NCBI GenBank assembly: GCA_038883775.1
Contig: JAVZLM010000005.1
Location: 1 to 64,000 of the forward strand
Direction of reading: 5' to 3'
From: Candidatus Bathyarchaeia archaeon
GTDB lineage: Archaea; Thermoproteota; Bathyarchaeia; Bathyarchaeales; Bathycorpusculaceae
Length of the DNA: 64,000 nucleotides
Below are positions 1 through 64,000 of this stretch, piece by piece (within the stretch, counting starts at the first letter, position 1; each line of letters starts with the position of its first letter). A program made the position numbers and the translations under genes. The notes under the pieces were generated by a model. It made no database searches. It was not told where the DNA came from and was given only the letters and a program-made list of their open reading frames with translations.

Positions 1-2
1 AA

Positions 3-983
3 ATCTCACGAGCTTACCTCGCCCAAACCATAAGCAAACACAAACCAACAATGGCAATATTGCTCATAAGCCTATTCCACACGCTTTTAACGCCAACAAT
101 ACCCAACTATTTAGACTTAATATCGCCACTAGCCATAGCAGAATTCCTAATCCACACATTTATCCCAACCCTCGCCGTGAACCTCCTAGCCACATACTTC
201 GCATACTTGGGCGCATTACCCGCAAACCTCGCATACATGGCAATACCAACCTTCTTCACATGGTTCAGCCCCATCCTCCCAAACATCCAATGGCAGACGC
301 AATCCATCTTAACAGTAACAGCAACAACCGTAGGCTTCATAATCCTAGACACAACAGTAAAACCCCTACCAGCAACAGCTAAAGAACGCCGCCAAATCCA
401 ACGCATCCACATAACCAAAAAAGCAAAAAACCAAACAGTATACTGGACGGCTATAGCCCTAATAGGCGTAGTCGCCGTCTGGTCAACCACGGGCTTACTG
501 GGCTTTACACCAACAATAATCGCAAGCGGAAGCATGCAGCCAACACTTAACCCAGGCGACATAGCCATAGTAATCGCAACACCAGCAAAAACCATCAAAA
601 TAGGCGACATAATCCAATACCAAACAGCCCAAACACAAGCGCCAACTATCCACCGCGTCATAGACATATACACTTCAGGCGGAACCCTATGGTTCGTAAC
701 TCAAGGAGATGCTAATAATGCGCCAGACGACCCAATCAGTGAACGCCAAGTAATGGGCAAAGTAATCCTAACAATACCAAAACTAGGCTGGGTTAGCATA
801 TACCTAAAAGAATTCTTCGCAGGCGCCTACACATTCATAACCACAACTTTGCCAAACGCCATAACAGAAGGCACCGCATTAGCCCTAAAAAACGGAGTCT
901 ACATAACAACAGCCCTCGCCCTAACAGCATACTCATACTTACTCCTCACATATAAACAACAAAAAAAGGAGGAAAAAACATGA
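3..983 (+). CDS. Signal peptidase I, SipW/Sec11 (S26B) type, with long N-terminal membrane domain; 5'-truncated by window edge
   Basis: IASGSMQPTLNPGD (catalytic Ser), TIHRV (His), TQGDANNAPD; frame is open from base 3, so the true start lies upstream. Confidence 0.85.
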   Translation: MSRAYLAQTISKHKPTMAILLISLFHTLLTPTIPNYLDLISPLAIAEFLIHTFIPTLAVNLLATYFAYLGALPANLAYMAIPTFFTWFSPILPNIQWQTQSILTVTATTVGFIILDTTVKPLPATAKERRQIQRIHITKKAKNQTVYWTAIALIGVVAVWSTTGLLGFTPTIIASGSMQPTLNPGDIAIVIATPAKTIKIGDIIQYQTAQTQAPTIHRVIDIYTSGGTLWFVTQGDANNAPDDPISERQVMGKVILTIPKLGWVSIYLKEFFAGAYTFITTTLPNAITEGTALALKNGVYITTALALTAYSYLLLTYKQQKKEEKT

Positions 984-1864
984 AAAAACTGCAAATCACG
1001 CTAGCCCTAACAATAATCACATTAACAGCAATAGGCTACAGCTACGCATGCACAAACGGCGGAATAAACATAAACTGCTACTGCAACTGCGACGTCAAAT
1101 TCACAAAAGTAACAACATGGGACAACGAAATAGAAAAAGACGTAGCCACAATAACAGCCAACATAATAGGCTGCGACGGCGACACAATAAAAGCCTACAT
1201 AACAAACGCTTACCCATGCTACGAGGCTTACATAAACTACACAATCAAAAACATAGGCTGCAAACCCGTACACTTCGACAGCCTAACAATAATAAACGAA
1301 AACCCAGAAGCCCTAGAAATCACAACAACAAACCACACATGCACATGGCTATCACCAAGCGAAAAAATAAGCGGAATAACAACAGTCCACATACTCCAAC
1401 CAGCAAAACAAAACTGGCAATACCAATTCCAAATAAAAATAGGCTTAAAATGCCAAGAAGGCTACCCACACACAATAGGCTTCTGGAAAAACCAATTCGA
1501 CAAAGCCCTTTGCAAACCAGGCAAACCACAAATAGACCCAGACACCCTCGAAAACTACCTAAACCAAATAAGCGCAAACTCGCCAATCTACGAGTTCACG
1601 GGCACACGCACACAAAAATTCCAAAACGCCTCAAAAATCCTCAGCCCACCATGGAACTCAAATATGAAAGCAAAACTCCTAGCCCACCTGTTAGCTTTAT
1701 GGCTAAACTACGTGGCTGGATGGACAGAAGGCTACAAATACAAAGGCATGACCGCATGGGAAATAATCCAAGGCTCAGAAAACGCCCTACTAAACAACCA
1801 AACAAACAAGTACGAATACTGGAAGAACATGTGCGACGGCTTCAACAATCTAGGAGGATGGTGA
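980..1864 (+). CDS. Secreted Cys-rich protein with SipW-class signal peptide (TasA/CalY-like)
   Basis: MKK-hydrophobic-GYSYA signal; AYPCYEAYINYTIKNIG beta-sandwich motif; C-terminal TIGFWKN domain; directly behind the peptidase. Confidence 0.65.
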   Translation: MKKLQITLALTIITLTAIGYSYACTNGGININCYCNCDVKFTKVTTWDNEIEKDVATITANIIGCDGDTIKAYITNAYPCYEAYINYTIKNIGCKPVHFDSLTIINENPEALEITTTNHTCTWLSPSEKISGITTVHILQPAKQNWQYQFQIKIGLKCQEGYPHTIGFWKNQFDKALCKPGKPQIDPDTLENYLNQISANSPIYEFTGTRTQKFQNASKILSPPWNSNMKAKLLAHLLALWLNYVAGWTEGYKYKGMTAWEIIQGSENALLNNQTNKYEYWKNMCDGFNNLGGW

Positions 1865-1865
1865 A

Positions 1866-2630
1866 ATGAGAAGATATAGAATTATGCCAATCAACAAAAC
1901 CGTAAGTATAACCTTCCTAACACTACTATTAGCCCTAGCAATAACAGGCTACAGCTATTCGCACTGGATAGAAAAAATCCACATCCAAGGAACAATAACA
2001 ACAGGCACATGGGAAAAGAAAATCGCAAGCGTCTGCATAATGAAAACCCTAAACGGCTCCTTCACAAACGCAACAACAGGCGAAGACATATCAACACCCA
2101 CAAACCTAATCCACGTAGGAACCAACGAAAGCGCTGGATGGCCAACAAAATTCCAACTAATAATCACAGTCAAAAACAACGGCACAGTACCAATAACAGA
2201 CGCCGTATATGACGTCATAGAAAACACCGTCGAACCCATAAATGCCACACCAAGCAAAGGCACAGTAGAATGGTACAAAAATAAAACACAAGGCGGCGAT
2301 AACAACCAATACATCCAAAACTTCCTAAACTGGACTATTGGAACATTAGACCCAGGCGAAGTGGCAACACTTGAAATATGGATACAAACACTACCAAACC
2401 CCTCAGGAAAATATGAACCTACAAGCGAAAACCAGCCACTTGAAATTAACCGTGGCGCCAAAATAAAAGCCACATCAGAACTTGGACCACTTGAAGCAAC
2501 AACAGAAGGCATAACGCTATACATAGTTGACGAAGACATACCAGACGAACCCAACATAGCAGTAATAACACCCACACTGCCATATTCAACGCCATGGGCA
2601 TGCGATTCAATAACAGAATACGCTCCATAA
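1866..2630 (+). CDS. Secreted protein with SipW-cognate signal peptide (TasA-like)
   Basis: ITGYSYSHWIEKIHIQGTITTGTW fits the G-x-x-x-x-W...I-x-G-x-x-x-TG SipW-substrate pattern; Ig-like ITVKNNGTVPI and WTIGTLDPGE. Confidence 0.7.
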   Translation: MRRYRIMPINKTVSITFLTLLLALAITGYSYSHWIEKIHIQGTITTGTWEKKIASVCIMKTLNGSFTNATTGEDISTPTNLIHVGTNESAGWPTKFQLIITVKNNGTVPITDAVYDVIENTVEPINATPSKGTVEWYKNKTQGGDNNQYIQNFLNWTIGTLDPGEVATLEIWIQTLPNPSGKYEPTSENQPLEINRGAKIKATSELGPLEATTEGITLYIVDEDIPDEPNIAVITPTLPYSTPWACDSITEYAP

Positions 2631-2749
2631 ACGCAGTTTTCCCCTCAATTTTCCTCCAAAAATCAAATACAGATATTACCACTTTTGTAGTAAAACCTTT
2701 TAAAAAGAAACTCCACTCAATACCATAAAACATAGGTCGCAATACAGAC

Positions 2750-3760
2750 ATGAAAAAGCCACCAAAAACAATAGTCCTCATCACCCTCTTCACAATCCTA
2801 ACTCTGATCGCACTACTAACCCTTTACATAGCGCATCAAACCCCAACAGAAGAAACCACAACCCAAACCCTCTGCACATACAGAAGCACCGCAGATTATG
2901 ACTACACCGCAATACTAGACCCAAACAACATAATCTACAACGGCAAAACCACACTAAAACCAGGCGAAGGCACAATCTACACAAAAATAACCCGCCAAAT
3001 CAACCTAACCCTAACATACACATTCCACACAACCATACCATCAGAAGCCACAATCACATACACAACAACCCAAACCCTAAAAACACCAGTCATCCAATAC
3101 CAAATAAGCCAAACATCTCCCCAAACAACAAACCAAAAACAAATCCAAATAGAACTACCCAAAATAAACAAGACAGAAACAGACCCCATAATAGCCAGAA
3201 TCGCCTCAGAAATGGGAATAACCACAACCGCATATTATACGATAGAAATAACAACCACATTCACCATAAACGCCAACACCACCATCAGCCAAATCCAACA
3301 AACATTCACGCCAACTCTTACAATAACATTCCAACGCACGGACCAAGGCGAAATAACAACAATAAGCGACCTACACCAAACAAAAACAGGCACAATAACC
3401 CAAGACCAAACAGTAACCCGCCAAGACGTAATAAACCAACGCTACGCCTCATACAGCCTAACCACCATAGCCATCGCAGGACTAGCCTTCTCCACATACT
3501 TCCACACCAAAACAAAACCAAAAACAAAAGAAACCCCCCTCGAAAAAATCTTAGCCCCATACAAAGACCTAATAATAGAAGCCACAGAACCACCAAAAAC
3601 CCCACAAGAAACCATAACAATAAACATAACAACAATAAAAGAACTAGCAAAAACAGCAGAAATACTAGCAAAACCCATAATCCTAACAAGAAAACCCCAG
3701 CCAACACTAACAATAATAGACCAAAACACCACATACCAACACATAATAGAAACCAAATAA
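2750..3760 (+). CDS. DUF5305-like membrane-anchored protein
   Basis: N- and C-terminal TM helices, DYDYTA, PYKDLIIE, IKELAKTAEILAKPI; family typically sits beside archaeal SipW. Confidence 0.65.
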   Translation: MKKPPKTIVLITLFTILTLIALLTLYIAHQTPTEETTTQTLCTYRSTADYDYTAILDPNNIIYNGKTTLKPGEGTIYTKITRQINLTLTYTFHTTIPSEATITYTTTQTLKTPVIQYQISQTSPQTTNQKQIQIELPKINKTETDPIIARIASEMGITTTAYYTIEITTTFTINANTTISQIQQTFTPTLTITFQRTDQGEITTISDLHQTKTGTITQDQTVTRQDVINQRYASYSLTTIAIAGLAFSTYFHTKTKPKTKETPLEKILAPYKDLIIEATEPPKTPQETITINITTIKELAKTAEILAKPIILTRKPQPTLTIIDQNTTYQHIIETK

Positions 3761-3838
3761 ATGCTTTTCACTTTTTGCATACACGCATAGGCAACACTTT
3801 TACCTTCTAAAACAAAAATACAATAAAGGCGAAAATAA

Positions 3839-5740
3839 TTGTCAACCATAAGCAACACCCTAAAAAGAACAAGCGACATCCTAAAAAACGGAGCCACAAG
3901 GCAAATCCTAGAATACGAAAAAAGCTTCTCAACCATCAAAAACCTCTACGACACCCTACTCTCAAACCTAATAAAAACAAACTTTAACCAAAAACAAGCT
4001 TACCAAACAGCCAAAAACTTCTTCCAAACAACAAGCCTACGCTTCGCAGGAATAGACGGAACCATGTACTCAAAACCCCTCTTCGATCTAGTCATATTCT
4101 TTGGAGGCGCCTACGCCGCAACTGGCACTATAACTCTCCAAGAAAACGACAAACCAAAAATAAACTATGACGAAAAAACCCTCCAACAAACTGCTGGCAT
4201 ATCAAGCGTAGTCCCCATATACGTCAACGAAATCCCAGACATAGACCAAACCTTTTTCGCCACAGAACAACCAGAAGAAATAAGCCTAAACAAGCTATTG
4301 ATGGATGAAACAATAATAAACAACGCCACCATCGCCAACTGGATAATGACCTTCGCAGAATACTACCTAGCCTATAAACTTGCCACAGACCAAAACCAAA
4401 AAACCCACATAATCCTCCTCGACAGAAGCCTCTCCATAGAAAGAGCAAGTCTCCTCTATGACACGTCAAAGCGGGAATTATGGGAAAAGAAAAGCAGCAT
4501 ACTAGGCTACAAAATAGACAACGAACCCATAGACATAAACGACCTAACCATAGCAAGACAACACGTCTATAATCCAGCCTTAGGTTTGCCACCGCCAAGG
4601 GCAGACTACCTACGCTATGCAATAATCCAACTGGCAAAACAGAAAGGAGGCTTAACAGAAGCCCAAATCCTAAAAGAGTTTGGCATAACAGACGAGAAAA
4701 GAGCAAAAAGAGTCAAAAGATACGTTAAGCATTTGGTGAAAAGGGATATTTTAAGAGAGAAAAATGAAGTTTATACGCTGAATTCAAAATATGCCACAAC
4801 ATGGGAGCGTATAAAAAAACTTGTAACAAGCCTCGGCGACCGCTTCTTTTTTACAAAAACCTCGGAAACAACAAGTCTAATGAAGATTTTGAAGGATGGG
4901 AAAGAGCATTGGCTGACAACCCTTGACATAGCTTTCTTAACACTTTTCACGTTGCAAATGCTAATGGAGGAATGCTGGAAAAGGCATGTTTTACTTATAG
5001 GCATTACGAAAGACACGGCGGCAAGGGATTTCAAAAGGCAACTCATCCCAATAATGAATAATGAAGGCTTGTTGAAGGCAAATGTTACGCCGGAAGATTT
5101 TGAAAAACTGCCAAACACAGACCGAATGATACTCCAATCCACAAGCATATTCAACCCAGAAAAGATTAAGCCGCCGTGGAGCATCATCGAATATGATTCA
5201 GCTTACAGAACAATGATTTCGGATAGGCAAGGAAGAAAGGGATACGTTTCAGGCGCTATAAAGAATAAGATTGGCTTAGAGAAGACTTTCTTGAAAACTT
5301 ATGTGCAGTTGAGCCAAGCAAAAACAGATCCACTTTTGCGCAGCAACGTTCTCTTAGTTGACCGTTTAGTTTATCCAGAATATGATTATAAGCCAGAAAA
5401 TGTTGTGGAGTTTTGGAATGAGCTTAGCGATGGAACAAGAGAAACAGTTGAAACCATCTTATTTGTGGATAATGATGTTCCAAATGATATTCAGAATTTG
5501 GTTATGGTCGTTTTGGAGGCTATGGCGCCGTCCAGCATTCCAGAAGCCTTCGGCCACAACAAGCCTTTGTTTATTGCGGATAAGGTTGCTAAATGGAATT
5601 ATAACCAGTTCAAACGTATTGTGGATACAACGGCGGATTGGATACTCAATAACCATAAATTGAGAAAATTCATATTTTACATGAGCACCTTTAGGGAGAG
5701 GAGGGCAACAATTGAAGCGGCAAGAAGAGAACAACTTTAA
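3839..5740 (+). CDS. NurA-family nuclease with inserted winged-helix domain
   Basis: FAGIDGT, LLDRSL, GITKD, EAFGHNKPLFIADKVA motifs; overlaps the downstream HerA-like gene. Confidence 0.75.
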   Translation: MSTISNTLKRTSDILKNGATRQILEYEKSFSTIKNLYDTLLSNLIKTNFNQKQAYQTAKNFFQTTSLRFAGIDGTMYSKPLFDLVIFFGGAYAATGTITLQENDKPKINYDEKTLQQTAGISSVVPIYVNEIPDIDQTFFATEQPEEISLNKLLMDETIINNATIANWIMTFAEYYLAYKLATDQNQKTHIILLDRSLSIERASLLYDTSKRELWEKKSSILGYKIDNEPIDINDLTIARQHVYNPALGLPPPRADYLRYAIIQLAKQKGGLTEAQILKEFGITDEKRAKRVKRYVKHLVKRDILREKNEVYTLNSKYATTWERIKKLVTSLGDRFFFTKTSETTSLMKILKDGKEHWLTTLDIAFLTLFTLQMLMEECWKRHVLLIGITKDTAARDFKRQLIPIMNNEGLLKANVTPEDFEKLPNTDRMILQSTSIFNPEKIKPPWSIIEYDSAYRTMISDRQGRKGYVSGAIKNKIGLEKTFLKTYVQLSQAKTDPLLRSNVLLVDRLVYPEYDYKPENVVEFWNELSDGTRETVETILFVDNDVPNDIQNLVMVVLEAMAPSSIPEAFGHNKPLFIADKVAKWNYNQFKRIVDTTADWILNNHKLRKFIFYMSTFRERRATIEAARREQL

Positions 5741-7589
5741 CAGCTTCTGCTTCACAGATTTCGATGGCAGATTTCGCGCTAGATTAGCGGCGGTTATACC
5801 AAGGTTTTTTGCTGCAGCTGAGGAAACCAAGCTTGCTGGAACAAGCGCCCGCTATCAGTGCCGCATTAAGGTTGAGTATCAAAAGGATTTGATGGGGCTT
5901 TTGGAAGAGGGCATGCTTTTGGCTGTTAAAAATTTCAAGCAATGTGGAGAAGGCGAGGAGCGTTTTACGCTTATGGAGATTAGCCGTGTTTGGCCTGAAC
6001 ATTTTGGTTTGCGGGGCTTATCAGATCATGGTTATTATCCTATGCAATTTGAGATTATTGAGCAGTCTGAGGAGGATTGGCAGACAGACGATAGGTCTAC
6101 GATGATGGTTCAGATAGATGCCATACCAATAAATTATGATTTGATTGTTAATAGAAAATGTGAGTTTGAGTTTGTTAAGGGTTTCTCCTACCCAGTTGTG
6201 GGCAGCCCCGCCTATCTTTTAAACGGTGAAATGATAAATCGCATGTACAACCAGAAAATAGCTGAAAAGTTGGGAATAGACCCATCCAAAACCATCAGCG
6301 ACGCCCGTGCGGATCCACGGCTTGGTTTAATAAAAATGTTTCAAGCAAGCGAAACCATAATTCCAATTTATGTCGATTTTGAGAAGCTTGTGCGCTACCA
6401 TTTCGGCGTTTTCGCTTTTACTGGCGGTGGAAAAAGCAATTTGATGTCAAACATTTTGAGACGATTATTGTATCATACTGAGCAAACGAAGGTTGTGGTT
6501 TTTGACATAAGCTGTGAGTATGTTTTTCTTTTGCTTGATATCCTAACGGATCCGGCGATTTCTGCGAAGGTTATTATGGAAAATAGGATAGACTCCTTAG
6601 AGCAATTCTTCAACTCTGTTGTCAAACCGAGGGAATACGAAACTGACGAGCGGATCAAGAAGGGATTAAAATGTATAATGGACCAAGGCAGACTTTTCTA
6701 TTATAAAAGACCACGGGGGAAGGTTCCAACCTACAGCGAGTTTATGGAAGAGCTAAGCGACCAAAGGAAGGGTTCTGCTGACAAGCCAAATTATATGAAT
6801 GCTATTGATGAGATTCGCGATGCCATATTAGAGTATATTGAAGAGCATGGGCTTATGGAAAATCAGGAAGTCAGCGAAGACTTTGTTAAATACATAGATG
6901 AAATAGCGAGAGCGAAGGTAGAGGAGTTTAGGGTTCATGAAAAAAGCCAACTTTATGCTTGGGCAACCACCCGAAGCATGCTTTTAGATAGGATAAAAAG
7001 GCGGAATGAGAGGGAAGAGAAGGAGACGGGCGGATTAGCCATAGAAAAAATTCGAGAATTGTTGGAAGATAAAACGACGAGGCTTATTTGCATTTCAATT
7101 TCAGACCCCTTCACGATAAAGGATTTAGTGATAACACTTACGCAAGATTTGCTTGTTAGGAGAAAACGCAAATTCCAAGTTAAACCATACATCCTCCTCG
7201 TTTTCGATGAAGCTCAAGAGTTTATACCAAGTGGTGGCTCTGGCATTGATGCTAAATGTTCTGGGCATGTGGAAACATTGCTTAGGCAAGGACGCAAATA
7301 CGGCTTAGGCGTTTGCATAGCCACGCAGCGCATAGCCTACTTAAACACAAATGCCCTACAACAGCTTCACACCTATTTTGTTGGCACTTTGCCAAGACCC
7401 TACGACCGCCAACTTGTCAGCGAAACTTTCATGATAGATAAGGGCATATTGGAGAAAACTTTGGAGTTTGCGCCAGGCGAATGGCTATTGTCAAGTTATA
7501 TAGCGACTGGAATGGAGAACGTGCCAATATTCATAAAGGCAGACAACGCAGAAAACGAAATAGAAAAATACCTCTCTGCAGTTGACTGA
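5712..7589 (+). CDS. HerA/FtsK-family ATPase (DUF87) with N-terminal HAS-like barrel
   Basis: Walker A AFTGGGKS, Walker B LVFDEAQ, RQGRKYG, ATQR. Confidence 0.85.
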   Translation: MKRQEENNFNSFCFTDFDGRFRARLAAVIPRFFAAAEETKLAGTSARYQCRIKVEYQKDLMGLLEEGMLLAVKNFKQCGEGEERFTLMEISRVWPEHFGLRGLSDHGYYPMQFEIIEQSEEDWQTDDRSTMMVQIDAIPINYDLIVNRKCEFEFVKGFSYPVVGSPAYLLNGEMINRMYNQKIAEKLGIDPSKTISDARADPRLGLIKMFQASETIIPIYVDFEKLVRYHFGVFAFTGGGKSNLMSNILRRLLYHTEQTKVVVFDISCEYVFLLLDILTDPAISAKVIMENRIDSLEQFFNSVVKPREYETDERIKKGLKCIMDQGRLFYYKRPRGKVPTYSEFMEELSDQRKGSADKPNYMNAIDEIRDAILEYIEEHGLMENQEVSEDFVKYIDEIARAKVEEFRVHEKSQLYAWATTRSMLLDRIKRRNEREEKETGGLAIEKIRELLEDKTTRLICISISDPFTIKDLVITLTQDLLVRRKRKFQVKPYILLVFDEAQEFIPSGGSGIDAKCSGHVETLLRQGRKYGLGVCIATQRIAYLNTNALQQLHTYFVGTLPRPYDRQLVSETFMIDKGILEKTLEFAPGEWLLSSYIATGMENVPIFIKADNAENEIEKYLSAVD

Positions 7590-7637
7590 AAAGTTGAATA
7601 TTCTTGCAACTTTCAAATAACCAGAGCCTTCTTTAAA

Positions 7638-8144
7638 TCATAAGTTTACATTGGACAAAATTGTCCAGAACTTAGTGTTAGCTTTGACACGAAGCAAAGT
7701 TCTGTTAAACCCGCTGAGTGTTGGAGATAATTGAATTCTTTCATCATAATCTTGGGCTCTATCCCATTCTACGCTTCTCACGTGATCAAAGAAAATGTCT
7801 CTTAATTCCTTGCGATACTCATATCGTGATTGATTGACTTTGCCGATACCGAGAAGTGAATCCCAACCATTTACTACTACAACCAAATCATTTATCCTCA
7901 TTTCATTACAAAAAATCTCAAATTGATGAAACCAGTTTGGTCGTCGCGAACGTAGTCTTTGCTTTTCGGAATTAGACATTTGATTCCAATCCTTAGGGAC
8001 TTCTTCGGGCAAATCAAGTCCTATAAGACTGTGATTTTTGGCATAATTCCAACGCATTCTTCGATCTTCTTCTGTCAAAGTTCCATAAGACAAGTGCATT
8101 AAGTAGAAGAAGTTTCTTCCTTCAAAATAATGCCCTACTTTCAT
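7638..8144 (-). CDS. Hypothetical protein resembling the EVE/PUA-like N-terminal domain of McrB/Mrr proteins
   Basis: FCNEMRINDLVVV...GIGKV...YEY...HVRSVEW pattern. Confidence 0.5.
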   Translation of the reverse strand: MKVGHYFEGRNFFYLMHLSYGTLTEEDRRMRWNYAKNHSLIGLDLPEEVPKDWNQMSNSEKQRLRSRRPNWFHQFEIFCNEMRINDLVVVVNGWDSLLGIGKVNQSRYEYRKELRDIFFDHVRSVEWDRAQDYDERIQLSPTLSGFNRTLLRVKANTKFWTILSNVNL

Positions 8145-8217
8145 TTACCACCCATCTTAACGCTAATTTCTCTTACTTGTGATGTAAATTTAAAATTTCT
8201 GGTAAAATTGTGTGAAA

Positions 8218-9234
8218 TTATTTCAATATACTTTGCATAAACTTAGACTGCTTTAGCTGATTGCTTATTCCGCATTTTTTGAGCAGTTTGTTCCATCTTT
8301 CATCTGTTATTCTTTGTATTTCGTTGAGCATTTTCTCGAATTGCGGAGTAAACAAATGCCTAAACCGTCCTTGCACTTCCAAATACTCCTTTACAGGCTT
8401 TTTCTTTTGTGGACTTAATGCCATAACTTTGCTTGGTGCCGAAAGCTGATATTCGCCGTTTACTGCTTCCCATAATGGAAATATGCACGTTTCCACTGCC
8501 AAGCGTGAAAGTTCTATGGTTTTTGCTGGGTCGCTTCGCCATCCGCGTGGGCATGGCGCAAAAACATGCAGAAAAGCTGGTCCATTTACTTCCAAGCCTC
8601 TTCTCACTTTTGTTATTAGGTCCCGCCAATAATATGGCGATGCAGTAGCCACATAAGGCATTTCATGAGCCACCATAATGTCGGCTATGGGCTTTTTTGG
8701 CTCCAACTTTCCGGGTATTACGGTGCCCGCTGGCGATGTTGTCGTTGAAGCACCTAATGGGGTTCCGCCGCTTCTTTGGATGCCAGTATTCATGTACGCC
8801 TCGTTGTCATAAAGCACAAATAAGAAGTCATGTCCCCTTTCAACCGCTCCACTAAGGGCTTGGATGCCAATGTCGTATGTGCCACCGTCTCCGGCCAAAG
8901 CAATAACGTCTATATGCTCATGCTTTATTCTTCCTTTCTTCTTTAGAACTTTTAGTGCTGCCTCAATTCCAGAAGCGTTTGCAGCTGCATTTTCAAAGGC
9001 TGTGTGAAGCCACGGTAAAGCCCAAGAAGTGTATGGGTATATGGATGAGACCACTTCCATGCATCCGGTGGCATTAGTCACTATTGTTGGTCCCCTAACG
9101 GCTTTCATTGTAAGCCTTAAAACCGTTGCTGGTCCACAGCCTGCACATGCTCTATGTCCAGACAAGAAGAGGTCTGGTTTTTCAGCTATGTCCTTTGCGG
9201 TGAATTTCAATTCAGAAAACATTTTTTCACTCAT
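8218..9234 (-). CDS. porB: Pyruvate/2-oxoacid:ferredoxin oxidoreductase beta subunit
   Basis: GHRACAGCG, GDGG TPP motif, DNEAYMNTG, PCPRGW. Confidence 0.95.
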   Translation of the reverse strand: MSEKMFSELKFTAKDIAEKPDLFLSGHRACAGCGPATVLRLTMKAVRGPTIVTNATGCMEVVSSIYPYTSWALPWLHTAFENAAANASGIEAALKVLKKKGRIKHEHIDVIALAGDGGTYDIGIQALSGAVERGHDFLFVLYDNEAYMNTGIQRSGGTPLGASTTTSPAGTVIPGKLEPKKPIADIMVAHEMPYVATASPYYWRDLITKVRRGLEVNGPAFLHVFAPCPRGWRSDPAKTIELSRLAVETCIFPLWEAVNGEYQLSAPSKVMALSPQKKKPVKEYLEVQGRFRHLFTPQFEKMLNEIQRITDERWNKLLKKCGISNQLKQSKFMQSILK

Positions 9235-9239
9235 CCTTT

Positions 9240-10472
9240 TCACTCCCTCAAACCAACATAATTCACCAATTTTTCAACACATTTTGTTTGGATTATCCTC
9301 TGCAAATCCTCATAAATACCACGTATTTGAGCTGGGCTTGTGTCTCTTCCACCCAAACCATAAACATAATTCACCACATAAGGATGCCTTTCCGCATCGT
9401 AAAGTGCATGCCGAACCTCATGGAAAACTGGTCCTCCGTGGCTTCCGAAACTTAAGCTTCTATCCATAACAGCCACAACCTTCACACTTTTAAGCGCTTT
9501 AACAATTCCTTCGACTGGTAAGGGTCTGAAAGTGCGCATTCGGAGTAGTCCAGCTTTTATGCCTTCAGCCCTAAGCTCGTCCACAACAGCCTTAACCGTT
9601 CCAGCAGTAGAACCCAAACAAACAGTGGCAATTTCCGCATCATCCATATAATACGGTTCTAAAAGTCCATCTCCATAACGTCTCCCACTTAGTTGGGCGT
9701 ATTCTTCATGCACTTGTCGTATTACGGTAAGTGCATTTTTCATGGCTTCCTCTTGCTGCCGCTTAAACTCAAAATAATAGTTTGGCAAAGCTATTGGTCC
9801 CATGGTTGTTGGATTTTCTGGGTCAAGCCTAAAAGGCACCATTTTTCCTTCGTGATTTTCTACCAATGGGAATTGGCGGGTTCCAACAAACTTTTTCACA
9901 ACATCATCTGGGAGAACTTTCACATTTTCCAGTGTGTGGCTCAAAGTGAAGCCGTCCAAACCCACGATGGCAGGCAACAAAACCTTTGGATTTTCAGCTA
10001 TTTTGAAGGCTTGAATTACAGAGTCATAAGCTTCTTGGGCGTTTTCAACATAAATTTGTATCCAACCACTATCCCGTTCAACCATGGTGTCGGAATGATC
10101 GCCGTGAATGTTTAATGGCGCAGACAAAGCCCTATTAGCGATTGCCATAACCACTGGCGCACGACATCCAGAAGTTACAAAAAGCATCTCATGCATCAAA
10201 GCCAAACCAGCAGAAGCCGAAGCTGTAAAAGCCCTTGCGCCTGTCACGGAAGCAGCAAGACATGCGGTTAAGGCGCTGTGTTCCGATTCTGTGCAGACAA
10301 ATTCTGTTTCAACCTCGCCATTAGCAACATACTCGCTGAACTTTTCAACCATTATTGTTTGAGGCGTTATAGGATAAGCAGCCACAATATCAACATCAGA
10401 CTGCTTCACGGCATAAGCAACAGCCTCATCCCCATTTAGGGCTAAAACCTCCTGTTTAACAATACCCTTCAT
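9240..10472 (-). CDS. porA: Pyruvate/2-oxoacid:ferredoxin oxidoreductase alpha subunit
   Basis: AYPITPQT, ESEHSA, YGLGGRD. Confidence 0.95.
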   Translation of the reverse strand: MKGIVKQEVLALNGDEAVAYAVKQSDVDIVAAYPITPQTIMVEKFSEYVANGEVETEFVCTESEHSALTACLAASVTGARAFTASASAGLALMHEMLFVTSGCRAPVVMAIANRALSAPLNIHGDHSDTMVERDSGWIQIYVENAQEAYDSVIQAFKIAENPKVLLPAIVGLDGFTLSHTLENVKVLPDDVVKKFVGTRQFPLVENHEGKMVPFRLDPENPTTMGPIALPNYYFEFKRQQEEAMKNALTVIRQVHEEYAQLSGRRYGDGLLEPYYMDDAEIATVCLGSTAGTVKAVVDELRAEGIKAGLLRMRTFRPLPVEGIVKALKSVKVVAVMDRSLSFGSHGGPVFHEVRHALYDAERHPYVVNYVYGLGGRDTSPAQIRGIYEDLQRIIQTKCVEKLVNYVGLRE

Positions 10473-10488
10473 TTTTCATTCATCCTCC

Positions 10489-10767
10489 CTATCCAAGTTT
10501 CATTTCAATAGCCTTCGTGGGACATTCGTTAGCGCATATTCCGCAGCCTTTACAAAAGTTGAAGTCAAACTCTATATCCTCCTTCTCGGGATTCCAGTGA
10601 ATTGCGCCATCAGGACAGAAAAGGACGCAGAGGAGGCATCTTGTGCATTTTTCAAGGTCTCTAACGGGCATGTAGGTTTTCCAATCTCCCGTTAAGAATT
10701 CTGTGCTTGATTTCCAGCAAACCCCTGCTGGAGCGATTTCTTTCCAACTTTTCTCTTTAGCTGTCAT
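10489..10767 (-). CDS. porD: Pyruvate/2-oxoacid:ferredoxin oxidoreductase delta subunit (2x[4Fe-4S])
   Basis: TGDWKT, CTRCLLCVLFCP, CKGCGICANECP. Confidence 0.95.
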   Translation of the reverse strand: MTAKEKSWKEIAPAGVCWKSSTEFLTGDWKTYMPVRDLEKCTRCLLCVLFCPDGAIHWNPEKEDIEFDFNFCKGCGICANECPTKAIEMKLG

Positions 10768-11333
10768 TCTGATTTCACCCTTTCATAAGCTTCTTTTATA
10801 ACTGCAAAATTTTTCTCAGCCACACCCAACCTAAACCGCTCTTTAATGACTTTCTCTAGACTTTCCAATTTTACAAGCTGAGTTACGCGGGCTACAGCGC
10901 CTAGCATTGCTGTGTTTGTTATGGGCATCCCCAAAATGTTTATGGCGATTTCTGTGGCTGGAACAGTCCAAACCTTGCCTTTATTCGTGTTGAGTGTTTT
11001 TCGCATTTCGGCTGGGTCATCCTTAGAGTTGATTATGATTACCCCTTCTTCATTCAACCCTTCAGTGACAGAAACAGTTTTCAGCAGTGTTGGGTCCAAA
11101 ACAACTACGACATCAGGATTGTAAACTGCACAGTGTATCTGTATTGGTTCTGTGCTTATTCTTGTGAAGGCCGTTACTGGCGCACCCATCCTCTCTGGAC
11201 CAAACTCTGGAAATGATTGTATAAACTTTCCCTCATAGATTGCTGCTCTGGCTAAGAGTTCGCTGGCTGTCCATGCTCCTTGTCCACCTCTGCCATGCCA
11301 TCTAACTTCCAGGATTTTTTTCAATATGCTCAT
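10764..11333 (-). CDS. porG: Pyruvate/2-oxoacid:ferredoxin oxidoreductase gamma subunit
   Basis: EVRWHGRGGQG, FGPERMGAPV; start set at MSILKK. Confidence 0.95.
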   Translation of the reverse strand: MSILKKILEVRWHGRGGQGAWTASELLARAAIYEGKFIQSFPEFGPERMGAPVTAFTRISTEPIQIHCAVYNPDVVVVLDPTLLKTVSVTEGLNEEGVIIINSKDDPAEMRKTLNTNKGKVWTVPATEIAINILGMPITNTAMLGAVARVTQLVKLESLEKVIKERFRLGVAEKNFAVIKEAYERVKSE

Positions 11334-11529
11334 TCTCCATGAGTCTTCCAAGCTAATTGGGAAATCTGACATATACATTTTTCTATAGAATGTGAGACAA
11401 ATAAGATAATGCATCTCAAAATTTTAACTTTCAAAATATTCAATGAAATGGCAATATTGTAACCATAATTTTTAAGTGGCAAAAATTTTCAATTAAATTT
11501 TTTAGACAACCAATGGGGCTGCGAAAATA

Positions 11530-13026
11530 ATGCAAGAGGCGGCAGCCAACACGGTGCTTTTGACGGCGGACAGAACATTAATGAGCGATTATCATCGAAA
11601 CATATTTTTAGGTTTTGGAACATGCGCCCCGCCTAATGTTATTCCAAACTGGCTTTACAGTTGGCTTTTCTTCCCACCAATAAAAACAAAAAATGGCATA
11701 CCCGTCGCAGCTCCGTATGGACTGAGGAAAATTGAGGCTCAACTTTTAAGCGAAGGCTTCCATGTATTAACTGTTGCCCCAGACCACCTCAAAAAGTACA
11801 TAGACAAGGCAAAGGTTTTGGGCATATATGCCATGGATCCCTTCGGTTTGGGTCCAGCCTCCAGCACATTTGCCTACATCCTTAAAAAAGAACCCTTTTT
11901 GGCACAGCATTTCCGAGCCTTATTGAATAAGCCAGAAGTTAGACGGGCTAAACGGCATGGATTAAAAATTGTTGTTGGCGGTCCAGGAGTTTGGCAGTTT
12001 CGTTACAGACCAAAGTTTGTTGAAGAGTATGGAATAGACTGCATAATTGAGGGAGAAGCAGAAAAAATCATTGGGAAAATTATCCGCGCTGCCCTTGACG
12101 GTGAAGAACTTCCTAAATATTATGAGGTCGACTTTAAAGAAGTGCCAGCCTTAAATGAGATTCCGGAAATTGTGAATCCTTCTATTGATGGGTTGGTGGA
12201 AATTGGACGTGGATGCTGTAGAGGATGCGAATTTTGCAGTGTAACGTTGAAACCCTTAAGATGGTATCCCTACGAGAAAATACTGCGAGAAATCGATGTG
12301 AACATAAACGTTGGAAATGTTAACTGGGCTTGCCTCCACGCAGAAGATGTCATGCTTTACGGTTCAAACAACACCATACCCAACGATGAAAAACTCATCA
12401 AACTTCATGAATTGGTTCTAAAAAAGTGTGATGGGATAAGTTGGAGCCACTGTTCTTTAGCGGCTGTAGCTTCAAAACCAAAACTTTTCTCGCAAATTGC
12501 CCAACTAATACTTCAAAAACAGCCTTGGTGGGGCACAGAAATTGGAATAGAAACGGGCTCGCCAAAACTTGCCGAAAAAATTATGCCAGCAAAAGCCCAC
12601 CCCTTCAAACCGCAGGAATGGCCAGAGGTTGTCTGTACAAGCATGGGATTAATGCATGATAATAAGCTGATTCCAGCTTGCACGTTGATTGTTGGGATGC
12701 TAGAAGAAACAGAAGAAGACATAATTAAAACAATAGAATTGGTAGAAGATTTGAAGGATGTTAGAAGCCTAATAGTGCCATTATTTTTTGTTCCCTTGGG
12801 AAGGCTGAAAGACAGAGAATGGTTTAAAGGCGCCCAAATGACTGAACTGCATAAAGAATTGTTAATCACGTGCCTAAAACACGACTTCTACTGGATAGAA
12901 AACCTTATTGATTTGGCTTTTGCTGGAAAATGGTACGCACACCTGCTCCACCCCTTTTACAAGGGTTTTGTAAGAATTGTTAAAAATAGAGCCATAAAGG
13001 CTGGAATAACAATAAAGACCAGCTAA
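11530..13026 (+). CDS. B12-binding-domain radical SAM protein
   Basis: APYGLRKIEA, VVGGPG, RGCCRGCEFC (CxxxCxxC), GIETGS. Confidence 0.9.
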   Translation: MQEAAANTVLLTADRTLMSDYHRNIFLGFGTCAPPNVIPNWLYSWLFFPPIKTKNGIPVAAPYGLRKIEAQLLSEGFHVLTVAPDHLKKYIDKAKVLGIYAMDPFGLGPASSTFAYILKKEPFLAQHFRALLNKPEVRRAKRHGLKIVVGGPGVWQFRYRPKFVEEYGIDCIIEGEAEKIIGKIIRAALDGEELPKYYEVDFKEVPALNEIPEIVNPSIDGLVEIGRGCCRGCEFCSVTLKPLRWYPYEKILREIDVNINVGNVNWACLHAEDVMLYGSNNTIPNDEKLIKLHELVLKKCDGISWSHCSLAAVASKPKLFSQIAQLILQKQPWWGTEIGIETGSPKLAEKIMPAKAHPFKPQEWPEVVCTSMGLMHDNKLIPACTLIVGMLEETEEDIIKTIELVEDLKDVRSLIVPLFFVPLGRLKDREWFKGAQMTELHKELLITCLKHDFYWIENLIDLAFAGKWYAHLLHPFYKGFVRIVKNRAIKAGITIKTS

Positions 13027-13074
13027 TAACTAAACTTAAATATTACACAAAACTCGTAAAACAATAGCAACTAA

Positions 13075-13148
13075 GCCGCCGTAGCTCAGTTCGGTAGAGC
13101 GGCTGGCTGTTAACCAGTCGGTCGTAGGTTCAAGTCCTACCGGCGGCG
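13075..13148 (+). tRNA. tRNA-Asn (GTT)
   Basis: GCCGCCG/CGGCGGC acceptor stem, anticodon loop CTGTTAA, T-loop TTCAAGT. Confidence 0.97.
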
Positions 13149-13166
13149 CCTCTAAACGCTTGTGCT

Positions 13167-13592
13167 TTATGTCGTGTGTTTTATTACTGTTTCAAGCATT
13201 TTATGATGTTTCTTTTCTTCTTCCAGAATATATTGTAGAAGCGTTTTTAACGCTTTGTCTTTGGTTTTTTGAATTTCCTTTTCTACATGAGCTATCATTT
13301 GTGCCTCTCGTTCCATGTGTCTTTGAAGATCTCTTTTTACGACAAGAGGGTCAACATAACTTTCAAGTTTGTATTTCCAGAGATTTTCGGATGGAGGAAT
13401 TTTTCCAACAACATCAAGGATTCCACTTAAGACGTCGGCGTGCTTTTGAGAATCTAATTTTATTATATGCAAATACATTTTTGCCGCTGCATTTCCAACT
13501 TTAGTTTCGCTTTCAGCAACTTCCTTAACATTTATATTTTCCACTTCAATCTGTTTTTTAACCATTTTAATCCATTCATCAGCCACATTCAT
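13167..13592 (-). CDS. Ferritin-like/rubrerythrin-domain protein
   Basis: DSQKH and EEKKHH motifs in a four-helix bundle pattern. Confidence 0.75.
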   Translation of the reverse strand: MNVADEWIKMVKKQIEVENINVKEVAESETKVGNAAAKMYLHIIKLDSQKHADVLSGILDVVGKIPPSENLWKYKLESYVDPLVVKRDLQRHMEREAQMIAHVEKEIQKTKDKALKTLLQYILEEEKKHHKMLETVIKHTT

Positions 13593-13669
13593 TCTTGTAT
13601 TCCTCTTTAACTTATTACAAGCTCTAACTTAACTTATTAAAACTTGTGATAAAAGGAAGTTACTAAAAG

Positions 13670-14002
13670 CTATGGAGTCTTATCAATTTTTGCTTCTTTT
13701 CTGATTATAGATATTGGCGTGGGCATAGGCATAGGAGGCGCTGGTGTGCTTGCTACTATTGGGCGCTTTTGTATATACTTGTGTCCACATTCGCATTGGA
13801 AGCCTATTATTTTGTCTCCTCGTTTTATTAGTTTCCACTTTCGCCCATTGCATCCAATGTTTTGTTTGTGAATTTTCCACAAGAGTCTTGCCTCAGAAAG
13901 GGTTAGGGGAGCGTAATGTTTTGCTGATGTGAAATACCATGTTGCATAAACTATGAAAATTGTCCAGAGGACGAAGGCGAATATTTCTAATGTGTCGAAC
14001 AT
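13670..14002 (-). CDS. Small membrane-anchored putative zinc-binding protein
   Basis: N-terminal TM helix; HKQNIGC...FQCECGH. Confidence 0.6.
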   Translation of the reverse strand: MFDTLEIFAFVLWTIFIVYATWYFTSAKHYAPLTLSEARLLWKIHKQNIGCNGRKWKLIKRGDKIIGFQCECGHKYIQKRPIVASTPAPPMPMPTPISIIRKEAKIDKTP

Positions 14003-14130
14003 TTTCTACACGACGTGTTTTTGTGTTCTACGCATGTACGATATGTCTTTTGTTTGACATATCTAACCTGAGAATATTATCTCTTACGATATAAGCATTA
14101 TGTAAAATTTCGAATACCAAACACTAAAAC

Positions 14131-14595
14131 CTAAAACTGTTGGAGTACGTCTTTCTTCTCCATAATATACCCACAATAATGACACTTCAAAACCAAAGGA
14201 TCTTCACTTTCAACATAAAACTTAGCCACAACAGGCTCATTACTATTGCTTATACAAGCCGGATTAGCACACTTAATAATGTCCTCAATAACCGTTGGCA
14301 ACTGAACCCTCTGTTTGGCTACAACATTATAATCGCGGATAATGTTAATTGTGGCGTGGGGAGCCAACAAAGCAATTTTATGCACTTCTTGAGGGTTCAA
14401 CTCCCTACCTTCAATCTTTACAATATCCTTAACTTTAAAACGCTTGCTTGGCACGTTAATGGCAATTGTAATAATGCCCTTCTCCCGCCCAGTTATTCCC
14501 AAAATTCTGGCAACATCCAAGGCGTGACCGCCAGTTATGTGGTCTATAACCGTGCCGTCTTTAATTTTTGAAACATGCAGCACCGTCTCGCTCAT
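14131..14595 (-). CDS. pyrI: Aspartate carbamoyltransferase regulatory subunit
   Basis: GTVIDHI, KDIVKIE, CANPACISN, CHYC. Confidence 0.97.
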   Translation of the reverse strand: MSETVLHVSKIKDGTVIDHITGGHALDVARILGITGREKGIITIAINVPSKRFKVKDIVKIEGRELNPQEVHKIALLAPHATINIIRDYNVVAKQRVQLPTVIEDIIKCANPACISNSNEPVVAKFYVESEDPLVLKCHYCGYIMEKKDVLQQF

Positions 14596-14685
14596 GTGTA
14601 ATATTCCCCTTTAAAGAGGCTATATTCTAAACAAGCATAAAAGATTTTAACCGTTCAGCAATTGCTGATAAAAGTTATTTAGTAG

Positions 14686-15633
<948 letters not shown>

Positions 15634-15642
15634 CATTTAAAA

Positions 15643-17856
15643 TTAGACTGAGACAAAACGGTCGAAGGACGTCAGCGTGTCTATTGCTCCACAGGATGGA
15701 CATTTATGCAAAAGCCCGAACCAGCTTCTTTTGCAGTTGAAGCAATAAGTTAGTCTACGGTCATAAGTGAAAAATTTAATGCCGTAGCCTTCGAAAAGCC
15801 GTTTGGTTAGAGCCATAAGTTCTTCGGGTTTATGTTCAGCCTCTCCAAGCTCTATTACGGTTAGGCTTCCACCAGAATAAAGCCTCTGCAGTTCTTGTTC
15901 AAATTTTAAAGATTCTGGACTAATTTTTCCGTCACTTAATGTTAGTTTGCTGACTGTTGAATAGTATGGTTTTTCCCTTGTTCCCAAAAATCGAATTTTC
16001 GCCACGCCGAATCTTTCAATATCCAGCCTCGCCAACCTTTCAGAGGCCTCAAAATCGGGTATTTTCGCCGTGACCAAATGTTTTTCGCATCTTCTGCCAA
16101 TTTTATGCGTATACTCCAGAATGTTTTGCATAATTTCTCGGGCAAACTCCAATGTTCTTTCATCTTCGCCAACCCTTTTTTGGCAAAAGGCTTCAATGGC
16201 TTCTCTTAATCCCGCCAAATTTATTATGCAAGAACAGTTCTCATTTCTAAAATATCTGTCTCCATTAATGTCTTGCAGGAGAAATGGAAGCAAACCTTTC
16301 CCATGCTGTTTAATGGATTTATGCTTGATTTCTAAAGCCCTAGACACCAAATCAAACCGTTCTTTTAATAACTGAAAGAATTTCGCCTTATCACCTTCGC
16401 ACTCATATGCAAGACGTGGCAAATTAAGAGTTGCATGGGCTAATTTTCCAGTGCGCAACGTATCTATTTCCCAATCTCCATCCAAACTCGCCTCAAGCCT
16501 AAATCCAGAAGCGGAGAAAACACTTTGGCTTTCACCCTCTTTTAGAAGATTAGCAAAGTATACTATTCCCTTTTCTGAAACCAGTTGATGCGCCTTAAAA
16601 AATATAGCCTTAGCTTTCTCGTCTTCGAAGGTTTCTGGACGTATTTTCAAAATGAGTTTTGGATTAAGCAAAGGTTTACTGGCACTTTCTTCAATAAATA
16701 TGTCAAGAATAAGGGAAGCCAAAATTTGGCTTTCTTCACAAAAATCACGATAATTGCCTGCTAATTTTCCAGAAACTCCCACGGCTGGTTTGTCTGCGAT
16801 AAAGTCTGGAAAGGTAGGTTCAAGGCTTATGGAAGCGTTCACGTACTGATTTAGGTTAAGGATGAATAAGCGCAGAGCCTCTTTAACCTCTGAGGCGCCT
16901 AAGCCTTTTACAAAGGGAGCAAGGAAAACATTGAAATACTCTAAGGTCTGCGTTTCGCATATTTCTTTAGAAGAATGTAAAAGAACGTTAAAGATGAGGG
17001 AGAGGGCTGTTTCAAAATTTTTAGGCGGAGGAATAGAAGATTGAGAAGCATTTATTTTCTCTAATTTTGAGCCATTCTGGAAGAAAAATCGTAAATCATG
17101 CACTATTTCGCTTGGCTTCAAAATCCAAGAACCAAGCCCACTAATGTGCATTGACCCAGACAGGTGGGCGTCTGCAATATCCCTTGGAAAAACGTTTAGA
17201 AGCGTAAACTCTTTTAAGACGATGTCGCCAGCCGTTTCCTGAATATAAATTGGCCACTGGGGAGTTTTACTTTTCAAATCCACAAGGGCTGCCACATCAT
17301 AAACTGGAAGTCCCAATCTTGTTAGTTTATGTCTGTAATCTTCTAAGCCTTTTTCAATCAAAATTGCGTTTACAACCTCCCTCACAAGGGGCGCCGTTAG
17401 ATACTTGGGTTTTGACTTGAGCAGCCTTTTCTCTGCTTCTTTAGCAACTTTTTGAGCCAAATCGGCAGGCATCTTCGTCTCTCTTATAAGCGAGTTGGCT
17501 ATTTTGCTAACATCAAATTCTTCCACCGTGAATTTGGAAGTGCGGACAAGCATGCCCTTTGGCTTGAAGGCTTTCTTTTCAATACGTTCTGCAACTTCAA
17601 TAACCATCTCACCCAAATCGGTTAAACAATACTTTTTTGCTTCCACATCTGCCTCAATTAAATCAGCCTTCAACAAGAACTTCAAGTGATAAGCAAACCT
17701 TCCAGCGTCCCTTGTAGGATTCATTTTCAAAGAACCCATCAACTCAGTATAGGAAAGTGGACCCCTATCAAAAAGCAAATTCAAAATCTGCAGCCTAAGG
17801 GGTGAAGAAACAGCTTTGAGTATCCTAACTCCCCGCACGCGATGTGGAACAGACAA
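15643..17856 (-). CDS. ArsR-type wHTH + ATP-cone + catalytically degenerate class III (NrdD-like) ribonucleotide reductase fusion
   Basis: SSPLRLQIL...AYHLKFL HTH; VRTS..EEFD..KIANSL..LTAPLVRE ATP-cone; AHLSGSMHI, TLRTG..TLNLPR, YSGG, CFNC..CPSC NrdD motifs; no MGCR, no RxxGY. Confidence 0.85.
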   Translation of the reverse strand: MSVPHRVRGVRILKAVSSPLRLQILNLLFDRGPLSYTELMGSLKMNPTRDAGRFAYHLKFLLKADLIEADVEAKKYCLTDLGEMVIEVAERIEKKAFKPKGMLVRTSKFTVEEFDVSKIANSLIRETKMPADLAQKVAKEAEKRLLKSKPKYLTAPLVREVVNAILIEKGLEDYRHKLTRLGLPVYDVAALVDLKSKTPQWPIYIQETAGDIVLKEFTLLNVFPRDIADAHLSGSMHISGLGSWILKPSEIVHDLRFFFQNGSKLEKINASQSSIPPPKNFETALSLIFNVLLHSSKEICETQTLEYFNVFLAPFVKGLGASEVKEALRLFILNLNQYVNASISLEPTFPDFIADKPAVGVSGKLAGNYRDFCEESQILASLILDIFIEESASKPLLNPKLILKIRPETFEDEKAKAIFFKAHQLVSEKGIVYFANLLKEGESQSVFSASGFRLEASLDGDWEIDTLRTGKLAHATLNLPRLAYECEGDKAKFFQLLKERFDLVSRALEIKHKSIKQHGKGLLPFLLQDINGDRYFRNENCSCIINLAGLREAIEAFCQKRVGEDERTLEFAREIMQNILEYTHKIGRRCEKHLVTAKIPDFEASERLARLDIERFGVAKIRFLGTREKPYYSTVSKLTLSDGKISPESLKFEQELQRLYSGGSLTVIELGEAEHKPEELMALTKRLFEGYGIKFFTYDRRLTYCFNCKRSWFGLLHKCPSCGAIDTLTSFDRFVSV

Positions 17857-17957
17857 AGGCTCAACCCCCGGCCAGATAAAGGCAATTAGCGAAATAAGGG
17901 TTTAAAAGTTAAGAACACTTTATACTTATATGCTTTTCAATCCTAAATCCTCAAAGA

Positions 17958-18035
17958 GGGGCTGTCGGCTAGCTTGGTCTAGGCTTGGAGACTCGGGCTC
18001 TCTAGACCCCGGTTCAAATCCGGGCAGCCCCACCA
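17958..18035 (+). tRNA. tRNA-Pro (CGG), CCA encoded
   Basis: GGGGCTG/CAGCCCC acceptor stem, loop CTCGGGC, GGTTCAAATCC. Confidence 0.93.
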
Positions 18036-18123
18036 CATTGTAGATTATCCGCCTTTATTATTCGAAATGCTTAAATCAAATAAGGCTCCGTTGATGTTAA
18101 ATATGCTAGGATGTGAATTTGAA

Positions 18124-19536
18124 TTGCTTGAAAGTATGAAAGAAAAAATCGAAAACCTTATTGCTACAGTGATGACGGAAGCTCGCGCACCAGGATTGAG
18201 TCTTGCGGTAGTGAGAGATGATCAGTTAATTTACGCTCGTGGATTTGGATCTAAAAATTTAAAAATGAATCTACCTGCAACTCCTGATACTTTGTATGGG
18301 ATTGGATCTTGTACGAAGTCTTTTACTGCTCTAGCTATAATGCAATTGGCAGAACAGGGAAAACTTGATGTGCATGACCCCGTTAGTAAACATCTTCAGC
18401 AATTTAAACTAAAAGGTAAAAATGACAAGCAAATAACAATACATCACTTGCTAACTCACTCTTCAGGAATACCGAATCTTGGGATGGCTGAAATCCTCAT
18501 ACGAAGAATGGCGGACCTAGGCGAGTACTTCATTCCTTTGAGCAGCGCAGATGATCTTTTCTTACATCTTAATGGAGCACAAGAGGAAATAACAGCAGAA
18601 CCTGGCGAGAAATTCTTTTACTTCAATGAGGGGTATACACTGCTTGGCATGATTATTGAAAAAGTTAGTGGAATGAACTACGAAGATTATGTTCGAGAAA
18701 AAATCTTGAAGCCACTAAAAATGAATAGATCCACATTCATTAAGGAAGAATTTGAGAAGGACAATGACATTATGGTACCCTACATTGTGGAGGCAAAAGA
18801 AGGCGAAATAAAAGCAATTTCCGCTACCCACCCATTTGATAAGTTCATATATGCCCCGGGTGGTTTGTTAAGTTCAGTTGCTGAATTGGCTCACTATCTT
18901 GTTGCAAATATGAATGGCGGTGTTTATGAAAACGTTAGACTTATAGATGCAATTTTCCTAGCTAAAATGCATGAGCCATACATAAAGACGGGTTTCCGTT
19001 GGCTTTTTGGTGAAGAGGCGAAATATGGATATGGGTGGATGATTACAGAAAACTTTTTTGGGCATAAAATTGTTGAGCATGGAGGAAGCACCGGATTATC
19101 AAGCGCTGAATTGGCATTCATGCCTGACCAAAAAATAGGAGTAGCTGTTGCAAGCAATATCAGTGGAGGAGGTTTAATATCTTTTATACCCGTGGCTGTT
19201 ATGGCGTTATTCCTGGGCAAAGATCCTGAAAAAGATGTTCCTACGTTCAAAGCTGAAAAAACAATGAACATGCTAACGGGCGAGTATGCGTCTTACAAGG
19301 GCATACATAAGATATCAGTTGTAAAGAAAATGGGACTGTTATACTTGGAGTCAAAAGAAAAATTCTTTGAAATTTCTGCGCCATTAATCCCAGAAAGAGA
19401 TGACATTGAAAACTTAAAGTTTTACGTTCCTGAACTTGGCGGTACAAAGTTGCCTGTGGAATTTGAAGTCGGTCCAGATGGCAAAATTGACCTATACTTA
19501 GAACGAACTCGATTTCATAAAACTAAAACCCCATAA
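18124..19536 (+). CDS. Serine hydrolase, beta-lactamase class C/Pab87-like peptidase
   Basis: SCTK (SxxK), YFN, HGG; C-terminal Pab87-type domain. Confidence 0.9.
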   Translation: MLESMKEKIENLIATVMTEARAPGLSLAVVRDDQLIYARGFGSKNLKMNLPATPDTLYGIGSCTKSFTALAIMQLAEQGKLDVHDPVSKHLQQFKLKGKNDKQITIHHLLTHSSGIPNLGMAEILIRRMADLGEYFIPLSSADDLFLHLNGAQEEITAEPGEKFFYFNEGYTLLGMIIEKVSGMNYEDYVREKILKPLKMNRSTFIKEEFEKDNDIMVPYIVEAKEGEIKAISATHPFDKFIYAPGGLLSSVAELAHYLVANMNGGVYENVRLIDAIFLAKMHEPYIKTGFRWLFGEEAKYGYGWMITENFFGHKIVEHGGSTGLSSAELAFMPDQKIGVAVASNISGGGLISFIPVAVMALFLGKDPEKDVPTFKAEKTMNMLTGEYASYKGIHKISVVKKMGLLYLESKEKFFEISAPLIPERDDIENLKFYVPELGGTKLPVEFEVGPDGKIDLYLERTRFHKTKTP

Positions 19537-21478
19537 TAGAGTGTATTAAAACTAGGATTCTAAGAGTTATTCCGCCCAATAGGATTGCAAAGGTTATTTC
19601 GAAGAGTGTTATGTATAACGCTTTTTTCCAGCCAAACTCTCTAGTTAAGGCTGCTATTGTTGAGATGCATGGTATGTAAAACATGGCTACTATTGTGAAG
19701 ACAACCATTTGGATGGGACCGAATCCTGGAATTTCAGCGAAATTTGTTGTTTCAAAAAGCGTTGCAAGCATTATTAGCGTTAATTCTTTCCTTAAAACGC
19801 CAAAAATTAATGTTATTCCAGTAATTGCTGGCAATCCAAGCCACGTAACTGTTATGGGACTTAATAAGTTTGCGGTTGGCTCGAGTAAACCGAGAATTTC
19901 GGCAAGTTTTATGGCGATACTTCCAGCAATTATTAGTGGAAAAGCTATTTTAATGAACTCAGCCAGCCTAAACCACGTTTGCTTCAAAACTGTTCTTAAA
20001 TGTGGCAATCGGTAATCAGACATCTCCATAATTAGCGCTGTGGGTTCGCCTGGCAGCGCTTTGAAGGCAAGTCTTCCGAGGATGAAGATTATGGCTAGGT
20101 TGAAAATGTAAAGGGCTAATGCCCATTGGATTCCTAAATATGTTCCAACTAAACCGAGGATTATAACTGTGCGGGCAGCGCATGGAACAAGCGTTGTTAC
20201 AAAGGCTGCGAGAAGCCTTTCCCTCTGGGTTTCCATTATTCTACATCCCAAACAGGCGGGAACGTTGCATCCATATCCAAGGATTAGGGGGATGAAGGCT
20301 TTTCCATGCAATCCCATTTTATGCATTATGTTGTCCATTAAAAAGGCGACTCGGCTTAGGTAACCCGAGTCTTCAAGGAAATATAATAAAATGTAGAATG
20401 GGACGATGTAAGGCAGTGCTATTGTGACGCCAGCAGTAACGCCCTCAAGAGCGCTCCAAACCAGTTTCCCAAAAATTTCTGTCCCAAAAAAGGCTTCAAA
20501 AATGGGTCTCCAGTTGTAAAACAGATTGTTTAATGCGTCTGAAGTGTATCCTCCAAGGGTGAAAATTGAATAGAATATTAAGAGCAGCGAAAAAGCCATT
20601 ATAGGATATCCCATGATTTTATGGGTTGTAATGTTGTGAAGACGTTCTTCAAATTTTGGCTTTATTGGAGAAACCAGTTTTTGGGCTTCTCTGGCGATAC
20701 AACCGGCAATTTCGTATCGCTCAGAAGTTATCACTGTTGAACAGGAATGTCCATGGAGATTTTCGATTTCTTTTGCAAGTTTTTTGGCTGCAGAAACTAT
20801 TTTTGGGTTAATTTTTGCGATTTCCCTTTCTATTTCTTCGTCTCCTTCCAACAATTTAATTGCCACGTATCTTGGCGAATACCAAAATTGGACGGGTTCG
20901 ATAATTTTTGTGAGTTCGGCTATTTTCTCTTCAACCTCTTCTCCAAATTTTACTGGAACATTCTTCGTCGCTGGTCCTTTTTCAACAACTTCTATTGCCT
21001 TTTCTAAAAGCTGAAAGATGCCAATACCTTTTATTGCCACGGTGGGTATGACTGGTATTCCCAAAAGCTTTTCCAGTTTCTCCACGTCTATTTGGATTCC
21101 CTTTTTCTGCGCCATGTCCATCTGATTTAGGGCTATAACCATTGGGGTTTCCAATTCCATAAGCTGCAGTGTAAAGTAGAGGTTTCTTTCAAGAACCGAA
21201 GCGTCAACAACATTTATTACGACATCTGGTTTTTCCACGGCAATGTATTTTCTTGAAATCAACTCTTCTAGGGAATATGTTGAAAGCGAATAGATTCCTG
21301 GCAGATCGATAATGTCTATGGTGTAGCCCTTAAAGTGGAGTGTGCCTTCAGCCTTTTCCACGGTTTTTCCAGGCCAGTTGCCAATGTGCTGATGCAAGCC
21401 AGTTAAGTGGTTGAATATGACGGATTTTCCAACATTGGCGTTTCCAGCCAAAGCGATGAGCAGCTTCTTTTTAGCCAT
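19523..21478 (-). CDS. feoB: Ferrous iron transporter B
   Basis: [29 protein letters not shown]. Confidence 0.97.
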
Positions 21479-21754
21479 TTACTTTTCTATCTCCACGAAA
21501 ATTCTTTCCGCCATGCCCCTGCCAATAGCAAGCCTTGAGCCTCTAACGAGAATTTCTAATGGTCCATGGAATGGGGCTGATTTTACAACGGTTACTTTTG
21601 TGCCTGGAGTTAAGCCCATATCCATAAGTCGCTTTTCAAATCCCCACCTTCCGCGTCCTCTCCCCCTTCCTCTACCATGTCCCGCTTTTACAGAAATAAC
21701 AATTCCAGTCTCTCCGTCTTTTAATGCGGTCAATGGAACTTCCTGCTTTTCCAT
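21479..21754 (-). CDS. feoA: Ferrous iron transport protein A
   Basis: RLMDMGLTPG, APFHGPL, LAIGRGMA. Confidence 0.95.
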   Translation of the reverse strand: MEKQEVPLTALKDGETGIVISVKAGHGRGRGRGRGRWGFEKRLMDMGLTPGTKVTVVKSAPFHGPLEILVRGSRLAIGRGMAERIFVEIEK

Positions 21755-21768
21755 TCAATCATCAACCT

Positions 21769-22440
21769 TTATTTCAATTGTTTAACTTGGATGACGGAGG
21801 CTATTTGGCGACTTATGGCGTGGCGTGCTGAACTCACCTTCACAGTGATTGGGCCGTCCATGGGAGCTTTATCCAAAACTTCTATGGAAGCTCCTGGCAC
21901 AAGTCCCAACTTGCCCAAATATTGCAGCAAATCCGCTTGTTCGTCTGTTATTTTTACTAAAACGCCTTTTTTGCCTATGGCAAAATCTTTTAGAGGCATG
22001 GACTTTTCTTCCATTATTCCGCCGCATGCTGTGGGGATGGGATTTCCGTGAGGACAAGTTTTTGGATGTTTCAATGCCTTCTCTAAAGGTTTGATTATTT
22101 CTTTTGTTATGCCATGCTCCAACTTGCAAGCGGCATCATGAACCTTTTCCCATTCAATATGCAGAATATCCACAAGCAAACGTTCCGATAAGCGATGCCT
22201 CCTTATAACTTGTAAGGCTATTTTTCTACCCTTTTCCGTAAGTTTAACACCTTTATATGGAGAGTGTGTTAGAAATCCTTCTTTTTCGAGGCGCTCCACA
22301 GTGTTAGTAACCGTTCCAGGAACAACCCCGAGCATCTTGACGATGTCGCTGGTTCTAGCAGCTCCGCTCTTTTCCTCCAGCCTATAGATGCATTCAAGAT
22401 ATTCTTCTGTTACTGCTGTGATTTCTTCGTTTTCAGACAT
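21769..22440 (-). CDS. DtxR/MntR-family metal-dependent repressor with FeoA domain
   Basis: EEYLECIY, RRHRLSE, ACKLEH, TCPHGNPIP. Confidence 0.93.
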   Translation of the reverse strand: MSENEEITAVTEEYLECIYRLEEKSGAARTSDIVKMLGVVPGTVTNTVERLEKEGFLTHSPYKGVKLTEKGRKIALQVIRRHRLSERLLVDILHIEWEKVHDAACKLEHGITKEIIKPLEKALKHPKTCPHGNPIPTACGGIMEEKSMPLKDFAIGKKGVLVKITDEQADLLQYLGKLGLVPGASIEVLDKAPMDGPITVKVSSARHAISRQIASVIQVKQLK

Positions 22441-22464
22441 TTTACGAATTCTCCAAATTAAAAT

Positions 22465-22484
22465 TACGATAAATCGTATATTTA
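22465..22484 (-). promoter_or_regulatory. TATA box with abutting palindrome upstream of dtxR-feoA-feoB (candidate operator)
   Basis: TACGAT-AA-ATCGTA at 22465-22478, next to minus-strand TTAAATAT. Confidence 0.45.
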
Positions 22485-22550
22485 ACATTTCCTAAAAACA
22501 CAAATTTTTTATGCCATCGCCAAAGAAAGAACGCATCCAAGGGAAATTTT

Positions 22551-23528
22551 ATGAATCAAACAAGGATTGCACTTAAAGAAGTTGACGACGTAGAAATAAT
22601 AAGTTTGATGGACAACTCCCTAGATTTCTTATCCACCATAGAAAAGACTGAAGTTCGACAAGTCCGCGATTGGATAAAAGAGAGAAAAAGCGAAAAATGG
22701 GTGAAAGCGCATTTTCGCTTACCCATAGCTGAGCATGGGCTTTCATTTCTAATTCGCATATTCGAAGGTAGAAAAACTCACACACTATTGTTTGACACGG
22801 GCAGAAGCCCCGAAGGCGTAATAACAAATGCTGAGCGAATGGGTATAGAGCTTTCTGAAATTGAGGCTATTGTTATCTCCCATGGTCACGATGACCATTT
22901 CGGCGGGTTGCTGGCGGTTTTGAAAGCGGCTGGCAAGGAAGATTTGCCTATCATAGTGCATGAAGACATGTTTAAAACGAGGGGAACCGTCCAAAATGAT
23001 GGAACAGTTAGGAAAGATACGTCCTTCCCCTCAGAGGATATGGTGAAGCCAGCTAGATACGTTAAAACTAAAAAGCCCTACCTTATTGCTGATGGTGCTG
23101 TGCTTGTCACTGGCGAAATCCCATCTAAAACGGATTTTGAAAAGGGTTCACAGCGAAATAGGATTTTAATCGATGGAGAATGGAAGCCTTATCCTTGGAT
23201 GAAGGATGATAGGGCAGCTGCCATTAACATCAAAAAGAAGGGGCTTGTAGTGTTGTCGGGTTGTGCTCATGCGGGCATAATAAACACCATAAAACATGCG
23301 CAACATATAACTGGAGTGGAAAGGGTTTATGCGGTTATGGGCGGCTTTCACTTAGCTGGGAAAGAATATGAGCCAAGAATAAGCCGAACCGTTGAGAACC
23401 TAAAAAGTATAAAACCACATTTAATTGCGCCATCCCACTGCACGGGTTGGAGGGGAATTTTCGCCATAGCCCAAGCCATGCCAGAAGCCTTCATTTGGAA
23501 CAGTGTTGGAAACCTATACAAATTTTGA
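22551..23528 (+). CDS. MBL-fold metallo-hydrolase (dihydropteroate-synthase-like MBL family)
   Basis: AEHGLS, FDTG, SHGHDDH, GCAHAG, GGFHL, HCTG. Confidence 0.9.
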   Translation: MNQTRIALKEVDDVEIISLMDNSLDFLSTIEKTEVRQVRDWIKERKSEKWVKAHFRLPIAEHGLSFLIRIFEGRKTHTLLFDTGRSPEGVITNAERMGIELSEIEAIVISHGHDDHFGGLLAVLKAAGKEDLPIIVHEDMFKTRGTVQNDGTVRKDTSFPSEDMVKPARYVKTKKPYLIADGAVLVTGEIPSKTDFEKGSQRNRILIDGEWKPYPWMKDDRAAAINIKKKGLVVLSGCAHAGIINTIKHAQHITGVERVYAVMGGFHLAGKEYEPRISRTVENLKSIKPHLIAPSHCTGWRGIFAIAQAMPEAFIWNSVGNLYKF

Positions 23529-23618
23529 AGACAAGTTTATAAGCGACAATGCCGTGAAATAGCTGCATTGTGCAAACCTGTTTTTGCACAATAAAACGTT
23601 AAGGAGATGAAAGAGTAA

Positions 23619-23759
23619 ATGTCAGGAAGAGAAATGCATAAGGCAGTTTGTGCTGATTGTGGGAAGGAATGCGAAGTCCCCTTCGAGCCTGACCCAAATA
23701 GGCCAGTTTACTGCCGAGAATGCTGGTCAAAAAGAAGAAATCACAGAAGAAGATATTAG
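23619..23759 (+). CDS. CxxC-x17-CxxC zinc-finger protein (46 aa, absent from ORF track)
   Basis: MSGREMHKAVCADCGKECEVPFEPDPNRPVYCRECWSKRRNHRRRY*; SD-like AAGGAG upstream. Confidence 0.9.
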   Translation: MSGREMHKAVCADCGKECEVPFEPDPNRPVYCRECWSKRRNHRRRY

Positions 23760-23886
23760 CCTAAACTAACAACTACCTTTTCGTAACTAAATTTTCAATT
23801 TTTAGCGTATGCTATACACTTTGTAAATTTTTAGTCAATGATGATAGAAATATATACTCAAGCTACGTGAACATTTTGATGAAAGC

Positions 23887-24336
23887 ATGACCGAAAAAAT
23901 CTCTTTAAATTCGGATGAAGTATTTGATGCTATTTCACATCCTATAAGGATAAAAATACTGAAGGCTCTTGCTAAGAAGCCACTGGGTTTCAGTGAGCTT
24001 AAGCACACAGTTAACGTTGAAAGCAGTGGCGCCTTAGATTTTCATCTTAAAAAGATGCAAAATCTTATTGAAACCGACCAGTTTGGGCGATATGTTTTAA
24101 GCGCCAAAGGGGGTGCTGCGCTTGAAGCGATACGCATCATTGAACAGTATGGATGGCAAAAGCGGGCTTTCCTGTTAAACCTTCTCGTTTATATCCTTTC
24201 TAGCATATGGATACTGGTTAACTTTTCATTAAGTCCAATTGTCCTCATAGCCCTTGCAGTATATACGCTATGGATGCTGTTTTATTCCTATTGGACATTC
24301 ATCCACAGACGAGTTTCCCTTAGACGAAAGCAATAA
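23887..24336 (+). CDS. ArsR-family wHTH protein with two C-terminal TM helices
   Basis: FDAISHPIRIKIL...GALDFHLKKM; hydrophobic C-terminus. Confidence 0.8.
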   Translation: MTEKISLNSDEVFDAISHPIRIKILKALAKKPLGFSELKHTVNVESSGALDFHLKKMQNLIETDQFGRYVLSAKGGAALEAIRIIEQYGWQKRAFLLNLLVYILSSIWILVNFSLSPIVLIALAVYTLWMLFYSYWTFIHRRVSLRRKQ

Positions 24337-24528
24337 CTTTTCCCTTTTTCCCAAAAAGTATCTTAAAATGTGCGCTATCAAAAAGAGGGAAGTCTTCATC
24401 GGCGAGTGAAAATATCCCATAAATGATTATCACACGTCAAAATACGATTTATTGACTAAAAGTCAATTATAATAGAGATATATATTTTAGATTGTATAGA
24501 GATTTTGATTAAGTTTAGAGGTTTCAAA

Positions 24529-25260
24529 TTGAGCTTTGCAGTTGAAGCAAGAGACGTCGTTAAAGTCTTCGGTGCCATCCACGCATTAGACGGATTAACA
24601 TTCCAAGTTAGACAAGGAGAAATTTTCGGTCTAATCGGTCCGAACGGGGCTGGAAAAACCACAGCCCTCCGCATAGTTTCAACTCTATTATTGCCAACCT
24701 CTGGCACAGTTAAAGTTTTCAACATAGATGTTGTTAACCAAGCAAATGAAGTTCGCAAGATAATAACCTATCTCCCAGAAGAGGCAGGAGCCTACCGCAA
24801 TTTGTCAGGATGGGAATATTTGCAGTTTATGGCGAACTTTAACACCAAAAACAAACGTGAAGTTCAAGAAATTGTTAGGGAAGCAGCTGAAATTACTGGC
24901 TTAGGTGAACGGTTAAAGGATAAAACCAAAACTTACAGTAAAGGAATGAAACGCCGACTCTTAGTTGCAAGAGCATTAATGACTAAACCCAAACTCGCCG
25001 TTTTAGACGAACCAACAAGTGGATTAGACGTTTTACATGCTTACCACGTGAGAGAAATAGTAAAGCGTTATGTAAAAGAACATGGCGTAACGGTGCTCCT
25101 TTCAAGCCATAATATGCTTGAAGTGGAACACCTCGGCGGCAGAGTAGCCCTACTAAATAAGGGTAAAATAGTTGCTGAAGGAAAACCGCAAGAGTTGAAA
25201 GAAGCCTACAAGAGCGAAAATTTGGAAGAAGTTTTCGCAAAGGTGGTTGGACTTGCTTAA
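24529..25260 (+). CDS. ABC-2 type transporter ATP-binding protein
   Basis: GPNGAGKT, YSKGM, LDEPTSGLD, SSH. Confidence 0.95.
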   Translation: MSFAVEARDVVKVFGAIHALDGLTFQVRQGEIFGLIGPNGAGKTTALRIVSTLLLPTSGTVKVFNIDVVNQANEVRKIITYLPEEAGAYRNLSGWEYLQFMANFNTKNKREVQEIVREAAEITGLGERLKDKTKTYSKGMKRRLLVARALMTKPKLAVLDEPTSGLDVLHAYHVREIVKRYVKEHGVTVLLSSHNMLEVEHLGGRVALLNKGKIVAEGKPQELKEAYKSENLEEVFAKVVGLA

Positions 25261-26524
25261 AGGTTTTGGAAACTTCTTGTTAAAAGAGCTTAAGGAACTC
25301 ATAAGAGACCCAAAAATCCTCTTGGCTATGGTTATTGTTCCATTAATAATGTTTCCAATTTTAGGCTTCATCATGAAATTCTCAATGCAAGCGGCACAAG
25401 AAACAGCCACAAAAATTACAGCGCTTATTATAAACCGTGACACTGGAGAAAACTCTACACAATTCCTTGAGTATCTTAACTATTCAATGAAAGTTTTTAC
25501 GGTCAACGTTCAAACAATAGAGGACGCAGTGCCACTATTAACCACATATAATGCCACAGAAATAATTGAAATTCCAGAAAACTTTAGCCAATGCGTTTTT
25601 GCAAGAAAACCAGTTGCCATAAAAGTTTACAACGTTTTTTCTGGCTCGGGTCTGTTTGAAGGTGCTGGAGCTTCAATCCTTGATGGTTTAGTTGAACAAT
25701 TTAATAGAAATGTAGCTCCAAACGTGATTATTCCACTAAAATCCGTGATTATCAAGGGACAAGTTATCGAAAATGTGGATTCACGTATTCTTGGCAGTTT
25801 AATGCTTTCACAAGCTATTGCCATGCCAATAACCATAATGATTCTGCTTAGCTATTCGATGCAGATAGCTGCAACCTCAGTGGCTATGGAAAAAGAAGAG
25901 AAAACATTGGAAACGCTGTTAACGTTGCCAATGGACCGTTTCGCAATTCTTATGGGGAAATTGTCTGGTTCAATTATTGTTGCAGCCATTGGTGCTGTGG
26001 CTTATATGATTGGCTTCAACTATTGGATGAGTTCTTATATGGCGGCAATTCCTATAGGTGTAAACATTGACTTGGTTTCTCTGGGACTTGTTCCTTCACT
26101 TTTCGGTTATTTACTTTTGGGCTTGTCATTATTTGTTACGTTGCTTTCAGCTTTAGCCTTAGCAGTAATTATATCGGCCTTTGCAGAAGACGTACGAGGC
26201 GCTCAAGCCATAGTTGGCAACATCTATCCTCTGATATTCATACCTTCCCTACTTCTCATGTATATAGATGTTAACACGTTGCCAATAGCATTGAAAATCT
26301 TCATTTACGCAATACCCTTCAGCCATCCAATAATAGCCGCCAAAGCCGTAACTATGGGCGACAATTTGACCGCTGCGTTAGGCGTTGTCTATGTGGCTGC
26401 ATTCACAATTATTATCATGTATGTCGCATCCCGTTTGTTTGCAACAGAGAAAATCTTAACAGCGAAACTAAAGTTTAAAATGTTAAAAATCCGTCGCAGT
26501 GAAAAATTCGCTGAAGAACTTTAG
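25247..26524 (+). CDS. ABC-2 type permease (NatB-like)
   Basis: KELKELIRD, EKEEKTLETLLTLP, multiple TMs. Confidence 0.9.
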   Translation: MDLLKGFGNFLLKELKELIRDPKILLAMVIVPLIMFPILGFIMKFSMQAAQETATKITALIINRDTGENSTQFLEYLNYSMKVFTVNVQTIEDAVPLLTTYNATEIIEIPENFSQCVFARKPVAIKVYNVFSGSGLFEGAGASILDGLVEQFNRNVAPNVIIPLKSVIIKGQVIENVDSRILGSLMLSQAIAMPITIMILLSYSMQIAATSVAMEKEEKTLETLLTLPMDRFAILMGKLSGSIIVAAIGAVAYMIGFNYWMSSYMAAIPIGVNIDLVSLGLVPSLFGYLLLGLSLFVTLLSALALAVIISAFAEDVRGAQAIVGNIYPLIFIPSLLLMYIDVNTLPIALKIFIYAIPFSHPIIAAKAVTMGDNLTAALGVVYVAAFTIIIMYVASRLFATEKILTAKLKFKMLKIRRSEKFAEEL

Positions 26525-26530
26525 TGGGGT

Positions 26531-28279
26531 TCAGTTTTTCTTTAGTAGTTTCAGCATGATTTCTCCGCTTGGTTTAAGTGTGTGATCAGAGTAGGCTAAC
26601 CCGTAATCTGCGTTTTCTGATGGGAAGTCTTGAAGTGAAAAGTATCCCCAGTATCGGATGCGAAAGTCTGCAATTGCTTTTGCCGTCTCTTTGATCAGCT
26701 TACATTTACTTGCCTCGTTAAAGCAGTATCCGTAACTTGTATTTTCGGAGGTGTGCCATCCCCACTCCGCCAAAAACAAGCGGCCTTCTCTGCCCAAAAA
26801 CTCGTTAATTTTTCCCATATAAAATTCTGTCACCCACTGAAAGTGGGAGCGGCAGAAACAGTTTCCCGCTCTACTATAATATGTGAATCCGTAACCGTCG
26901 ATACCATCCAAATCGTAAGGGATGCGCCTAAGCAGCACAAGTGTTACGTTCTCCATTTCAATGCCGTCTGACACGAGCAAAACTGGCTTATGTGGGTCTA
27001 TTTGTTTAATCGTATCCACAGCTTGCTGCATATAATTGCGATAATAAGTGTAGTTTTCAAAGTTGGCTTGCGTTGTTGCGTTGTTTTGCCATCTGAATGG
27101 CATGAAAAGCAGGTAAAACTCCACGTTTGAGTGATTTTTGGCTATTTCCGTAACATTTTTTATAAAGCTCAGCCAAGCTGAAACCTTTGTTGCGTTGTCC
27201 GGGAAATCTTTCGGCATCCAAAACTCATTTAGTATGGGTCTTGAAGCGTTTTGTTCGAAGCTCACGTTTATGGTGAAGTCTCTCCACATTATGTAAAGGG
27301 CTGCCTTCAAGCCATACTCATCTATAAGCCTCAAATACTCGTCCAAGTAGCCGTCCAAATAGTAGCATTCCAGCTCCGCCACTCCAACACCTTTAAAGCC
27401 CATCTGTTTGGCCAAGCTAATCCAGTTTCTAACCCGCTGCTGTTTGGCCGCATTAAGCCTTATACTAGTGCAAAGCTCCTCACGTTTTTCTGGCTCTGAA
27501 TAAGTCATAATCACAATGTAGGACTCCGTATCCTTAATGCCCAAGGGTTTAGCATGCTGTTCGACTGGAAGCAGTTGAATTAGGAAGGCGGTTAAAATTA
27601 GCAACAAAAGGAGAATTTTCAAAAAGCCTATAGGCGAAATGAACCAGAAAACAACGAAAATAAGCATTAACATTGCTAAAACTTTAAGGACACCGCTTTC
27701 AGGTGCTCTTGCCACCTCAAACTTCACGGTTACATAACCAGAAGCCAAAGTGTTGTCAATTGCCGTGGAGTCGGAAACTTGAACATAGTTTAACGTCCAA
27801 TCTCTGCCTAACGGGAACCCATCAAGAACAAGACCTTTTTCAGCCGGGTTTCCAACATAAAATTGCTCCCCATCAAAAGATATGCATAAAACATCTCCAA
27901 CTCTATTTTTCCAGCCACCTTCGCTGCCCAGAACTGCTGCCACTGGCATGCTTGAACGGCATTCAACATAGAGAACGTCCATAGGCCACCTGTAAATTTT
28001 CAATAAAATTCCACGCTTGCTAGATGAGTTGTCGTTGAAAAAGCCCAGCGTAACCGCTCCCTTTGTGGCATCATTAACAAATGTGATGTTTAGGGTGATT
28101 TTTGCCTCAAATCTCTCGTAAGTCCTTTCAGTCCTACAATATAACGGTGTTGTTGAGTTAAAGACCGTGTACGGAATGAAGAGTGTTGTTTCAGCATGTA
28201 CTATTGTGACGGTGAATTGCAAAGTTAACAGAAAAAGCGCTACGATGAAAGCGAAGACGCAAGGCCTTTTCATTAACAA
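26531..28279 (-). CDS. Membrane-anchored protein with C-terminal glycoside-hydrolase-like TIM-barrel domain
   Basis: Signal peptide, central TM hairpin, IKQIDPHKPV, LAEWG, DYGL...LKP. Confidence 0.55.
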   Translation of the reverse strand: MLMKRPCVFAFIVALFLLTLQFTVTIVHAETTLFIPYTVFNSTTPLYCRTERTYERFEAKITLNITFVNDATKGAVTLGFFNDNSSSKRGILLKIYRWPMDVLYVECRSSMPVAAVLGSEGGWKNRVGDVLCISFDGEQFYVGNPAEKGLVLDGFPLGRDWTLNYVQVSDSTAIDNTLASGYVTVKFEVARAPESGVLKVLAMLMLIFVVFWFISPIGFLKILLLLLILTAFLIQLLPVEQHAKPLGIKDTESYIVIMTYSEPEKREELCTSIRLNAAKQQRVRNWISLAKQMGFKGVGVAELECYYLDGYLDEYLRLIDEYGLKAALYIMWRDFTINVSFEQNASRPILNEFWMPKDFPDNATKVSAWLSFIKNVTEIAKNHSNVEFYLLFMPFRWQNNATTQANFENYTYYRNYMQQAVDTIKQIDPHKPVLLVSDGIEMENVTLVLLRRIPYDLDGIDGYGFTYYSRAGNCFCRSHFQWVTEFYMGKINEFLGREGRLFLAEWGWHTSENTSYGYCFNEASKCKLIKETAKAIADFRIRYWGYFSLQDFPSENADYGLAYSDHTLKPSGEIMLKLLKKN

Positions 28280-28364
28280 CTCGCCTTTATCTTAAACAGC
28301 TGAAAACTAAAGGGTAAAAGCTTTTCCAGAAAACACATGCATATTATTTATTGGTGAGTTTGGT

Positions 28365-29468
28365 TTGGGCATTCAGCAGATAGAGGTTTATCCGGTAACA
28401 CTGGCTTACCGGGAACCCTTCCGAATTGCACTTGGCGCAAGCACTGAAAGTCAAAATGTTATGGTTAAAATAACCACGGATTACGGAGTCCTCGGCTGGG
28501 GTGAAGCTTCTCCTTCAGAACGGGTTACTGGCGAAACAGTAGAAACGGTTATCAACGTTATTGATAAGATTGCGCCGAAACTTATTGGAATGTGCCCCTT
28601 AAGAATCGAACAAACAGTTGAAGTTATGGACTTAATTGTAAAGGATAATCCAGCCGCAAAGGCAGCCATAGACATAGCCTTACATGACATTTTAGGAAAA
28701 ACAGCTCGTAAACCCCTTTTCATGCTGATGGGTGGATATCGCACAGAAGTGTTAACTGACATTACTTTAGGAATAAAGTCTCCAGAGGAAATGGCTAAAG
28801 ACGCTGCAAAAGCTGTCAAAAGAGGTTTTAAAGCTTTAAAAGTGAAGGTTGGCGTCAACCCAGCAGAGGACGTTGAACGCTTAAGGCTTATCCGCGAGGC
28901 AGCTGGCGAAGAGGTTCAAATAAGAATTGATGCAAACCAAGGCTGGACGCCGAAACAAGCCATAGAAGCTCTAAATAAAATGGAGAAATTCAACATCCAA
29001 TTCGCCGAACAACCAGTTCCAGCAGAAAACATGAAAGGCTTAATAGAAGTAAAGCGAAACTCGCCAATACCTATAATGGCTGATGAAAGCATCCATTCGC
29101 CAGAAGACGCCATCCGCCTAATAAGAGCAGAAGCCGTAGACCTAATAAACATAAAACTAATGAAAAGCGGAGGAATATTGAAAGGAAGAAAAATCGCGGA
29201 AATTGCCGAAGCCGCGGGCATACCCTGCATGATAGGATGTATGGGAGAATCCGAAATAGGCATAGCCGCAGGAGCCCACTTGGCTGCAGCAGTAAGAAAC
29301 ATACAATACGCAGACTTAGACTCAGACATACTATTAAGGGATAAACTTGTTAAAAAGGGTGGAACAAAAGTCAAAAATTCCATGCGCACATTCCCCAAAC
29401 AGAATGGATTAGGCATAAAAGAATTAGACACTAAGCTCCTAGGCAAACCAGCAAAAATTTACAAGTGA
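28365..29468 (+). CDS. Dipeptide epimerase (L-Ala-D/L-Glu epimerase, enolase superfamily)
   Basis: KVKVG, DANQGW, EQP, ADES, NIKLMKSGG, DLD. Confidence 0.9.
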   Translation: MGIQQIEVYPVTLAYREPFRIALGASTESQNVMVKITTDYGVLGWGEASPSERVTGETVETVINVIDKIAPKLIGMCPLRIEQTVEVMDLIVKDNPAAKAAIDIALHDILGKTARKPLFMLMGGYRTEVLTDITLGIKSPEEMAKDAAKAVKRGFKALKVKVGVNPAEDVERLRLIREAAGEEVQIRIDANQGWTPKQAIEALNKMEKFNIQFAEQPVPAENMKGLIEVKRNSPIPIMADESIHSPEDAIRLIRAEAVDLINIKLMKSGGILKGRKIAEIAEAAGIPCMIGCMGESEIGIAAGAHLAAAVRNIQYADLDSDILLRDKLVKKGGTKVKNSMRTFPKQNGLGIKELDTKLLGKPAKIYK

Positions 29469-30698
29469 TTAACGAGTTCTAGTTTCTGAAACCACAAACA
29501 AAACAACAAGCACACCGATTAAACCCACGAGAAAACATACGATAAAGGGCATTTCCGAAGAAGAAAACTCATAGAGAAAACCGCCTAACGAAGAGCCAAC
29601 TACTAACCCTACATTCTGAAAAGCATTAAAAATACCCATAGCCCTCCCTCTTCTTGAAACTGAGGCCACGTCTGAAAACATTGCCGTAAGAGAAGGATTA
29701 ATTATCGCACGCCCAAAGCCCTGAAGCATCATTACTCCAAGTAACGGCAAGAAACTTCCAGAGAATATGATTAAGAGTGCAGAGAGCGCATACAAAAAGC
29801 CGCCGAAAATGAAAGTTGGTTTCCTTCCAATTTTATCTGCAGCCGTTCCCATGGGTAAGGTTGCGATAAGCGTCACTATCCCCATAACCGTGAAAAGTAA
29901 GCCCACTTCCGTAGTTGGTATGTTTAAAATTTCATTTGCATAAACAGATAGAACGGGCTGGATTAACGAACTAGAAAAGGCTGTGGTAAAACGGGCTACG
30001 CACAAGCTTAAAAATACAATTGGGTAAAGCGTGAATTGGCTTAACCCCTTAACAGAATCCATAGAAGAAATATTCCTAGAAATTGGCGAATTATCCTTTT
30101 TCTCCCCAACAATTACAGTTTCTTTCACAGTTAAAACCACCAAAACCATACTCAAAAAAGCTAATACACCACAGACAAAAAATGGAAAAGCAATGGTAAA
30201 AGCGCCTGCAAGCACTCCTCCCAAGCCTGGACCAACAGCCATTCCTAAAAACCACATCATCTCATACAAACCCAAAGCTTTACTTCTATCTTCTGGCAAA
30301 ACAATATCAACAACCATTGTGCTTATAACAGGCCAAACAATTCCAGAAGCAACGCCTTGAAGCGCCCTCAAGATTATAAGCTGGTTTACGTCTTCTGTAA
30401 AACCATATAACGTCATAACAACCGAATACATTAATAAGCCCATTGTAATTGGCTTTTTTCTTCCACTCCTATCCGCAAGCCAACCTCCAGGATAAGTTGT
30501 GACGGCGCGGCTTATCGCAAAGGAAGCCGTTAAAAGGCCAAGTTGTATTCCAGTGGCTCCAAAGCTTCTAGCGTATATGGGTAATAGAGGCATAACTAGG
30601 CCGAAACCAAGCATACTGACAAAAACAGCGAAACATAATGGAAACAGCTGAGTATATCTTAAAAGAATTTTTAAGTCATTTTTGAAAGCTGTAAGCAT
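29469..30698 (-). CDS. MFS transporter
   Basis: GWLADRSGRK and ADKIGRK motif A; about 12 TMs. Confidence 0.92.
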   Translation of the reverse strand: MLTAFKNDLKILLRYTQLFPLCFAVFVSMLGFGLVMPLLPIYARSFGATGIQLGLLTASFAISRAVTTYPGGWLADRSGRKKPITMGLLMYSVVMTLYGFTEDVNQLIILRALQGVASGIVWPVISTMVVDIVLPEDRSKALGLYEMMWFLGMAVGPGLGGVLAGAFTIAFPFFVCGVLAFLSMVLVVLTVKETVIVGEKKDNSPISRNISSMDSVKGLSQFTLYPIVFLSLCVARFTTAFSSSLIQPVLSVYANEILNIPTTEVGLLFTVMGIVTLIATLPMGTAADKIGRKPTFIFGGFLYALSALLIIFSGSFLPLLGVMMLQGFGRAIINPSLTAMFSDVASVSRRGRAMGIFNAFQNVGLVVGSSLGGFLYEFSSSEMPFIVCFLVGLIGVLVVLFVVSETRTR

Positions 30699-30801
30699 TT
30701 ACTTTCCCCTAACTGCAGCTATTTGTAGACAACTGTTCTTAACGTAGAAAAAGAAAAATCTTAGGGTTTAAGACATAATAAACCGTAAGGAAAGTGCTCA
30801 T

Positions 30802-31791
30802 ATGGTTTCTCTAAGAGCTTTAGCACCTTCATTAACACGCATAACCATCGCTGCCGCCGTAGGAGCTGCATTACATATAGGGCAAGGCAACCCAGACTTA
30901 ATAGACGCAAAGGCTGTGGAATTTTCAAGGGCTGTCCTTGCACAAACGGACGTAGAAGGCGAGGTCATCTCATGCGAAGGTCCAAAGGACAACGCCCCAG
31001 CCTTTATGAAAAGAGAGAAAGTTGGAACTGGAAAAGGTCCAAAAGTGGAGTTTGTCATAGACCCAGTGGACGGAAGCACAGCCGCATCAAAGGGCAGAAA
31101 AGACGCCATTTCTGCCCTTGCTTGTGCGCCCGCTGGCTGCTTTCAAGTTCTTCCAGACGATGGATACTATTTCAAAGTTGCAACCGATTATCACTCTATC
31201 GGCAAAATCTCATTAGACATGTCAATAGAAGAAATAGTACGCACGGTTGCCAAAGAAAAAAGCCTGCCCCTCGAAAACTTCACGGTTATAATGTTGGAAC
31301 GAGAAAGACATCTGGAAATTCTTAAAACTCTCAGAAAATTGGGCGTAAGAATAATTCTGATTCCAGACGGAGACATAGCAGCAGCCGTAGCCACATGCAT
31401 TCCAACCTCAGGCGTAGACCTTCTAATAGGCGCTGGCGCTGGACCAGAAGCAACCATAGCAGCAACAGCCGTAAAATGCCTAGGCGGAACAATGCTTGTA
31501 AAAGTTTGGCAAGACAAAAAAGACGACCCACAAAAACTGGAAAGACTAAAAAGAGAAGGCGTCGACACAGAAAAAGTTTACAACCAAGATGAACTGGCGA
31601 AAGGCAGCGAGTTGGTTTTTGCCGCTTCAGGCGTGACAAAAGGCGAACTCTTAGATGGTGTGCGCTTCATCCCAAATGGAGCCATAGTAAACTCAATCTG
31701 CATGAGGCTGCCAAGCGGGACGGTGGAAAAATCGGAAACAACATTACGATTTAAAGCCCACCCCATCTACAGGCACTTCATAATAAGATAA
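30802..31791 (+). CDS. glpX: Class II fructose-1,6-bisphosphatase
   Basis: EGPKDNAP, IDPVDGST, DGDI, GPEA, ASGVTKGELLDGV. Confidence 0.85.
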   Translation: MVSLRALAPSLTRITIAAAVGAALHIGQGNPDLIDAKAVEFSRAVLAQTDVEGEVISCEGPKDNAPAFMKREKVGTGKGPKVEFVIDPVDGSTAASKGRKDAISALACAPAGCFQVLPDDGYYFKVATDYHSIGKISLDMSIEEIVRTVAKEKSLPLENFTVIMLERERHLEILKTLRKLGVRIILIPDGDIAAAVATCIPTSGVDLLIGAGAGPEATIAATAVKCLGGTMLVKVWQDKKDDPQKLERLKREGVDTEKVYNQDELAKGSELVFAASGVTKGELLDGVRFIPNGAIVNSICMRLPSGTVEKSETTLRFKAHPIYRHFIIR

Positions 31792-31807
31792 ACTTCTTCA
31801 GATTTAG

Positions 31808-32521
31808 GTGATTACAAATTTGGTTAGGCTTGGTTTAATAGTTCCTTCCTCAAACACAACCATGGAAACCGAATTTCGAACAATTCTGCCCAAAAGTTTT
31901 ACAATTCACACCGCTAGACTAAGACTAGAAAGTGTAACCTTAAAATGCTTAACCAGGATGGAAAGAAAAATTGAGGAAGAAGCTATTAAGCTGGCAGACG
32001 CAGATGTAGAAGTCATTGGATATGGCTGTACCAGTGGAAGCTTGTTTAAGGGTTTAAGCCACGACAAAATTATAGAAGAAAGAATAAGGAGGGTTTCTGG
32101 AAAACCAGCAGTAGCAGCCGCTGGCGCTGTTATTGCCGCTTTAAAAGCTCTAAAAGTAAAGAGCGTTTCTGTAGCAACTCCATACATTAACGAGATAAAC
32201 GATTTAGAGAAGAGATTCTTGATTGCAAACGGATTTAAAGTCGTAGATTTAAAGGGATTACAACTATCAGACAACCTCAAAATTGGAAAAGTAAGCAGTG
32301 AAACACTTCATAAACTGATTACAAAGTTAAGACACGAAGAGGCAAACGGAGTTTTCATAAGCTGCACAAACCTTCCAACAGCACAAATTATCAAAAAACT
32401 TGAGAATATGCTTGCAAAACCAGTTGTCTCAAGCAATACAGCAACGCTTTGGGCTATGCTTAAAAAGACCAAAATCCCTACAAAAATCAAAGGTTATGGA
32501 AAACTCCTCGAAGAATACTAA
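31808..32521 (+). CDS. Maleate isomerase / Asp-Glu racemase family protein
   Basis: GLIVPSSNTTME, YGCTSGS, ISCTNL, VVSSN. Confidence 0.88.
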   Translation: MITNLVRLGLIVPSSNTTMETEFRTILPKSFTIHTARLRLESVTLKCLTRMERKIEEEAIKLADADVEVIGYGCTSGSLFKGLSHDKIIEERIRRVSGKPAVAAAGAVIAALKALKVKSVSVATPYINEINDLEKRFLIANGFKVVDLKGLQLSDNLKIGKVSSETLHKLITKLRHEEANGVFISCTNLPTAQIIKKLENMLAKPVVSSNTATLWAMLKKTKIPTKIKGYGKLLEEY

Positions 32522-32550
32522 AGTTATTTTCAACATTTTAGCCAAAAATG

Positions 32551-32722
32551 TGGGGCCGGCCGGATTTGAACCGACGACCTTTCCCCGGAAACAGCGTTTG
32601 GCTGTTCCTACGGGTTTCTCTATGACCGCTCCAGAATTTCTTCATTCCGCTTTGCTGCGGTCCGCAAACCCGTTTTGGCTTATTCTGGAGCCCGTCGTCA
32701 TACCTTCCTAGACTACGGCCCC
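32551..32722 (-). tRNA. tRNA-Trp (CCA) with two introns: about 32616-32684 (37/38) and about 32581-32609 (near 43/44)
   Basis: Reverse complement GGGGCCG..ACGGG CTCCAG [69 nt] A CCCGT [29 nt] AGGTC GTCGG TTCAAAT CCGGC CGGCCCC A; BHB-like junctions. Confidence 0.9.
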
Positions 32723-32799
32723 GTTTTGTGGCATTAGATTTACTTGAAGGATAAAATATATGCGTTATTCTTATTTTATAGGAAGGTTGAGGGATAAGA

Positions 32800-33729
32800 T
32801 TGGCTTGGCTTTTGGAGAGGGAGATTAGGCGGGAACTGCCCGAAGAATGGAAGGGAATTATTCCAACAGAGGTTTTCATGCGTGAATCTGAAGATATTGT
32901 TGAGAAAGCTAGGCGAGATGGTTTGATTTTGAGGATTTTGGGTGGCCTTGGAATAGCCATGCACTGTCAAGAATTTAGAGATTTTGCACAGAAATTGGGT
33001 AGGATTGGCACTGGGTTTGTAGAGGGGCAAGAGTATAGTGATATTGATTTTGTTTCTTATGGCAGTTATAGGGAGAAAATGAAAGAGTTCTTTGGCAATA
33101 TTGGTTATGTAAAGAGGAAAATGACGCTTTCTACGGCGGCGTCTGGAAGGCAGATATATTATCATCCAAAAGGCTGGTTTTATGTCGATGTTTTCTTTGA
33201 TAAGTTGTTGGTGGCAAATCATCCCATCGATTTTAGGGGAAGACTGGAGCTTGACTATCCCACGATAACTGTGACGGATATGCTTTTGGAGAAATTGCAG
33301 ATTTGGGAAGCCTTCAGCATAAAAGACCTAAAAGACTGTTTACTCTTGCTAAAAGCTCACGACATAAAAGTGGAAAGCGCAAAGGAAAGCATAGACGCAG
33401 CATATATTGCGAAACTTTTAGCCCAGGACTGGGGATTCTGGTATACAGCTACAACAAACCTCAAAAAAATCAAAATATTCCTCTCAGAAATCGAGAAACT
33501 TGGCCCAGAAGCCAACATGGACCCAACGCAAATCAGAAAGGAGGATAGGGAAGAGATAATCCAAAAAATAGACTCTCTATGGGAGGTTATAGAAAGAGAG
33601 CCGAAATCTTTTGGGTGGAAGATGCGGGCTAAAATTGGGATAAAGAAAAGATGGTACAACCCCGTGGAGCGCCCAGAAACCGTTGGTGGCTTTGGAATAT
33701 GGGAAGCCATCCTTAAAGAGAAGGGCTAA
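32800..33729 (+). CDS. Nucleotidyltransferase-like conserved protein
   Basis: LRILGGLG..SDIDF, VDVFFD, LLEKLQI, KDLKD. Confidence 0.65.
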   Translation: MAWLLEREIRRELPEEWKGIIPTEVFMRESEDIVEKARRDGLILRILGGLGIAMHCQEFRDFAQKLGRIGTGFVEGQEYSDIDFVSYGSYREKMKEFFGNIGYVKRKMTLSTAASGRQIYYHPKGWFYVDVFFDKLLVANHPIDFRGRLELDYPTITVTDMLLEKLQIWEAFSIKDLKDCLLLLKAHDIKVESAKESIDAAYIAKLLAQDWGFWYTATTNLKKIKIFLSEIEKLGPEANMDPTQIRKEDREEIIQKIDSLWEVIEREPKSFGWKMRAKIGIKKRWYNPVERPETVGGFGIWEAILKEKG

Positions 33730-33768
33730 AAGCGAAAAGTTAATGAGTAATGGCTTACGGTGTATTTT

Positions 33769-33894
33769 GGGGTTTGCCGGTCATAGGGCACGGGACCCAC
33801 CTGATCCCATTCCGAACTCAGAAGTTAAACCGTGCTCCGTTCCCGGTTGTAGTGTGGTCTTCGGCCACGCGAAGCCGGGAAAGCTGGCAGCCCC
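33769..33894 (+). rRNA. rrf: 5S rRNA (unlinked from 16S/23S)
   Basis: CCTGATCCCATTCCGAACTCAGAAGTTAA core; terminal GGGG..TGCCGG / CTGGCAGCCCC helix. Confidence 0.97.
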
Positions 33895-33982
33895 TTTAAA
33901 ATTAGTGTTTAAATTTGGAGGAGAATTACCTAAAATTTATAACTAAGCTTTTGATAGTTTTTCGAAAGGTGAGCTGGTAATA

Positions 33983-35107
33983 GTGTTTGAGTTGATGATG
34001 CTCTTGGGAATAGTGTTGCTGCAGATTGATTTATCCCAGATTATAAGCCTACTCTACATTCTTTTCTTCGTATTTTTCATATTTTATGGACAGAGAATCC
34101 AATTGCAAGTAACGCTCAGAGAAGTTGAAGGCTCCCTTTATAAACTGAAATACATAAAGGATGAAGGAAGAAGAATCGCTATAGAAACGATTAAGGAAAT
34201 TGGAAAGCCGCAGACAGAACCCGCCAGCAGAGTTGACAAATTCTTGGAATACTTCACTATTTCACCGCAAAGTCTTGACCCAGCTGGTGTTGTTTGGAAG
34301 CTTGAGCATATCCTTGACGTTAGGGATACACGCTTCAAAGATGAAGTGAAGCTTATGGCTCCAGCGGCGGATGAAACGCAAGCAAACAATTTGGAAAACA
34401 CGCTTGAGGCTGCTATGGCGTTAAACTACATTTACAAGGTGATTAGGCATTATTACTTGCTTGGAAAGAAAACATTGAGCCTCTACGTCATAATGCAATT
34501 GCAAATGATATTACCATTAGTTATGCGGGAAGCAGAAGCCTACGCCAGCGCATTAAAAGCCTTCGCCTACGGTCAACCAATAGGCGACGGAGCAGGCGCC
34601 ATGGTGGCAGCAAAACTCATGCACGGGCACGAAACGAGAAAAGTGCCAAAAGACTGTGTTGTTGCCACAGTTCCAATAGAAGGACGCACAGCCTACGTTA
34701 TAAAAGCAGAGGGACCAGGAGGAAATGTTGGCAAAATTGGAGACGCCATTAAAACAATAATAGAGGAAAACGAGGGAAAAATTGCCACAATAATCATGGT
34801 TGATGCTGCCTTGAAACTTGAAGGCGAAGAGGTCGGCGAAGTTGCCGAAGGTGTTGGAGCAGCCATAGGCGGACCTGGAGTTGACCAATTCAAGATTGAA
34901 GAGTCGATTCTGAAATATCGTATTCCAATAAATGCTGTAATAATAAAAGAGGATATTGGCGATGCGGTTTCGCCCATGCGCAAAGAGATTTTTGATGCCG
35001 TTGACAATGCCATTGAAAGGATAAAGCATGTTATCTTGGAAAGAACTAAGGAAGGGGACAAAGTGATAATTGCTGGAGTTGGCAACACGATTGGTATTGC
35101 ACAGTAG
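33983..35107 (+). CDS. DUF1512 family protein
   Basis: LDPAGVV, PIGDGAG, KAEGPGG, VDAALKLEGE, GVGNTIGIAQ. Confidence 0.88.
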   Translation: MFELMMLLGIVLLQIDLSQIISLLYILFFVFFIFYGQRIQLQVTLREVEGSLYKLKYIKDEGRRIAIETIKEIGKPQTEPASRVDKFLEYFTISPQSLDPAGVVWKLEHILDVRDTRFKDEVKLMAPAADETQANNLENTLEAAMALNYIYKVIRHYYLLGKKTLSLYVIMQLQMILPLVMREAEAYASALKAFAYGQPIGDGAGAMVAAKLMHGHETRKVPKDCVVATVPIEGRTAYVIKAEGPGGNVGKIGDAIKTIIEENEGKIATIIMVDAALKLEGEEVGEVAEGVGAAIGGPGVDQFKIEESILKYRIPINAVIIKEDIGDAVSPMRKEIFDAVDNAIERIKHVILERTKEGDKVIIAGVGNTIGIAQ

Positions 35108-35120
35108 GAGATTGATTGAA

Positions 35121-35534
35121 ATGAGTAAGGCTTCAACGTCTACACCTGCAAAAATTTCTTCATTCATACTTATGATAATTTTCGTTACTTTGGCATTGTC
35201 TTTGACGGTTCTAATCGTAGCTATAAACGCCTTTATTAGCGAACAAGAAATTTTTGCAGGATACCTCTTATTGATAGGCTTCTTAGGCGTAGCCTTTTCC
35301 ACATACTTACTGTTTCAAACAAGAAGGCGAATATTGAGTTTGAGGATTGAACTTCCCCAAATAACAACCACGATTGAGTGTAGAAAATGCGGCTTCAAAA
35401 GCGTCAGGGAGTTTCAGCGAGGCGACTACATTTTTAAGGAAGTTGAACCGTGCCAAAAATGTAATGAGAAAATGCTGATAACGGCAATTTACAGAGAAGT
35501 TAGGGAAAAGGAAAGGGAGCGCTTCCCATTTTAG
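35121..35534 (+). CDS. Membrane protein with zinc ribbon
   Basis: Two TMs; CRKC..REFQRGDYIF..CQKC..ITAIY. Confidence 0.75.
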   Translation: MSKASTSTPAKISSFILMIIFVTLALSLTVLIVAINAFISEQEIFAGYLLLIGFLGVAFSTYLLFQTRRRILSLRIELPQITTTIECRKCGFKSVREFQRGDYIFKEVEPCQKCNEKMLITAIYREVREKERERFPF

Positions 35535-36436
35535 GTTAGGACAAGGCATCCGTCTTCAACCATCAAAACCGTATGTTCAGCTTGCGCCACGGGTTTTCTG
35601 CTGGCTTCGATGAATACTGGATATCCCATTATGGATTTTGAGGCTAATAATTCTTTGAAGGCTTCATGATAATGCTCTTGCGGAACCACATTTTTTAACC
35701 AGCGTTCAGCAAAGGGTAACGTTCTAAAGTTTTTCTCAATATATTTTAGAAGCTTTTTTGCGTGCGGATTTTTTAACGACCTTGATTTGAGAAAACGAAA
35801 AATTGTGACTTCTTCGCCGTCTTTTACTCGACCAGCAGCCTCTGAAAGAGTTACGAAGGGCTCGATGGCGTAAACTTCGCCCAACTTAATTTTTGAGAAT
35901 GAAAATTGTGAAACATTTGGGATGGACGTACCAGCATGCACAAGATATCTGCCAACTTGATGCCCGGTTAGGTTTGAGATGGGTTTGAAACCGCGGTTTT
36001 TTATGGTTTTTTCTATGATTGCGCCTAATTTTGATGTGGAAATTTCTGGGCGGATATTTTCTATGGCTATTTTTAATGCTTGTTCTGCTGTTTCCACAAG
36101 GCTTTCGTATTCTGGATTAAAACATAGTGTGACTGCAGTGTCTGTTACGTAGCCGTCTACGTGGACGCCTATGTCCACTTTAACCAAGGAGTTTTTTGGA
36201 ATTTTTCGTTCATCATTTGGAGGAGACGTATAGTGGGCTGCGATTTCGTTTATCGAAACGTTGCATGGGAAGGCTGGTTTTCCGCCCTTTCTTCGTATGA
36301 GGTTTTCCGCTTTTTCGCATACTTCAATTATCGACATGTCTTCATGCACAAAACTTTTAATTTCTTCTCTTGTCTCACGAAGAATTTTTCCAGACAACTG
36401 AAGTTTTTTTAGGGCTTCTTCATCATAAACGCTCAT
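35531..36436 (-). CDS. map: Methionine aminopeptidase type II
   Basis: AFPCNVS, AAHY, DIGVHVDG, DTA, LTGH, AIEPF, EHT; start set at MSVYDEE. Confidence 0.96.
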   Translation of the reverse strand: MSVYDEEALKKLQLSGKILRETREEIKSFVHEDMSIIEVCEKAENLIRRKGGKPAFPCNVSINEIAAHYTSPPNDERKIPKNSLVKVDIGVHVDGYVTDTAVTLCFNPEYESLVETAEQALKIAIENIRPEISTSKLGAIIEKTIKNRGFKPISNLTGHQVGRYLVHAGTSIPNVSQFSFSKIKLGEVYAIEPFVTLSEAAGRVKDGEEVTIFRFLKSRSLKNPHAKKLLKYIEKNFRTLPFAERWLKNVVPQEHYHEAFKELLASKSIMGYPVFIEASRKPVAQAEHTVLMVEDGCLVLT

Positions 36437-36506
36437 TAATTTCACACTATTTTTATTAATGCTAACAAGGTTATAGTTTAAAAGTTTAATGAGAAAGGTG
36501 ATGTGT

Positions 36507-37178
36507 TTGGCTAAGATAACATGGTTCGGACACGCAGCCTTCAAAATAGAAATTGCAGACAAAATTGTTTTGGTTGATCCGTGGCTTGATGGAAACCCAA
36601 CCTCACCAGTGAAAGCTTCGGAGATAAGTATGGTGGACATAGTTTTTGTTACCCACGACCACGGAGACCACTTGGGCGAAGCATTCGCCATCTGCAAAAA
36701 TACAAATGCAACCTTTGCTGGTGTGGTTGAGCTTGCTCGCCACGCACAAGAGAACGGTGTAAAAAACGCTGTTGGATTAAATTTTGGCGGAAGCATAGAA
36801 ATCAATGAAGTGAAGCTCGCCATTGTCCCAGCAGTTCACACATGCTCAAAAGGCGCACCAACAGGCGTAATAATTCAAGGGGAAGGCAAAACTGTTTATC
36901 ACGCTGGAGACACAGCGTTTTTTGGGGATATGCAGTTTATAGGCGATTTTTACAAGCCCGATTTGGCTTTAATTCCTATAGGAGGCTACTACACCATGAA
37001 CGCTAAAGAAGCGGTGGAAGCCGTTAAATTGCTTAAGCCAAAAGCGGTTATTCCAATGCATTACAAGACTTTTCCAGTTTTGGCGCAGTCAGCAGACGAA
37101 TTTGTGAAAATTGCTAAAGAAAAAGTGCCAAAAGTGAAGGTTGTTGTGCTGAAGCCGGGCGAAAGCTATCAGTTTTAA
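36507..37178 (+). CDS. Metal-dependent hydrolase (UPF0173, MBL fold)
   Basis: WFGHA, THDHGDH, HAGDT, PIGG, IPMHY. Confidence 0.93.
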   Translation: MAKITWFGHAAFKIEIADKIVLVDPWLDGNPTSPVKASEISMVDIVFVTHDHGDHLGEAFAICKNTNATFAGVVELARHAQENGVKNAVGLNFGGSIEINEVKLAIVPAVHTCSKGAPTGVIIQGEGKTVYHAGDTAFFGDMQFIGDFYKPDLALIPIGGYYTMNAKEAVEAVKLLKPKAVIPMHYKTFPVLAQSADEFVKIAKEKVPKVKVVVLKPGESYQF

Positions 37179-37738
37179 ATTGTGGGCTTGTGAACTTTGG
37201 GTTCAAGTGTTGCGAATTCGTCTCCGCCTATGTGAAATATCATCCTTGCTTTTTCTAAATCATATAATTCTTTGAAAGCCTCTTTTGAGGCATATGCCTC
37301 GACTATTTCGCCAACAAAAATTGTGTGGTCGCCCGTGGTGAACTGACTGTGGAGTTTGCATTCGAGGTGGGCTATGCATTCCTTTATTATAGGAGGCTTC
37401 ACTTTTCTGGCGGGGGCTGGCGTTAAACCAGTTTCCTTAAATTTGTCAAGGTCTCTGCCGCTTCTTCTGCCGCAAAACAAGGTTTCCTTCAATATTTCCA
37501 TTGTTGGAATGTTGACTACAAACTCTTTTGTCTCCTCAATAAGCGCATGTGAATATCTTCGTGGAGCGATGCTTATGGCAACCAGAGGCGGGTTTAGGGA
37601 AGTTGGCATAGCCCACGCCAAAGTGATTATGTTTGGTTTTCCAGCCTTGCCTATGCAAGAGACAAGCACTGTGTGCATTGGATGAAGAAGCCTTGGGGCG
37701 GATGAAAGGCTTACGTTAACTTTTTCTTTTTCAGCCAT
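37175..37738 (-). CDS. Flavin reductase family protein
   Basis: NIITLAW, EFVVNIP, LECK, GDHTIFVGEI. Confidence 0.92.
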   Translation of the reverse strand: MAEKEKVNVSLSSAPRLLHPMHTVLVSCIGKAGKPNIITLAWAMPTSLNPPLVAISIAPRRYSHALIEETKEFVVNIPTMEILKETLFCGRRSGRDLDKFKETGLTPAPARKVKPPIIKECIAHLECKLHSQFTTGDHTIFVGEIVEAYASKEAFKELYDLEKARMIFHIGGDEFATLEPKVHKPTI

Positions 37739-37751
37739 TTACAACACCACC

Positions 37752-38882
37752 TTAACGTTTCAGATGGAATTTATCTATTACATTTCTTGCCTTTTCCCGT
37801 TTCTTCCTATGCTCAATCAAGAATTTGTTAACCCTTTCCGTAAGGTCTGTTTTGCATTCGCCGCACAAAATTTCGCCTTTCTTACACTTCATTTTTCTTT
37901 CAGCCAGTTTTTTGTCGTCTTCCTCAAATAGGAAAGTGAAGTATTGGAAAACAGTGCAGATTTCTGGTTCGCCGCCGAGCTTTCGCTGTTCTTCAACCGT
38001 TGCTTTACCACCAGTGAAGGCGTTCCAAATTTTCCTTTTCACAACCTCTGGCGGGTCTATAACAAATATGGAGGTCTCGGGTTCTGAAGCGCTCATTTTT
38101 CCTCCAACACCTAACCCGGGCAAAAAGCGACAGTGAATTTGGGCTGGCTTGTAATAGCCAAGTTTTTGAGCTATGTCGCGAGTTACCCGCCAATATGGGT
38201 CTTGGTCTATGGCTGCCGGAATCAAGGCTGGAACATTTTCACCAGTTAATTTTGCGTGAATAAAGCATGGAACTGCCTGGATGGCTGGCCAGAAAATCCA
38301 ACCAATGTTTGTGCTTTCTTGGAACCCAAAGGTGGCTCTGGCTGTGGAGTAGGTTATGCGTTTCGCAACTTCCAAGGCAATATCATAAAGCAAGCCAATA
38401 TCTTCAACATCAAAAATTATATACGTGTCTTCTGGTTCAAAGCCTAAAGCAATTAGATCCAAAGCATTCTCGTAAGCAAAATTTCTAGTATCTTTAAGCT
38501 TCAATTCATCTTCTACTAAGAATTTTTCGTCATCAGTCATCTGAAAATAAAGCCTCGTCTTAAACTTGTCCTGCAAATGTTTCGTGAAAATCCATGGAAT
38601 AAGATGCCCAATATGAACAGGACCAGAAGGACCTCTGCCAGTGTAGAGAACGAATTTTTTTCCCTTCTCATACAAGTCTAAAACAACATCCAAATCACGA
38701 TGGGAAAAAAATAGCCCTCTTTGCAACTGAAGGTGGAGTTCGCCTGTGTATTTTTGCAGTCTTTGCAGTAGCTCATCTGTTAGGGGTTGCGTTCCAAAGT
38801 CCCTTATTAAACGTTCATAATCTACTTTGCCCCTAACTTCCCAAGGGGTAACAACCATTTCATTCTTGTTTTTTTCAGCCAA
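37752..38882 (-). CDS. trpS: Tryptophanyl-tRNA synthetase
   Basis: VTPWEV, YTGRGPS, HIGH, IDQDPY, KMSAS. Confidence 0.97.
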   Translation of the reverse strand: MAEKNKNEMVVTPWEVRGKVDYERLIRDFGTQPLTDELLQRLQKYTGELHLQLQRGLFFSHRDLDVVLDLYEKGKKFVLYTGRGPSGPVHIGHLIPWIFTKHLQDKFKTRLYFQMTDDEKFLVEDELKLKDTRNFAYENALDLIALGFEPEDTYIIFDVEDIGLLYDIALEVAKRITYSTARATFGFQESTNIGWIFWPAIQAVPCFIHAKLTGENVPALIPAAIDQDPYWRVTRDIAQKLGYYKPAQIHCRFLPGLGVGGKMSASEPETSIFVIDPPEVVKRKIWNAFTGGKATVEEQRKLGGEPEICTVFQYFTFLFEEDDKKLAERKMKCKKGEILCGECKTDLTERVNKFLIEHRKKREKARNVIDKFHLKR

Positions 38883-39144
38883 TTGAATGCCGCCTATGCT
38901 TTTTTGCTCTTTATAAGATTCATGAAAAACGTATTAAGTTTTGTGCGATTTCGTAAAGGAATAAGCTATAAATATGATTTCTTCTTTTGGTTATTGTGTT
39001 GTTGGTGAAGGGATGCCTCGCCAATTTACTTAAGGCATCATGCCTTTTCTCTAGATAATATAGTGTGGCTCATGCATAGTTTTATTAAAACTGAAACAAC
39101 TACAATACGAAGCATAACCGTTCAAATTCACGAGGGGAAAAGTC

Positions 39145-40656
39145 ATGGTTAAGCTTAGAGAACAAGAGTATAAACTGCTTTTAAGCCTAAAAAAGCTTGA
39201 TGGAAAGGCTTCCATAGAACAAATAATGGCTGAGAGCGGACTTTCTGATGCAGCCGTGATGCGGGCAGCTTTGACATTACAAGAGAGGAAACTTTTGAAA
39301 ATTCATGAAGAGAAACAAACAGTAGTTAGGCTTAACGAAGAAGGAAAAATTCACGCAAAAAGGGGTTTACCAGAAAGACGCCTAATAGATGCTTTAGAAG
39401 AGCTTGGCAAGAAAGCCTCAATCGAAAAAGTGGTTGAAAAAGCCAACTTAGAAAAACATTTCATACCTATAGCCTTAGGATGGATTCAAAAGAAAAAATG
39501 GGCAACACTGGACACAAAGACTGATACTTTGCAGATGCTTGAAAAAACAAAAGAAGAAGATGACGAAAGGCTTTTGAAACTTTTAAACAAAAAGGGACAA
39601 GAAGTAATCGAAAATTTAAGCCCAGAACTTCAAAAAGCTGCTCAAATTTTAAAAAAGCGAAAGCTTCTGGAAACAGAGGAAAAGGCAAAAAGAATCATCG
39701 AATTGGAAGAGGCTGGATGGAAAGCAGTAAAGAAAGGAGTGAAAGTTGCTGCGGAAATAACCCAACTCACGCCAGAAATCATCATCAGCGGAAAATGGAG
39801 AAAAACAAAACTTCAGAAATACAACATAGAATCCCCTGTGGCAAAAACTTGGCCTGGCAAAAAACATCCTTACCTACAGTTTTTGGATGAAGTTAAAGAA
39901 AAGCTTGTGACCTTAGGATTTAAGGAAATGACAGGCCCAACCGTGGAAACGTCTTTCTTCAATTTTGACGCCTTGTATACTCCGCAAGATCATCCAGCCC
40001 GGGAAATTTTCGGCATATACTTCGTGAAATCGCCAAAGTATGGCAGCATAAACGCCAGCAAGCATGTTTTAAAGAATGTTAAGGAAACCCATGAAAATGG
40101 GTGGAAGACTGGTTCCAAGGGATGGGGATACCGATATTCCCTAAAAGAGGCTAGGCGCCTAATCCTTCGTGGTCATGGAACATGCTTAAGCGCCAGAACT
40201 CTCTTAAGCAGGGATTTGGAGATTCCTGGACGCTATTTCTCGATTGTGCGCTGTTATAGACCAGAGGTTGTGGATAAGACGCATCTTACAGAATTTAACC
40301 AGGTGGAGGGCATAGTTGTGGATAAGGATTTAACCCTTAGAGACCTTCTTGGGGTTTTAGAAAAATTTGCCATTGAAATTGCTGGAGCTGACGAGGTCAA
40401 ATTTAGACCAGACTATTTCCCCTTCACAGAGCCAAGCGTGGAATTGAGCGCTTACAAGAAGGGTTATGGGTGGATTGAGTTTGGGGGTTCTGGCATTTTT
40501 AGACCAGAGGTTACTCTGCCATTGGGTGTTAATGTGCCAGTTATCGCTTGGGGTTTGGGCATTGACCGCTTATTCATGATGAAGGCTGGGATAGATGACA
40601 TTCGCCAAATTTTCTCTTATGATTTGGATTGGATAAGGAGGAAAAGGGTGGTTTAG
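39145..40656 (+). CDS. pheS: Phenylalanyl-tRNA synthetase alpha subunit
   Basis: NFDAL..PQDHPARE, FNQVEG, YFPFTEPS, WGLGIDRL. Confidence 0.97.
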   Translation: MVKLREQEYKLLLSLKKLDGKASIEQIMAESGLSDAAVMRAALTLQERKLLKIHEEKQTVVRLNEEGKIHAKRGLPERRLIDALEELGKKASIEKVVEKANLEKHFIPIALGWIQKKKWATLDTKTDTLQMLEKTKEEDDERLLKLLNKKGQEVIENLSPELQKAAQILKKRKLLETEEKAKRIIELEEAGWKAVKKGVKVAAEITQLTPEIIISGKWRKTKLQKYNIESPVAKTWPGKKHPYLQFLDEVKEKLVTLGFKEMTGPTVETSFFNFDALYTPQDHPAREIFGIYFVKSPKYGSINASKHVLKNVKETHENGWKTGSKGWGYRYSLKEARRLILRGHGTCLSARTLLSRDLEIPGRYFSIVRCYRPEVVDKTHLTEFNQVEGIVVDKDLTLRDLLGVLEKFAIEIAGADEVKFRPDYFPFTEPSVELSAYKKGYGWIEFGGSGIFRPEVTLPLGVNVPVIAWGLGIDRLFMMKAGIDDIRQIFSYDLDWIRRKRVV

Positions 40657-40657
40657 G

Positions 40658-42358
40658 ATGCCAACAATAGACGTTGATTATGCGGATTTTGAAAGAATGC
40701 TTGGCATAGAACTGCACATGAACATGGAAAGGCTTAATGAAATCTTAGCTTATGTTAAGGGTGAAGTGAAACTTTTCGATGAAAAAGAAGGCGTAGTGAG
40801 CATTGAAATTAAAGATACAAACCGCCCAGACATATGGAACATTGAAGGCTTAACCCGCACCTTGCGGGGCTTTTTGGGGTTGGAAGAGGGGTTAAAGGCG
40901 TATACTGTGAACAAGCCTATAATTGAGGTTTATGTGAACCCACGGCTTAAGGATATTAGACCATTCATAGGCTGCTCAATAGTTAAAGACGTTAAACTAA
41001 CAGACACAATAATCCGCGGGCTCATGCACTTGCAAGACAAACTGGACCAGACTTATGGAAGGAATAGGCAGCGTACATCTATTGGATTGTATGACTTCAG
41101 CCTGATAACGCCGCCGCTTTATTATGGAGTTGCCAAGCCAACAGAAGTTAGTTTTGTCCCGCTTGGTTTTGAGGAAAAAATGAATTTAGAGGAAATTTTA
41201 GAGCGGCATCCGAAGGGTATAGAGTATGGGCATATAGTGAAAAAGCATCCAGTTTATCCCATACTCCAAGATTCAAAAAGCAAAGTGCTATCCTTCCCGC
41301 CAATAATAAACTCAAACGATTTAGGAAGAGTAACAGAGCAAACACGGCATGTGCTTGTTGAAGTGACGGGGACGATGCATGAAACAGTTCTTAACACTTT
41401 GAAAATTGTTACGCTCTCTTTAATTGACCGTGGAGGAAAAGCCTACTCCGCCACAATCCACTATCCACATGAAAACATGAAAGTGGTTACGCCAAACCTT
41501 AAAACATGGCTTATGGAATTGAATATTGAATACGTAAACAAGGTTTTAGGTTTGCAGTTAACGGCTAAAGAAATAGCCCAGCTTCTTATAAAGGCACGGT
41601 TCGGCATCCAAAAACTTGAAAGCCATAAGGTAATCGTGAAGATTCCCTGTTATAGAATTGATGTGATGCATCCAATAGATTTGGTGGAAGACATAGCAAT
41701 AGCCTATGGATACAACAATATCAAGCCTTTATGGCGCAAACTTCCAACAACAGGCGGCGTAAACCCAAAACAAGGGTTTTTGAATGTGGCGAGGGAGTTG
41801 ATGATTGGCTTAGGATTCCAAGAAGCCCTAACATACACGATGACGAATCCAGAAAACCTATTCACAAAAATGAACTGCAAGAAAACTCGAATAGTGGAGG
41901 TTGCAAACCCAAAAGTTCAAACCTTCACTTGCCTAAGAAACTGGCTTCTCCCAAGCCTCATGGAATTTTTAAGCAACAACCTCCATGTGGAATATCCACA
42001 AAAAATCTTCGAGTTGGGCACGGTTACGCTTTTGGACGAGAAAAGGGAAACAAAAACAAGAGATGAGGAAAGACTTGCAGCGGCTATTTCCCACGCAAAC
42101 GCCAGCTTCAGCGAAATAAAATCTGTTTTGGATGCGTTCCTCATGAATCTTGGTTTTGAATGGCAAATAAAAGAGATTAAACATCCAAGCTTTATTGAAG
42201 GACGAGTAGGCGCAGCAATAGTGAATGACGAAAACGTGGGCGTCTTAGGCGAAATTCACCCAAAAGTTTTGGAAGCATGGAAACTCGAAAACCCAGTGGC
42301 AGCCTTCGAAATAAACATGGAAACAATAATTCACGCAAAACCTAGAGGGGAGGGGTAG
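40658..42358 (+). CDS. pheT: Phenylalanyl-tRNA synthetase beta subunit
   Basis: MPTI, NRPD, SFPPIINS, DLVEDIAIAYGY, GEIHP. Confidence 0.97.
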   Translation: MPTIDVDYADFERMLGIELHMNMERLNEILAYVKGEVKLFDEKEGVVSIEIKDTNRPDIWNIEGLTRTLRGFLGLEEGLKAYTVNKPIIEVYVNPRLKDIRPFIGCSIVKDVKLTDTIIRGLMHLQDKLDQTYGRNRQRTSIGLYDFSLITPPLYYGVAKPTEVSFVPLGFEEKMNLEEILERHPKGIEYGHIVKKHPVYPILQDSKSKVLSFPPIINSNDLGRVTEQTRHVLVEVTGTMHETVLNTLKIVTLSLIDRGGKAYSATIHYPHENMKVVTPNLKTWLMELNIEYVNKVLGLQLTAKEIAQLLIKARFGIQKLESHKVIVKIPCYRIDVMHPIDLVEDIAIAYGYNNIKPLWRKLPTTGGVNPKQGFLNVARELMIGLGFQEALTYTMTNPENLFTKMNCKKTRIVEVANPKVQTFTCLRNWLLPSLMEFLSNNLHVEYPQKIFELGTVTLLDEKRETKTRDEERLAAAISHANASFSEIKSVLDAFLMNLGFEWQIKEIKHPSFIEGRVGAAIVNDENVGVLGEIHPKVLEAWKLENPVAAFEINMETIIHAKPRGEG

Positions 42359-42463
42359 GGAAAATAAAACAGAAAAACAGTCCAAATTCTTTGCAAACAG
42401 CAACATTTAACTTACCGAAAAATAAAACTACAAATTGGCAATGACCTCCTTGAGCCTCTTAAT

Positions 42464-42654
42464 CCCACCGAAAAATTCATGCAGACGGACCCAACAGAGG
42501 CGAAAAGCCGTTGAAGGCGGGTTTACCCAAGCATGAGACACGGTGGGCGCGGGCGCAAAACTCCCACACTGGAGAGAGCTTAACCGAGAGGAGCGCAAAG
42601 CTCCACAATGAAGTTAAGTGATAGGTTGGGTGGGAAACAAACGCCCGCGAAACA
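42464..42654 (+). ncRNA. Putative two-hairpin box H/ACA-like sRNA
   Basis: GC-rich intergenic segment folding into two long hairpins, each with K-turn-like GA/GA motif, internal pocket and ACA just 3' of the lower stem. Confidence 0.6.
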
Positions 42655-42659
42655 ACCTT

Positions 42660-43375
42660 TTAAATTACTTTGTTGTCTTTTTTTCTGCCGAGGGCAACAA
42701 TCACTCCTGCTATATATCTTAATGGCGTTCTCTCAAGAAAATCCTCAATTATTAACATTATTTTAAACAGCTTAAGGGACATCTGAAGCTTAACATGCAC
42801 GAGGAGCCACCCAAGAGGGAAGAAACTACTTTCAAAGATTTGAACGTCCTCAGGATTTAACCCAGCATTTTGAAGCATCTTTCTTAATTGGAATCTTGTT
42901 AAATATTTTTCTATGGGTGGTGGGTTATGGTGAGTAAGAATCTGCGCTACCTTACTCATGTCTATGGGGCACAGTTTATTGGGAGTAGCTATGACTATTT
43001 TATCTCTACCGATTCTAACAATTTCTTTTATGCCTTTAGATGGAATACATAAATGTTCGACTACATCAGCGCTGAAAACAACATCAAAAGAGTTATCCTT
43101 AAACGGTATGTTTTCAGCGTCGGCGACCAAAAGGTCAACATAATCTTTGGTTGCAAGTTTTACTTTGGCAATAGTCACCGCTTCCCTTGAAATATCATAC
43201 CTACACAAAACGGAATACCTTGCTTCTTAAAATATACAAGGTAACGCCCATCACCACAACCGACATCGATTAAACTTCCAGCCCTAAAAAAGCCTAATTT
43301 CTCAGGGGTTTTTAGTCGAATACTCATATGGTGCCATTGGCCAAAATCTTGCACTTTCTAACCCATTATTCCATG
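42660..43375 (-). pseudogene. Class I SAM-dependent methyltransferase, frameshifted near 43198 (5' end approximate)
   Basis: Upstream frame encodes motif I LIDVGCGDG; downstream frame continues DIS...ADAENIPFKDNSFD..VEHL. Confidence 0.75.
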
Positions 43376-43519
43376 TACTACTAAACTTTATCTTAGGTAT
43401 GATATTTAAATATAAATATTAAGTTTTCAAGTCTTTCTCCAAATATTCTACTAAATAAAGTGTAGCGAAACAACTTTTAAGTTTCACTTGCGCATAAAAT
43501 GTAGAAGGCTTGATAGGGT

Positions 43520-44596
43520 TTGGATATAGAAACAAAAATTGAATTAATCAAAAAACCGCCAACAGAAGAAATCCTAGTGGAAGAAGAGTTAAGGGAACTT
43601 TTACAAACAAACGAGCACCCCGGGCATTACATAGGCTTTGAAACTTCAGGCTTACTCCATTTGGGAAACCTTGTCATTTCAGGCTTCAAAATAAACGATT
43701 TCATAAAGGCTGGAATAAGATGCCAAGTTTATTTTGCGGACTGGCACAGCTTCATAAACAACAAGTTCGGCGGAGACTGGAACAAGATTCACAAAGCAGC
43801 AGAATATTATGAGAAAGCCTTCAAATTTTTCTGTCCAGGAGTTAAGACTGTTTTAGGTTCAGAATTATACAAGAACAACCTTGAATATTGGAGAAAAGTT
43901 CTCACGTTCTCTAAGCACATGACAATTGCCAGAAGCCTAAGATGCATGACAATAATGGGAAGAAGCGAACACGAAAAACTTGACCTTTCACAATACTTCT
44001 ATCCACCAATGCAAGCAGTAGACATAAAGGAGATAGGTGCAGACATACCCCACGGCGGAATGGACCAAAGAAAAGCCCACGTTTTAGCGAGAGAAATTTT
44101 CCCAAAAATGGGATGGAAAAAACCCGTGGCAGTTCATCACCACCTTCTCATGGGAATTGCAAAACCAGTAGAGCTAAAGTCAAAGGATAAACTGGAACAG
44201 GTTATAGCAAGCAAAATGAGCAAGTCAAAACCATGGACAGCCATATTCATCCACGACACAGAAGAACAAATAAGGGCAAAACTGCACAAAGCCTGGTGTC
44301 CAGAAAAACAAACAGAGGCAAACCCAATTCTGGAAATAGTGAAGTACATAATATTCCATGAAAAGGAAGCCTTCCAAATAAAGAGACCAGCAAAATTCGG
44401 AGGAACAACCCAATTCGAAAGCTACGAAGAGTTAGAAAGGGCTTATAGAAACGGCGAAGTGCACCCTCAAGACCTCAAAAATGCGGTGGCAAAGGAAATA
44501 GCAAAAATGCTAGAACCAATAAGGAAATATTTCGAAACAGACAAAGAAGCAAAAGAATGCTTAGAAATTGTTAAAAAGGCTGAAATAACAAGGTAA
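43520..44596 (+). CDS. tyrS: Tyrosyl-tRNA synthetase
   Basis: YIGFETSG.LHLGN, YPPMQAVD, GGMDQRK, KMSKS. Confidence 0.96.
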   Translation: MDIETKIELIKKPPTEEILVEEELRELLQTNEHPGHYIGFETSGLLHLGNLVISGFKINDFIKAGIRCQVYFADWHSFINNKFGGDWNKIHKAAEYYEKAFKFFCPGVKTVLGSELYKNNLEYWRKVLTFSKHMTIARSLRCMTIMGRSEHEKLDLSQYFYPPMQAVDIKEIGADIPHGGMDQRKAHVLAREIFPKMGWKKPVAVHHHLLMGIAKPVELKSKDKLEQVIASKMSKSKPWTAIFIHDTEEQIRAKLHKAWCPEKQTEANPILEIVKYIIFHEKEAFQIKRPAKFGGTTQFESYEELERAYRNGEVHPQDLKNAVAKEIAKMLEPIRKYFETDKEAKECLEIVKKAEITR

Positions 44597-44601
44597 AAAT
44601 T

Positions 44602-45018
44602 TTGTCCACACGCCTAAAAGAGAAAGGGGAAAAAATTCTGCAAATTCTGGAGCGATTAGCCGAAGAAAACCAAAAAGGAACACCAATAATTGTGGAAGGA
44701 AAAAAGGACATAGAAGCCCTAAAAGCGCTTAATGTGGAAGGCAAAATAATATCAGCAAAAACAGGCGGCAAAAATCTTCTAGACACCATTTCAGAATTAG
44801 AAAAAACCCGAACACAAAAAGTCATCTTATTGTTGGATTTTGACAGAAGAGGAAAAGAACTAACAGAAAACCTAGCAAAACATTTGGAAAAAATGAAAAT
44901 GGATGTTAATTTACGATTTTGGCGGGAACTTATAGGGCTTGTCGGTAAAGAGTTGAAAGATGTTGAGGGTTTAGCCACATACATAGAAACCTTAAAGAAG
45001 AAGATTAGTAATTCATAA
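44602..45018 (+). CDS. Stand-alone TOPRIM domain protein
   Basis: IIVEGKKD, LLDFDRRG, KDVEGL. Confidence 0.9.
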   Translation: MSTRLKEKGEKILQILERLAEENQKGTPIIVEGKKDIEALKALNVEGKIISAKTGGKNLLDTISELEKTRTQKVILLLDFDRRGKELTENLAKHLEKMKMDVNLRFWRELIGLVGKELKDVEGLATYIETLKKKISNS

Positions 45019-45111
45019 AAGTAATAAAGAGCCCAAGTTAACAATCATGTGAAACTGAGAGCCAAAATTACTCTCATCACGTGATTAAAACTAACCTTTA
45101 AACAAAATCAG

Positions 45112-46278
45112 TTGGAGGTGACGCTTACGGGTTCATCACAAACGTTTACCATAAAGTATGTCATCCACGCAAAATTCGAAATAGAAGGCGTAGTGGAAAA
45201 GCCAGACGTTATAGGAGCAGTTTTTGGACAAACAGAAGGCTTATTCGGACCAGAACTCGACTTGAGAGAACTGCAAAAGTCTGGCAGAATTGGAAGAATA
45301 GAAATTGAGCTTCATTCTAAAAACGATAGAACTACTGGCACGATAACAATCCCAACAAGCCTCGACAGAGTCTCCACAGCCCTAATCGCAGCAAGCATAG
45401 AAAGCATAAACCGAGTTGGACCATGCGCCTCAAAAGTAACCCTAGAAAAAATTGAAGACGTAAGAGAAGCCAGAAGAAAAATGATAATCGACAGAGCCAA
45501 GGAGATTCTCCACAAATGGACCATCGAAACCATGCCCTCAGTCGACGAGGTCTTCAAAGAAGTTGCGGAAACTCTGAAAGCTGTAAAGGTCGAAAAATAC
45601 GGACCAGAAGAGTTGTCCGCTGGACCAGAAGTTGACAGCGCTAAGGAGATAATTATTGTTGAGGGAAGGGCGGACGTAATAAACCTTATGCGTTGCGGAA
45701 TGCTCAACGTCATAGCTCTTGAAGGAGCAAAGGTTCCAGAAACGATAAAGCGACTCTCAAAAGAAAAAGAGGCAACTGCGCTTCTCGACGGAGACAGAGG
45801 TGGAGACCTAATCCTAAAAGAGCTGATGCAGGTAACAAACGTCAAGTATGTTGCCAGAGCCCCACGAGGAAAAGAGGTTGAAGAATTAAACTGTAAAGAA
45901 ATTTTTGAGGCGTTAGAAGCGAAGGTTCCGATAGAAGAAGCGCTTAAACCACCACGAAAAGAAAAGCACAAAATAGAGGTCCCGAAGGAAATCGTCCAAC
46001 TAACGAAGGGCTTGGAGGGAACATTAGAGGCTATTCTTTTGAATGATAAGTTGGAGCAGATTGAGCGATTGCCAGTAAGCCAACTAGCCGAAAAACTTCA
46101 GCAAACAGAAGGCGTAAACACAGTCATATTCGATGGAGTAATAACCCAGAGGATAGTTGACGTGGCAAGCGAGAAAAACATAAAAAACATTATTGCCTCA
46201 CGCATATCAGATGCTGTCAAGCCACCATTAAACGTTCAATTACTAACATTCACAGACATTGAAACGCAAAAGGAATAA
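45112..46278 (+). CDS. dnaG: Archaeal DnaG-like protein
   Basis: GVVEKPDVIGAVFGQTEGL, VEGRADV, DGDRGG, DGVITQR. Confidence 0.96.
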   Translation: MEVTLTGSSQTFTIKYVIHAKFEIEGVVEKPDVIGAVFGQTEGLFGPELDLRELQKSGRIGRIEIELHSKNDRTTGTITIPTSLDRVSTALIAASIESINRVGPCASKVTLEKIEDVREARRKMIIDRAKEILHKWTIETMPSVDEVFKEVAETLKAVKVEKYGPEELSAGPEVDSAKEIIIVEGRADVINLMRCGMLNVIALEGAKVPETIKRLSKEKEATALLDGDRGGDLILKELMQVTNVKYVARAPRGKEVEELNCKEIFEALEAKVPIEEALKPPRKEKHKIEVPKEIVQLTKGLEGTLEAILLNDKLEQIERLPVSQLAEKLQQTEGVNTVIFDGVITQRIVDVASEKNIKNIIASRISDAVKPPLNVQLLTFTDIETQKE

Positions 46279-46286
46279 AAAGCAAG

Positions 46287-48671
46287 CTAAGCTCGGAAAA
46301 AGTCTGTTAGCTTTCTAGTTTCTTTTTCCTCCACTTTTGAACTCAATAGTTCTTCTTCTGTTATGCCGAAACTTTCGAGAACTCTAGCTGCTGCGGGGAC
46401 AATTTGCTTTGATATGTAATATTCCATGTCCACCTCATCATAAGAAGCAAACATATAGGGCTTAACACGCTCATATAAGCGTCCAGCGCCAACAACCACC
46501 ACATAGCCAATTTTGTCGCCAACGGAAAGCTTCCAGCCCTTATCCATCAACATCTTCGCAGCCTCCACATGGGAAGCCTTAACCTCATACTCTTCTGGAG
46601 CTTTTGTCAATGTCTTCCATATTATTAGGTCTCGATATGGAATGCGCTTCTGCCTCAACTCGTAAATGGTTTCCTGCACGTATTTTGCGGCTTTTCTCGG
46701 AGACTGTTCCTTCAAAACTATTTCTAAAACCCGCTCCTGCACTTTTTTGGCTATAGATGCCCAATCTCCACGAATAACTTCTAAACCAACAATATCAAGC
46801 TGTCCATCAGGCAAGAGCCCTGCATAACGTTTTTTGGCTTCTGTAAAGAAAATGCGCACATAAATCTTGTCTGGCTTAACCTCTAAACCTAACTTCTCTT
46901 CAATTTCCTTTAACAATTTGTCAATTTTTTCCGGCTCATGCTTTACGAAGATACTGTCAGTATCGCCATAAACAACTTTCAATCCAGCCTTTTCAGCCAT
47001 TTCAATAGCATTTGATATCGTGTGTCTTCCCCAGGCTGTGGCCGCCTCCGCCACGGGCTTTATGTACCATCTTGCGCCTATCCAACCAGCATAACCATAC
47101 GAAGCATTAGTAATAACCTTCACAGCTTTTTGACGAGCATCCAAAACCCGATATTCAACACTTTCAACGGCGGTTTTCTTCATTTTTGAGCGAATTTCAT
47201 CCCGCACTTTAATGAGGTAAGAGAGCACTTCTTTGTAGAAGCCTACTGGTTCTTTTCGGAATCTATGTTTAACTTCTGGGGCTTCGTAAAAACCGCTTTG
47301 GGGTGGCTGTTCTTTAGACGATATGTACGTGTCTGGAGACAAGTTGTAGGTTATCATAAGGTTTGGATACATAGCTTTAAAGTCCAAAACAGCAATGTTT
47401 TCATGCAAGCCCGGTTCTGGCTTAAGCACAATAGCGCCAGCGTATGGTCTGTAGGGCTGTTCAATCCTTTTCGGCACGAGTTCGCCGATTTTTTGTACAT
47501 ACTTTATTAGGAACCATTCCACGCGGAAGCCTACGGCTGCCGTGCCAACATGATCTATCGGTAAGCCTACAAGGTTTGAGAGTTGCATGGCAAAATCCAA
47601 AAGGGCTTGAGCTATGCCCATCACGCATTTTGTGTTTTCCATAGAGAATTTCTTTAAAATTTCCCGTTTTCCTTTGTCATCCCAGTAATCAGCAAAATCC
47701 ACATCCTCAATTAATGTTCGCTCCTCAATTTTCATAACCCCCAAATAATCAGCCAAATTCTCCAAAGTCTTAACCTTAATTTCTGGAAATTCATGAGCAT
47801 AATCCAACAAGTCAATGTTAGCCCTTCCAGTTATTGAAACGTGTCCATAAACGCTTGTGTGCGGTTCCGTTCCAGCCCTATCAACATGCAACCGCAATCC
47901 AACTTTCTTACATCTTTCGTTGAGATATGGCCAATCTTGCCCGTTTATGCCAAAGCCAACAATAATGTCTGGGTCAAACTTTCGAACATAATCCATAAAA
48001 GCTTCTAAAATTGGCTTGTCGTTTTTGCTTTCGTCAGCAACAAACTGTTTTTCTTCGCCATTGTTTGTTGCCACAGAAAATATTATCACGGGGTTTCTGT
48101 CTGGTTTTGGCGTACCTTCGCGACTGTAGCAGATTGTTGAGAAACCCAAAATTCGTAAGGATGGAACTTCGGCTTTTTCGATAGATTTTGGGTAAGATGT
48201 TGCAGCATAAACCTTGTCAACTTGAACGGCTAATGTGCTTTTTTCTTCAACCACTTCTATCTCGTGCCATCCGCAAGGCGCCACATCATTGTCTATTAGG
48301 TAGCGCATGGAATATCGAATGTCATCTTCGAGGCACTCCTTAACGCCTTCAATTTTTCGAAAAGCCTTGGCATATTTTGGTATAACATCAGGATTTTTAC
48401 AATAAACTTTTATGGCTTTCACTGGTTTTCCAAAAAACCTGCGTTCAACAACCTCAAGCCTTTCCACAATGGGATAATGCGCCTTCTCAACTTCTTTAAC
48501 AACTTTATCCGCATTTACGCCTTCTTCAGTAATAATGTAAAAGTAGTCAAGAAAATTTCTATCAATAACAAGAATGCGCTTTCCAGATTCGTCTATGCCC
48601 CAAAGCCAAATTTCAGGCACATCATTCTTTACCTCATAATTCACGTCTAAAAGCCAAAACCGAGTTTTCAT
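46287..48671 (-). CDS. polB: Family B DNA polymerase (PolB3-like) with degenerate 3'-5' exonuclease motifs
   Basis: DFKAMYP, KVITNASYGY and YGDTDS intact; Exo I reads GFSTIC instead of xFDIE. Confidence 0.93.
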   Translation of the reverse strand: MKTRFWLLDVNYEVKNDVPEIWLWGIDESGKRILVIDRNFLDYFYIITEEGVNADKVVKEVEKAHYPIVERLEVVERRFFGKPVKAIKVYCKNPDVIPKYAKAFRKIEGVKECLEDDIRYSMRYLIDNDVAPCGWHEIEVVEEKSTLAVQVDKVYAATSYPKSIEKAEVPSLRILGFSTICYSREGTPKPDRNPVIIFSVATNNGEEKQFVADESKNDKPILEAFMDYVRKFDPDIIVGFGINGQDWPYLNERCKKVGLRLHVDRAGTEPHTSVYGHVSITGRANIDLLDYAHEFPEIKVKTLENLADYLGVMKIEERTLIEDVDFADYWDDKGKREILKKFSMENTKCVMGIAQALLDFAMQLSNLVGLPIDHVGTAAVGFRVEWFLIKYVQKIGELVPKRIEQPYRPYAGAIVLKPEPGLHENIAVLDFKAMYPNLMITYNLSPDTYISSKEQPPQSGFYEAPEVKHRFRKEPVGFYKEVLSYLIKVRDEIRSKMKKTAVESVEYRVLDARQKAVKVITNASYGYAGWIGARWYIKPVAEAATAWGRHTISNAIEMAEKAGLKVVYGDTDSIFVKHEPEKIDKLLKEIEEKLGLEVKPDKIYVRIFFTEAKKRYAGLLPDGQLDIVGLEVIRGDWASIAKKVQERVLEIVLKEQSPRKAAKYVQETIYELRQKRIPYRDLIIWKTLTKAPEEYEVKASHVEAAKMLMDKGWKLSVGDKIGYVVVVGAGRLYERVKPYMFASYDEVDMEYYISKQIVPAAARVLESFGITEEELLSSKVEEKETRKLTDFFRA

Positions 48672-48743
48672 AACTTGTCGCCCCCTCAAAATGAATAGTG
48701 AAGAAAAGTTTCTTTTAACACTTTTTAATGATGTTCTTCCTTG

Positions 48744-49529
48744 CTATTCTGTGTTTGATAACAACTCTTTTCTTTTAAGAAAAACCATTATTGGGATGGC
48801 TATAATGTAAAAAGTTATGCTTAGAATATACCCGTTCTCTTGAGAAGTTACAATGCCGAAAGGTATGGAGCTCCCAATGAAAATCGTGAATGAGTGGTAG
48901 GTTATGGTTCCAATTGTTGTTTTTCCAGTGCTCGTATAGAAGTATCCAAGAAAAATTCCAGTTATGGTGGCGAAAAGCACAAAAAGAGTCCAGTAGGTGA
49001 ACGTGAGAATGGAAAATGGAGAAACAAAGATGTAAACTAATGAGAGATGATAAAGTCCGAAGAGAATGGAGGAATATGCTATTGCTTCAATGTTGGAAAA
49101 AGCCTTGCAAAAATTTCTAAGAATGTACCCTCTAAAAGCAGTTTCTTCCACAAGACCAACTATTAAAGCCAATAAAATGTTGTAGGGAATCGTGAACATG
49201 CCATGCTGGAGGGTGGATGAAGGCCCCAAAGAAAATAGTGAAGCGCCTATCACAATCAAATATGAGCTATAGGCAACTGCAAAAATGAAACCAACGATAA
49301 AATATTTTTTCCAAGCTTTATGTTTTGTAATTCCTAAATCGCTTATTTTCTGTTTATCGAGGACAAAGAAACAAACCTCCACCATAAAGACTACGAGGTA
49401 GGCAAACAGCCAATACTTGCTTAGGAACGGAAAAAGAAAAGTGATATAGTAAAGAACATGCCAGGTTAAGAAGAGAACTAGAAAAAGCAAAATAGCCTTT
49501 CTTACATTAACATTCATAGTCCATTCCAA
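48744..49529 (-). CDS. CPBP family intramembrane metalloprotease
   Basis: EETAFRG, FGLYH, YH motifs; multi-TM. Confidence 0.9.
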   Translation of the reverse strand: MEWTMNVNVRKAILLFLVLFLTWHVLYYITFLFPFLSKYWLFAYLVVFMVEVCFFVLDKQKISDLGITKHKAWKKYFIVGFIFAVAYSSYLIVIGASLFSLGPSSTLQHGMFTIPYNILLALIVGLVEETAFRGYILRNFCKAFSNIEAIAYSSILFGLYHLSLVYIFVSPFSILTFTYWTLFVLFATITGIFLGYFYTSTGKTTIGTITYHSFTIFIGSSIPFGIVTSQENGYILSITFYIIAIPIMVFLKRKELLSNTE

Positions 49530-49610
49530 AGAAGTATCAAGAATAAATAATTTAACACTTTTTAATAGTCACCAATGCTATTGCATAAATGTGCGAAGAG
49601 GCTAAAAGCT

Positions 49611-50690
49611 TTGAAAATCTTAGAGATGAATTTGAAAAAGGGTATTGTTAAGGTAGTGCCCGAAACATTCGATGACTTATGGCATTTATACAACATAATC
49701 TATGAAAAAGATGAGGTTTATGCTCGCACATCAAGGGAAATAAAGCCAGAAGAAGGTGGATACGCCAGACCAAAACGTGGCAAAAGAGTACCCGTATTTT
49801 TAGGAGTTATTGTTGAAAGCGTTAAATGGGATAAGCTTTTGGGCAGGCTTAGGGTTCATGGAAAAATTTGCGAAGCCCCAGAAATTGTTCCAACAGGTGC
49901 CAGTCACACGCTTAACATTGCCTTAGACATGCCAGTAACCATCGTGAAGAAAGAGTGGGCTAAGCATCATCTTGAAAGGTTAGAGTGGGCATCTAAAACC
50001 CTAGAAAAACCAGTGATAATCATTGCCATAGACGATGACGGTTATGCTATAGCAACAACAGCCCAATACGGCGTAGAAGTAAAAGCAGAAGAAAGCATAA
50101 GGCTTCCTGGAAAATTGGAAGCAGAGAAAAGAGCAAACGCAACAAAAGAATACTTTACAAAAGCATTGGACAGTTTACGCCAAGTTTGGGCTGCCACCCA
50201 AGGTCCAATAGCCATTATAGGCGTTGGCTTTGTAAAAAATGATTTTGCAAAATTTGTGGAAAATGAAGCTCCCGACATCGCAGGAATGGTTGTAGATGTC
50301 AAAAGCGTTAATAACGGTGGCGTGGCTGGAATTTATGAAGCCTTCCGTTCTGGCGTGCTGTTAAAGGCTATGAAACAACAACGAATCATCAAAGAAACAG
50401 AAATCGTGGAAGAAATTCTGAAAAGGATTGGGAAAGGCGAAGCAAACGTTGCTTATGGGTTTGATGAAGTTAAAAAAGCCGCAGAATTGGGCGCTGTGGA
50501 AAAACTTGTCTTAACAGATATAATGTTGCGTGAAGCCTCAGACGAAAAAAGGCTAAGCTTGGAAGATTTAATGAAAAATGTTGAAAAGCGAGGCGGAAAC
50601 ATAACTGTGATAAGCACGGAACACGAAGCCGGAGCGAAGCTTACAGCTCTCGGCGGAATAGCAGCCCTACTACGCTTTTCACTACGTTAA
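49611..50690 (+). CDS. pelA: mRNA surveillance protein pelota
   Basis: ETFDDLWHL, LRVHGKI, HTL, LGGIAALLRF. Confidence 0.95.
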   Translation: MKILEMNLKKGIVKVVPETFDDLWHLYNIIYEKDEVYARTSREIKPEEGGYARPKRGKRVPVFLGVIVESVKWDKLLGRLRVHGKICEAPEIVPTGASHTLNIALDMPVTIVKKEWAKHHLERLEWASKTLEKPVIIIAIDDDGYAIATTAQYGVEVKAEESIRLPGKLEAEKRANATKEYFTKALDSLRQVWAATQGPIAIIGVGFVKNDFAKFVENEAPDIAGMVVDVKSVNNGGVAGIYEAFRSGVLLKAMKQQRIIKETEIVEEILKRIGKGEANVAYGFDEVKKAAELGAVEKLVLTDIMLREASDEKRLSLEDLMKNVEKRGGNITVISTEHEAGAKLTALGGIAALLRFSLR

Positions 50691-50692
50691 GC

Positions 50693-51400
50693 TTATACTG
50701 TTTTTAACCTTCTACGAACCGCTGGATTCTGCTCGGCAAGCCTCTTCAAAGTCATCTCAAAAGTTTCGCCATTCAAAACTTCTTTTTCAATGAAAACCCC
50801 AGTTCTGCCAACCTCATCTCGTCTTAAAAGCGCATGGACACGGTCTAAAACAGTTTCCACTGATATTCCTAAAAGTTTAGCAGTGTGCTCTTCACAACCA
50901 ATGATTGTGCTTTCTTTATGCCCCTTTTCAGTAGGCTCAATCAACATTAACCGCTTATCCACGCCACAAACTCGCACACCATCCCTCAAATTTTTTATAG
51001 TGGCTTCGCCGCCGAAACGGTAGAATTCCCTTTCCACTTTACGCATTTTCATCAACGGAAAAGAAACGCGGGTTTTCTCGTCTATTTCGATGTAGGCTTT
51101 CATGGCGTATGCTGGCGTGGCTTGCACAACCAAACGCTTATTAGCTCTAATTCCAGCCTTCTCCAAAGCAGATTCCACAGTAAAAGAAGAAACTTGAAGG
51201 GGTATGAAAACGTCTATGTCGCTTTTCTCGTTTACGTCGCCTCTTGCAATGCTACCGTGAACGATGGATTCTAAATGGAAAACAGCTAAAGCCTCCATTA
51301 TTCGTATGGCTTTACCCCTAAAATTTTCGATTAAACTCCAACGTTTAGCATCATATACAACCTCTCGGTATTCCAAGCGCCTTTCAGGCTTTGTAGCCAT
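50693..51400 (-). CDS. Predicted nucleotidyltransferase (COG2413-like)
   Basis: HGSIARGDV..SDID, VQATP, GVDKRL, RRDEVGRTG. Confidence 0.88.
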   Translation of the reverse strand: MATKPERRLEYREVVYDAKRWSLIENFRGKAIRIMEALAVFHLESIVHGSIARGDVNEKSDIDVFIPLQVSSFTVESALEKAGIRANKRLVVQATPAYAMKAYIEIDEKTRVSFPLMKMRKVEREFYRFGGEATIKNLRDGVRVCGVDKRLMLIEPTEKGHKESTIIGCEEHTAKLLGISVETVLDRVHALLRRDEVGRTGVFIEKEVLNGETFEMTLKRLAEQNPAVRRRLKTV

Positions 51401-51478
51401 GATTTTATTCCCTTTTCAAAAGACTATTGTATTTGATTTATTTTTAGTAATTGGTAGATAAGAAAATGTGAAACGCAA

Positions 51479-52423
51479 ATGAGCCCAAACGCTATACAAT
51501 GCAGCATTTGCAAACGCAGAGAAGCATTTTTTTATAGGCAATACTCTGGAGAAAAACTCTGCAAAAAATGTTTCACAGAATCAATTGAGGCAAAGGTTAG
51601 AGCTACAATTGCCAAATATGGAATGTTCGAATTCGATGATAAAATAGTTGTTGCAGTTTCTGGCGGAAAAGACAGCGTTAGCCTTCTCCACATCTTAGCA
51701 AAAATAGAGCGGGATTACCCGAAAGCTTCGCTTATAGCGGTTACTGTGGATGAGGGAATTAGGGGCTACCGTGACGAAGCCTTAAAAATAGCAATGGAAA
51801 ACTGTAAAAAACTTGGCATAGAACATCACATAGTCTCCTTCAAAGAACTTTATGGGTATAGGCTTGATGAAGTTGTTAAGAAGTTGAAAGAGAAAGGCAA
51901 TACGAGGCTGACGCCGTGTGCATATTGTGGCGTAATGAGAAGAAAAGCATTAAACATAGCTGCAAGAAAACTTGAAGCAAACAAGATAGCCACAGCCCAC
52001 ACATTAGACGATGAAACCCAAACAATTCTCTTAAACATTTTTCACGGTGACGTTTTGCGCATAGCAAGAGAAAAACCAGTTACAGACGAAACCCATCCAA
52101 AACTTGTGCGGAAGGTGAAGCCTTTCTGTGAAATTCCAGAAAAGGAAACAGCCCTTTATGCTTATGTTAAAAAGATAAAGTTTCAAAGTATGCCATGTCC
52201 ATACGCTTCAGAAGCCTTAAGGAATGACATCCGTCTAATGCTTAACCGTTTGGAAGAGAAGCATGCTGGAATAAAATTTACAATTTTCAAATCCGTAGAA
52301 AAAATTCGTCCAGCATTGGAAAAAATTGCTAAAAGAGAAGAAGTGAAGGAGTGCAGTGAATGCGGAGAACCAACCACAGACAAGATATGCAAAACTTGTC
52401 AAATGCTTAGGGAAATAGGCTAA
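51479..52423 (+). CDS. TIGR00269/TtuA-NcsA family tRNA thiolation ATPase
   Basis: Terminal Zn fingers, SGGKDS, CAYCGVMRR, AHTLDD, CPY. Confidence 0.92.
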   Translation: MSPNAIQCSICKRREAFFYRQYSGEKLCKKCFTESIEAKVRATIAKYGMFEFDDKIVVAVSGGKDSVSLLHILAKIERDYPKASLIAVTVDEGIRGYRDEALKIAMENCKKLGIEHHIVSFKELYGYRLDEVVKKLKEKGNTRLTPCAYCGVMRRKALNIAARKLEANKIATAHTLDDETQTILLNIFHGDVLRIAREKPVTDETHPKLVRKVKPFCEIPEKETALYAYVKKIKFQSMPCPYASEALRNDIRLMLNRLEEKHAGIKFTIFKSVEKIRPALEKIAKREEVKECSECGEPTTDKICKTCQMLREIG

Positions 52424-52474
52424 GCATAGCTAACCGATATTCATATAAAGAAGAAGAATTGAACACAAAACTAT

Positions 52475-53230
52475 ATGAATGATTTAATTGCCACACTGGT
52501 TTCAGTCACAACAGTCAGCCTCATGTCGTTAACGGGAATTGTTTTTATAGGTTTAAAGGAGAATTTGTTAAAACGTGTCTTAATGTTTTTTGTGGGCTTC
52601 TCTTCGGGGACTCTTTTAGGAAGCGCATTTTTGGATTTGTTGCCGGAAGCCATAAATTCGGAATTTGGAGAAACAGCCTTCTATTACGTTATAATAGGCA
52701 TAGTTTCCTTTTTCGTCCTAGAAAAGTTTCTTTATTGGCGCCACTGCCACGAAGAAGAATGCCCAGTCCACATGTTTGTATACCTAAACTTGGTGGGAGA
52801 TGGAATTCATAACTTCATTGATGGAATGATAATAGCAGCCACATACATCCTTTCCTTCGCAAGCCGCAACTACCACTTAGGCTTTGCAACTACATTGGCG
52901 GTGATTTTCCATGAAATTCCCCAAGAAATTGGAGACTTCGGAGTCCTAATCTATGGCGGTCTCACAAAAAAGAAGGCTTTAGCCTACAATTTTATTTCCG
53001 CAATAACAGCAATTCTAGGAGCCATCACCACATACTTGCTCACTTACATAGAAAGCATGACGACTTTTCTTGTAGCTTTCGCCGCAGGCGGCTTCATATA
53101 CATCGCAGCCACAGACCTCATGCCAGAACTGCACAAAAGAACTCGGGCAAGCATCTCAATTACCCAGTTTCTAACAATCATGCTAGGAATAGGACTGATG
53201 GCCTACTTAAAAACCGTTACTGGAGCTTAG
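52475..53230 (+). CDS. ZIP family metal transporter
   Basis: HNFIDG, HEIPQEIGDF, DLMPEL. Confidence 0.95.
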   Translation: MNDLIATLVSVTTVSLMSLTGIVFIGLKENLLKRVLMFFVGFSSGTLLGSAFLDLLPEAINSEFGETAFYYVIIGIVSFFVLEKFLYWRHCHEEECPVHMFVYLNLVGDGIHNFIDGMIIAATYILSFASRNYHLGFATTLAVIFHEIPQEIGDFGVLIYGGLTKKKALAYNFISAITAILGAITTYLLTYIESMTTFLVAFAAGGFIYIAATDLMPELHKRTRASISITQFLTIMLGIGLMAYLKTVTGA

Positions 53231-53435
53231 CACTCTTCTGTTTTAGAATTGCATTCCGTTTCAATCTGCGTAAAATCATAGAAGCTTCATTAGCATCGTT
53301 TGCTGAGGCTACTTTCTTCGCATTTTCTAAAAAAATTGTGGTGCCACAGTATGGACATGTCCTTGTTTTTTGTCCAGTCTTAGCTAATAAAAAACCCCTA
53401 CATTTATGACAGATAACTACAATGAAGGATTTCAT
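53217..53435 (-). CDS. DUF1922-like zinc-ribbon protein
   Basis: CHKC...KTRTCPYCG. Confidence 0.75.
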   Translation of the reverse strand: MKSFIVVICHKCRGFLLAKTGQKTRTCPYCGTTIFLENAKKVASANDANEASMILRRLKRNAILKQKSAKLQ

Positions 53436-53499
53436 GCTTCTCCTATCCGAAAACCTTTTCCACACGCAACTAAATAACCCTTAATACTAGGGAGTAGAA

Positions 53500-53868
53500 G
53501 TGAGCACAGAAAAAAGCGCAGAGAAAAAGCCAATATCCCCATTAATGGAGATGGCTATACAATATTTTAAAAAAGACGGCTACAAAGTGGAACTGGAGAA
53601 TACCGCGCTTGAGGGTTATAGTGGAATTTTGAGAAAATTTGACCTAGTTGTTCAGAAAGGCCGTGTTACCCAAGGAGTTTGGGTAAAAGATTGGAACAGA
53701 ACAATAGGAATAAATATCATAATAAATCTAGATAAGGCTTCAGAAGACGTGGGGCTCTCAAATCCAATAATAATAGGAGAACAATTCAGTGACCACGCAA
53801 AAGCCTATGCAAACAGAAGAAAAATCATTTTATTAACAAAACGACAAGTTTCTCCAAAAATTAGGTAA
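53500..53868 (+). CDS. Restriction endonuclease-like (Mrr-fold) small protein
   Basis: LEGYSG..FDLVV..VWVKDW, FSDHAKAYA. Confidence 0.7.
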   Translation: MSTEKSAEKKPISPLMEMAIQYFKKDGYKVELENTALEGYSGILRKFDLVVQKGRVTQGVWVKDWNRTIGINIIINLDKASEDVGLSNPIIIGEQFSDHAKAYANRRKIILLTKRQVSPKIR

Positions 53869-53871
53869 AAA

Positions 53872-54459
53872 CTAAATTTTTAAAAATTCCCCCAACAAAC
53901 CTTCCTTTTCCAACTTGCCAAGCCAATCCACAATGCCCACACGACATTTTCCACGCTTCATTAAGATATTCCAAATTTCGTCAACAACTTCCTCAACACT
54001 CTTTCCAGTAACATCCAACTCGCAAACCTTCTCTTTCCCATGAACCTTTAAAGCGTCAACTAAACAAACGTCAAGAATTTCAGAAGCCAAATTCTCCCAT
54101 AACTTACGTCCAGAAAAGCCAACCTTTTCCATAAAGCCCTTTAATTCAACCGGGTCTCGCCTCAAAACAAAAACGTATGTAACAAGTTTTTTGGGAACAA
54201 CGCCGACAGCATAGTGTCCATCAATAACCACATATTCCCTATCACATTCGGCTATTATTTTGCTGATTTTACGCATCATTCGCCTTTCATCAACAATGAT
54301 AGAGTTTCTCTCCATGTCTTTGCCAGAAACAAGATTTTCCCGTAAGGCTAATTCAGTCAAACTCACATAAAAAGCATCAAGCTTAACACACAAAAGCTGC
54401 GCCACAGAAGATTTTCCAACGCATGGTGTCCCAGTCAACAAAATAACTCGTCTAGACAT
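53872..54459 (-). CDS. Archaeal adenylate kinase (AK6/Fap7 family)
   Basis: TGTPCVGKS, IDGH, VLRRDP, ENLASEILD. Confidence 0.9.
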   Translation of the reverse strand: MSRRVILLTGTPCVGKSSVAQLLCVKLDAFYVSLTELALRENLVSGKDMERNSIIVDERRMMRKISKIIAECDREYVVIDGHYAVGVVPKKLVTYVFVLRRDPVELKGFMEKVGFSGRKLWENLASEILDVCLVDALKVHGKEKVCELDVTGKSVEEVVDEIWNILMKRGKCRVGIVDWLGKLEKEGLLGEFLKI

Positions 54460-54549
54460 TCACTAACCATCCATAATTTGTAGTAAAAGCTTTACACCAA
54501 AATAAGGTTTCCAAAATTCTTATTGCTAACGCTTACGCACATATATTTT

Positions 54550-54868
54550 GAGCTGGCGAAGTTGGCGGGTGGCTTTCGAGCCCGCTTTAAGGGCTTGAGG
54601 AAACTCCGCCCACAAGTAGAATTGCAACACCCGCAAGGGTGTAAGGCGAGAGCCTTGGCAACGGAGCAGAAACGAAACGTCCATCTAGCAGTTGCCAATG
54701 ATACATGCTAAGTTGTTGAGAATGCTGGACGGAAACGGTGAAACGGCCGCCCTGCAAGTGGAAAGGGCAAACAGACGCCTGTGAGGAATCTACCCAGAGG
54801 CGCGGGTAGCCCGATTAGTCGAATGCCACCTAAAACTAAAGGCGGGTTACAGCCAACATCGCCAGCTC
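54550..54868 (+). ncRNA. rnpB: RNase P RNA
   Basis: P1 GAGCTGGCGA/TCGCCAGCTC; GAGGAAACTCCGCCC; CAGAAACG; TGAAACG; ACTAAAGGCGGGTTA. Confidence 0.96.
54832..54864 (+). repeat. Direct repeat copy 1 (3' end of rnpB)
   Basis: AAAACTAAAGGCGGGTTACAGCCAACATCGCCA; 31/33 identical to 60604-60636. Confidence 0.9.
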
Positions 54869-54945
54869 TATAAATAACACTAGCCCTCCAGATCGCTGAG
54901 CAATGTTACCATCGTGCATTGTGCATCTGCTTGCGGACTATTTCT

Positions 54946-55710
54946 CTATTCTATGATTCGCCTGAAACTAATTGAAGCTATGATAAACATTACAGCGTCA
55001 AAAATTGCAATTGCAGCTAAATCCAGTAAAAGGTTTGAAACGTTTCCTGTAATTAATAAGCCTCTTACGGCATCGACAACGTAACTTAGCGGGTTAAATG
55101 TTGAAAATTCCCTTAGGATCGGCGGCATCATTTGAATAGGATATAGGGCGTTGCTTGCAAAGAATAGGGGCATGATTATGGCTTGGCCTATGCCCATAAA
55201 CCTTTCCCTAGTTTTCATAAAAGAAGCCACAAGTGTAGATATGGCGGCGAATCCGCCTGAAGCAAAAAAGATTATTGTGAAGGCTAGGATGAAGTAGGCT
55301 GGGTTGGGTATAAACTGCACGCCAATTATAAGCGCTATGGGCAAAATTATTAGGGCTTGGAATAGCGCCCTCACGCCTGAAGCCATAGACCTTCCTATCA
55401 CCATGGAATACCTTGAAGCTGGCGTGACAAGCAACTTCTTCAAGATGCCGGAGTCCCGCTCCCAAACCATCATCAACCCATAGAATATGCTGACGAAAGT
55501 TGTTGTTTGAATCATAACCCCCGGCGTTATGAAGTCCGTGTATGGCACTCCGCCTGTTGGTATAGCCCTAACACTGCTCATGACTGGGCCATAAATGACT
55601 ATCCATAGGATTGGTTGAACAGCCCTAAAGTAGATTTCCGTCCTGTCATGGCGTAGTCTCCTCAATTCCAGCTCAATCATAACCAGCATATTTTTAAAGC
55701 CTTCCATCAT
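54946..55710 (-). CDS. ABC-2 permease (DrrB-like)
   Basis: DFITPG, WERDSGILKKLLVTP, NPLSYVVDAVR. Confidence 0.92.
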   Translation of the reverse strand: MMEGFKNMLVMIELELRRLRHDRTEIYFRAVQPILWIVIYGPVMSSVRAIPTGGVPYTDFITPGVMIQTTTFVSIFYGLMMVWERDSGILKKLLVTPASRYSMVIGRSMASGVRALFQALIILPIALIIGVQFIPNPAYFILAFTIIFFASGGFAAISTLVASFMKTRERFMGIGQAIIMPLFFASNALYPIQMMPPILREFSTFNPLSYVVDAVRGLLITGNVSNLLLDLAAIAIFDAVMFIIASISFRRIIE

Positions 55711-55713
55711 GCC

Positions 55714-56711
55714 TTATCCCTTCCTAATCATATAACGCATATGCGTAACATCGCTGATTCTACCCTTCTCCTCAAGCCTTGTCCCAACATACTTAAGGAA
55801 AACATCATCCAACGTTGGCTTAGTTATAGAAACCTTCCCTACGGATATGCCCTCACCTTTTAAGACGTTCATTAGGCTTGGTAAGGTGGATTCGGCATCA
55901 TCAACAAACACACTTAAACTTCCATCTTCGACAAAGACATCCCTTATAAAACTTAATTTCCGAAATTCTTTACTTAATTCAGGTTTGATGGTCGCCTTTT
56001 CAAGCGTAAATGCGACGATCTCGCCGCCTAATGAATGCTTCAGCTCTTCACTTGTTCCTCGAGTCACTATCTTTCCTTGGTTAATTATGGCTATGTCATC
56101 CGCATATAAGTCAGCCTCATCCATGTAATGTGTATTAAAGAATATGGTTACGCCGTATTCCCTCTTAAAAACGTTTAACCTTTCCCAAACAACCTTCCGT
56201 GCAGCTGGATCCAAACCAATTGTTGGCTCGTCTAAAAACATGATTTTCGGCCTAATAAGCATGGCACATGCTATTTCAAGTCTCCTATCATCCCACCAGA
56301 ATATGTCCTAACCAATTCATTTTTCACATTGATTAAACCCATATGCTCCAAAACTTCATCAATTATTTTTTCCCTTTCATCAGTTGACAAACCGAAAATT
56401 TTAGAATAAACTAAAAGATTTTCATAGCCGCTAATATCCGTCCAAACGCTCATCTCTTGAGGAACATAGCTGATTAGCCTTCTAACCTTGCCGCCTTGAC
56501 GGACAACATTCAAACCGAAAACATGTGCTTCTCCGGCAGTAGGCTTAATCTGCGTTGTCAAAATGCGCATAAGAGTGGTTTTTCCAGCACCATTCGGCCC
56601 TAACAATGCAAATGCCTTTCCAGTCTCAACCGTCAAATCCACACCATTCAAAGCCCTAACCTTTCCATTGTAAACTTTTACAAGGCCATTAACTTTAACA
56701 GCAAAATCCAT
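55714..56711 (-). pseudogene. ABC transporter ATP-binding protein (DrrA-like), 1-nt frameshift near 56286
   Basis: GPNGAGKT..YSGGMI in one frame; RLEIACAMLIRPKIMFLDEPTIGLD continues in another. Confidence 0.85.
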
Positions 56712-56862
56712 TTCCCCGTCACCCTTTAGTAACCAATAAGCCTACAAACACAAGCTTAAAAACTTTATAGAAAAAATATTAAATGACGCTTTTCGTTTCG
56801 AACAGTTAATATCTTTCTGTTAGAACACAACAGATGCAAATTTGACATTTGCTGGGTGAAGC

Positions 56863-58035
56863 ATGGATAAAAACGATAAGTTGCTTGCTTTTGTGTACTT
56901 AGTCGTCTTTTTTATAGGAATGATGTTCGGTATTGAAAGTGTAATTCCTCTTTTCTTTAAGTCCTTGGGAGTGGCACTCATTGACTGGGGAATATTAGCT
57001 TTCTTATCCACGTTTGGAATGTTGCTTTTTGAAATGATTTGGGGAATACTATCAGACAAATTCGACAAATTCAAGCTCATATTAGGAGGCCTTTTTACAT
57101 CCGCCATTGTGACATTGGCTTACATCGCACCTTTCTCTTTTTACCTTTTTTTGATTCTTCAGGCTTTAAGAGGAGCGTTTAATGTGATGTCGCCACCATC
57201 TACTAGAACGCTTGTCTCTGAATTGTCTTCGTCTAGAAATCTTGTATTTGTATTGGGTTTATGGTTCTCAGCAATAAGACTAGGTTCAACGGTTGGTTCT
57301 CTCTTTTTTAGCTACGTAGCTCAAGAGTTTAGTTATGCCATAACATTTATTTCTTGTTCCACATTGTTATTCGTAATTGGACTGAGTACACTAATTGTTC
57401 TTCGCAGAACAGAATTTTCAACTTATCCCAGAGCTGGAAAACTGAAAACTCGAAGAGTCTCAATGCGGCATGCTCTAAGTGAAATATTAAAGGTAAACTC
57501 AATCTACATGATTTTCTTCTGTGCAGTAATAAGCTTTTTACAGATGAGCATGATAAGAACAATAATTCCTTTGTTTGCTTCTGAAATCCTTGGTGCATCA
57601 ACTTTTCTTGTAGGGTTAAACCAAGCGGAGTTCACAGGTTTCTGTGTAGTCTTCTTTATTCTCTCAGGTTTTCTGGCGGAAAAAATCGGTACGAAGAAAA
57701 CCATTACCATCGGATTCGCAACTCTTCTCTTTTCCGCAATAACATTTTCAATAACTGTTGATTTTTACCAATTGTCAGTTTCAACTATTCTTTCATCCTT
57801 TGGTTTCTCTCTAGTTGCGCCTTCACTTCTCGCGTTATTGATTGGCTCCGTCCCAGAAAAAGTGTTGGGCGCATCTGTGGGAATTTATGGCAGCATTGAA
57901 AACCTAGGCATAACTATAGCCCCATTACTATTCACCATAATCTGGAATTGTTTTGGCATACAATATGTCTTCTATGTCTGCGGAGTAATACAGGCAATAG
58001 GTTTCATTTTCGCGCTAACCTTAAGAGACAGCTAG
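56863..58035 (+). CDS. MFS transporter
   Basis: GILSDKFDK and FLAEKIGTK motif A; about 12 TMs. Confidence 0.88.
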   Translation: MDKNDKLLAFVYLVVFFIGMMFGIESVIPLFFKSLGVALIDWGILAFLSTFGMLLFEMIWGILSDKFDKFKLILGGLFTSAIVTLAYIAPFSFYLFLILQALRGAFNVMSPPSTRTLVSELSSSRNLVFVLGLWFSAIRLGSTVGSLFFSYVAQEFSYAITFISCSTLLFVIGLSTLIVLRRTEFSTYPRAGKLKTRRVSMRHALSEILKVNSIYMIFFCAVISFLQMSMIRTIIPLFASEILGASTFLVGLNQAEFTGFCVVFFILSGFLAEKIGTKKTITIGFATLLFSAITFSITVDFYQLSVSTILSSFGFSLVAPSLLALLIGSVPEKVLGASVGIYGSIENLGITIAPLLFTIIWNCFGIQYVFYVCGVIQAIGFIFALTLRDS

Positions 58036-58070
58036 CATGCCAGCCTTTTCCTCATGTTTGGTTGCCAAAC

Positions 58071-58187
58071 CTTTTTATAAGCGTGTTGCGTTTAGTTTTG
58101 CTGTCACATATTCACTCATGCAATTATAGAGGCCTTTTGAAAGCTTTTGGAAGATGCATGAAAAGTTTTGTGGCAGGAGATAAATAT
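58071..58187 (+). promoter_or_regulatory. TATA box and structured 5' leader of the DEAD-box helicase gene
   Basis: TTTATAAGC, then CTGTCACA/TGTGGCAG and TCATGCA/TGCATGA stems abutting GGAG. Confidence 0.5.
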
Positions 58188-59296
58188 ATGCAAAAACAAT
58201 ACTTCAGAGATTTACAGTTAAGTGCGGAGGTTATGAGGGGAATCGAAGAGTCGGGTTTAGTAATCTTTTTCCAATTCAAGCCCAAGCCATAACTCCTTTA
58301 CTGGAAGGCAAAGATGTTATTGGACAAGCGCAGACTGGAACGGGAAAGACGGCCGTTTTCGGCATTCCAATGATTGAAAGATTAAACCCAAAAGTTAAGG
58401 ATGTTCAAGGCTTAGTTTTAGTGCCAACTCATGAGCTTGCTGTCCAAGTTGCAGAGCGCATTAGCCGATTTGGAAAATACACAAAAATGAAAGTCTTACC
58501 AGTTTACGGAGGAGAACCCATTGAAAAACAAATACGTGCACTTAAAAACGGAGTCCAAATTGTCGTCGGTACGCCAGGCCGCATCATTGACTTGCTTGAG
58601 AGGCGCATGTTAAACTTGGCATTTGTGAGAATTGTTGTTCTCGATGAAGCGGATAGGATGTTGGACATGGGTTTCATAGACGATATTGAACACATACTTT
58701 CAAAAGTGCCAGCTAATAGGCAGACAAGCCTTTTCTCGGCGACAATAGACCACTCGGTAATGAAAATATGCAGTAGATACCTTAAGAATCCTGAAAAGAT
58801 ACTTGTAAGCAAAGGCGAAATAGCCCTTTCACAAATAACCCAATATTACATGGTTGTAAACCCGCACAACAAATTCGAAATTTTATGCAATATTCTGGAC
58901 GAAAACCATATAGAAAAAGCCATAATATTCTGTAAAACCCGACTTGGAACAAGCATGCTTGCAGATAAGCTTAGAAAAAGGGGATACGACGCAAAACCAC
59001 TGCATGCCGGTTTCACCCAATCGCAGAGAGATTTTGTTACAAACTCTTTCCGAAGGGGGAAACTGAAATTGCTTGTTGCAACGGATGTTGCCGCGAGAGG
59101 CTTAGACATTCAAGGAATAACTCACATAATTAACTATGACGTTCCGTTTGACGCCCTCGTATATTTTCATAGGATAGGCAGAACCGCTAGAAAGGGACAT
59201 GAAGGAACAGCCATAACCCTTGTAGGCTACGGTGAACTCATAAACTTTAACAATATAAAAGCCCTCACCAAAACAACAATAGAAGAAATAACGTGA
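58188..59296 (+). pseudogene. DEAD-box RNA helicase, 1-nt frameshift near 58257
   Basis: MQKQYFRDLQLS.. then Q-motif PIQAQAI and AQTGTGKT in the next frame; DEAD, SAT, ARGLD, HRIGRT. Confidence 0.85.
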
Positions 59297-59362
59297 AACG
59301 CCTTTCTTCCCATAACCATAATAGGCAGAACATGCATTCTCTTATGAGGTTAAGACTAAAAT

Positions 59363-59506
59363 ATGCCTACTGACCCTGTTTGCGGAATAATTCTTGATGA
59401 AAGGACGGCCAAGTTCAAAAGCACTTACGAAGGTGAAACCTACTATTTTTGCTCGTTAACATGCAAGAAAAAATTCAAAAGACACTCAACGAAGTTTGTT
59501 AAATAA
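59363..59506 (+). CDS. YHS domain protein (47 aa, absent from ORF track)
   Basis: MPTDPVCGIILDERTAKFKSTYEGETYYFCSLTCKKKF. Confidence 0.88.
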   Translation: MPTDPVCGIILDERTAKFKSTYEGETYYFCSLTCKKKFKRHSTKFVK

Positions 59507-59636
59507 CCTTTAGCTATTTTTCAATTGCCTTTATAAGCAAGGTTGAAGATTATTTATCAGTAACGTTCTACCATTGAACATGCGCGTAAACAAGGCAACG
59601 TTACATGCTACAAATAACATAAAAAGGAGTGAAAAA

Positions 59637-59924
59637 ATGACAGAAAATAGGGATGTTATCTTCATTGGAAACAAACCGCCAATGGCCTACGTCCTAGCCA
59701 TTATTACAAGCCTCTCCGCAAGCAACGCCAAAGAAATAACTCTGAAAGCCCGCGGGCAAGCAATTACAACAGCGGTTGACGCAGTTGAAATAGCCAGAAG
59801 ACGCTTCATGAAAGATTTGCAAATAAGCAAAGTATCCATTGGCACCGAGGAAATGCCGCCGAGAGAAGGTGAAAATAGGTCAAGGATGGTTTCGACAATG
59901 GAGATAACCCTTAAAAAAGAGTAG
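59637..59924 (+). CDS. albA: DNA/RNA-binding protein Alba
   Basis: IFIGNKPPMAYVLA, KARGQAITTAVD, IGTE, VSTMEI; SD AGGAGTG. Confidence 0.93.
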   Translation: MTENRDVIFIGNKPPMAYVLAIITSLSASNAKEITLKARGQAITTAVDAVEIARRRFMKDLQISKVSIGTEEMPPREGENRSRMVSTMEITLKKE

Positions 59925-59929
59925 GAAAA

Positions 59930-60538
59930 ATGCGAAGCAAAATATCACCCAGCGAATACCTCGCTTTTCTTTCCCTAAAATATGAGGTTGACCCTGACAA
60001 GCTTTTCTACGCAATAGTTTCAGCAAGCGAAACTGGAAAATCCACGTGTGAAAATCTCCTAGTTGAATGCCGTGGTAAACAAAGGAAAGGGATTATCCTT
60101 TTAATAACAAAAGGCAAAAAAGTTGTGGCTCAATTTCCGATACTTAAAGAATTTTTAAGGGAAAAGAACAATCCAATAAAAGAGATAAGAAAAACAAACT
60201 TGTTCCGCAGATACTCCATCATAAAAGGCATTAAACCGCATTCTTTTCAGATAGGAGATTTAAGGGTAGGAATGAGAAAAGTTAACGTGAAGGCGAAGGT
60301 TCTTGAAATCACAAAACCTACTCTTGTTTTTACAAGATTTGGAAACTATGCCAGCGTAGCCAACGCTCGGATAGCAGATGAAACGGGAGAAATTAAACTA
60401 TGCTTGTGGAACAAACAAATAGACTCCATATCCATAGGAGACACGGTTCAAATTGAGAATGCGAACACATCAGCGTTTAGAGGCGAGAAACAATTGAGAA
60501 TTGGAAGAAAGGGTATTTTCCGCAACATGGGAATTTAA
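59930..60538 (+). CDS. Unknown N-terminal domain fused to SSB/RPA-type OB fold
   Basis: VNVKAKVLE, IADETGEIKLCLW, GDTVQIENA, FRGEKQL. Confidence 0.8.
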   Translation: MRSKISPSEYLAFLSLKYEVDPDKLFYAIVSASETGKSTCENLLVECRGKQRKGIILLITKGKKVVAQFPILKEFLREKNNPIKEIRKTNLFRRYSIIKGIKPHSFQIGDLRVGMRKVNVKAKVLEITKPTLVFTRFGNYASVANARIADETGEIKLCLWNKQIDSISIGDTVQIENANTSAFRGEKQLRIGRKGIFRNMGI

Positions 60539-60553
60539 TGAGGTAAACAAAAA

Positions 60554-60598
60554 CTATAAAATCTCCTTTGCCGCCTTTCTGTAAACTTCAAAGTCACA
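60554..60598 (-). repeat. Diverged copy of the 3' end of the macrodomain gene
   Basis: Encodes DFEVYRKAAKEIL* versus DFEIYRKTAGEIL* at 61296-61337 (10/13 aa, 30/42 nt by hand). Confidence 0.85.
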
Positions 60599-60603
60599 TC
60601 CCA

Positions 60604-60636
60604 AAAACTAAAGACAGGTTACAGCCAACATCGCCA
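60604..60636 (+). repeat. Direct repeat copy 2 (duplicated rnpB 3' end)
   Basis: AAAACTAAAGACAGGTTACAGCCAACATCGCCA. Confidence 0.9.
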
Positions 60637-60691
60637 ACCATATGGAGAAATGGATAAAGTTTTAAGGTTTTAATGAATTACAAATTTTATT

Positions 60692-61286
60692 GTGTACGAA
60701 ATTTCAGAGCCTTTACATTTATATTTAGTGAAAAATCTTAGAGGAATAGTTTACTTTTCAATAACTGTTTCTGTAAAAGAAGAGTTTGATTGGCTTAAAA
60801 GAAAATTTAAATACAGAGAACTTGGAATTTCCGAAAGTTTAGGACTTAAGCAGACATGGAAGAAACTTTTGACCTTACCAAAAATCGAGGAAAACCCAGC
60901 GCTGGATTCGCTTTCTTCAAGCTTCAAAATTCATTTGTCCCTTAACAGTTTTGAAGGAAGAAAGTCTAAAAGATTTTGGAAATGCCATAATCGCTTGTCT
61001 CAAAACTAAAGAGAAACTAAGCGACAAAGAATTGAAATTTAATTTGAGATTGGTTAATTATTCCATAACAGATTTTTATTTAAAATCCATAGAACTTGCC
61101 TTGCAGTCTGACATGGAAGGAAGAAGGAAGCTTGCAGAAAAGGATATGAAAAGATTCTGGAGAATTAAAGCCAGCAAAGACGGAAAAACTTTGATCGCGT
61201 ATGCGGACCCACTTCTGCTCAAAAGCACTCTGCAAAATGCAATGCAAATGAGCCTTGTCCCATGCATAATCCTTGATTTAAGCTAA
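60692..61286 (+). pseudogene. Hypothetical gene split into two overlapping ORFs (probable frameshift near 60950)
   Basis: ORFs 60692-61009 and 60951-61286 overlap across a T-run; no family recognised. Confidence 0.45.
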
Positions 61287-61295
61287 ACTTGGCGA

Positions 61296-61853
61296 TTACA
61301 GAATTTCTCCTGCTGTTTTTCTGTAAATTTCGAAGTCGCGACTTGAAAACAACACGAACACAACTTTGTCGAGGTTATCCTCCTTTTCCAAAAACTCCTT
61401 AACCGTTGATAGGGCTATTTTGCTCGCTTCTTCGATAGGATAACCATAGGTGCCCGTGCTTATGGCTGGAAACGCAATAGTTTTTAGTCCTTTAGAAACA
61501 GCTAATTTTAGCGAGTTGTGGTAAGCTTCAGCTAAAAGTTGCGGCTCACCACTTGAGCCGCCACGCCATATGGGTCCAACAGTGTGGATAACGTATTTAG
61601 CCTTTAAGTTCCCGCCAGAAGTGATGACAGCCTTTCCCGTTGGTAATCCGTTTGGATATTCTGTGGCTCTTATGCGTTTGCATTCCTCAAGGATTTTTGG
61701 TCCGCCCTTGCGGTGGATTGCTCCGTCCACGCCTCCGCCTCCCATAAGCGATGGATTAGCAGCGTTCACTATTGCATCAGTGTCCATTTCAGTTATGTCG
61801 CCTTGAACTAGGAGGATTTTTGCCTTGCCAACCCTAAATTCTTCACTCGGCAT
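61296..61853 (-). CDS. Macrodomain protein (O-acetyl-ADP-ribose deacetylase, YmdB-like)
   Basis: GDIT, IVNAAN..GGGGVDGAIH, IHTVGP, FPAISTG.YGYP. Confidence 0.95.
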   Translation of the reverse strand: MPSEEFRVGKAKILLVQGDITEMDTDAIVNAANPSLMGGGGVDGAIHRKGGPKILEECKRIRATEYPNGLPTGKAVITSGGNLKAKYVIHTVGPIWRGGSSGEPQLLAEAYHNSLKLAVSKGLKTIAFPAISTGTYGYPIEEASKIALSTVKEFLEKEDNLDKVVFVLFSSRDFEIYRKTAGEIL

Positions 61854-61998
61854 TAGAGTCCCCCTCAACAATTTATTCTGTAACCATTCTAAATTCTTAA
61901 ATGTTAAATCTTTCTCGCCCTTAAACACTTACACACATAAAATTAGGGCTTAAGCTTATTTTCTTGAAAAATAACTAATCTTCAGCAAGGTGAAAATC

Positions 61999-63366
61999 AT
62001 GGATTTCAGCAAATTAGAAAATTTCGTTTTTGAGAAAATGTCTAAAACCCATTTGCCAGGACTAAGCATAGCCATCGTTAAAGACGGCGAAGTGATTTAT
62101 AGTAGAGGCTTCTGTTTTAGGGACCTGGAGTATGGCTTAAGGGCAACTCCAAACACACTTTATGGAATAGGGTCCATAACCAAATCGTTCACCGCCCTTT
62201 CCATAATGCAACTTGCCGAAAAAGGAAAATTAAGCTTGGAGGATTCTGTTAGCAAATATGTTCCATTAGAGCTAAAATCCATGGAGGAACCAATAAAAAT
62301 ATGGCACCTGCTCAGCCACAGTTCTGGTTTGCCAGCCTTGGCTTATGCAGAAGCTCTTATTCGATATTTGACGGGGGCTGGTGAAAAATGGATTCCCATA
62401 GCAAGCTGCGAGGATATCCTAACTTTTATTCGTGAAGCAGACCAGTGGGCTTTGGCTAAGCCTGGAGAAAGATGGTTCTACTTAAACGAGGGCTACGTGA
62501 TTCTCGGCTACATCATAGAGAAGCTTTCTAACATGCGTTATGAAGAATACGTGAAAAAGAATATTCTTGAACCTTTGCATATGAGCAGAAGCTTCTTTAA
62601 AAAAGAAGATGTGGAATCAGATTTGGATGCAGCCACACCATACATAATCACCAGAGATGGAGAATGCAAAAAATCCGTCTATCCTTATGGAATTTCTGCC
62701 GACGGTGGGCTGATAAGTAATGTCTTAGACTTAGCCCGATACATTATCATGTTTCTTAATCGAGGAACATACGATGGTAACACCTTGGCGTCTCCCAATT
62801 CTATAGAGGAGATGGAAAAGCCAAGAATAAAATTGCCGCTTCAAATTTTCAGCGGAGAATCTTATGGATATGGCTTAAGCATAACTCCCAACTTCTATGG
62901 CAATAAATTAGTAGGTCATGGTGGCTCTGTGCTTGTTTACACTGCCTACATGGGATACATACCAGATAAAAAAGTGGGCATTGCGTTAATGGCTAATGGA
63001 AGTGGTTATCCTCTCTCCCAAATTGGCTTGTATGGACTTGCATTGATGCTGAATGAAAATCCGGAAAACCTTCCATTCATAAAAATTGAAAGAGTCTATG
63101 ATGCGCTTACAGGACTTTACGAAACTTATAAGGGAACAATGAAAGCACAAATTGTCAGCAAAGGCGGCATCCTCCAACTTGAGATTAAGGACAGATATAC
63201 GGATATGATTATACCCTTAATTCCAGAAGACATAGAGGGCACTGTGAAGAAATTTTATGCCCTTCAGTCAGGTGGGAAGCTTCCAGTTGAGTTTATGGTT
63301 GTTGGGGAAAGGGTAGACTTGATTTATGAACGGTATAGACTTAGGAAAGTCGGCAATTTAGCGTAA
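61999..63366 (+). CDS. Serine hydrolase, Pab87-like peptidase (paralog of 18124-19536)
   Basis: SITK, YLN, HGG; C-terminal IYERY. Confidence 0.92.
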   Translation: MDFSKLENFVFEKMSKTHLPGLSIAIVKDGEVIYSRGFCFRDLEYGLRATPNTLYGIGSITKSFTALSIMQLAEKGKLSLEDSVSKYVPLELKSMEEPIKIWHLLSHSSGLPALAYAEALIRYLTGAGEKWIPIASCEDILTFIREADQWALAKPGERWFYLNEGYVILGYIIEKLSNMRYEEYVKKNILEPLHMSRSFFKKEDVESDLDAATPYIITRDGECKKSVYPYGISADGGLISNVLDLARYIIMFLNRGTYDGNTLASPNSIEEMEKPRIKLPLQIFSGESYGYGLSITPNFYGNKLVGHGGSVLVYTAYMGYIPDKKVGIALMANGSGYPLSQIGLYGLALMLNENPENLPFIKIERVYDALTGLYETYKGTMKAQIVSKGGILQLEIKDRYTDMIIPLIPEDIEGTVKKFYALQSGGKLPVEFMVVGERVDLIYERYRLRKVGNLA

Positions 63367-63984
63367 CGCTGAAATAATGAACCATACTCCAAAACCTGTT
63401 AAAACGAGAAAACAAAAACCAAAAACAATTTCATGCACTCTTTCAGTCCAAAAACGTCTCGATTTAAAAACTGTCAAAGAAACGAAAATGTTCCAGACTA
63501 GGTCGCAAGACCAATGGATTACGGCAAAAATTAAAAAGCCCACAAACCCAAAAAGGGCAGCATTCATAACTAAGAAGAGTCCAATAGTAGCCCACCAAAA
63601 AAGGAAATAGGGATTACTAGCTGTAGCAAGAATCCCAGAAACAAGGGAACCATATTTGAAATAGGAAGACTCCTCTTCCATTTCCTTTCGAGCTTTAAGC
63701 ATTTTCAACCCCAAATAAACCATCAATGCTCCACCCACAAGACCTATAATTTTCTGTGTAAGCGGGGAAGCAAAAACCCATGCAAAACCAAGGTAAATGA
63801 GAAACATTATGGGGAACTCCACAACCCCATGACCAATGGATATTAGGATTCCAGCATTCTTTTCTCTGCTAGCCCTTGCAACAGTTACAGCAAACAAGGG
63901 GCCAGGCGACATAACTCCAGATAAGGAGACTAAAATTACTGAAATTAGAAAAAGGTGGAAATCCATAATCATAGGGGGTTCCAT
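63358..63984 (-). CDS. LysE family translocator
   Basis: SGVMSPGP, GHGVVE, SNPYFLFWW. Confidence 0.92.
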   Translation of the reverse strand: MEPPMIMDFHLFLISVILVSLSGVMSPGPLFAVTVARASREKNAGILISIGHGVVEFPIMFLIYLGFAWVFASPLTQKIIGLVGGALMVYLGLKMLKARKEMEEESSYFKYGSLVSGILATASNPYFLFWWATIGLFLVMNAALFGFVGFLIFAVIHWSCDLVWNIFVSLTVFKSRRFWTERVHEIVFGFCFLVLTGFGVWFIISALR

Positions 63985-64000
63985 AAAACTTCACCGAAAC

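What the first reader, a model, noticed from the sequence alone, without database searches (positions are those of the whole stretch)
15643..17856. Dead class III ribonucleotide reductase fused to a DNA-binding wHTH and ATP-cone: candidate nucleotide-sensing transcription factor
Seen: the full NrdD scaffold and Zn ribbon are kept, but the finger-loop MGCR reads SGFR, the upstream Cys position reads KPSE, and the C-terminal glycyl-radical RxxGY is replaced by DRFVSV; no nrdG activase is adjacent. Established: class III RNR needs the glycyl radical and finger-loop Cys, and ATP-cones sense ATP/dATP as in NrdR. Inference: a pseudoenzyme using RNR allosteric sites to control transcription; it abuts pyrB/pyrI. 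I do not know of a characterised example, though homologs may be mis-annotated as nrdD.
Basis: partly seen in the sequence, partly recalled or inferred. Interest (0 to 1): 0.75.

Follow-up and report, generated by a model that had tools for sequence, protein, structure and literature searches.

The report
Dead ribonucleotide reductase turned DNA-binding regulator
This archaeal gene encodes a copy of the anaerobic ribonucleotide reductase that has lost everything needed for catalysis, has gained a DNA-binding domain and is kept under strong selection. It most likely acts as an undescribed regulator of nucleotide-building genes, not as the enzyme that databases call it.

Summary
Window 15643-17856 (-) encodes 737 aa: an ArsR-type winged helix, a divergent ATP-cone and a class III RNR (NrdD) core with its Zn ribbon. 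Both catalytic Cys, the glycyl-radical Gly and most substrate-binding motifs are gone. It is not decaying: dN/dS is 0.09-0.11.

In a sample of representatives, 0 of 74 HTH-bearing relatives keep all three radical residues. The same genome has a real nrdR-nrdD-nrdG operon and a class II RNR.

New here:
- In other Bathyarchaeia the gene sits upstream of an archaeal-type nrdD(-nrdH) that converges on pyrB/pyrI.
- In this family that nrdD is gone, so the dead gene abuts pyrB in 23 of 23 loci.
- This family is also the only one of the 401 sampled phylum genomes with NrdR (25 of 401).
- In a Nitrososphaerota-like family the gene neighbours nrdJ in 5 of 5 loci.

Most likely it is a nucleotide-sensing transcription factor. 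DNA binding, ligand and operator are unproven, and no operator was found. The scan noted this family 8 times before on other genomes. Seven literature searches found no description.

The parts
15643..17856 (-). Whole gene: 737 codons plus stop, TTG start
   Evidence: ortholog L008 has ATG at the same position
17572..17820 (-). ArsR-type winged helix-turn-helix, residues 13-95
   Evidence: Pfam HTH_5 26.2 bits and DUF7347 29.3 bits, both over their cut-offs. Model elements H19-31, H36-42, H51-63, E67-70, E75-78. Closest solved sequences are HlyU/ArsR, weakly (E 0.025-0.1). dN/dS 0.024 against L005.
17671..17703 (-). Probable recognition helix GRFAYHLKFLL, residues 52-62
   Evidence: Consensus daGkFaYHL in the group of 66 dead sequences. 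Aligns to the ...HL..L helix of HlyU and ArsR. Its role in DNA contact is inferred.
17323..17553 (-). Divergent ATP-cone (beta-hairpin plus four helices) and linker, residues 102-178
   Evidence: Pfam ATP-cone 32.1 bits against cut-off 25.8. Model E103-105, E111-113, then four helices. 20 of the 38 invariant or nearly invariant columns of alignment A1 lie in residues 104-187. The hairpin reads VRTSKF where canonical cones read V.KRDG.
15757..17238 (-). NrdD alpha/beta-barrel core without catalytic residues, residues 207-700
   Evidence: Pfam NRDD 250.7 bits. AF2 model pLDDT 91.7. Foldseek top matches are NrdD of P. copri, S. thermophilus, T. maritima and T4, E 1e-27 to 1e-19.
17137..17151 (-). 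MHISG: remnant of the HxHD substrate-triphosphate motif (own active NrdD reads HIHN)
   Evidence: H.H is kept in 2 of 74 HTH-bearing relatives. The motif's role is taken from passages of PMC11226230.
17095..17118 (-). KPSEIVHD: position of the lower catalytic Cys, here Glu250
   Evidence: Cys at this column in 0 of 74 HTH-bearing relatives.
16492..16515 (-). SASGFRLE: finger loop without the thiyl-radical Cys
   Evidence: There is no Cys in residues 440-481. Cys at either finger column in 2 of 74 relatives.
16414..16425 (-). NLPR: barrel motif kept in dead and active NrdDs alike
   Evidence: N478 is invariant and P480 and R481 nearly invariant in 81 sequences.
15688..15744 (-). C-terminal Zn ribbon CxxC...CxxC, residues 705-723
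   Evidence: C705, C708, C719 and C722 are nearly invariant. All four are present in 63 of 74 HTH-bearing relatives.
15646..15663 (-). DRFVSV then stop: remnant of the RxxGY glycyl-radical motif (Gly becomes Ser736); the tail after it is missing
   Evidence: Many more distant HTH-bearing relatives keep a degenerate tail.
17857..17957 (-). Promoter region between the gene and the divergent tRNA-Pro, with a conserved CTTAAC-TTTTAAAC element at 17900-17912
   Evidence: The TATA/BRE reading is inferred. No operator was identified.
14701..15633 (+). pyrB (aspartate carbamoyltransferase), convergent neighbour, 9 bases between stop codons
   Evidence: Pfam OTCace_N and OTCace. The same arrangement occurs in 23 of 23 loci of this family and in 13 of 13 named Bathyarchaeia loci that reach downstream.
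14131..14595 (-). pyrI (ATCase regulatory chain), divergent from pyrB
   Evidence: Pfam PyrI and PyrI_C. Follows pyrB in 9 of 13 named loci.

Best explanation
The gene encodes a non-catalytic paralog of the archaeal class III ribonucleotide reductase that works as a DNA-binding regulator of nucleotide-supply genes (RNR genes and probably pyrB/pyrI).

Shown:
- The NrdD fold, the winged helix, and the loss of the radical and substrate-binding residues.
- Purifying selection that is strongest on the winged helix and the cone.
- One well-clustered family across the phylum.
- Recurrent position next to nrdD, nrdJ or pyrB/pyrI.

Inferred:
- The NrdD core serves as a dimer scaffold, as in all solved NrdDs.
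- This holds two winged helices in place for a two-fold operator.
- The highly conserved cone next to the winged helix binds a nucleotide or related phosphorylated ligand.
- Ligand binding changes how the two DNA-binding domains are presented, by analogy with ATP/dATP-dependent cone-cone contacts in P. copri NrdD and with NrdR.

In this genome's family a separate nrdR-nrdD-nrdG operon has taken the place of the archaeal nrdD that once lay downstream. The dead paralog was still kept. Its job therefore cannot be only to control that lost neighbour.
For: Architecture:
- Domain architecture and its failure as an enzyme model: TIGR02487 scores 257.6 bits against a cut-off of 326.
- Catalytic Cys, Cys and Gly are lost.
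- The active-NrdD consensus motifs NxN flap, HxHD, A-RGGQ, EGD..GKP, mGCR, sPAEst, YYTNS and RiTGY are not conserved in 66 dead sequences against 9 active ones. NLPR, the Zn ribbon and the cone are kept.
- Of the 74 of 101 aligned sequences that carry the HTH, 0 have all three radical residues and 60 have none. Of the 27 without the HTH, 9 have all three.
- The model is confident (pLDDT 91.7, pTM 0.82) and its best structural matches are solved NrdDs.

Selection:
- dN/dS against the closest ortholog L005 is 0.024 for the HTH, 0.030 for the cone, 0.109 for the core and 0.086 overall. Against L004 it is 0.108 overall.
- 20 of 38 (nearly) invariant alignment columns lie in the cone and linker.

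Genome content:
- The genome holds NrdD (1096 bits), NrdG, NrdR and NrdJ, all above their curated cut-offs.

Genomic context:
- In loci picked because two NrdD-like hits were adjacent, the dead gene sits directly upstream of a full NrdD with RITGY in L049-L054. Thioredoxin-like, pyrB and pyrI genes follow in L049, and pyrB and pyrI follow in L050 and L051.
- In loci picked blind, it is next to nrdJ in 5 of 5 loci of family f15, next to pyrI in L066, and next to pyrB/pyrI in L068.
- It is present in 25 of 25 sampled genomes of its own family and in 290 of 401 genomes of the phylum sample at E<=1e-20. That count includes hits to active NrdDs.

Phylogeny:
- The HTH-bearing sequences cluster. They form one side of a branch with the HTH columns included (support 89). 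Without those columns two changes are needed, and one is not excluded.
Against: - No operator was found. There is no shared motif between the gene's own promoter and the pyrB, nrdR or nrdJ upstream regions.
- The cone lacks the Lys-Arg pair of canonical cones and barely passes the Pfam cut-off. Its sequence alone finds no solved ATP-cone. Nucleotide binding is therefore an assumption.
- The specificity-site loop is not conserved.
- The link to pyrB is convergent, so no promoter is shared, and it can be explained by inherited gene order.
- In 3 of 3 blind loci of family f21 no nrd or pyr gene lay within about 7 kb.
- Family f5 loci show no pyrB within 1.5 kb.
- This genome already has NrdR, with a dyad in front of its own operon.
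- Dimerisation was not tested, and there are no expression data.
Confidence: 0.55

Rival explanations
1. It is a transcription factor, but it senses something other than nucleotide pools, for example metal or redox state through the Cys4 Zn ribbon or the ArsR-type domain. The link to nucleotide genes would then be only inherited gene order.
For: - The winged helix is of the ArsR/SmtB kind, whose members are mostly metal or redox sensors.
- Four Cys are kept in 63 of 74 relatives.
- feoAB and a DtxR-type regulator lie just upstream in the window.
- No nucleotide-binding residues could be verified.
Against: - The feoAB neighbourhood is not conserved. Upstream neighbours differ in nearly every locus.
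- The Zn ribbon is equally conserved in active NrdDs, where it is structural.
- The NF033788 metalloregulator model scores 29 bits against a cut-off of 55.
- Association with nrdD, nrdJ and pyrBI recurs in distant families.
Confidence: 0.15
2. The barrel has acquired a new, non-radical enzymatic activity, possibly alongside DNA binding, as in bifunctional enzyme-repressors.
For: There is a precedent. [quoted passage not shown] The core is under purifying selection (dN/dS 0.11), and NLPR in the barrel centre is invariant.
Against: - No new constellation of conserved polar residues appears in the barrel of the dead group. What is conserved there is shared with active NrdDs.
- The core evolves four times faster than the HTH and the cone.
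- None of the neighbours scanned carries an ACT domain.
- Every one of the 74 HTH-bearing relatives couples the dead state to a DNA-binding domain.
Confidence: 0.1
3. It acts at the protein level as a regulatory or scaffolding partner of an active RNR or of aspartate carbamoyltransferase. The winged helix would then tether it to DNA or serve another contact.
For: - NrdDs dimerise through the core. A dead paralog could form heterodimers with the archaeal-type nrdD that is its neighbour in L049-L054.
- It is tightly linked to pyrB in 23 of 23 family loci.
Against: - In this genome the archaeal-type NrdD partner was not found. There are only two PF13597 matches in a genome that is 91% complete.
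- In family f15 the neighbour is a class II RNR, which has a different dimer interface according to the introduction passages of PMC9531940.
- An ArsR-type winged helix under the strongest selection argues for sequence-specific DNA binding.
Confidence: 0.1
4. It is still a ribonucleotide reductase that uses some other radical source.
For: - It has the full NrdD fold and the Zn ribbon.
- Databases name it 'anaerobic ribonucleoside-triphosphate reductase'.
Against: - Both Cys and the Gly are absent, the HxHD and PAE triphosphate motifs are lost, and the C-terminal radical domain is cut off.
- It scores below the curated NrdD cut-off.
- Relatives occur in genomes labelled Thaumarchaeota/Nitrososphaerota beside a class II RNR.
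Confidence: 0.02
5. It is a decaying pseudogene.
For: Catalytic residues are lost. Two relatives show one in-frame stop each (G324 and G228).
Against: - The frame is open over 737 codons, with dN/dS 0.09-0.11.
- The gene is present in 25 of 25 sampled family genomes.
- Hundreds of full-length relatives exist down to 30% identity.
Confidence: 0.01

Closest known systems
NrdR (TIGR00244), the RNR-specific repressor of bacteria and some archaea
   Same: Both join a DNA-binding domain directly to an ATP-cone-type domain, and both are encoded next to RNR genes in many genomes. The proposed logic is the same: nucleotide state of the cone decides DNA binding. That logic is taken from the abstracts of PMC9110341 and PMC12176259 in the listing.
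   Different: - NrdR is about 150 aa with an N-terminal Zn ribbon and a canonical cone.
- This protein is 737 aa with an ArsR-type winged helix, a cone that lacks the Lys-Arg pair, and a whole dead NrdD core.
- It does not match TIGR00244.
- The two coexist in this genome and in 24 of 25 sampled genomes of its family, so they are not simple substitutes.
Class III ribonucleotide reductase NrdD with N-terminal ATP-cone (P. copri 8p2c/8p2s, S. thermophilus 9dca, T. maritima 4coj, T4 1hk8)
   Same: It has the same fold (Foldseek E 1e-27 to 1e-19, TM 0.6-0.77 by target), a cone-linker-barrel-Zn ribbon order, and the NLPR motif. Its closest active relatives are archaeal NrdDs that share the VRTS cone hairpin.
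   Different: - It has no thiyl Cys, no second Cys, no glycyl-radical Gly and no radical-domain tail.
- The NxN flap, HxHD, loop-2 and PAE motifs are lost.
- It carries an extra winged helix and has no adjacent activase.
GlyXL (with GlyXS), a glycine-synthesis protein distantly related to anaerobic RNRs (PMC13759103)
   Same: It is an NrdD-related protein without the radical residues that is nevertheless functional, including in aerobes (section 6).
   Different: - GlyXL is reported as an enzyme partnered with an ACT-domain protein and has no DNA-binding domain.
- No ACT gene lies beside this gene.
- Direct sequence comparison was not possible because no GlyXL sequence was on hand.
ArsR/SmtB winged-helix regulators (HlyU, ArsR)
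   Same: The N-terminal domain matches HTH_5 above its cut-off and aligns to HlyU and ArsR over the whole winged helix.
   Different: - Those are proteins of about 100 aa that dimerise through their own helices.
- Here the domain is fused to a sensor and scaffold of about 640 aa.
- The subfamily model NF033788 is not reached (29 bits against 55).

Membership tests
Class III RNR catalytic subunit NrdD (TIGR02487 / PF13597) | NrdD fold: alpha/beta barrel with finger loop, plus C-terminal Zn ribbon | tested here: met
   Pfam NRDD 250.7 bits. AF2 model pLDDT 91.7. Top Foldseek matches are all NrdD. The four Zn Cys are present.
Class III RNR catalytic subunit NrdD (TIGR02487 / PF13597) | Score above the curated equivalog cut-off | tested here: not met
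   TIGR02487 scores 257.6 bits against 326.35. The genome's real NrdD scores 589.4.
Class III RNR catalytic subunit NrdD (TIGR02487 / PF13597) | Glycyl-radical motif RxxGY in a C-terminal radical domain | tested here: not met
   The protein ends DRFVSV-stop, with the Gly column occupied by Ser736. The Pfam match stops at profile position 534 of 562.
Class III RNR catalytic subunit NrdD (TIGR02487 / PF13597) | Thiyl-radical Cys on the finger loop and a second active-site Cys | tested here: not met
   There is no Cys in residues 440-481, and the lower Cys column holds Glu250.
Class III RNR catalytic subunit NrdD (TIGR02487 / PF13597) | Substrate triphosphate recognition (HxHD motif and the loop after the third-last strand) | tested here: not met
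   HISG stands in place of HIHN/HxHD, and the sPAEst loop is not conserved in the dead group. The motif's role comes from passages of PMC11226230.
Class III RNR catalytic subunit NrdD (TIGR02487 / PF13597) | Partner activase NrdG | tested here: not met
   None is adjacent. The one NrdG found (TIGR02495, 189.7 bits) lies beside the real NrdD on contig C3.
NrdR (TIGR00244) | N-terminal Zn-ribbon DNA-binding domain | tested here: not met
   The N-terminus is a winged helix. There is no match to Zn_ribbon_NrdR or TIGR00244.
NrdR (TIGR00244) | ATP-cone that binds ATP/dATP | tested here: inconclusive
   Pfam ATP-cone scores 32.1 bits against 25.8, with cone topology in the model. However, Lys-Arg of the hairpin reads Thr-Ser, and the segment alone matches no solved cone. 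Binding itself cannot be tested here.
NrdR (TIGR00244) | Paired boxes upstream of RNR operons | tested here: inconclusive
   A dyad lies upstream of nrdR only, and it presumably belongs to NrdR itself. No motif could be tied to this protein.
ArsR/SmtB winged-helix transcription factors (PF01022) | Winged helix-turn-helix of the HTH_5 type | tested here: met
   HTH_5 scores 26.2 bits against 22, with alignment to HlyU and ArsR.
ArsR/SmtB winged-helix transcription factors (PF01022) | Membership of the metalloregulator subfamily (NF033788) | tested here: not met
   29 bits against a cut-off of 55.
ArsR/SmtB winged-helix transcription factors (PF01022) | Sequence-specific DNA binding as a dimer | not testable with these tools
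   The complex-prediction job for the core dimer could never be queued. No operator was found.
GlyXL/GlyXS | Adjacent or co-occurring ACT-domain partner GlyXS | tested here: not met
   None of the 9 neighbouring or related proteins scanned has an ACT domain. The rest of the genome was not searched.
GlyXL/GlyXS | Sequence similarity to GlyXL | not tested
   No GlyXL sequence was available from a tool.

The most novel reading that the evidence does not exclude
This family is the principal nucleotide-pool regulator of Thermoproteota, including ammonia-oxidising archaea. It would be an analogue of NrdR that arose independently, from a copy of the very enzyme it regulates. It reads (d)NTP levels through a re-purposed cone, and perhaps through the relic active site. 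It co-ordinates ribonucleotide reduction (class II or class III) with the first committed step of pyrimidine synthesis (pyrB/pyrI). Its retention alongside a later-acquired NrdR in this family would mean the two regulators divide the regulon between them.
Probability: 0.3. Interest if true: 0.85.

Novelty: new variant of a known kind. Interest (0 to 1): 0.7.

Why it matters
How archaea outside the few NrdR-bearing lineages control dNTP supply is essentially unknown. In the sample examined here, bona fide NrdR was found in only 25 of 401 Thermoproteota genomes, all of one family. The winged-helix dead-NrdD protein is spread over many families of the phylum. Some of its members come from records labelled Thaumarchaeota/Nitrososphaerota.

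If it is the regulator, three things follow:
- It gives a testable handle on DNA-precursor control in abundant, hard-to-grow archaea.
- It is a clean case of an enzyme turned into the sensor of its own pathway.
- It corrects a widespread annotation error. Sources call these proteins 'anaerobic ribonucleoside-triphosphate reductase', which would wrongly credit genomes, aerobes included, with a class III RNR.

Tried and rejected
Operator search (nothing convincing):
- I inspected upstream regions of 15 named orthologs, 30 phylum loci, pyrB/pyrI intergenic regions, dead-nrdD/nrdD intergenic regions and nrdJ upstream regions of 17 family genomes.
- A 7-mer shared by the gene's own promoter and the pyrB upstream region of the same genome occurred in at most 3 of 23 genomes.
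- The conserved YTAAS.TTTAAAC element of the gene's promoter has 9 genome-wide matches, none at nrd or pyr genes. It may simply be BRE/TATA.
- A recalled NrdR-box core, scanned with up to 2 mismatches, gave 293 single hits and no pair.
- ACACTAAAT occurs as a dyad only upstream of nrdR.
- TGATC/GATCA looked enriched upstream of the f15 genes. The upstream-of-dead-gene part turned out to be coding sequence for an acidic N-terminal extension, so only the nrdJ-upstream enrichment stands. The motif is absent from this window's promoters.

Other attempts:
- Rfam at gathering threshold on 6 loci found only tRNAs.
- Expression: no RNA holder is listed. Contigs of two runs labelled metatranscriptomic but flagged 'probably DNA' were laid. 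They are 90-99% alike and cannot show expression.
Dimerisation therefore rests on analogy with solved NrdDs.

Literature:
- Seven full-text searches found no description of a winged-helix/ATP-cone/dead-NrdD protein.
- Passages of PMC3019208, PMC9531940 and PMC7446807 do not mention one.
- Subscription-only papers and supplements were not searched.

Readings considered and rejected:
- The neighbouring 498-aa radical-SAM protein is not a hidden NrdG. Its best NCBIfam hits are B12/radical-SAM families far below cut-off.
- The feoAB/DtxR neighbourhood is not functionally linked, because it is not conserved.
Full report
**What is there.** Window 15643-17856 (minus strand) is one open frame of 737 codons starting at TTG.
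- Pfam finds an ArsR-type winged helix (HTH_5 26.2 bits, DUF7347 29.3 bits, residues 13-87).
- It finds an ATP-cone just over its cut-off (32.1 against 25.8 bits, residues 102-174).
- It finds the NrdD family (250.7 bits, residues 207-729). That match ends at profile position 534 of 562, before the glycyl-radical part.
- NCBI's NrdD equivalog model is not reached: 257.6 bits against 326.
- An AlphaFold2 model built on 81 aligned relatives is confident (pLDDT 91.7, pTM 0.82).
- Its best structural matches are all solved class III reductases: P. copri, S. thermophilus, T. maritima and phage T4, with E 1e-27 to 1e-19 and 16-18% identity.

**The enzyme is dead.** The same genome (1.69 Mb, 28 contigs, 91% complete) holds a complete NrdD on contig C3, and I aligned the protein to it (25% identity, E 3e-45).
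- The lower active-site Cys is Glu250.
- The finger loop SMCCRLR reads SASGFRLE. No Cys occurs anywhere in residues 440-481, so the one- or two-residue disagreement between alignment methods does not matter.
- YSRVVGYL reads FDRFVSV followed by the stop.
- The loss goes beyond the radical residues. I compared 66 winged-helix-bearing sequences with 9 active ones in one alignment. The active consensus motifs for the NxN flap, HxHD, loop 2 (A-RGGQ), EGD..GKP, the sPAEst loop, YYTNS and RiTGY are all unconserved in the dead group.
- NLPR, the four Zn-ribbon Cys and the cone are kept.
- Passages of PMC11226230 assign HxHD and the loop after the third-last strand to substrate triphosphate binding.

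**It is a family, and it is selected.**
- A word-indexed search gave 2066 relatives at E<=1e-3 among 8000 scored candidates. The best 120 are all 65-90% identical with the same architecture, and those with named sources come from Bathyarchaeia records.
- An exhaustive search of 50%-identity representatives gave 2021 hits, 400 of them below 1e-30.
- I aligned 99 of the 150 listed representatives (those of 560-810 aa) with the query and the genome's NrdD.
- Of these 101 sequences, 74 carry the winged helix, judged by an HMM built from 15 confident members (E<=1e-3).
- Among the 74, the lower Cys is present in 0, a finger-loop Cys in 2, and a Gly at the radical column in 12. All three are present in 0, and none in 60.
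- Of the 27 without the winged helix, 9 have all three.
- On a FastTree the 66 winged-helix sequences form one side of a branch (support 89). With the winged-helix columns removed they need two changes, and one is not excluded. This is a quick tree with long branches, so a single origin is likely but not shown.
- dN/dS against the two closest orthologs is 0.086 and 0.108 overall.
- In the least saturated pair it is 0.024 for the winged helix, 0.030 for the cone and 0.109 for the core.
- Twenty of the 38 invariant or nearly invariant alignment columns lie in residues 104-187, the cone and its linker.

**The cone is odd.** Its hairpin reads VRTSKF where the genome's real NrdD reads VRKRDG.
- In P. 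copri NrdD the corresponding Lys7 and Arg8, together with Arg87 and Arg91, hold the triphosphates (passages of PMC11226230).
- The VRTS form is shared with a set of active archaeal NrdDs, so it is a lineage trait, not decay.
- The segment alone finds no solved ATP-cone by sequence.
- Nucleotide binding is therefore plausible, given conserved R105, S107, E112, R159, R175 and R180, but it is unproven.

**The rest of the genome.** The genome encodes four proteins above their curated cut-offs:
- NrdR: TIGR00244, 162.6 bits.
- NrdD: NF006126, 1096 bits.
- NrdG: TIGR02495, 189.7 bits. These first three lie in a row on contig C3.
- A B12-dependent NrdJ: TIGR02504, 761.8 bits, on contig C4.

**Neighbourhood and its history.** In the window the gene converges on pyrB with 9 bases between the stop codons. 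pyrI lies beyond pyrB and is divergent from it. A tRNA-Pro gene lies divergently upstream.
- In named Bathyarchaeia records at 59-91% identity, pyrB follows in the same way in 13 of 13 loci that reach downstream, out of 15 found. pyrI follows in 9 of those 13. The upstream genes differ almost everywhere.
- Among 30 loci from a phylum-wide sample, pyrB is there in 23 of 23 loci of the window's own family, and within 1.5 kb in 0 of 7 loci from two other families.
- I then fetched eight loci because they showed two adjacent NrdD-like matches, so this set is biased. In them the dead gene stands directly upstream of a full archaeal-type NrdD with RITGY (L049-L054).
- That NrdD is followed in L049 by a thioredoxin-like gene and then convergent pyrB with pyrI. 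In L050 and L051 it is followed by pyrB and pyrI.
- The simplest reading is an old cluster, dead-nrdD / nrdD(-nrdH) / pyrB-pyrI. The window's family lost the active nrdD from it, which leaves the dead gene touching pyrB. The contact is therefore inherited order and not a shared promoter.
- Twelve further loci were picked without knowledge of their neighbours. They gave: nrdJ next to the gene in 5 of 5 loci of family f15 (4 co-directional downstream, 1 divergent); a 31%-identical carbamoyltransferase in 2 of 2 of f28; pyrI in f22; the window's own pyrI/pyrB/dead arrangement in f34; and nothing in 3 of 3 of f21.
- Representatives resembling the f15 form carry source names 'ArsR family transcriptional regulator [Thaumarchaeota / Nitrososphaerota archaeon]' or 'ribonucleoside-triphosphate reductase'.

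**NrdR and the dead gene.** Bona fide NrdR (above cut-off) was found in 25 of 401 sampled genomes of the phylum. These are this genome and 24 of 25 sampled genomes of its family, and 0 of 375 others.
- The one family that has NrdR is thus also the one in which the archaeal nrdD next to the dead gene is missing.
- This fits replacement by an nrdR-nrdD-nrdG operon. A bacterial source is my inference and was not tested.
- The dead gene is nevertheless present in 25 of 25 sampled genomes of that family.
- That includes two genomes, 100% and 96% complete, in which no nrdJ was found.
- Its function is therefore neither redundant with NrdR nor limited to one RNR class.

**How it probably works.** Shown: the fold, the dead active site, the winged helix, the selection pattern, the family and its neighbours. 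Inferred:
- The core dimerises as solved NrdDs do.
- It thereby presents two winged helices to a two-fold operator.
- The conserved cone beside them binds a nucleotide-like ligand that changes this presentation.
- This is analogous to the ATP/dATP-dependent cone contacts described for P. copri NrdD and to NrdR (abstracts).

I could not find the operator (see Tried and rejected). I could not test the dimer, and I have no expression evidence.

**Rivals.**
- A recent paper shows that an NrdD-related protein without the catalytic residues, GlyXL, is a working, oxygen-tolerant enzyme of glycine synthesis (PMC13759103, section 6). 'Dead for RNR chemistry' therefore does not prove 'non-enzymatic'.
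- Against a new enzyme here: no new set of conserved polar residues appears in the barrel, the core evolves about four times faster than the winged helix and cone, and loss of the radical residues is coupled to a DNA-binding domain in all 74 cases examined.
- A metal or redox sensor, or a protein-level partner of RNR or ATCase, cannot be excluded.

**Prior notes and literature.**
- The scan's own index lists eight earlier findings of the same family on other genomes, with the same general reading.
- I re-tested their claim of adjacency to reductases of two classes and confirm it.
- Their phrase 'the missing archaeal regulator' needs the qualification that in this family the protein coexists with NrdR.
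- Seven full-text searches and three papers' passages gave no published description. Subscription journals and supplements were not covered.

**Verdict.** The sensing site is likely the cone and not the classical specificity site, and all biochemical steps are still open.

Noticed in passing
window 17958-18035 (+): A tRNA-Pro(CGG) gene lies divergently upstream of the dead nrdD. The same tRNA sequence sits there in 11 of 15 upstream regions of named orthologs.
   Followed up: partly
window 14655-14668: A perfect 14-base palindrome, TCAGCAATTGCTGA, lies in the pyrI-pyrB divergent intergenic region. It is not conserved in the orthologous regions of L005-L011.
   Followed up: partly
window 14131-15633: pyrI and pyrB are transcribed divergently from a 105-base spacer rather than as a pyrBI operon. 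The pyrB core promoter (AAAGT(G)TTATTTAG...) is conserved across the family.
   Followed up: partly
G000 contig C3, L001:3950-4130 (about C3:141574-141605): A dyad, ACATTTAGTGT-N17-ACACTAAATTGT, lies just upstream of the likely true start of nrdR. It falls inside the longer ORF call that starts at TTG. It may be the NrdR boxes of the nrdR-nrdD-nrdG operon. ACACTAAAT pairs like this nowhere else in the genome.
   Followed up: partly
phylum sample: NrdR above its cut-off is confined to the window's own family: 25 of 401 genomes, and 0 of 375 outside the family. This suggests lateral acquisition of the nrdR-nrdD-nrdG operon. The origin was not tested.
   Followed up: partly
L003:700-880 and L070-L085: A small rubredoxin-like ORF (WECTVCGY...CPVCG) lies directly upstream of nrdJ in this genome and in many family members. 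The nrdJ promoter element GAAAnCTTTATAT is conserved.
   Followed up: no
L051-L054, dead-nrdD/nrdD intergenic regions: Conserved blocks lie upstream of the active nrdD in family f4. They include a direct repeat TGTCAA-N10-11-TGTCAA ahead of a TTTTATAC box. Rfam finds no known RNA there.
   Followed up: partly
proteins P0214, P0218, P0227, P0232, P0253-P0255, P0263, P0265: A second set of NrdD-like proteins lacks the winged helix, the Zn ribbon and the radical domain, but mostly keeps HxH and sometimes the lower Cys. This looks like another non-radical lineage.
   Followed up: no
proteins P0167, P0170, P0178, P0180, P0182, P0208, P0216, P0222 and others: NrdD homologs of 1000-1700 aa match the query in 2-4 separate stretches and end in RITGY. 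They probably carry inteins.
   Followed up: no
L055 (G004:C5): The NrdD-like gene downstream of the winged-helix copy also lacks the radical Gly (SRSIAFYG) and the finger-loop Cys. This genome therefore has two non-radical copies in tandem next to pyrB/pyrI (for its relative P0229).
   Followed up: no
G324:C9 (L045) and G228:C29: There is one in-frame stop (TAA and TAG respectively) inside the ortholog in each of two genomes. This could be real inactivation or an assembly error.
   Followed up: no
L057, L058, L060, L061 upstream of the ortholog: The f15 orthologs appear to begin with an acidic Asp/Leu/Glu-rich N-terminal extension ahead of the winged helix. TGATC/GATCA is 5-8 times enriched in the nrdJ upstream regions.
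   Followed up: partly
window 11530-13026 (+), 13167-13592 (-), 13670-14002 (-): Beyond pyrI lies a conserved trio: a radical-SAM protein of about 495 aa (weak B12/radical-SAM family hits only), a rubrerythrin-like 141-aa protein, and a 110-aa protein with one membrane segment and a Cys cluster. The radical-SAM gene recurs in L004-L006, L008-L010 and L012.
   Followed up: partly
window 18067-19536 (+) and 19523-22488 (-): A Pab87-type serine beta-lactamase-fold protein with an octamerisation domain lies here, followed by feoB, feoA and a DtxR-type regulator.
   Followed up: no

Follow-up and report, generated by a model that had tools for sequence, protein, structure and literature searches.

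A macrodomain gene end joined to a displaced rnpB end marks an old recombination scar in Bathyarchaeia

How did the tail of one conserved gene come to lie against the displaced tail of another, between intact copies of both? The question is raised by a stretch of 64,000 nucleotides (hereafter, the window) from contig C5 of G000, a 1.69-Mb metagenome-assembled genome (MAG; 28 contigs, 91% complete, 5.1% estimated contamination) whose relatives are Bathyarchaeia from hot springs. Two convergent genes delimit the locus. On the plus strand lies rnpB (54551–54868), the intact gene for RNase P RNA, which matches the full Rfam model RF00373 at 54557–54861 with 192.6 bits and in which the arms of the P1 helix were detected as inverted repeat I4. 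On the minus strand lies a macrodomain gene for an O-acetyl-ADP-ribose deacetylase (macro, 61296–61928; PF01661; NF001664, 243.8 bits against a cut-off of 200), followed downstream by a beta-lactamase-fold gene and then a LysE gene. The layout between them is as an initial annotation of this DNA had correctly proposed: a forward-oriented group of genes (cargo 1), a reversed relic of a macro 3′ end (macro-end′), a forward copy of the rnpB 3′ end (rnpB-end′) and a further forward gene (cargo 2), which converges on macro. Elsewhere in the window (32551–32722, minus strand), Rfam places a tRNA of 172 nt that has no ARAGORN call, probably an intron-containing gene.

The joint between two gene ends

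The relic macro-end′ (60554–60595, minus strand) begins 15 nt past the stop codon of the last gene of cargo 1 and comprises the last 13 codons of a macrodomain gene, DFEVYRKAAKEIL, together with the stop. Aligned without gaps to the end of the resident gene (61296–61337), stop codon on stop codon, it is identical at 30/42 nucleotides and 10/13 amino acids. When the resident 42-mer was compared with both strands of the 64-kb window, macro-end′ was the top non-self match, the next scores being 26 and 25, and about 1e-4 matches as good as this are expected by chance. All five synonymous differences from the resident gene that had been named at the outset (tta/ctg, gag/gaa, aag/aaa, ttt/ttc and tag/taa) are present. 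The relic retains both AAKEIL, the consensus of the macro family, and the RK of the G000 genus. Its codons GTT, GCG and AAG also occur in outgroups, the resident genes having since been altered at these positions; the other differences are all silent and are not polarised by the outgroups.

Five bases assignable to neither parent (60596–60600) separate macro-end′ from rnpB-end′ (60601–60643, plus strand), an attR-like sequence that matches 54829–54871 at 37/43 nt and bears the genus-type CAACATCGCCA.C. The end of the macrodomain gene thus does lie directly left of an rnpB 3′-end copy, as first described. Candidate microhomology of 4–7 nt, with ambiguous boundaries, is offered by AGTC (60592–95) or CC.AAAA (60601–07), and a gapped alignment lets the rnpB homology start ~12 nt further left, where it overlaps the last macro-end′ codon. 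The two relics differ in their divergence from the resident copies, 12/42 nt for macro-end′ versus 6/43 nt for rnpB-end′; the higher value can be read both ways, as the possible mark of a foreign allele or of changes that the resident gene underwent later.

The joint is also present in a different, congeneric species, G004, with 95% identity over 105 nt and with the stop codon of macro-end′ mutated. It is further spanned by Logan contigs from three runs belonging to three studies, one of which runs may be the source sample: X1 record 7 (covering 60125–61410), X2 record 14 (60398–61045) and X3 record 22 (60485–60818). Together with the chance expectation of about 1e-4, these observations exclude both chance similarity and assembly chimerism, the strain-chimeric origin against which the initial annotation had cautioned. 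The joint is the real scar of an ancient recombination that preceded the split between G000 and G004. Its exact pattern gave 0 matches in the JGI metagenomes. Another apparent joint in a population contig, from 58206 to 60550 in X8, was set aside, as it has just 23 letters on one side.

An inserted core gene cluster and a displaced native context

Cargo 1 consists of four genes recognised with Pfam, all on the plus strand: a DEAD-box helicase (N-terminal part, out of frame, at 57948–58292; main part at 58370–59296), YHS (59363–59506), Alba (59574–59924) and an OB-fold SSB-like protein (OB, 59930–60538). The inserted block in which they lie extends from ~54829 to ~60600. In G004 the insert is made up of a new rnpB tail, ~130 nt, DEAD-YHS-Alba-OB, 15 nt and the macro tail, and nothing else; mobile-element genes are absent from it, and this older insert consists of core genes. 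In G000, G001, G002 and G004 the cluster has rnpB on one side and macro on the other; in G003 it adjoins macro, with rnpB on a separate contig. In other genera DEAD-YHS-Alba-OB is conserved at other genomic places, to which rnpB and macro are not adjacent, and in G012 (contig C1) the cluster has the same gene order as in G000. Contrary to the initial description, cargo 1 is a core cluster, sited elsewhere in other genera, and not an exchangeable cassette. We found no donor site for the DEAD-OB cluster in G000, in which the genes flanking the G012 cluster are not conserved.

Three side observations concern the coding content of these loci. The N-terminal ~100 codons of the helicase (window 57948–58369) are out of frame in G000, the ORF of G001 is intact (409 aa), and contigs of runs X1 and X8 have an extra G behind 58181; the disruption may reflect either variation between strains or a mistake in the assembly. 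Judged from translations alone, two ORFs between OB and macro in G001 (L064, 5119–5962) form a nucleotidyltransferase/HEPN-like pair, and two ORFs after rnpB on contig C44 of G003 (L076, 2370–3680) an AbiE-like pair.

To the right of the joint, rnpB-end′ is followed by a spacer of 48 nt (60644–60691, plus strand) and by cargo 2 (60692–61286, plus strand). The three are collinear with the uninterrupted locus on contig C2 of G131, which reads Mrr-AAA18-rnpB, cargo 2 and, convergent to these, macro-Blac-LysE, and also with the attR sides of the occupied loci of G105 and G045. This collinearity with the native context indicates that rnpB-end′ is the original rnpB 3′ end, displaced together with its old neighbours. 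Conversely, the last ~43 nt of the rnpB gene as it now stands (54829–54871) would be the copy brought by the inserted block. The G131 MAG contains two distinct full Mrr-AAA18-rnpB loci, L132 (C2) and L133 (C18), which are 85% and 89% identical to the rnpB of G000, and is probably a mixture of two strains or species.

Cargo 2 is a conserved gene of 197 aa that has no Pfam or NCBIfam family match. It is frameshifted in G000, where it appears as two overlapping ORFs, intact in G004 (L063:1874–2464) and broken in G131. The gene is present in 19/151 genomes of the family, in single copy in G000 and G004; at 20 of 36 loci it converges on macro, and rnpB sequence lies ahead of it in four of the 36. 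In the window the gap between cargo 2 and macro is 9 nt. The resident macro gene falls with its genus in the gene tree, and the cargo 2 tree and identity matrices are too poorly resolved to reveal transfer. Import of cargo 2 through homology-facilitated illegitimate recombination (HFIR), which pairs a homologous crossover with one at microhomology, was considered as the sole reading of the locus and dropped, given the native context of rnpB-end′, spacer and cargo 2, the genus-type sequence of rnpB-end′ and the grouping of the resident macro gene with its genus. As the initial annotation had anticipated, rnpB and macro are convergent neighbours with variable cargo between them in relatives, lying so on one contig in 7/40; in G009 they share a contig in an orientation that is not convergent. 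The size of the rnpB-macro interval ranges from 190 bp to ~13.6 kb.

A second, smaller displacement is found directly behind rnpB in G000, where an ABC-2 permease (54946–55710, minus strand), an interrupted ABC ATPase (55714–56262 and 56271–56711, minus strand) and an MFS transporter (56863–58035, plus strand), all assigned with Pfam, are followed by a second displaced rnpB terminus (58022–58041, plus strand; GACAGCTAGCAT-GCCAGC). By hand count, 15/18 nt of the latter match the rnpB terminus, and behind it stands CTTTTCC, the flank that directly follows rnpB in G004. These genes are missing from G004, G001 and G002, an MFS homologue occurs in 1/150 other genomes of the family, and population contigs connect 54866 to 58057 and 54866 to 56779, so that they either lack the island or hold the MFS gene alone. 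On this comparative evidence, the ABC-MFS island (window 54867–58041) is a younger att-flanked insertion at the exact rnpB terminus. The flank right after rnpB (54867–54895, plus strand; TCTATAAATAACAC...) resembles, by eye, the element arm of G045 and G105 that runs from rnpB to the integrase stop codon.

Integration at the rnpB 3′ end

The same site is used by integrases in the lineage. The C2 locus of G131 is an empty site, and its congeners G105 (L135/L134) and G045 (L140/L139) carry, between the same flanks, rnpB, a convergent tyrosine integrase and an attR of 22 nt located ~57 nt before cargo 2. On contig C14 of G023 (L137), rnpB is followed by an integrase, ~8 kb and then two displaced rnpB ends. 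Related integrases stand directly after rnpB in G021 (C2, L069), G030 (C44, L032) and G024 (C28, L013), and integrase fragments do so in G017 and G008; an integrase or a fragment of one directly 3′ of rnpB was recorded in 6/30 rnpB loci. There are two types of integrase at rnpB, one co-oriented with the gene and one convergent to it. In G020 and G021, partial rnpB copies followed by integrases also occur at other genomic places. The genus-type rnpB-end pattern was found in three contigs of the JGI metagenomes, one of them an unrelated chance match; of the other two, L182 has a genus-type rnpB end with an intact integrase (283 aa, PF00589) ~50 nt downstream, and L183 has a decayed integrase N-terminus after rnpB. 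In viral contigs the pattern gave 0 matches. Collectively, the occupied and empty loci show the rnpB 3′ end to be an attB of tyrosine integrases in relatives of G000, which renders doubtful the claim that it acted in this locus as an integrase-free attachment site.

The length of the displaced ends is less informative about the enzyme. Measured against the own rnpB of each genome, it is 20–25 nt in G105, G045 and G023, and it is 57–220 nt elsewhere; since it varies among lineages, the 43-nt boundary in G000 does not point to any single type of integrase. An att boundary common to G000 and G023 was likewise rejected as proof of integrase action, because just ~25 nt are clear when the G023 copies are compared with the rnpB of G023 itself.

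No integrase or integrase remnant was found in the intervals of G000, G004, G001 and G002 at E <= 5, except for translated rnpB. Elsewhere in G000 there are five PF00589 matches, three of which are 45–51% identical to the rnpB-site integrase of G105, which makes it plausible that an integrase acted in trans at the G000 locus. On contig C3 of the same genome, a perfect direct repeat of 44 nt (C3:1623–1666 and 7528–7571) surrounds ~5.9 kb, with two PF00589 integrase genes beside it (C3:1012–1473 and C3:3702–4199); the segment is probably an element that integrated recently. ARAGORN detected no tRNA in C3:1–2973 and C3:2202–5699, a span outside which the second repeat copy lies.

The targets of archaeal tyrosine recombinases are described as mainly tRNA genes, but also protein-coding genes and intergenic regions, in a 2021 review (PMC8371274), whose text names neither RNase P nor rnpB. 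In another paper rnpB appears solely as a phylogenetic marker (PMC2516327), and no description of rnpB in the role of an attB came up in the literature searched.

Age and origin of the joint

The relatives of G000 allow the event to be placed in time. Both G001 and G002 are without cargo 2 and the macro tail, and both contain, 4–7 nt past the OB stop codon, a degraded relic of an rnpB end plus its flank (z = 5.5 and 5.8; 0/500 shuffles each). There is no detectable relic in the OB-macro spacer of G003 (60/500 shuffles reach its score), and rnpB-like relics after OB were not found in 13 other genera (z < 0.3), the apparent match after OB in G012 being due to chance. The macro gene tree has the topology ((G001,G002),(G003,(G000,G004))), with genus support of 100/99. 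Taken together, the relics and the tree topology place the origin of the displaced rnpB end before the genus crown. It also follows from the relics that the cargo-1-only loci of G001 and G002 probably arose from the stack by deletion, and, since G003 is nested inside the genus, its clean locus is most simply regarded as a secondary loss. The prediction of single-cargo alleles therefore holds for one cargo, through the cargo-2-only locus of G131, and probably does not hold for the other, the cargo-1-only loci being probable derivatives of the stack.

On balance, we somewhat favour the view that the joint is the fossil of a single old additive event in which two versions of the rnpB-macro interval recombined. 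The starting point would have been the ancestral order preserved in G131, namely Mrr-AAA18-rnpB and cargo 2 facing macro-Blac-LysE. In the stem of the genus, a block composed of a fresh rnpB 3′ end, DEAD-YHS-Alba-OB and ~42 nt from the very end of a macro gene would have been inserted about 43–55 nt before the end of rnpB, keeping rnpB intact and moving the old tail, the spacer, cargo 2 and macro downstream. Running from within rnpB to within macro, the block has the form of a permuted copy of an rnpB-to-macro interval. Such a block could have been delivered as a circle that was joined macro-to-rnpB and entered through a single crossover, by unequal exchange between two chromosomes, or as a linear fragment through HFIR. 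The circle with a single crossover that was initially proposed fits the permuted fusion, and so do the other two routes: all three yield the same product and are not separable. Later, in G000, this site would also have taken up the att-flanked ABC-MFS island, G001 and G002 would have lost the macro tail and cargo 2, and the G003 spacer would have come to be without a relic. A donor version in which OB stood beside macro is inferred, as is the nature of the intermediate; among the genomes examined, no clean donor with rnpB, DEAD-OB and a convergent macro gene without relics was found except G003. As to the catalyst, we consider an rnpB-specific tyrosine integrase acting in trans about as probable as ordinary or illegitimate recombination.

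A more specific version of the integrase route is possible, though we hold it to be rather improbable. An rnpB-specific integrase acting in trans would have recombined the rnpB att with a look-alike site at the macro 3′ end, and the excised circle would have been re-inserted at rnpB. It is equally tentative that this circle was the whole interval with its essential-looking helicase-Alba-SSB cluster, and that its target was another genome or another copy of the chromosome. Were this true, integrases of Bathyarchaeia would be able to mobilise core gene clusters and relocate them between conserved gene ends.

A tandem duplication is a comparably unlikely source of the joint. In an ancestor with cargo 2 between rnpB and macro, the segment from about −43 of rnpB to about +42 of macro would have been duplicated, and the first copy of cargo 2 would later have been replaced by a translocated DEAD-OB cluster, with no second allele or gene transfer involved. 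A permuted joint, segment end to segment start, is the signature of such an event; both relics show genus-type sequence, the 6/43 differences of rnpB-end′ fit an old event inside one genome, and every cargo-1-only genome looks derived. However, this scenario requires at least three events, including a replacement that removed the cargo 2 copy to within 15 nt of the macro-tail stop, and an intermediate with two cargo 2 copies is seen in no genome. Moreover, the two cargos are unrelated, so that the supposed copies differ in content, and the 15-nt spacer matches the end of cargo 2 over about 5–8 nt, which in our reading is not significant.

We give still less credence to a decayed canonical element, that is, an integrase-bearing element in rnpB that lost its genes, received the core cluster inside it and kept the macro-like tail as its arm. 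In its favour, rnpB serves as an attB in relatives, elements decay there (the fragments in G008 and G017; L183), and the ABC-MFS island of G000 is att-flanked without an integrase. Yet a macro tail beside the attR is found in none of G023 (two attR), G105, G045, G013, G020 and G021, the insert of G004 consists wholly of core genes, and OB adjoins the true macro gene, or the position of the macro relic, in G001–G003.

That the locus reflects a recurrent, integrase-free additive exchange of cassettes, with two housekeeping gene ends as attachment sites, seems slightly less probable again. The joint has the form predicted by such a mechanism, the interval is variable among relatives, and the intervals of G000 and G004 are without an integrase. 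On the other hand, this is a single such joint. In a genome-wide BLAST scan of G000, which finds only partners of detectable repeats and to which repeats as weak as the macro tail are invisible, a permuted partner accompanies just one of the 44 short direct-repeat pairs, that of rnpB, and the other paired 3′-end duplications expected of a general mechanism did not appear. Nor were further stacked junctions encountered beside the displaced rnpB ends of the relatives just listed. The younger additions at the site carry rnpB-end repeats and no macro tail, and integrases target the same rnpB site within the lineage. Finally, an artefact, whether chance similarity or a strain-chimeric assembly, is scarcely credible: G000 is a MAG with some estimated contamination, but the joint recurs in the independently assembled G004 and in contigs of three runs, and chance is negligible.

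How does a single additive recombination compare with known systems? Integration into the 3′ end of RNA genes, with attB of the tRNA/tmRNA type, resembles the situation in G000 in that the target remains intact, the displaced partial 3′ copy is in direct orientation and the native flank is kept. As in the att arrays of RNA genes, displaced copies follow one another, a pair each in G000 and G023, and as in the known system, relatives of G000 have both empty sites and occupied sites with integrases. The target here differs, being the RNase P RNA gene; furthermore, the older insert of G000 is without an integrase and consists of core genes, and it terminates in part of the adjacent conserved gene, not in an element arm. 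Integrase-less islands flanked by att sites, tandem element arrays at RNA genes and mobilisation in trans are features of CIMEs and of accretion. The pTN3 integrase of Thermococcales has reportedly produced inversions between tRNA gene fragments. That work (PMC5495485) concerns integrase-driven chromosomal rearrangement, and the likeness to our reading of G000 is that an archaeal tyrosine integrase acting on att copies of an RNA gene reshuffles the chromosome; the G000 joint differs in being of the insertion/duplication type and in that the role of an integrase is inferred.

HFIR has been proposed to generate displacement arrays, such as the orphan immunity genes of the Vibrio cholerae T6SS with displaced effector 3′ ends, and to underlie Rhs C-terminal displacement (PMC5361080). 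These arrays resemble G000 in being additive, with DNA entering beside a conserved anchor and the old module pushed downstream, and in keeping a gene 3′-end relic in an array without an integrase. The relic of a gene end that HFIR leaves at an illegitimate joint has its counterpart in macro-end′. The differences are that the organism here is an archaeon, that the anchor is an RNA gene which is also an integrase attB, that there is one relic-bearing displacement, and that HFIR would be hypothetical in this lineage. As for an integron-like cassette system, no recombinase was found in the interval, the sole repeats of which are rnpB ends.

Stacked alleles are a fair description of the geometry of the locus; a new integrase-free mechanism is not established, and the likeliest origin is a one-off additive event at an integrase hot spot. 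The RNase P RNA gene is a recurrent hot spot of integration and rearrangement in uncultured hot-spring Bathyarchaeia, to which a core gene cluster was relocated in the ancestor of one genus. The gene-end relic preserves the exact joint and can be traced across five species, providing a datable and testable case of conserved gene ends shaping variable loci in archaea.
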